From Thermoproteota archaeon (GTDB lineage Archaea > Korarchaeota > Korarchaeia > Korarchaeales > Korarchaeaceae), in contig JAOZFH010000010.1 of assembly GCA_027491415.1 (NCBI GenBank), positions 1 to 17,499 of the forward strand: a stretch of DNA of 17,499 bases, read 5' to 3'. Position numbers and translations under genes: made by a program. How positions within the stretch are numbered: the first letter of the stretch is position 1; each line of letters opens with the position of its first letter. The notes beneath the pieces are model-generated. The model was given only the letters and a program-made list of their open reading frames with translations. It was not told where the DNA came from and searched no databases. This document shows positions 1 to 17,499 of this stretch, piece by piece.

Positions 1-826
1 GGAGAGGGGCATCCTGGACTACGCCAGGGGGAAGCTGATGGCCACCGTCTTCATGGAGCCGAGCACCAGGACCAGGCTCAGCTTCACCTACGCCATGGTC
101 AAGCTGGGCGGGGCCGTGGTGGACTTCGGCCCAGAGGCCGCCACCAGCAGGGCGAAGGGGGAGAGCCTGGAGGACTCCCTGAGGATGGTCGACGGCTACG
201 GTCCCGACGTGATAGTCCTGAGGCAGGGCACACCCGGCATGGCCGCGAAGGTGGCGGAGATGTGCGAGGCCCCCGTGATAAACGCGGGCGACGGGTGGAA
301 CGAGCACCCGACGCAGGCCCTGCTGGATGTCTACACCATCTGGAGGGAGCTGGGCAGGGTAGACGGCGTGACGGTGGGCATTATGGGAGACCTGAAGCAC
401 GGGAGGACCCCGAGCTCGCTGTCCTACATGCTCTCCCTGTTCGACGGCGTCAAGATCTGGTACATAGCCCCCGACCCCCTGCAGATCAGGCCCGAGGTCG
501 TGGAGAGGATAGAGGGCAGGGTCGAGTACTCCAAGACCTCCAAACTTGAGGACGTGATCGAGGAGCTCGACGTGCTCTACGTGACCAGGCTCCAGAAGGA
601 GAGGCTCCCCGATCCCGGGGAGTACGAGAGGCTAAAGGGGAGCTACAGGGTGGACGCCGACTTCCTGAGAAAATTCAGGAAGATCCCGATCGTAATGCAC
701 CCGCTGCCAAGAGTGTGGGAGCTCGACGAGAGCGTCGACTCCCTCCCGCAGGCCAAGTACTTCGAGCAGGCCGTCAACGGGATGTACGTGAGGGCGGCGC
801 TGGTCAAGGAGATCCTGGGGGTCTGA
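1..826 (+). CDS. pyrB: Aspartate carbamoyltransferase catalytic subunit (5' truncated by window)
   Basis: Frame is open from position 2 (ERGILDYARGKLMATVF...). ATCase motifs FMEPSTRT, KGESLED, NAGDG..EHPTQALLD, GDLKHGRT, RLQKER and MHPLP are present. Confidence 0.97.
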   Translation, partial: ERGILDYARGKLMATVFMEPSTRTRLSFTYAMVKLGGAVVDFGPEAATSRAKGESLEDSLRMVDGYGPDVIVLRQGTPGMAAKVAEMCEAPVINAGDGWNEHPTQALLDVYTIWRELGRVDGVTVGIMGDLKHGRTPSSLSYMLSLFDGVKIWYIAPDPLQIRPEVVERIEGRVEYSKTSKLEDVIEELDVLYVTRLQKERLPDPGEYERLKGSYRVDADFLRKFRKIPIVMHPLPRVWELDESVDSLPQAKYFEQAVNGMYVRAALVKEILGV

Positions 827-827
827 A

Positions 828-854
828 CTCCGGCCGGCCGGTGTCTGGCCGGGG
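828..854 (+). terminator. GC-rich hairpin just after the pyrB stop (possible terminator or processing structure)
   Basis: CTCCGGCCGG (828-837) pairs with CTGGCCGGGG (845-854) with two G-U pairs. No U-tract follows. Confidence 0.3.
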
Positions 855-874
855 GTCCACCCACTCTCCTCAAC

Positions 875-885
875 TATTTATTGAA
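875..885 (+). promoter_or_regulatory. Putative TATA box for the Mo-hydroxylase operon
   Basis: TATTTATTGAA is the only AT-rich stretch in the GC-rich spacer. A GAGGAGG SD-like site lies at 951-957, before ATG 969. Confidence 0.45.
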
Positions 886-968
886 GCCGAGCCCGTTGTT
901 GCCGGATCTGGGCGCCCGAGCTCGCGAAGTCGGCCTCGGGCGTCTGACTCGAGGAGGGGCAGGTTGAC

Positions 969-1841
969 ATGCTGCCCGAGTTCGAGTATCACAGGCCAGC
1001 CTCTCTAGAGGAGGCCGTCAGGCTCCTCTCGGAGCTCGGTCCTGACGCCAAGGTGATCGCCGGGGGGACCGACCTGGTAGTGAAGATGAGGGCCGGGCTG
1101 GTGAGCCCGAGGCACGTCGTCGACCTGAGCAGGCTAACCGAGATTCGGTTCATCAGGGACGGGGGGGACCGGCTCAAGATAGGGGCCGGGACCACCCTGT
1201 GGGAGATAGAGAACTCTGAGGACGTCGCCCGCGGGGTCCCGGTCCTCCGGGAGGCCGTCGAGGAGATGGCGAGCTGGCACGTCAAGACCACCGCCACCAT
1301 AGGAGGGAACCTGTGCAACGCCTCCCCCGCGGCCGACACCGCGCCTCCCCTGATGGTCCACGACGCCACGCTGGTCGTCGTCGGCCCGGAGGGGAGGAGA
1401 GAGGTTCCAATCGGTGAGTTCTTCACGGGACCCGGTCAGACTGTCCTAGGGGTGGGAGAGATCTTGGTGGAGGTGGTCGTCCCGAAGATGCGCCAAGGGC
1501 AGGGGGCGGCCTTCGAGAAGCTCACGGTGAGGGAGGGGGCCCTGTCAATAGCGTCCGCCGCCGCCCTAGTCGAGATCTCCGGTGGGCGCTTCGTCGACGC
1601 GAGGGTTGCGCTCGGGGCCGTGGCCCCGACGCCAATAAGAGCCCTTAAGGTCGAGAGGGCGCTTAAGGGGCGGCCGGCCACCAGGGAGGTCCTGAGAAGC
1701 GCCAGCAGGGAGGCCAAGGCTGACATCAAGCCGATAACCGACGTGCGGGGGTCGAGGGAGTACAGGGAAGAGATGTCGGTGGTCCTGGTGAGGCGGGCCC
1801 TTGAGAGGGCCGTCGAGAGGGCGGGGGGTGTCTGGGCTTGA
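969..1841 (+). CDS. Xanthine dehydrogenase/CoxM-family FAD-binding medium subunit
   Basis: FEYHRPASLEEA, AGGTDL, ATIGGNLCNASPAADTAPPL, GAVAPTP and PITDVRGSREYR. No 4Fe-4S insertion. Confidence 0.95.
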   Translation: MLPEFEYHRPASLEEAVRLLSELGPDAKVIAGGTDLVVKMRAGLVSPRHVVDLSRLTEIRFIRDGGDRLKIGAGTTLWEIENSEDVARGVPVLREAVEEMASWHVKTTATIGGNLCNASPAADTAPPLMVHDATLVVVGPEGRREVPIGEFFTGPGQTVLGVGEILVEVVVPKMRQGQGAAFEKLTVREGALSIASAAALVEISGGRFVDARVALGAVAPTPIRALKVERALKGRPATREVLRSASREAKADIKPITDVRGSREYREEMSVVLVRRALERAVERAGGVWA

Positions 1842-2335
1842 GGGCCGGGGGAGGCGGGATCGTCGTGAGGTTCACCCTCAACGGCCGGGAGGTAGAGGTG
1901 ACCACCAGGCCCAACGCCACGCTGCTGGACCTTCTGAGGAACGAGCTGAAGATCCTCAGCGTGAGGCGAGGCTGCGAGACGGGTGAGTGCGGGATGTGCA
2001 CGGTGCTGGTGGACGGCCTCCCGGTAAGGTCGTGCCTGATGCTGGCCCCGCAGGTCGACGGGAGGAGCGTCACCACGGTCGAGGGCGTCGGAGACCCGGA
2101 GAGGCTGCACCCCGTTCAGGAGGCGTTTGTGGAGGCCGGTGCCGTGCAGTGCGGGTTCTGCACGCCCGCCATGGTCCTCACGGCCAAGGCCCTGCTCGAC
2201 CGTGATCCGAACCCGGACGAGCGCACGGTGAGGGAGGCCATCCTCGGCGTGCTCTGCAGGTGTACCGGGTACGCCAAGATAGTCAGGGCCGTGAGGCTGG
2301 CGGCCGAGAGGGTGGCGGGGGGTGTGAGGGAGTGA
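1838..2335 (+). CDS. CoxS-family (2Fe-2S)-binding small subunit
   Basis: GCETGECGMCTV..SC and QCGFCTP..LCRCTGY. Start is TTG 1838 (TTGA overlap with the upstream stop) or GTG 1865. Confidence 0.96.
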   Translation: MRAGGGGIVVRFTLNGREVEVTTRPNATLLDLLRNELKILSVRRGCETGECGMCTVLVDGLPVRSCLMLAPQVDGRSVTTVEGVGDPERLHPVQEAFVEAGAVQCGFCTPAMVLTAKALLDRDPNPDERTVREAILGVLCRCTGYAKIVRAVRLAAERVAGGVRE

Positions 2336-4665
2336 GCTCGAGCTCCGTACTGGAGGAGATTCGGAGGGCAGAGGAGTTCCTGGTCGTGGGCAAGGGAGTC
2401 TGGAGGATCGACGCCCTGGACAAGGTCACCGGGAGGGCCAGGTTCACGAGCGACTTCGTCCTGAAGGACGCCCTCCACGTCAGGCTGGTGAAGAGCCCCA
2501 TACCCCACGGGAGGATCATCGAGATAGACGCCGAGAGGGCCCTTGGCCTGGGCCCCGTCCGCGTCTTCACGGCCGCGGACATCCCCGGTGAGAACCAGGT
2601 GGGCTACGCCCTGCCGGATCAGCCCCTCCTGCCCGCGGACAAGGTCAGGTACGTCGGAGAGCCGGTCGCCCTCGTGGCGGCCCCCGACGAGGACCTCGCC
2701 GAGAAGGCCGCCGAGCTCGTGGAGGTGAGGTACGAGGAGCTCCCGGCAGTGTTCGACCCGCTCGAGGCGATGGAGCGGTCCGACGTGCTGGTGCACGAGG
2801 ACAGAGGCACGAACATAGCCGAGATGACCAGGGTGAGGAAGGGGAACGTTGAGAGGGGCTTCGAGGAGTCCGACGTCGTCGTGGAGAACACCTACAGGAC
2901 CGGCCACCAAGAGCACGCCCCCCTGGAGACCGAGGGGGCCGTCGCCATACCGGACACCCAGGGGGGCGTCACCGTCATCGCCTCCATACAGTACCCGCAC
3001 CTCTGCCAGAGGATCACGGCGAGGGTCCTGGGGCTGCCCCACAGCATGGTCAGGGTCATCCAGCCCTACGTCGGCGGGGGGTTCGGCGGGAAGGACGACA
3101 TGGGTCCCGTAGTGAGCGCCATGGCCGCGCTGGTGGCCTTCAAGACCGGCAAGCCGGCCGTGCTGGTCTACAGCCGGAGGGACAGCTTCACCTCCACCTG
3201 CAAGAGGGACCCGTCGGTCGTCAGGTACAAGACGGGCGCCACGAGGGACGGGAGGCTGAAGGCCATCGAGGTCCAGATAATACTCGACTCGGGGGCGTAC
3301 GCGAACAGGGGACCGTACGTCCTCTGGAGGGCGACGATGCACGCGGGCGGGCCCTACGAGGTACCGAACGCCAAGGTCGACGGCTTCCTGGTCTACACCA
3401 ACAAGGTGTTCGAGGGGTCCTTCAGGGGGTTCGGGAACCCCCAGGTCCAGTTCGCGGCCGAGAGCCAGCTCGACGAGCTGGCCGAGAGGCTGGGCATGGA
3501 CCCGCTGGAGATAAGGCTCAAGAACCTGCTGAGGCCCGGGAGCAGGACCATAACCGATCAGCTCCTGGAGTCCTCGGTCGGGATCTACGAGGCCGTCAAG
3601 CTCCTGGGAGAGAAGACCGGGTTCAGGGCGAAGTGGCGCGAGTACAGGAGGGAGAGAGCTGGCAGGGTGAGGAGGGGGATAGGGATAGCTTGCGGCTACC
3701 ACGGGATAAGCACCAGCAGGGGGGTGCCGGACTGGTCCAACGCCACCGTCATACTCGGGAGGGACGGGAGCGTCACCGTGGAGACGGGCATATGCGAGAT
3801 AGGCCAGGGCAGCTGGACGGCCCACGCCCAGATAGCTGCGGAGGTGCTGGGCGTGCCGGTGGAGAGGGTCAAGGTGGTCGGGGGGACCAGCGACGCCCCC
3901 GACACCGGGGCGACGCATGCGTCCAGGGGGTCGAGCATAGGCGGGATAGGGGTGTACGTCGCGGCGAAGAGGCTGAGGGAGAGGCTGGCGGAGGCGGCCG
4001 CCAGGCTGCTGGAGTGCGACCCCTCTGACGTGGAGATCAGGGAGGGCAGGGCGTTCCGCAGGGACAGCCCCGACGACTACGTGGAGTGGGAGGAACTCGT
4101 CCAGGCGGCCTACAGCATGGGCTACGAGATGAGCGCCACCGGCTACTTCTTCCTCCCGAAGGGCAAGTTCGACATGGAGAGGGGTCTGGGGTACGCGTAC
4201 CCGGCGTTCAGCTACATCGCCAATGTTGCGGAGGTGGAGGTGGACCTGGAGACCGGCAAGGTCAGGGTGGTGAGGGTCTGGCCGGCCCTCGCCGCCGGGA
4301 GGATCCTCAACCCGGTGCTGGTGGAGGGGCAGATCGAGGGGGCCATCGCCCAGGGCATGGGGTACGCCCTCACGGAGGAGCTGAAGTTCGAGGACGGGCG
4401 CATGCTGAACCCGAACTTCACGGACTACCTGATCCCGACGTCGCTAGACGTGCCGGAGGTGGAGGCGCCGATATACGTGGAGGACCTCTACGAGTACGGG
4501 CCGTTCGGTGCCAAGGGGGTAGGGGAGATGGCGCTGATCCCGACGCCCGCGGCCATAATGAACGCCGTGAAGAACGCGACGGGCGTGAGGATAACTGAGA
4601 TCCCCGCCACCCCCGAGAAGGTGTACTTCCACCTGAAGGAGGCGGGGGTGGTAGCCGGGGAGTGA
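2332..4665 (+). CDS. Xanthine dehydrogenase-family molybdopterin-binding large subunit
   Basis: RIDALDKVTGRARF, QEHAPLE, GGGFGGK, SFRGFGNPQ, EIGQG, GQIEGAIAQG.G.AL.E and GAKGVGE. Start moved from 2260 to the in-frame GTG 2332, which overlaps the upstream TGA (GTGA). Confidence 0.95.
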   Translation: MSSSSVLEEIRRAEEFLVVGKGVWRIDALDKVTGRARFTSDFVLKDALHVRLVKSPIPHGRIIEIDAERALGLGPVRVFTAADIPGENQVGYALPDQPLLPADKVRYVGEPVALVAAPDEDLAEKAAELVEVRYEELPAVFDPLEAMERSDVLVHEDRGTNIAEMTRVRKGNVERGFEESDVVVENTYRTGHQEHAPLETEGAVAIPDTQGGVTVIASIQYPHLCQRITARVLGLPHSMVRVIQPYVGGGFGGKDDMGPVVSAMAALVAFKTGKPAVLVYSRRDSFTSTCKRDPSVVRYKTGATRDGRLKAIEVQIILDSGAYANRGPYVLWRATMHAGGPYEVPNAKVDGFLVYTNKVFEGSFRGFGNPQVQFAAESQLDELAERLGMDPLEIRLKNLLRPGSRTITDQLLESSVGIYEAVKLLGEKTGFRAKWREYRRERAGRVRRGIGIACGYHGISTSRGVPDWSNATVILGRDGSVTVETGICEIGQGSWTAHAQIAAEVLGVPVERVKVVGGTSDAPDTGATHASRGSSIGGIGVYVAAKRLRERLAEAAARLLECDPSDVEIREGRAFRRDSPDDYVEWEELVQAAYSMGYEMSATGYFFLPKGKFDMERGLGYAYPAFSYIANVAEVEVDLETGKVRVVRVWPALAAGRILNPVLVEGQIEGAIAQGMGYALTEELKFEDGRMLNPNFTDYLIPTSLDVPEVEAPIYVEDLYEYGPFGAKGVGEMALIPTPAAIMNAVKNATGVRITEIPATPEKVYFHLKEAGVVAGE

Positions 4666-4672
4666 TCCCCGC

Positions 4673-4936
4673 GTGATCAGGGTCAGAGTCCGCTTCTACG
4701 CCGGACTGAGGCACCGCGTAGGCGTGAGCGAGGCCACGCTCGAGCTGCCTGATGGGGCGAGGGTGGAGCACGCCGTGGATGAGCTGGCCAGGATGTTCCC
4801 GAGGGCGCTGAGGGGGATGAAGGCCCTGATGGGCTACGCCTACTGGGTCGCCAAGAACGGGCTCCAGGTCTCCCTGGAGGACGAGCTGAGGGACGGGGAC
4901 GAGCTCGTGGTGTTCCCTCCGATATCGGGGGGCTGA
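4673..4936 (+). CDS. MoaD/ThiS-family ubiquitin-like sulfur carrier (SAMP-like)
   Basis: 87 aa; VRFYAGLR...L.DGDEL..FPPISGG, with a C-terminal Gly-Gly. Confidence 0.92.
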   Translation: MIRVRVRFYAGLRHRVGVSEATLELPDGARVEHAVDELARMFPRALRGMKALMGYAYWVAKNGLQVSLEDELRDGDELVVFPPISGG

Positions 4937-4997
4937 GCACGCTCAGCGACGGGCCCCGGAAGGCGAGTCCCGGGGAAATGCGAGGCGAGTATAGCCT

Positions 4998-5611
4998 CTC
5001 ATAACGCCTAGCGTGAAGACTTAGGTCGGAAACAGGGTGAAGACCTCAGTCAGCCTCCAATCGCTCGAGGTCTCTGGACTAGGGGCGGGGCCACCCCAGG
5101 CGCCCAGAAGATCAAGAGTATCAAGAGCAAACCTGATCCGAATCTGGGGCCTCGCCGCCGGGGCACATCGTTAGGAGACGGGCAGTGAAGGGAAGGGAGG
5201 CGGCTCAGGACGCTGGAAGGTTGGAAATCTAAAGGAGAAATGCTGAAGTGGCTCCCTGACTTCTAGGGGGGTGTCCATCGCGTAGGCTAGGGTCAAGCCG
5301 AGGCTAGGCAGATCCTAAAGACCTAGGGACTCAGACGAATGGCTAAACTCGCTTAGAGTCCCGAATCAGGCTTCTAGTCGATCAGAAGGATCAGACCGTA
5401 CCACCAGGCGAGGAACAGGACCGGATAGACAGGAGAGCGCGGCCACTACGGGGGGCACCATGAGGGCCGTTAGGAGGAAGTTGAGAAGCCCCGCCAGCTC
5501 CTGGGTCGGATACCTCGGGGCGCCGCTCCTCGGGAGGATGGCGCGGGCGGCGTAGAACAGGAGAACGAGGAGCCAAAGGGTAAAGAGCGCCTGAGGGTCT
5601 CTCCAGTTCAT
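4998..5611 (-). pseudogene. Decayed paralog of the adjacent membrane protein (5659-6138)
   Basis: ATG 5611 has a GGAGG SD. MNWRDPQALFTLWLL..MVPPVVAALSCLS aligns with the neighbour. Homology resumes below ~5273 as SAFLL*ISNLPAS*AASLPFTARLLTMCPGG, GLLLILLIFWAPG and DWRLTEVFTLFPT*VFTLGVM, across several stops and frameshifts. Confidence 0.8.
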
Positions 5612-5658
5612 CGTGAAACCCTCCCGGCGACACTCAGGCGTCTCCCCTGACATGCTCC

Positions 5659-6138
5659 TCAGTCCAGCATTAGCCCTATCGGGAATATCCAGGTGACGAG
5701 CAGCAGGAGGATGCCCACGGCGGCCCTCCAGTCACCCGGATCCTCGGACCTGGCTGCTAGCGAGGAGCCGAGACCCCAGATCACCGACAAGAGCAGCAGG
5801 GCGCCGGCCCACGCCCTGGCGGCGGTGCCCCCGGGGCAGCTTGTGACGAGGCAGCCGAGCGGGGGAAAGGACGCGCCGAATGAGAGCAGGTAGGTTGACG
5901 CCCCCAGCAAGAACGCGGCCGACGGCTCTCCATTCAGTGGATGGGAGAGACAGGAGAGCGCCGCGAGGATCGGGGGGATCATCAAGATCAGGAGGAAGAA
6001 GTGGAGAAACTCTACGGGCTCCAGAGCCGGGTAGCCCAGGGAGCCCCTTCTCAGGAGGATGGCGCGCACGGAGAGAAACAGGAGGATCAGCAGCCAGAGG
6101 GCGAGGAATGCGGGGGATCTCCTCCAACTCATCACCAT
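5659..6138 (-). CDS. Hypothetical multi-pass membrane protein (~4-5 TM)
   Basis: Several long hydrophobic segments and its own AT-rich promoter region. Start is ATG 6138 or ATG 6132 (MSWR matches the paralog's MNWR). Confidence 0.75.
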   Translation of the reverse strand: MVMSWRRSPAFLALWLLILLFLSVRAILLRRGSLGYPALEPVEFLHFFLLILMIPPILAALSCLSHPLNGEPSAAFLLGASTYLLSFGASFPPLGCLVTSCPGGTAARAWAGALLLLSVIWGLGSSLAARSEDPGDWRAAVGILLLLVTWIFPIGLMLD

Positions 6139-6160
6139 CCCCTGGCATGACTTCTCATTT

Positions 6161-6180
6161 CTTAATTTATATTTATTAAG
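6161..6180 (-). promoter_or_regulatory. TATA box inside an imperfect palindrome, upstream of the membrane-protein gene
   Basis: Minus strand reads CTTAATAAATATAAATTAAG, with CTTAAT/ATTAAG arms; 16 of 20 positions are self-complementary. Confidence 0.55.
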
Positions 6181-6225
6181 TACTGCACCTATCCGTCATG
6201 GTTGCTCACCAATAGGCTCCCATCC

Positions 6226-6240
6226 AAGAAAAAGAAAAAA
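6226..6240 (-). terminator. Archaeal oligo-U terminator after the secreted-protein gene
   Basis: Minus strand TTTTTTCTTTTTCTT begins ~15 nt after the stop at 6255. Confidence 0.65.
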
Positions 6241-6254
6241 TGGTATGAAGCAGG

Positions 6255-7226
6255 TTAACCCTTGTACTTTACTCTCGTAGCCCAGCCGTCGCCTCCCTCG
6301 TCGGAGTTGTAGAGAGGAACTACCTCCCCCTCGACGTACCAGTTCCAGTAGCCGTAAGTAGGGTACCTGAAGGCCTTTGAGACCTCCGCTTCAGCCTCCT
6401 CAAATAGAACTGCCTCGTGTCCTCCCTGCCACCAAGGCGTGTCCACGTGGGCTTGCCCCACGACGTCGACCCTGCCGTAGCCCCACTTGTGGACCTTCCA
6501 GAGCCTCACATGGTACCTATCGTAGTCGCTTGTGGGGTAGTCCTTCTGCAGAGCCTTCTGATCGGGCTCCCATCCATAGGTTGGGTCGTAGACGTAGTTG
6601 GTGTTCTCTAGAACTGGGTAGGTCCAGTTGTCGTAAACGAGCTGAGTCTGGATCGGACTCAGATCCGTGAAACCGTAGCCATCCTGCCGATACCAGACCA
6701 GGTTGATGGGGTCCGCCGTGCAGTAGTAGTAATAGTCCCCCACGTAGTCCCGGAACCTCTCCCAGCTGTACTTCGGGTAGGGGTACTGGTCCCACCAGGT
6801 CGGCGGGTCGCTCTCCACTGTGCACGCGCCGGCGTACGGGACGCTCAGGACCTCGACGGTCCCTCCCGACTTGAGCCTGCTCGCCTCCCCCTCGCTCAGC
6901 CCCAGGCTGGTTACTAGGTCACTCAGCTCTTCCTCCGCGACCTCGACGGCCGCCTCATCGCCGACCAGCCTCTCCACTCCGAGCTTATCCCTCAGCTCTG
7001 GGCCCTCGAGGACCTTCCTGTAGCGGAGGAGCCTCCCGTCGTAGGCGAGGACGAGCCTCGCCTCCGCCGTCACCCTGTGCTCCCTCAGCCACTCGTCGTA
7101 GGGACCAACGCCCTGGGCCGGCTGGGCCGCGGACACGGCCGGATATGCGGCCGCGGCCAGGGTGAGGCACAGGAGCAGGACCCCCAGGGCCCTGCCCCAG
7201 CCCGCACCCAAACTTACGCCAGGCAT
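6255..7226 (-). CDS. Secreted protein with a C-terminal LssY_C-like domain
   Basis: Signal peptide (GRALGVLLLCLTLAAAAYPAVSA) and a GGAGG SD. The Tyr/Trp-rich C-terminal half has DPINLV..W..RYHVRLW..GQAHVD..H..DGWA, matching the motif order I recall for LssY C-terminal domains. CDS is confident; the family call is tentative. Confidence 0.75.
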   Translation of the reverse strand: MPGVSLGAGWGRALGVLLLCLTLAAAAYPAVSAAQPAQGVGPYDEWLREHRVTAEARLVLAYDGRLLRYRKVLEGPELRDKLGVERLVGDEAAVEVAEEELSDLVTSLGLSEGEASRLKSGGTVEVLSVPYAGACTVESDPPTWWDQYPYPKYSWERFRDYVGDYYYYCTADPINLVWYRQDGYGFTDLSPIQTQLVYDNWTYPVLENTNYVYDPTYGWEPDQKALQKDYPTSDYDRYHVRLWKVHKWGYGRVDVVGQAHVDTPWWQGGHEAVLFEEAEAEVSKAFRYPTYGYWNWYVEGEVVPLYNSDEGGDGWATRVKYKG

Positions 7227-7259
7227 ACGCTCCCTCCCGCAGGCTCCTCGCCTGCGTGA

Positions 7260-7345
7260 GTTTTGGTTAAATAATCGAATTTAAGTTCTGCGCTTTAATA
7301 CATTTCTAATACTTTTATGAAACTTTTAGGGAAGAATAATTTTCA
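7260..7345 (-). promoter_or_regulatory. Extended AT-rich promoter region of the secreted-protein gene
   Basis: Strongly AT-rich block with TTATTTAA near 7267-7274 and two TAAAAGT copies 11 nt apart on the minus strand. Confidence 0.55.
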
Positions 7346-7500
7346 TCTGCTCGCCTGACGAGAAAAGCATCGTGGAGAGAATAGCGAGAGAGCTAGGCGG
7401 AGGACGAGATTCCTAGGGGAAGGAGATTCTGGCGGAGACCAGAGACACTATCGGGGACAATCTCGGCGCTACCTGGTCTGGGCGTGGTAGGTAGAGCGAT

Positions 7501-8109
7501 CTACACGATTTTTCCCTTCACCCTCTTCAGGTCCTCGAGGCTGTCCACGTCGAACAGCACCTCCCTCTCTCCAACGGGAACCCTCAGAATCTCTCCCCTG
7601 TGCCTCCGGACGACCGCCTTCAGCCCCATCGTGGCCTCGTCGATCTGGAGGATCTCGGGGATCAGGGAGCGGTCGAACAGTATGGGGTGTCCCGACCTCC
7701 CGGCGTGTGACGCCACGGCTATCCTCGGCCTGCGGCGGGCGTAGGCCAGAATGACCTCGTCTATCGCGCGGGGAGATATGAAGGCCACATCGGCGGGGAG
7801 TACGGCCACGGCCTCTGACTCAGGGGAGGCCGAAGCCACGCCGACCCTCACCGAACTCGACATGCCCTCGCTGTATGCCGGGTTCCTGACGACCCTCAGC
7901 CTCTCGTCCCGGATGTCGGAGATCTCTACCTCCACGAGTTCCGCCTGGTGCCCCGTGACCACGACGACCTCTGATGCGAGCGACGCGAGTGCCGTCTCCA
8001 CTACCCTCCTGATGAGGGACTTACCCCCGACCCGGAAGAGCAGCTTGTTCCCGGCCTCGAACCTCTTGGACTCGCCCGCGGCGAGCACCACGAGGGAGAC
8101 CCTGGGCAC
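7501..8109 (-). CDS. mocA: Molybdenum cofactor cytidylyltransferase (MocA-like NTP transferase)
   Basis: LAAGESKRF..NKLL, NPAYSEGMSSS, PAD, GHPILF and DVDS.ED. Clustered with xdhC and an XDH-family enzyme, a family that commonly uses MCD. Confidence 0.88.
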   Translation of the reverse strand: MPRVSLVVLAAGESKRFEAGNKLLFRVGGKSLIRRVVETALASLASEVVVVTGHQAELVEVEISDIRDERLRVVRNPAYSEGMSSSVRVGVASASPESEAVAVLPADVAFISPRAIDEVILAYARRRPRIAVASHAGRSGHPILFDRSLIPEILQIDEATMGLKAVVRRHRGEILRVPVGEREVLFDVDSLEDLKRVKGKIV

Positions 8110-8119
8110 GTCGGACCCG

Positions 8120-9370
8120 TCACGCCCCTCCCCAGAGCCCCCTCCCGGCGTAGATCACCACCTCCTCGCCGGCCTCCAGCCTCAGGATCCCCTCGGGGAT
8201 CTCCACGAAGCCGTCGGACTCCACAACAGGGCGGCGGCAGAAGCTCGGCGCCTTGATGGGGACCACCTCCTCCCCCTCCAGCCTCGCGAACACGATCCTC
8301 CTGAACGGGGCGTACCTCTCGTCCCCAACCGGGGCCCTCAGCCTCCCCCGCCCGACCTCGACCCTGGCCTCCGGCGGGAGGCCGGCCATCGCCCTCACCA
8401 GGGGGAGGAGCACGTACACCAGGCCCGCGATCATGGACTGATAGTGGCCGGCGAGCAGGACCACCGGCTTCTCCCCGACGAACGCCGCGCTCGTCACCCG
8501 CCCGGGCTTGAGCCTGAGCCCCCGAAACGCGGGCTCGAATCCGTCCATCGACTTGAGGGTCGTCCACACGTAGTCCCACCGGCCGATCGACGTCCCGCCT
8601 ATCGTGACAACGACGTCGGCCGCGCTCAGGGCCTGCTGAAGCACCTCCCCTATCTTGTTCGGGTCGTCTGGGGCGATCGGCATCCTGAGGGGCTCCCCCC
8701 CGTTCCTCCTGACGGCCTCCCCCACTACGGCGTGCCTGACCTCCAGCTTAACCCCCGGGGCTCGACCTGGGTCGGGAGAGTAGCTCAGCTCACTCCCGAC
8801 GGGCACTACCGCCACCCTCGGCCTCCTGGAGACCCTGACCACTTGAAACCCCAGATCGGCCAGAAGGTCCAGGTGCCTGGGCTCCACCAGCTGGCCGGAC
8901 CTGAGCACCACCTGCCCCGCCCTCACGTCGGCCCCGGCCTGCAGCACGTTCCTTCCGGGCCGGACAGGAGATCTGACGACTATGCGATCCCCCTCCCTGG
9001 GGACCGACTCCACCGGGATGACCGAGTCGGCCCCCTCAGGCAGGTAGGCGTCCGTGGCGACGTAGAAGGCGCATCCGGGCTCCAGGAGACCGGGATCCTC
9101 CCCAATTCGAACCTCTCCGGTCACTCGGATCCTCACAGGGCTGTCCGGACCGGCGCCGGAGGTGTCCGCCGACGACACCGCGTAGCCGTCGAAGAGGGAC
9201 GTGGGCCTCCTCGGGACGTCCCAAGGGGCCCTCAGGTCCTCCGCAGAGACCCTACCGACGGCCTCTGCCAGTGGGACCTCCTCCACCTCCGTCGGCCGGG
9301 CCCCGGACAGGAGGGCGTCGAGGGCCCGGTCGAGCGGGGAGTACCTGAAGAGCTTCTCCATGAGGCTCAA
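8120..9370 (-). CDS. moeA: Molybdopterin molybdotransferase MoeA
   Basis: EAVGRV.AED, DGYAV, LPEGADSV, GSEL, PDD, GGTS.G..DY and KPG. TTG start overlaps the xdhC stop (alternative ATG 9361). Confidence 0.92.
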   Translation of the reverse strand: MSLMEKLFRYSPLDRALDALLSGARPTEVEEVPLAEAVGRVSAEDLRAPWDVPRRPTSLFDGYAVSSADTSGAGPDSPVRIRVTGEVRIGEDPGLLEPGCAFYVATDAYLPEGADSVIPVESVPREGDRIVVRSPVRPGRNVLQAGADVRAGQVVLRSGQLVEPRHLDLLADLGFQVVRVSRRPRVAVVPVGSELSYSPDPGRAPGVKLEVRHAVVGEAVRRNGGEPLRMPIAPDDPNKIGEVLQQALSAADVVVTIGGTSIGRWDYVWTTLKSMDGFEPAFRGLRLKPGRVTSAAFVGEKPVVLLAGHYQSMIAGLVYVLLPLVRAMAGLPPEARVEVGRGRLRAPVGDERYAPFRRIVFARLEGEEVVPIKAPSFCRRPVVESDGFVEIPEGILRLEAGEEVVIYAGRGLWGGA

Positions 9371-10227
9371 TCCGAACCCCTCTCCAGGGCGTCTATCATC
9401 CCGTCGGCCACCGACATAGACCCGGGGGGCCGGACCCCCTTAACCACGGCCAGCATCTCCGCGACGACGCTGACGGCCACCTCCCCGGGCGTGTCCGAGC
9501 CGAGGTCGAGCCCGGACGGCACCCTCAGGACCCCCTTGAGCCTGGAGAAGTCGAGCCCCTCGTCCCTGAGCCTGGCCAGAAGCTTCCCACCCTTGGTCCT
9601 GCTTCCCAGCAGGCCGACGTACCTCGGGAGCCTATCGAGGCCGCACAGGAACCGAAGCACCCTGTACTCCACGTCCGGCTCCCCGTGGGCTATGAAGAGG
9701 AGGTCCTCCGGGCCCGGCGGATCCCTCGCGAGGCCGTCGACGGGATCGCCGACCCTCAGCTCGGCCCCCGGGAACCTCTCCGAAGTGGCGGTCTCCGGGT
9801 TGTCGTCCACCACCACGGACCTCCACCCCAGGACCCGGGCCACCCTGTGGACCTGGAGGGCCACGTGCCCGGACCCCACGAGGAAGAGCCTCGGGTCCGG
9901 CACCAGCACGTCGATGAACACCGCCGACTCACCCCCGCACAGGTGGCCGGTGCCTATGGACCCGGGGGAGCCGGACTCCGCGAAGCTGAACCTGAGGAGC
10001 CTGGGCCTGCCGTCCTGGAGCGCCTCCCTCGCCGCCTCGACGACCAGCCTCTCGAACTCCCCTCCCCCGAGGGTCCCGAAGACGCCGCCCTCGAGCACGG
10101 CCAGCTTGGCACCCGGATCCCTAGGGCCGGAGCCCACCTTCTCCACGACCGTGCAGAGCGCCACCCGCCTGCCCCTGCTCAGCTCTCGGGCCGCCGCCGC
10201 GAGGACGGCTGGATCTCCGGCCGGCAT
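9367..10227 (-). CDS. xdhC: XdhC/CoxI-family Moco chaperone
   Basis: GSGPRDPGAK, GTLGGG.FE, LCGG, GSGHVA, YVGLLGS and GLDLGSDTPGEVAVSVVAE. True start is ATG 10227; the track's extension to 10677 overlaps the upstream gene. Confidence 0.93.
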   Translation of the reverse strand: MPAGDPAVLAAAARELSRGRRVALCTVVEKVGSGPRDPGAKLAVLEGGVFGTLGGGEFERLVVEAAREALQDGRPRLLRFSFAESGSPGSIGTGHLCGGESAVFIDVLVPDPRLFLVGSGHVALQVHRVARVLGWRSVVVDDNPETATSERFPGAELRVGDPVDGLARDPPGPEDLLFIAHGEPDVEYRVLRFLCGLDRLPRYVGLLGSRTKGGKLLARLRDEGLDFSRLKGVLRVPSGLDLGSDTPGEVAVSVVAEMLAVVKGVRPPGSMSVADGMIDALERGSD

Positions 10228-10248
10228 ATACCGGGGGAAGGGGCGGTC

Positions 10249-10257
10249 AAATATTAT
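10249..10257 (-). promoter_or_regulatory. TATA-like box for a leaderless xdhC-moeA-mocA transcript
   Basis: Minus strand ATAATATTT lies 22-30 nt upstream of ATG 10227. No SD is visible. Confidence 0.5.
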
Positions 10258-10304
10258 CCTGAGAGGGGGCCCACGCAGGCCGGGAGGGCGGGTTCGCTCG
10301 GGGG

Positions 10305-11042
10305 TCACCTCCCGAGGGGGCACCACCTCCTGAACCCGAGGAGCGCCTCGGCTGAGGCGCCGGTGACGCCGTAGAGCACTATCTTCTCTGAGGGGGCGGA
10401 GATCAGGTCGTCGAGAGTGCCGTTGGCCACCACGCTGCTGGTCACGAGGGCGAGGTCGGCCCACTGGACGGCCTCCCCGTCCGAAGAGTGGGGCTCCACC
10501 TCGACGCCCTCGACCATCTTCCCGACATTCCTGGGGTTCGCGTCGGTTATCCTCAGGCGGGTCCCGCCGAGCGTCCGAGCCAGAGAGCGGGCCATGGCCG
10601 GCTGGTACCCCACCAGGGCCACCCTCTCGACGCCGAGGCCAGATACCCACTCGGCCAGCCTCTCGGCGCACCTCCACGGATCCTCGTCCCTGCAGTGGAC
10701 GGTCCTGTCCGCGAGGCCCAGCGCCCGGACCAGTGCGTTGGACGTCGCCACCAAGATAGCCCTCAGCCTGGGGTCTGAGGCGTCGAGCTCAAGGACCTCG
10801 CCCAGGGTACCGGAGAACTCCCACGGGCGTCCGGTGAAGGCCTGTCCCCTGGCACCGAGGACCGTCGCCTCGACCAGCCTCTCCTCACCCCTGGCCAGGG
10901 GGAACTCCGGGCTCCCGGGGTCGCCGATGGCCTCCTTCGGAGAGAGGGGGTGGGCTCTCACCTCGACCCTCTCGCCCCCAAGGCCCCTCGAGGCGATCAG
11001 ATCTCTGAGCCTCCCCCTCAGGAGATCGACGAGGCGCCCCAT
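10305..11042 (-). CDS. DUF364/Rossmann-like domain protein
   Basis: EAIGDP..FPL.RGEE.L.EA, GQAFT, HCRDEDPWRCA, VGYQPAM, D.NP.N.G, ANGT and YGVTGA. TATA-like ATTTAT at 11070-11075, ~28 nt upstream. Confidence 0.8.
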   Translation of the reverse strand: MGRLVDLLRGRLRDLIASRGLGGERVEVRAHPLSPKEAIGDPGSPEFPLARGEERLVEATVLGARGQAFTGRPWEFSGTLGEVLELDASDPRLRAILVATSNALVRALGLADRTVHCRDEDPWRCAERLAEWVSGLGVERVALVGYQPAMARSLARTLGGTRLRITDANPRNVGKMVEGVEVEPHSSDGEAVQWADLALVTSSVVANGTLDDLISAPSEKIVLYGVTGASAEALLGFRRWCPLGR

Positions 11043-11091
11043 CCAAGGGCCGAGTGGTCCAGACCCCGGATAAATGTAGGCTGCCAGAAGC

Positions 11092-11542
11092 TCACGACCG
11101 TCGAGGGGTTCCCCGGGGAGAGGGCTCGACGAACACCACCTCTATCCCCTCGCTCGCCAGGAGATCTGCGATACTCTTGTGGTCGGAGTCGCAGGTGAGG
11201 AGCCTGGCCGGGGGGATGGGGGAGCACGCTATCAGCAGGTCCAGGTCGGGGACCTCGATCCCCTCTCCTCGGCCCTGGCCCTGACTCTAGCCGCCAGGTC
11301 GACCGCCCTCCTGGTCAGCGGGGCGACGGAGATCCACCTCAGCGTCCTCTGGATCCACAGGAGTTCGCTCGAGCCCCCCTCGCTCGAAGCGCGTGGTAAG
11401 CCCCCGCGAGCAGCTCGTACTCCGTCAAAACTGAGATTAGGAGACCTCCCGCCCCCTCTGCGGCCCTCCTGAGGGACTCGGCAGCCTTGGAGCTTCCCCT
11501 CCTCAGCTCTAACAGGAAGGACGTGTCTAGGAGGAGGTTCAA
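11092..11542 (-). pseudogene. vapC: VapC PIN-domain toxin interrupted by two frameshifts (or homopolymer errors)
   Basis: LLDTSFL..ISVLTEYEL in frame 1, SELLWIQRTLRWISVAPLT..AARVRA in frame 2, and IEVPDLDLLIACS..LLTCDSDH in frame 3, ending at TGA 11092-11094. Adding one G to each of the runs at 11374-11379 and 11260-11263 restores a 150-aa ORF. Confidence 0.85.
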
Positions 11543-11763
11543 GCTTCCACCCTGGGGCCGAAGCCCTCCCTCAGCTCCCTGACTATCCTCACGATCTCCT
11601 CGACTCCCTCCAACCTCCTGGACTCCTCTATGATGCGCTCGACCCTGAGATCCACCCTCGATCGGATGAGCTCGTCTATGACCTGGGAGAAGCTCCTGCC
11701 TCCGGCTCCCTTGAGGGCCACGAGCTTCCTGTAGACCTCATCGCTCACGGTTATGGTTTTCAT
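11539..11763 (-). CDS. vapB: VapB-family antitoxin
   Basis: MKTITVSDEVYRKLVALK...SFSQVIDELI (archaeal RHH-type antitoxin), with a 4-nt overlap with the PIN gene. Confidence 0.88.
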   Translation of the reverse strand: MKTITVSDEVYRKLVALKGAGGRSFSQVIDELIRSRVDLRVERIIEESRRLEGVEEIVRIVRELREGFGPRVEA

Positions 11764-11862
11764 CTCTTCGTGTGTCGTATATTATGGAACATAAGCCTCG
11801 TGCAAAGGGTGGACGCCCTGCCACGCGAATTATATCTCGCGGGGGGAGACGGGACTCTAGCA

Positions 11863-12468
11863 GTGCGCGGCAGAAGGTTGCCGAGAGATTTCTTCTGCAG
11901 GGACCCGGTGGCGCTGGCGATCGACCTGCTGGGCAAGCTGCTCGTCCACGAGTCTCCGGAGGGCAGGACCTCCGGCGTGGTGGTGGAGACGGAGGCCTAC
12001 CTCGGGAGGGGGGACAGGGCGTCGCACGGCTACGGCGGCAGGAGGACCCCGAGAATGGAGCCCCTCTACGGGCCGTGCGGGCGCGCCTACGTCTACGTGG
12101 TCCACGGGAGGCCCCTGCTGAACGTGGTGGCGGGGCCGCCCGGGGAGCCTACGGCCGTCCTAATCAGGGCGCTGGAGCCCAGGGAGGGAATCGAGCTCAT
12201 GGCCGAGAGGCGTGGAATAAGGATAGAGAAGGAGTCAGACCTGAGGAAACTCTGTTCCGGGCCGGGGAGGCTCACCCAGGCCATGGGAATAACGAGGGAG
12301 CACAACGGCGCGGACCTAGTGGAGGGGCCAATACACTTCGAGGATGTGGGGTACGAGGTCCGCGAGGTCGTGAGGAGGCCCAGGGTCGGCGTGGACTACG
12401 CGGGCGAGGACGCGCTAAGGCCCCTCAGGTTCTACGTGGCGGGGAACAGGTTCGTGTCGAGGAGGTGA
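11863..12468 (+). CDS. mpg: DNA-3-methyladenine glycosylase (MPG/AAG family)
   Basis: LLGKLL, VETEAYLG..D.ASH, YVY.VHG, AVLIRALEP, SGPGRL.QA.GI, PRVG and LRFY..GN.FVS. Likely start is GTG 11863, with TATA-like AATTATAT ~28-34 nt upstream. Confidence 0.95.
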   Translation: MRGRRLPRDFFCRDPVALAIDLLGKLLVHESPEGRTSGVVVETEAYLGRGDRASHGYGGRRTPRMEPLYGPCGRAYVYVVHGRPLLNVVAGPPGEPTAVLIRALEPREGIELMAERRGIRIEKESDLRKLCSGPGRLTQAMGITREHNGADLVEGPIHFEDVGYEVREVVRRPRVGVDYAGEDALRPLRFYVAGNRFVSRR

Positions 12469-12607
12469 GCGAGCCACCGGCGGACCGTGTGGGACGTCGG
12501 GGGAACGGCCGGGCGGAGTGTGGGTGAGGGGAGGGTCGGCTGCTGCACTCCCCGGATTGCGGGGGGTTGGGGGCTTCTTAGAGCCGGCGGTACGCAGGAA
12601 TTGGTTG

Positions 12608-14533
12608 TCAGCTCTGCCGACCCCCGCTAGGGATTGAGATCGGAGGTATCTTACATTTCAGGATTCCGAGGGCGAAGCGCCTGGCCTCCCCCTCCAGACC
12701 CAGGGCCCTGAGCCGAGAGATCAGTCGGGCTGCGCCGTAGGCGTCGGCCTCCCTGGAGAGCCTGTCCAGGAACTCCAGGGCGAAGCGCCTGGCCTCCCCC
12801 TCCAGACCCAGGGCCCTGAGCCAGGAGATCAGTCGGGCTGCGCCGGGGGCCGAGACTCGAAATTCATTCTCCCCCTCCGAGCCTGGAGCTGGAGTTCGAT
12901 CTCTCTGCTTCAAGACATCCGTCAAGACGCACGTCAGCACCCTTAGCGCCAGTGGGCTGTCCGAAGATTCTTCAACTAGGTAGTCTGCGGGGGGCTTAGC
13001 CCCTCCGACCCGTGCGGCGCTCCTCCAGACCTCCAAGAGGAAGCTCTCCTCTCCCCAGTCTCCAGGAGGGAGGTGAGGCCTGAGCTCCCCATGCCGCACA
13101 CCCCTCAGGAGGAGCCTGGCGTACTCCTTGTGGTAGAGGACGTGCTCGAACCTGCCTCCGGGTCCGTGTGTCCTCTGCAGATACCCCCTCTCCGCGAGCC
13201 AGTCCAGCCCTGACTCAACGCGGCCGAGCGCAATCTCCTTATCCTCACCACGCAGGAGGGGTCTCAGGGCCTCCCTCACCACGCGAGCGTCGAAGGGGGC
13301 CTGAAACGTGTACAGCGCGGCGGCCACCAGCAGGACGAGCGCCCTGGGCCAGTTCTCTAGCCTACCCTCCATGACCCCGGAAATCTCTTCCAGAACGCGC
13401 CTCTCCAGGGCCCCCCTCACGTCCTCCGGAGACCTCAGAACGGGTCTCTCCCCGCTCCTAACGAGTTCGGCCATGAAGAGAGGGTTGAAGCCGGCCCCCT
13501 CTACTAGGTTGGCGACCTCCCGGTCGCTCAGCTTCCACCCCCGCCGCCGGGTCAGCCACCTGGCGAATCTCTCGAGTTCCCATCTCTCGATCCTCAGACT
13601 TAACTCGTCCACCGCCCCGAGGGGATTCTCCCTCTCCCAGGGACCCACCAAGCTCCTCCTGGTCCCGGCGACGGCGACCGCCCCGGCCCTCCTGATCCTG
13701 TCGAAGGCGGCCGCCACGTCCCTCGGGGCGGCCTCGGCCCTGTCCAAGATGAAGACCATCCTCCTCACCAGGCTCCTGCCCACCCTACCATCAAGCGCTT
13801 CCTCGAGTCTCCTCCTCACCTCCCCGACGTCGACGCTGGCCAGTTCCGCTCGGCCCACCTGGGCGTTCACGTAGAACACCAGCCTTCCCTTGATAGTCAG
13901 CTCCCAGCCGGCCGTCGCGAGTGAGTAGGTCTTGCCCGAGGCCGCGGGCCCTATCAGGATGAGGCTCTCCCCCCTCTCAGCCCTCCTCAGCACCTCGTCC
14001 ACGGCGGGCCACCTGTAGACCCTCCCCGACGCCAGGTCGGCCAGGGATGGGAGACCCCTCCCCCCCTCGGCGAGCACGGTGACGAGAGGCGCGAAGGGGA
14101 CCTCAAGCAGCTCGTGGACCGCCCTCACGACGCCCTCCCCGGAGACCCGCGTCCCGGCCTCCTCACAGGCCGCCAAGACCGCGGAGGCCAGGGCCAGCTT
14201 CCCCAGGGCCTTGGCCGCGTCTTCCCTCTCCTCAAGCTCCTCGGCACCCTCCAAGATCGAGAGGAACCTCTCCCAGAGCCTGCCTAGGCTCTCCCCGTCC
14301 GCCGCCCCCTCTCGGACGGTTGCAAGTATGGAGCGAGCCTCCTCCAGCTCCCGCCCGCGGAGCGAGGACAGCTCCCTTAGTACCTCGATCTCCCTGTCCT
14401 CGAACATCCCGCGGAGCGAATCTATTAGGCTGGACAGCCTCCCGTGAAACTCCGCCAGGTCGTTTACCGAGCCCATAAGCTCGGTCGCCCTAAGGAATCC
14501 GATCAGGGCCAGGGAGAGCAGACCCTCCAGCAA
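12608..14533 (-). CDS. STAND-class (NLR-like) P-loop ATPase with helical N-terminus, winged-helix region and C-terminal repeat
   Basis: Walker A GPAASGKT (13928-13951), Walker B VFILDRAE, sensor-like VAGTR, GFNPL (GxP-like), and LDWLAERGYL..LYHKEYA. TTATA lies ~27 nt before TTG 14533 (alternative ATG 14476). Confidence 0.75.
   Translation of the reverse strand: MLEGLLSLALIGFLRATELMGSVNDLAEFHGRLSSLIDSLRGMFEDREIEVLRELSSLRGRELEEARSILATVREGAADGESLGRLWERFLSILEGAEELEEREDAAKALGKLALASAVLAACEEAGTRVSGEGVVRAVHELLEVPFAPLVTVLAEGGRGLPSLADLASGRVYRWPAVDEVLRRAERGESLILIGPAASGKTYSLATAGWELTIKGRLVFYVNAQVGRAELASVDVGEVRRRLEEALDGRVGRSLVRRMVFILDRAEAAPRDVAAAFDRIRRAGAVAVAGTRRSLVGPWERENPLGAVDELSLRIERWELERFARWLTRRRGWKLSDREVANLVEGAGFNPLFMAELVRSGERPVLRSPEDVRGALERRVLEEISGVMEGRLENWPRALVLLVAAALYTFQAPFDARVVREALRPLLRGEDKEIALGRVESGLDWLAERGYLQRTHGPGGRFEHVLYHKEYARLLLRGVRHGELRPHLPPGDWGEESFLLEVWRSAARVGGAKPPADYLVEESSDSPLALRVLTCVLTDVLKQRDRTPAPGSEGENEFRVSAPGAARLISWLRALGLEGEARRFALEFLDRLSREADAYGAARLISRLRALGLEGEARRFALGILKCKIPPISIPSGGRQS
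12669..12845. repeat. 69-bp direct repeat, two copies (12669-12737 and 12777-12845), period 108 bp
   Basis: 67 of 69 nt identical. Encodes GAARLIS[W/R]LRALGLEGEARRFAL twice, with a 36-aa period. Confidence 0.95.
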
Positions 14534-14875
14534 CCCAGCCCTGGGTCCGCCGAGAAAGGTATAAGGTTGTGGCCGCCCCCGCAGGCGGCGGCCGCGGGGT
14601 CCAGGTGGTGTTGGGGGAGAGTCGCCCGCCTCGCGCGTACGGAGTCTCCCGACGGCGATCCGGGCGCCTTCCCGCCTGGCGTCCGGGTCGGGGCGCTCGT
14701 CGATTGCGCCCGTCGATCAGCCGCCACAGGGGTCACGAGGATTCCCTAGGCCGACCGGGCTTCACGACCGTGAGAGGAGCACTCCCTGCCCCAGACTCCA
14801 AGGGAGGCCTGCGTCGATCCGATTCCAGGGGGCCGCGCGCAATCTTTATCTTCACAGGATGCACATAACTCACCG

Positions 14876-15163
14876 ATGGCGAATATCACGCTGAGCATTC
14901 CGGAGGACCTCTACCGGCTGATGAAGAGGTACAAGAGCATCAACTGGTCCGAGATCGCCAGGAGGGCGATAGTCAGGGAGATCCTCTACAGGAAGGCGCG
15001 AGACGAGGGACTCACCCTGAGGGAGCTCGGCATGCTCTTGGACGTCAGCGGGATACCCTTGACCGGCGAGAGGCCTACGCTTGACGAGGGGGAACTCCAG
15101 GATAGGCTGAGGAGGAGGGAGCGGAGGAGGATGGAGGGGCTGAGGGAGGGGGTTTCATCGTGA
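14876..15163 (+). CDS. RHH-type antitoxin (VapB-like)
   Basis: MANITLSIPEDLYRLMKRY..INWSEIARRAI. TTTAT box at ~14845, and a GTGA overlap with the PIN gene. Confidence 0.85.
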   Translation: MANITLSIPEDLYRLMKRYKSINWSEIARRAIVREILYRKARDEGLTLRELGMLLDVSGIPLTGERPTLDEGELQDRLRRRERRRMEGLREGVSS

Positions 15164-15498
15164 CCGTCCTCGACACCTCGTCCGTCATATCGCGGGTCAG
15201 GAGGGGGGTCGAGGTCTGGGAGAACGTCACCACGATCGCCCTGATCGAGTACCCGCCGCTCAGGGGATACGAGAAGTTTCAAGGAACGATCTACTTCGCC
15301 TCTGAGGATGACCAGCTGCTCGCCGCGACCCTTCAGGAGAGGCTCAGGAGGGTGGGCAGGCCCATGAGCGCGGCAGACCTGCTGGTGGCGGCCATCTGCA
15401 TCAACAGGGGTGAGGAGCTCGTGACGAGGGACGAGGACTTCCTCGCGCTGGCTGAGGCTGAACCCTCCCTCAGGGTGAGGGTGGAGCACGAGCGTTAG
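15160..15498 (+). CDS. vapC: VapC PIN-domain toxin
   Basis: VLDTS, IEYP, ADLLVAA and LVTRDEDF; the acidic PIN residues are intact. Confidence 0.9.
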   Translation: MTVLDTSSVISRVRRGVEVWENVTTIALIEYPPLRGYEKFQGTIYFASEDDQLLAATLQERLRRVGRPMSAADLLVAAICINRGEELVTRDEDFLALAEAEPSLRVRVEHER

Positions 15499-15846
15499 AG
15501 ATGCGCAGCGCCAGAGGCCCCGCAGAGCCGGGCATAAGCCTCTGAGGCGGGGCGGATCTCCAACCGGCTCTGGCGGACTCGTCACCGTGTCGGGATGCCG
15601 ACGGTGGATACTGAGTGGGAATGAGAAAAGAAAAGTAAAACTCATCTAGCTAGGGCCTGCCCACGGGCGGCGTGGGAGGGTGCGTCGAGGAGGGGGATCT
15701 CGGTTCGCGTGGCGCTCGCTGAATCGCAAGTCGACAGGCGCCCAGCCAGCGCCACGCAGACCCGGGAGGGGCGATCTCCCGCTCCGGCAGGCCCTCTCTT
15801 CTCGGCCGGGGACTGGGTTCCGGGTAGACCTGCGGGAGGGCGACGA

Positions 15847-16731
15847 TTGCGCGAGGGGGGCGTCGCCGGGGTCAGGGTGAGGTCTGTCCTGAACAGGCAC
15901 AGGAGGAGGGACGACTGGTTCCTCGACGAGTACTCCGTGAACCCCTACTACGGGTGCCCCCTCTCCTGCGTGTACTGCTACGCCAGGGGGACGAAGTACG
16001 GCTCCTCGCCACCAGGTGAGGTCAGGGCCAAGGTGAACGCCCACGAGGTTCTGGCCAGGCAGCTCAGGGCGGAGGCCAGGGCTGGGAGGAGGGGCTTCAT
16101 AGCGCTGGGGACGGCGACGGAGCCCTACATGCCCGCCGAGGCCGACCTCAACCTGACCAGGCGGTGCCTGGAGGTGATCTCCTCCCTGAGGTTCCCGGTG
16201 CACGTGCTGACCAAGTCCGACCTCGTGCTGAGGGACGCCGACCTGCTGCGGGAGGCGGCCGAGAGGGCGATCCTCCCGCCGGACCTGAGGGGGAAGGTCG
16301 AGGGGGCCGTCGTGACCGTCTCTATCTCGACCCTCGACCCGGAGGCCGCGGGGGCGTTCGAGCCGGGCGCCCCTCCCCCGGATCGCAGGCTGGACGTGGT
16401 CAGGAGGCTCTCCGAGGCGGGGCTGGCCGCAGGGGTGGCCTTCATCCCGGTCCTCCCCGGCATCTCGGACGGCGAGGGGGAGATCGACCGCATGGTGGAG
16501 GCGGCGGCGGAGGTCAGGGTGAGCCACGTCTTCGTCGGCGCCCTGACCGTCCCAGGGGCCGTCAGGAGGGCGGTCGAGGGCCTGATCTCCCGGAGGTTCC
16601 CGGAACTCCTGCCAACCTACAGGGGGCTCTTCTCCTCCGGCCCATATCCACCAGGCGGCTACCAGGCGAGGCTCGACAGGATGGCAAGGGAGGCCTGCGG
16701 GAGGCACGGCGTCCGATACATGCTCCTCTGA
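15847..16731 (+). CDS. Radical SAM protein, spore photoproduct lyase-like (SplB/Rv2578c-like)
   Basis: NPYYGCPLSCVYCYA (CxxxCxxC), GTATEPY.P.E, LTKSDLVLRD, FEPGAP.P..R and PVLPGISD. Likely start is TTG 15847 after GGAGG, rather than 15709. Confidence 0.9.
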   Translation: MREGGVAGVRVRSVLNRHRRRDDWFLDEYSVNPYYGCPLSCVYCYARGTKYGSSPPGEVRAKVNAHEVLARQLRAEARAGRRGFIALGTATEPYMPAEADLNLTRRCLEVISSLRFPVHVLTKSDLVLRDADLLREAAERAILPPDLRGKVEGAVVTVSISTLDPEAAGAFEPGAPPPDRRLDVVRRLSEAGLAAGVAFIPVLPGISDGEGEIDRMVEAAAEVRVSHVFVGALTVPGAVRRAVEGLISRRFPELLPTYRGLFSSGPYPPGGYQARLDRMAREACGRHGVRYMLL

Positions 16732-16989
16732 CCATCTGCCCCACGACGCAGGGACAACCGAGAGGGCCGCCTAGGGATCCCTGAGGCGAGGCGCCTCAAT
16801 TGGCCCCTCCTCGCGCTCGCCTACGAGTTCCGTTGGGGATGTCGCCTCAATCATACGATACGACACGCGATCACGGACCGATAATTCGGTCAGCGGGGGC
16901 CGACCCCTCGAGAACATGCCTCAGCGCCCGGCAGAGCCCACAGCACGGTAGGAGCGTCCCGCTCCTCTCCTTTGATCTCGTCGAACCCG

Positions 16990-17349
16990 CTAGTCGGGCA
17001 AGCTCTCCTCTACGAGTCTGATGAGCCTACTGGCCTTCTCCAAGGCGTCCTCCGCCTCCTCCCTCGAGAAGCTGTAGGGCCTGTGGTCGGCGGTCTTCCT
17101 CCTGACGAACAGGTCCAGGTAGTCTCGCCTGGCCCCCTCGGCCCTCTCCCTCCCAACCCTCACCTCCAAGATCCTCCTGAGGGCGTTGGCAATCTTGTCG
17201 TCCTTCGTGGTCCTCAGGCCCCTCACCCGGTGCTCGACCGTGAGCCTCACCGCGAAGTAGGCGGCCGAGACCGCCTTGTTGTAGTTCCCGTGGAGCAGGT
17301 CGTCCTCGGCCTCCTTCAGAAGGATCCTAGCCTTCTCAGCCTTGTCCAA
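16990..17349 (-). CDS. HEPN domain protein (putative RNase toxin)
   Basis: A...L.EAE..L..G.Y..AVS.AYFA N-terminus and C-terminal RKTADH (Rx4H). Confidence 0.88.
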   Translation of the reverse strand: MDKAEKARILLKEAEDDLLHGNYNKAVSAAYFAVRLTVEHRVRGLRTTKDDKIANALRRILEVRVGRERAEGARRDYLDLFVRRKTADHRPYSFSREEAEDALEKASRLIRLVEESLPD

Positions 17350-17499
17350 TCAGAACTCTCCCCCCGGCCGCCATGAACAGCTCCAGGACGTCCTCCTCCC
17401 CCTCGGAGGCCAGGAGCGGGTTGACCCTCTCCCCGACCTCCGAGGCCAGCCTGGCCACGAGCTCAAAGTCCCCGGGCCTGACCTCCCTGAGCACCACCA
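17336..17499 (-). CDS. C-terminal part of a probable MNT nucleotidyltransferase antitoxin (not in ORF track)
   Basis: Open frame ..VVLREVRPGDFELVARLASEVGERVNPLLASEGEEDVLELFMAAGGRVLIGQG*, overlapping the HEPN start by 14 nt. The catalytic motif lies outside the window, so the product is inferred from context. Confidence 0.6.
   Translation of the reverse strand, partial: VVLREVRPGDFELVARLASEVGERVNPLLASEGEEDVLELFMAAGGRVLIGQG

Follow-up and report, generated by a model that had tools for sequence, protein, structure and literature searches.

The 641-aa protein (P0001) encoded at positions 12608–14533 on the minus strand of the window, by which we mean the whole 17,499-nt stretch of DNA analysed here, has what we regard as an even chance of being a signalling NTPase of the STAND class (NLR-like), an orphan confined to its lineage. 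Membership of the STAND class is probable, judging from its motifs and its neighbours in a protein language model. An immune role is plausible, given the presence and absence of the gene among relatives, its decay, and the toxin–antitoxin modules that adjoin it, and by analogy with known systems we infer that it recognises a ligand and has an effector activity. The protein would be built from an N-terminal helical domain of ~125 aa, a nucleotide-binding oligomerisation module (P-loop domain, lid and winged helix), a linker of helices and a few tandem 36-aa helical repeats.

The gene starts with TTG and its 641-codon frame is intact in the window; every motif that an earlier, sequence-only reading had named, without giving the strand, is present, and the archaeal origin of the uncultured host organism was correctly recognised. 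Homologues share 93%, 64% and 41% identity with P0001, and since the coding frame is kept across genera at 41% identity the ORF is more than a chance frame. The GC content of the region is unremarkable. Antisense ORFs within the gene (e.g. 13308–13874 on the plus strand) were rejected as genes because they lack homologues and are spurious frames of the sort that GC-rich DNA typically produces. The gene stands alone, as had been proposed, being monocistronic, convergent with an MPG DNA glycosylase gene (11770–12468) and divergent from a VapBC-type module, and the suggestion that it has its own promoter also holds: a TATA-like hexamer, TTATAC (14559–14564, minus strand), lies 25 nt before the TTG at positions −31 to −26, and this geometry matches that of three other first genes in the window, with an AT-rich hexamer at −31 for VapB2 and VapB1 and at −32 for DUF364. 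Such AT-rich hexamers occur at 280 of 17494 window positions (1.6%), and TTATAC is probably the promoter of a leaderless mRNA, as far as the sequence indicates.

The divergent VapBC-type module lies immediately upstream on the plus strand (14876–15498) and consists of an RHH antitoxin (14876–15163) and a PIN toxin (15160–15498); we treat it as context only. A second VapB gene (11539–11763), with a truncated 67-aa PIN gene (11339–11542), lies beyond the glycosylase gene, so that VapBC modules are found to both sides, in agreement with the toxin–antitoxin surroundings described earlier. No recognised defence genes were found in the 17,499-nt window.

The core of the protein is a P-loop NTPase followed by a helical lid and a winged helix. 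The nucleotide-binding domain with its leading helices (residues 130–316; 13586–14146, minus strand) contains the Walker A motif G195-PAASGK201-T202, which fits GxxxxGK[ST], the Walker B motif MVFILD264, which fits hhhhD and is followed by R265-A-E267, and the sensor-1 arginine within V-A-V-A-G-T291-R292-R293. In the lid (HD1-like, residues 317–390; 13364–13585, minus strand) the third helix opens with G346-A-G348-F-N350-P351-L-F, and the winged-helix domain (residues 391–478; 13100–13363, minus strand) has a wing hairpin at ~453–456 and 462–465 leading into E-H464-V-L-Y-H468-K-E-Y-A, with H464 and H468 placed where the wing meets the next helix. All of these motifs, which include the Walker A, Walker B, T-R sensor, GFNPL and LYHKEYA motifs listed previously, are invariant in alignment A1, which has four rows and includes the 41%-identical homologue P0004, so that invariance rests on three to four sequences. 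D264 is followed by R265, and thus there is no DD or DE pair, only the single E267 at +3, invariant in A1. We note that E267 at this position resembles the extended box of NLRs, a lone glutamate being weak evidence. In the structural models the sensor-1 strand ends at residue 291, and strand positions agree with the placement of the Walker A and Walker B motifs. Invariance of the catalytic motifs across genera at 41% overall identity indicates purifying selection.

These features correspond to those of the STAND NTPases (Apaf-1/CED-4 AP-ATPases, NACHT NLRs and the nSTAND clades), whose parts occur in the identical order. PMC2323615, which defines the STAND motifs, names an arginine directly following strand 4 with S/T and hydrophobic residues before it, a second acid in the Walker B or an acidic residue three positions further on, a proline in the lid in place of the AAA+ sensor-2 arginine, and a histidine in the winged helix. 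P0001 has the arginine, the proline and, in a winged helix that follows the lid, the histidine, and it has no sensor-2 arginine; E267 may stand for the acidic residue. It departs from the class in several respects. The lid has GxxP spacing rather than GxP, the histidine patch reads EHVLYHKEYA rather than FxHxxQEhxA, the N-terminal domain matches no known family, and the putative sensor is only ~160 aa long with one to at least three 36-aa repeats, compared with the long LRR, WD40 or TPR arrays of other STAND proteins.

The winged helix is followed by a helical region resembling an HD2 linker (residues 479–561; 12851–13099, minus strand), its helices predicted at low confidence and its sequence 35% identical to P0004, and then by two tandem 36-aa helical repeats of the form GAARLISxLRALGLEGEARRFAL... 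(12635–12850, minus strand), which are candidate sensor repeats, and a conserved C-x-I-P-P tail. The helical repeats proposed earlier are thus present as a 36-aa unit in two copies. At the DNA level they appear as an 84-nt direct repeat (12659–12742 and 12767–12850), its copies 108 nt apart and 90% identical. Copy number varies: there is one repeat in the homologue P0003 and at least three in genome G005, where the array breaks the assembly, and the array of genome G004 carries a 12-nt deletion. Identity to P0004 is lowest at the two termini of the protein (32–35%, compared with 44–52% for the NTPase and winged helix). Residues 540–621 show weak similarity to RecX (E 0.028), to be read as 'helical repeat-like' at most.

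At the other end of the protein, residues 1–129 (14147–14533, minus strand) are predicted to be all helical (pLDDT ~30) and form a candidate effector or adaptor domain with a net charge of −11 and 32% identity to P0004. The N-terminus reads (M)LEGLLSLALIGFLRA, and the hydrophobic N-terminal helix noticed in the initial reading, with glutamate at position 3, is kept both in P0004 and in the fragment P0007. A Kyte–Doolittle 19-residue mean of ~1.6 marks the threshold for a transmembrane segment; the N-terminal helix scores 1.45–1.51, a buried helix of the winged-helix domain scores higher, and we therefore dismissed a transmembrane anchor. Residues 1–129 have no match in Pfam, PADLOC or PHROG, and neither P0001 nor the other A1 members match the Pfam families HeLo, Helo_like_N, SesA, Rx_N or MLKL at E≤1. 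No nuclease, TIR or SIR2 effector is present, as had been stated, nor is a protease effector. Complex prediction with four copies of residues 1–129 scored 0.01, which counts neither for nor against assembly.

The sequence-only reading had suggested that this bundle disrupts membranes in the manner of CC, MLKL or HeLo domains, and on analogy the domain could have such a role. Bell domains offer a further comparison. Dyrka et al. (bioRxiv 10.1101/2020.01.06.895854) describe them as helical bundles of 120–140 aa whose N-terminal helix is hydrophobic and which frequently have an acidic residue as their second or third amino acid; they are sometimes found at the N-terminus of NLR-type proteins, and archaeal examples are reported solely from Methanosarcinales. 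By this description the N-terminal domain of P0001 may be of the Bell, HeLo, MLKL and CC type, in view of its size of ~125 aa, its all-helical prediction, its conserved hydrophobic first helix and its acidic residue near the N-terminus, which is E3 in the window's protein and D4 in P0004 (from G005); positions 2–4 of P0007 have none. Against this, its fold is modelled at low pLDDT, its hydrophobicity is below the transmembrane threshold, and it matches none of the HeLo, Helo_like_N, SesA and Rx_N profiles, Bell being compared by description only.

Profile searches gave little help in placing the protein. No curated STAND family in Pfam (NACHT, NB-ARC, nSTAND1–6, AAA_16 or ATPase_2) reaches its threshold. 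nSTAND_NTPase5 comes closest with 23 bits, its cut-off being 34, and ATPase_2 scores 18.2 against 33.2; NCBIfam gave no match. The models for Avs and other STAND defence systems in PADLOC v2 found nothing either, and the one PADLOC match, to GajB (E 0.036), spans 32 residues of the P-loop. The nSTAND5 model finds sub-threshold matches in all 14 control genomes, and those from a Thermococci-like phylum proved to be RFC, KaiC-like and AAA_14-like proteins. RFC large subunits and KaiC-like proteins score 26–30 bits on this model, and because RFC large subunits thus outscore P0001 the sub-threshold nSTAND5 signal is useless as a discriminator. NACHT matches within the window's own phylum are Orc1/Cdc6 paralogues. 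Caution is therefore needed in this phylum, where sub-threshold nSTAND5 matches, and even above-threshold Pfam matches to NACHT, land on RFC and Orc1/Cdc6 proteins. Sequence searches of the PDB with the protein, with A1 and with a lid plus winged-helix profile (A4) returned only chance P-loop or ABC matches.

The Foldseek matches of the full-length AlphaFold2 model (pLDDT 48) are meaningless. Two low-confidence AlphaFold2 models, taken together with fold searches, indicate a P-loop ASCE ATPase with a helical lid and a winged helix, and they reproduce the domain order originally laid out, from the N-terminal helical domain through the P-loop NTPase, lid and winged helix to further helices and repeats. 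NLRP7, Apaf-1 and CED-4 were the top Foldseek matches, and structure searches overall tie STAND with AAA+ proteins. In the ESM Atlas the named clusters nearest to the full protein are all STAND (nSTAND3, NB-ARC, nSTAND5, NACHT and NPHP3_N), with scores of 0.92–0.94 and 166–180 shared features; with the P-loop removed, residues 300–545 find nSTAND3 (19% of cluster members) and WHD_NWD1 (0.90). The STAND identity put forward earlier therefore stands in part: the motif set, the absence of AAA+ signatures and the language-model neighbours speak for it, whereas no profile match was obtained, and Pfam, PADLOC, hhalign and the tied structure searches did not tell STAND from AAA+.

The gene is accessory and frequently decaying. 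Among 1.84 billion representatives just four related proteins, P0001 included, were found at E≤0.001, and three further homologue searches each gave two, again counting the query. Full-length copies are present in 3 of 41 relatives; counted by class the figure is 3 of 40 genomes, and by phylum 3 of 43. Metagenome scans gave no relatives among 95 and 54 pattern matches and a scan of viral contigs none among 37, while tblastn found nothing in phages and, in plasmids, 16 records that each cover just 50 residues around Walker A (E 0.5). In the window and in G004 the gene occupies a ~2.4-kb segment (12469–14875) that contains only the gene and its upstream spacer, and the congener G002 has ~75 bp in its place between the same flanking genes, the RHH/PIN VapBC module being kept. 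No direct repeats were found flanking this segment, and no transposase, integrase or replication gene within it. The G004 copy has a 1-bp frameshift at codon ~489, one metagenome contig has the gene called as two pieces (P0007 and P0003), and a 195-aa remnant of a paralogue is found at another locus in G002, beside a glycosylase of a different family; the breaks in G004 and in the metagenome contig are possibly metagenome assembly errors. The gene context in G005 differs from that in the window, and carriers do not share synteny, whereas universally conserved synteny had been named beforehand as an outcome that would count against the immune-receptor reading. That the gene comes and goes between close relatives makes a defence role plausible.

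An alternative explanation makes P0001 a very divergent AAA+ protein of the initiator, clamp-loader or transposition-helper type (like Orc1/Cdc6, RFC or MuB/TnsC/IstB) whose winged helix is C-terminal; it would be a DNA-associated relic of a mobile element. We consider this unlikely, although it has some evidence in its favour: hhalign gives a probability of 66% to an RFC alignment and 57–59% to Orc1/Cdc6 (the reference alignments here being of AAA+ proteins only, and that for Orc1/Cdc6 comprising 28 archaeal proteins), the latter colinear over 300–349 columns that span ATPase, lid and winged helix in matching order; there are weak Pfam matches to AAA_22, AAA_25 and IstB; and the segment has been inserted or deleted between congeners. 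The alignment to Orc1/Cdc6 also reveals how the protein differs. R292 aligns with the sensor-1 asparagine of Cdc6, the DE Walker B and the GDaR sensor 2 of Cdc6 have no counterpart in P0001, with no arginine where the lid meets GDaR/AI..L, and a glycine occupies the position of the Cdc6 arginine finger, so that no conserved arginine is found there. True Orc1/Cdc6 paralogues of the phylum score 100% in hhalign, and P0001 has no Cdc6_C domain (PF09079) at E≤1; we accordingly rejected it as an Orc1/Cdc6 orthologue, and the match to Cdc6/Orc1 is weak, whereas a best structural match to it had been named as fatal to a STAND assignment. All 17 relatives of 17 have Orc1/Cdc6 proteins with Cdc6_C, and the genome of the window has two of them, compared with 3 of 41 for the STAND-like gene. 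The segment has neither the mobile-element genes nor the flanking repeats that such an origin might leave, the named language-model neighbours are STAND families throughout, and P0001 has additional N- and C-terminal domains. The Orc1/Cdc6-, RFC- and MuB/TnsC/IstB-like families are not known to have such an N-terminal helical domain or C-terminal repeats.

It could also be that the protein is a genuine STAND NTPase without an immune function, one that transduces signals to regulate transcription, the adjoining VapBC module or the DNA-repair gene; bacterial MalT and AfsR are the models for such a regulator, in which the winged helix or the N-terminal domain would couple to a small-molecule or protein signal. 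Architecture and motifs accord with this equally well, the short C-terminal region is better suited to a small ligand than to a whole viral protein fold, no defence genes were detected nearby, and a DNA glycosylase adjoins both the gene in the window and the G002 remnant, albeit of different families. We nonetheless think it distinctly unlikely, as Pfam reveals no dedicated DNA-binding output domain besides the winged helix of the NOD, the flanking genes are unchanged in G002 where the gene is missing, context is not conserved in G005, and absence from most close relatives together with repeated breakage better fits a dispensable, costly gene. The gene might instead be a remnant in decay that does nothing in this genome any more, an orphan whose family has almost died out, given the four known proteins, two other loci that are apparently disrupted and a third reduced to a 195-aa piece. 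This strikes us as very improbable, since the window copy keeps its full frame and has, at the canonical distance, an element like a promoter, the catalytic motifs are under apparent purifying selection, and the repeats were duplicated recently and independently in two lineages, which suggests that a domain in use is still evolving.

If P0001 is instead an immune STAND NTPase, its mechanism can be modelled by analogy on Apaf-1, NLR and Avs proteins. In an ADP-bound monomer the winged helix would touch the nucleotide and so keep the protein closed, with one or other of H464 and H468, P351 of the lid and R292 of sensor 1 taking part. The variable C-terminal repeats would bind a ligand, most likely a protein of viral or otherwise foreign origin, leading to exchange of ADP for ATP and to oligomerisation, and the N-terminal helical domains clustered in this way might damage the membrane or recruit a partner in a response of the abortive-infection type. 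According to PMC13581612, STAND families associated with defence number at least 90 when told apart by structure, and their many different N-terminal effectors include forms labelled TM. P0001 is like the Avs proteins in its patchy, island-like distribution but unlike them in having no PADLOC Avs match, no nuclease, SIR2, TIR or protease effector and no defence genes in its window, and its sensor falls far short in size of the Avs sensors, which are described there as enveloping their targets. A more specific proposal, which we put forward as doubtful, is an archaeal NLR in which the NOD carries an N-terminal Bell/HeLo/CC-like bundle whose hydrophobic first helix inserts into the membrane on oligomerisation, with the few, rapidly evolving 36-aa repeats sensing a virus protein.

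Should the STAND reading fail, the gene would be an orphan AAA+-like accessory gene. If it is right, the gene would be a compact (641 aa) single-gene NLR-like system in a little-studied archaeal lineage, its effector belonging to no known family and its sensor being a minimal set of repeats, and would be an archaeal addition to the increasing number of STAND immune systems described in prokaryotes. On a small scale it could then serve to test how a tiny sensor is linked through a NOD to an N-terminal output made of helices, and whether archaea have counterparts of the helical death domains that target membranes in plants, fungi and animals. Were the more specific proposal also true, the design of plant resistosomes and fungal HeLo-NLRs, a NOD joined to a membrane-targeting death domain, would extend to a single-celled archaeon whose phylum is small and related to Thermoproteota.

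The STAND-like gene is a minus-strand open reading frame of 641 codons (12608–14533) with a TTG start, encoding P0001. This start is supported by three observations: the 702-codon open frame contains no ATG, GTG or TTG upstream of it; the homologue in G005, a genome of another genus, begins with ATG only a few residues earlier and shares the hydrophobic N-terminus in A1, our four-row alignment of P0001 and its relatives; and TTATAC is positioned at −31 to −26 relative to the TTG. An AT-rich hexamer lies at −31 of VapB2 and VapB1 and at −32 of DUF364, and such hexamers occur at 280 of 17494 window positions (1.6%), so that the spacing is consistent with the earlier suggestion that the gene has its own promoter. 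The geometry agrees with that of leaderless archaeal transcripts.

The description of the gene as standalone and flanked by toxin-antitoxin modules is correct. Downstream and convergent is an MPG-type 3-methyladenine DNA glycosylase gene (11770–12468; PF02245, 1.9e-58), followed by VapB (11539–11763) and a truncated 67-aa PIN protein (11339–11542) matching profile positions 2–47 of 120; the latter two look like a decaying VapBC module. Upstream and divergent are an RHH antitoxin (14876–15163) and a PIN toxin (15160–15498). None of the window neighbours matched in PADLOC. The other window genes code for a carbamoyltransferase, a molybdo-flavoenzyme (FAD, 2Fe-2S and MoCo subunits), ThiS, MoeA, XdhC, DUF364 and a radical SAM protein. 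Antisense to MoeA (8120–9370) and XdhC (9367–10677) runs an 860-aa plus-strand frame (7751–10333) that matches no family; it is almost certainly an artefact of high GC.

All of the motifs quoted in the sequence-only reading are found in P0001, and they are invariant across the four aligned relatives in A1, one of which is only 41% identical. These are the N-terminus, (M)LEGLLSLALIGFLRA, the Walker A motif G195-PAASGK201-T, the Walker B motif MVFILD264, G-T291-R292-R293, G348-F-N-P351-L-F, and E-H464-V-L-Y-H468-K-E-Y-A. AlphaFold2 models from shallow alignments are poor (full length, pLDDT 48; residues 130–545, pLDDT 53 and pTM 0.48), but the predicted secondary structure is clear: six N-terminal helices (residues 1–126), a beta-alpha-beta core of five strands (191–194, 218–223, 259–264, 286–291 and 309–312), a four-helix lid (317–388), a winged helix (helices within 395–448 and a hairpin at 453–456 and 462–465), and more helices thereafter. 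The C-terminus contains two tandem copies of a 36-aa unit with 90% DNA identity; P0003, a metagenome relative, has one copy, and three or more near-identical copies occur in the G005 homologue. Variation is greatest at the termini, where identity between P0001 and the G005 copy (P0004) is 32–35%, compared with 44% in the NTPase domain and 52% in the winged helix. The G005 homologue is split inside the 36-aa repeats across two contig ends (the end of L003, at the start of G005:C1, and L005:2-268, at the start of G005:C10), the assembly having broken because of the near-identical array.

Whether P0001 is a STAND or an AAA+ ATPase is not decided by the profile and structure tools. No Pfam, NCBIfam or PADLOC model exceeds threshold, so the proposed PADLOC search gave P0001 no assignment, and hhalign gives probabilities of 66% for RFC and 57–59% for Orc1/Cdc6. 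The best Pfam match (nSTAND5, 23 bits) has no discriminating value, because RFC large subunits score 26–30 bits with this model and all 14 of 14 control genomes have sub-threshold matches to it. The motifs point to STAND. By the definitions set out in the relevant passages of Proell et al. 2008 (PMC2323615), P0001 has a sensor-1 Arg immediately following strand 4, an acid at Walker B +3 that resembles the extended Walker B, a conserved lid Pro and a conserved winged-helix His, and lacks a sensor-2 Arg; all five features are invariant in A1. When aligned by hhalign with 28 archaeal Orc1/Cdc6 proteins, R292 coincides with the Cdc6 sensor-1 Asn, the Cdc6 signatures 'LDEvD' and 'GDaR' have no equivalent in P0001, and the Arg-finger position has no conserved Arg, being Gly in P0001. 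ESM Atlas clusters with names are all STAND families for the whole protein (0.92–0.94, 166–180 shared features), and the stretch 300–545, without the P-loop, has nSTAND3 (19% of cluster members) and WHD_NWD1 as its named neighbours; the top six Foldseek matches include NLRP7, Apaf-1 and CED-4. An Orc1/Cdc6 orthologue is firmly excluded, since P0001 has no match to Cdc6_C, a domain present in 17 of 17 relatives, and two genuine Orc1/Cdc6 genes are located elsewhere in the genome. We conclude that P0001 probably belongs to the STAND class.

Pfam NACHT (PF05729) matches five small proteins of the same phylum at 28–31 bits, above the 26.7-bit cut-off: L096, L097, L099 and L100 (genomes G044, G042, G047 and G043) and, in the window's own genome, L098 (G000:C60:51565-52071). 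We rejected these as STAND references; those from G044, G042, G047 and G043 are paralogues of Orc1/Cdc6 (hhalign probability 100% against Cdc6, 'GNAR' or 'GDAR' sensor 2), L098 having been left out of that alignment. In another archaeal phylum the sub-threshold nSTAND5 matches are RFC large subunits. Both cases are a warning for automated NLR counting in archaea.

The N-terminal domain (~125 aa) is all-helical and acidic, with a net charge of −11, and matches no family in Pfam, PADLOC or PHROG. Its first helix is conserved and hydrophobic, although the hydropathy (1.45–1.51 over 19 residues) is under the usual transmembrane threshold and lower than that of a buried winged-helix helix. Prokaryotic Bell domains, in the account of Dyrka et al. 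(bioRxiv 10.1101/2020.01.06.895854), are 120–140-aa helical bundles, sometimes joined to NLR-type proteins, whose N-terminal helix is hydrophobic and whose residue 2 or 3 is often acidic, features common to HeLo, MLKL, RPW8 and Rx_N; among Archaea that study reports them from Methanosarcinales only. P0001 is similar in the size and predicted helical character of the domain, with E at position 3 (D at position 4 in the G005 homologue). The membrane-domain analogy drawn earlier is thus reasonable, but a membrane effector is speculative and, we think, improbable.

Relatives are few. Word-indexed searches returned a single non-self protein, P0003 (476 aa, 64% identity, beginning at residue 130), and exhaustive phmmer against 1.84 billion representatives (E<=0.001) returned four proteins including P0001 itself, the others being P0003, P0006 (a 55-aa C-terminal fragment) and P0007 (an 86-aa N-terminal fragment). 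Scans of metagenome, viral, plasmid and phage sequences gave no further relatives. The gene is present in 3 of 41 related genomes, namely its own, G004 (same genus, 93%) and G005 (41%), and was not found in the three other members of its genus; two of these have a completeness of 95% or more. Profile searches of 40 class genomes and 43 phylum genomes, the GTDB phylum total, recovered the same three full-length copies; apart from one fragment in the congener G002, the other matches are to the P-loop at 11–18 bits. The closest genomes are MAGs named 'Thermoproteota archaeon' and 'uncultured Nitrososphaerota archaeon'.

Comparison of homologue neighbourhoods did not reveal universal synteny, which the sequence-only reading had named as evidence against an immune receptor. 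In G002 the glycosylase gene and VapBC pair are colinear with the window (75–88% nucleotide identity), and ~2.4 kb containing only the STAND-like gene and its upstream spacer is represented by a ~75-bp intergenic stretch; no repeats were found flanking this segment, and its GC content is that of its surroundings. The G004 locus is colinear, with a 1-bp deletion causing a frameshift near codon 489. P0007 and P0003 are on one 51505-base metagenome contig, and this copy is therefore probably one gene called in two pieces. Elsewhere in G002 (L016:1468-2052; G002:C3, about 114905–115489) a 195-aa open frame is homologous to the winged-helix tail and repeat-bearing C-terminus (SLHHREYARLLL; E 2e-4 to 3e-4), with nothing of the NTPase domain ahead of it; this frame is what is left of a diverged paralogue. 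Upstream of the G005 copy lie genes for a C39-like peptidase, a methyltransferase, an ACT protein, an F420H2-dependent reductase and a glycosyl hydrolase, none of them related to the upstream neighbours in the window. From these comparisons, synteny is not conserved among carriers and the gene has been gained, lost and broken, although breaks in MAG copies are possibly assembly errors.

The G002 remnant adjoins an HhH-GPD glycosylase-like gene and the window copy a DNA glycosylase of another family, which may be coincidence. The G005 peptidase gene (L020:4903-5427; 174 aa, Peptidase_C39-like cysteine protease, Pfam 1.1e-13, weak PHROG endolysin match) precedes the homologue by 559 bp on the same strand and has no window counterpart. 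Two further window segments vary. Positions 4932–7520 correspond to ~47 bp in G002 and to a different ~1.5 kb in G004, and include three minus-strand frames (5366–5653, 5659–6138 and 6255–7226) without matches in Pfam, NCBIfam, PADLOC or PHROG; with a GC content of 0.58–0.62 against 0.65–0.70 and very AT-rich upstream regions, this segment resembles a variable hotspot or an islet of foreign DNA. The third, 11009–11882, holds VapB and the truncated PIN gene and is ~148 bp in G002.

In the most likely mechanism, drawn by analogy with STAND proteins, P0001 would rest as a closed monomer with ADP bound; a ligand would engage the variable C-terminal repeats, ATP would replace ADP, the NOD modules would oligomerise, and the clustered N-terminal helical domains could then act on a membrane or via some partner. 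The patchy distribution, clean presence/absence and apparent decay in other genomes, together with the variable termini with their change in repeat number and the VapBC neighbours, suggest a defence or conflict role, although only indirectly. The original observation is thus confirmed and its interpretation supported in part, with the STAND assignment favoured. Our best reading, for which we see an even chance, is a nearly orphan new STAND protein with a possible defence role. As Gao and colleagues (PMC13581612) count no fewer than 90 prokaryotic STAND families that are associated with defence and structurally distinct, the gene would add one to a well-populated kind.
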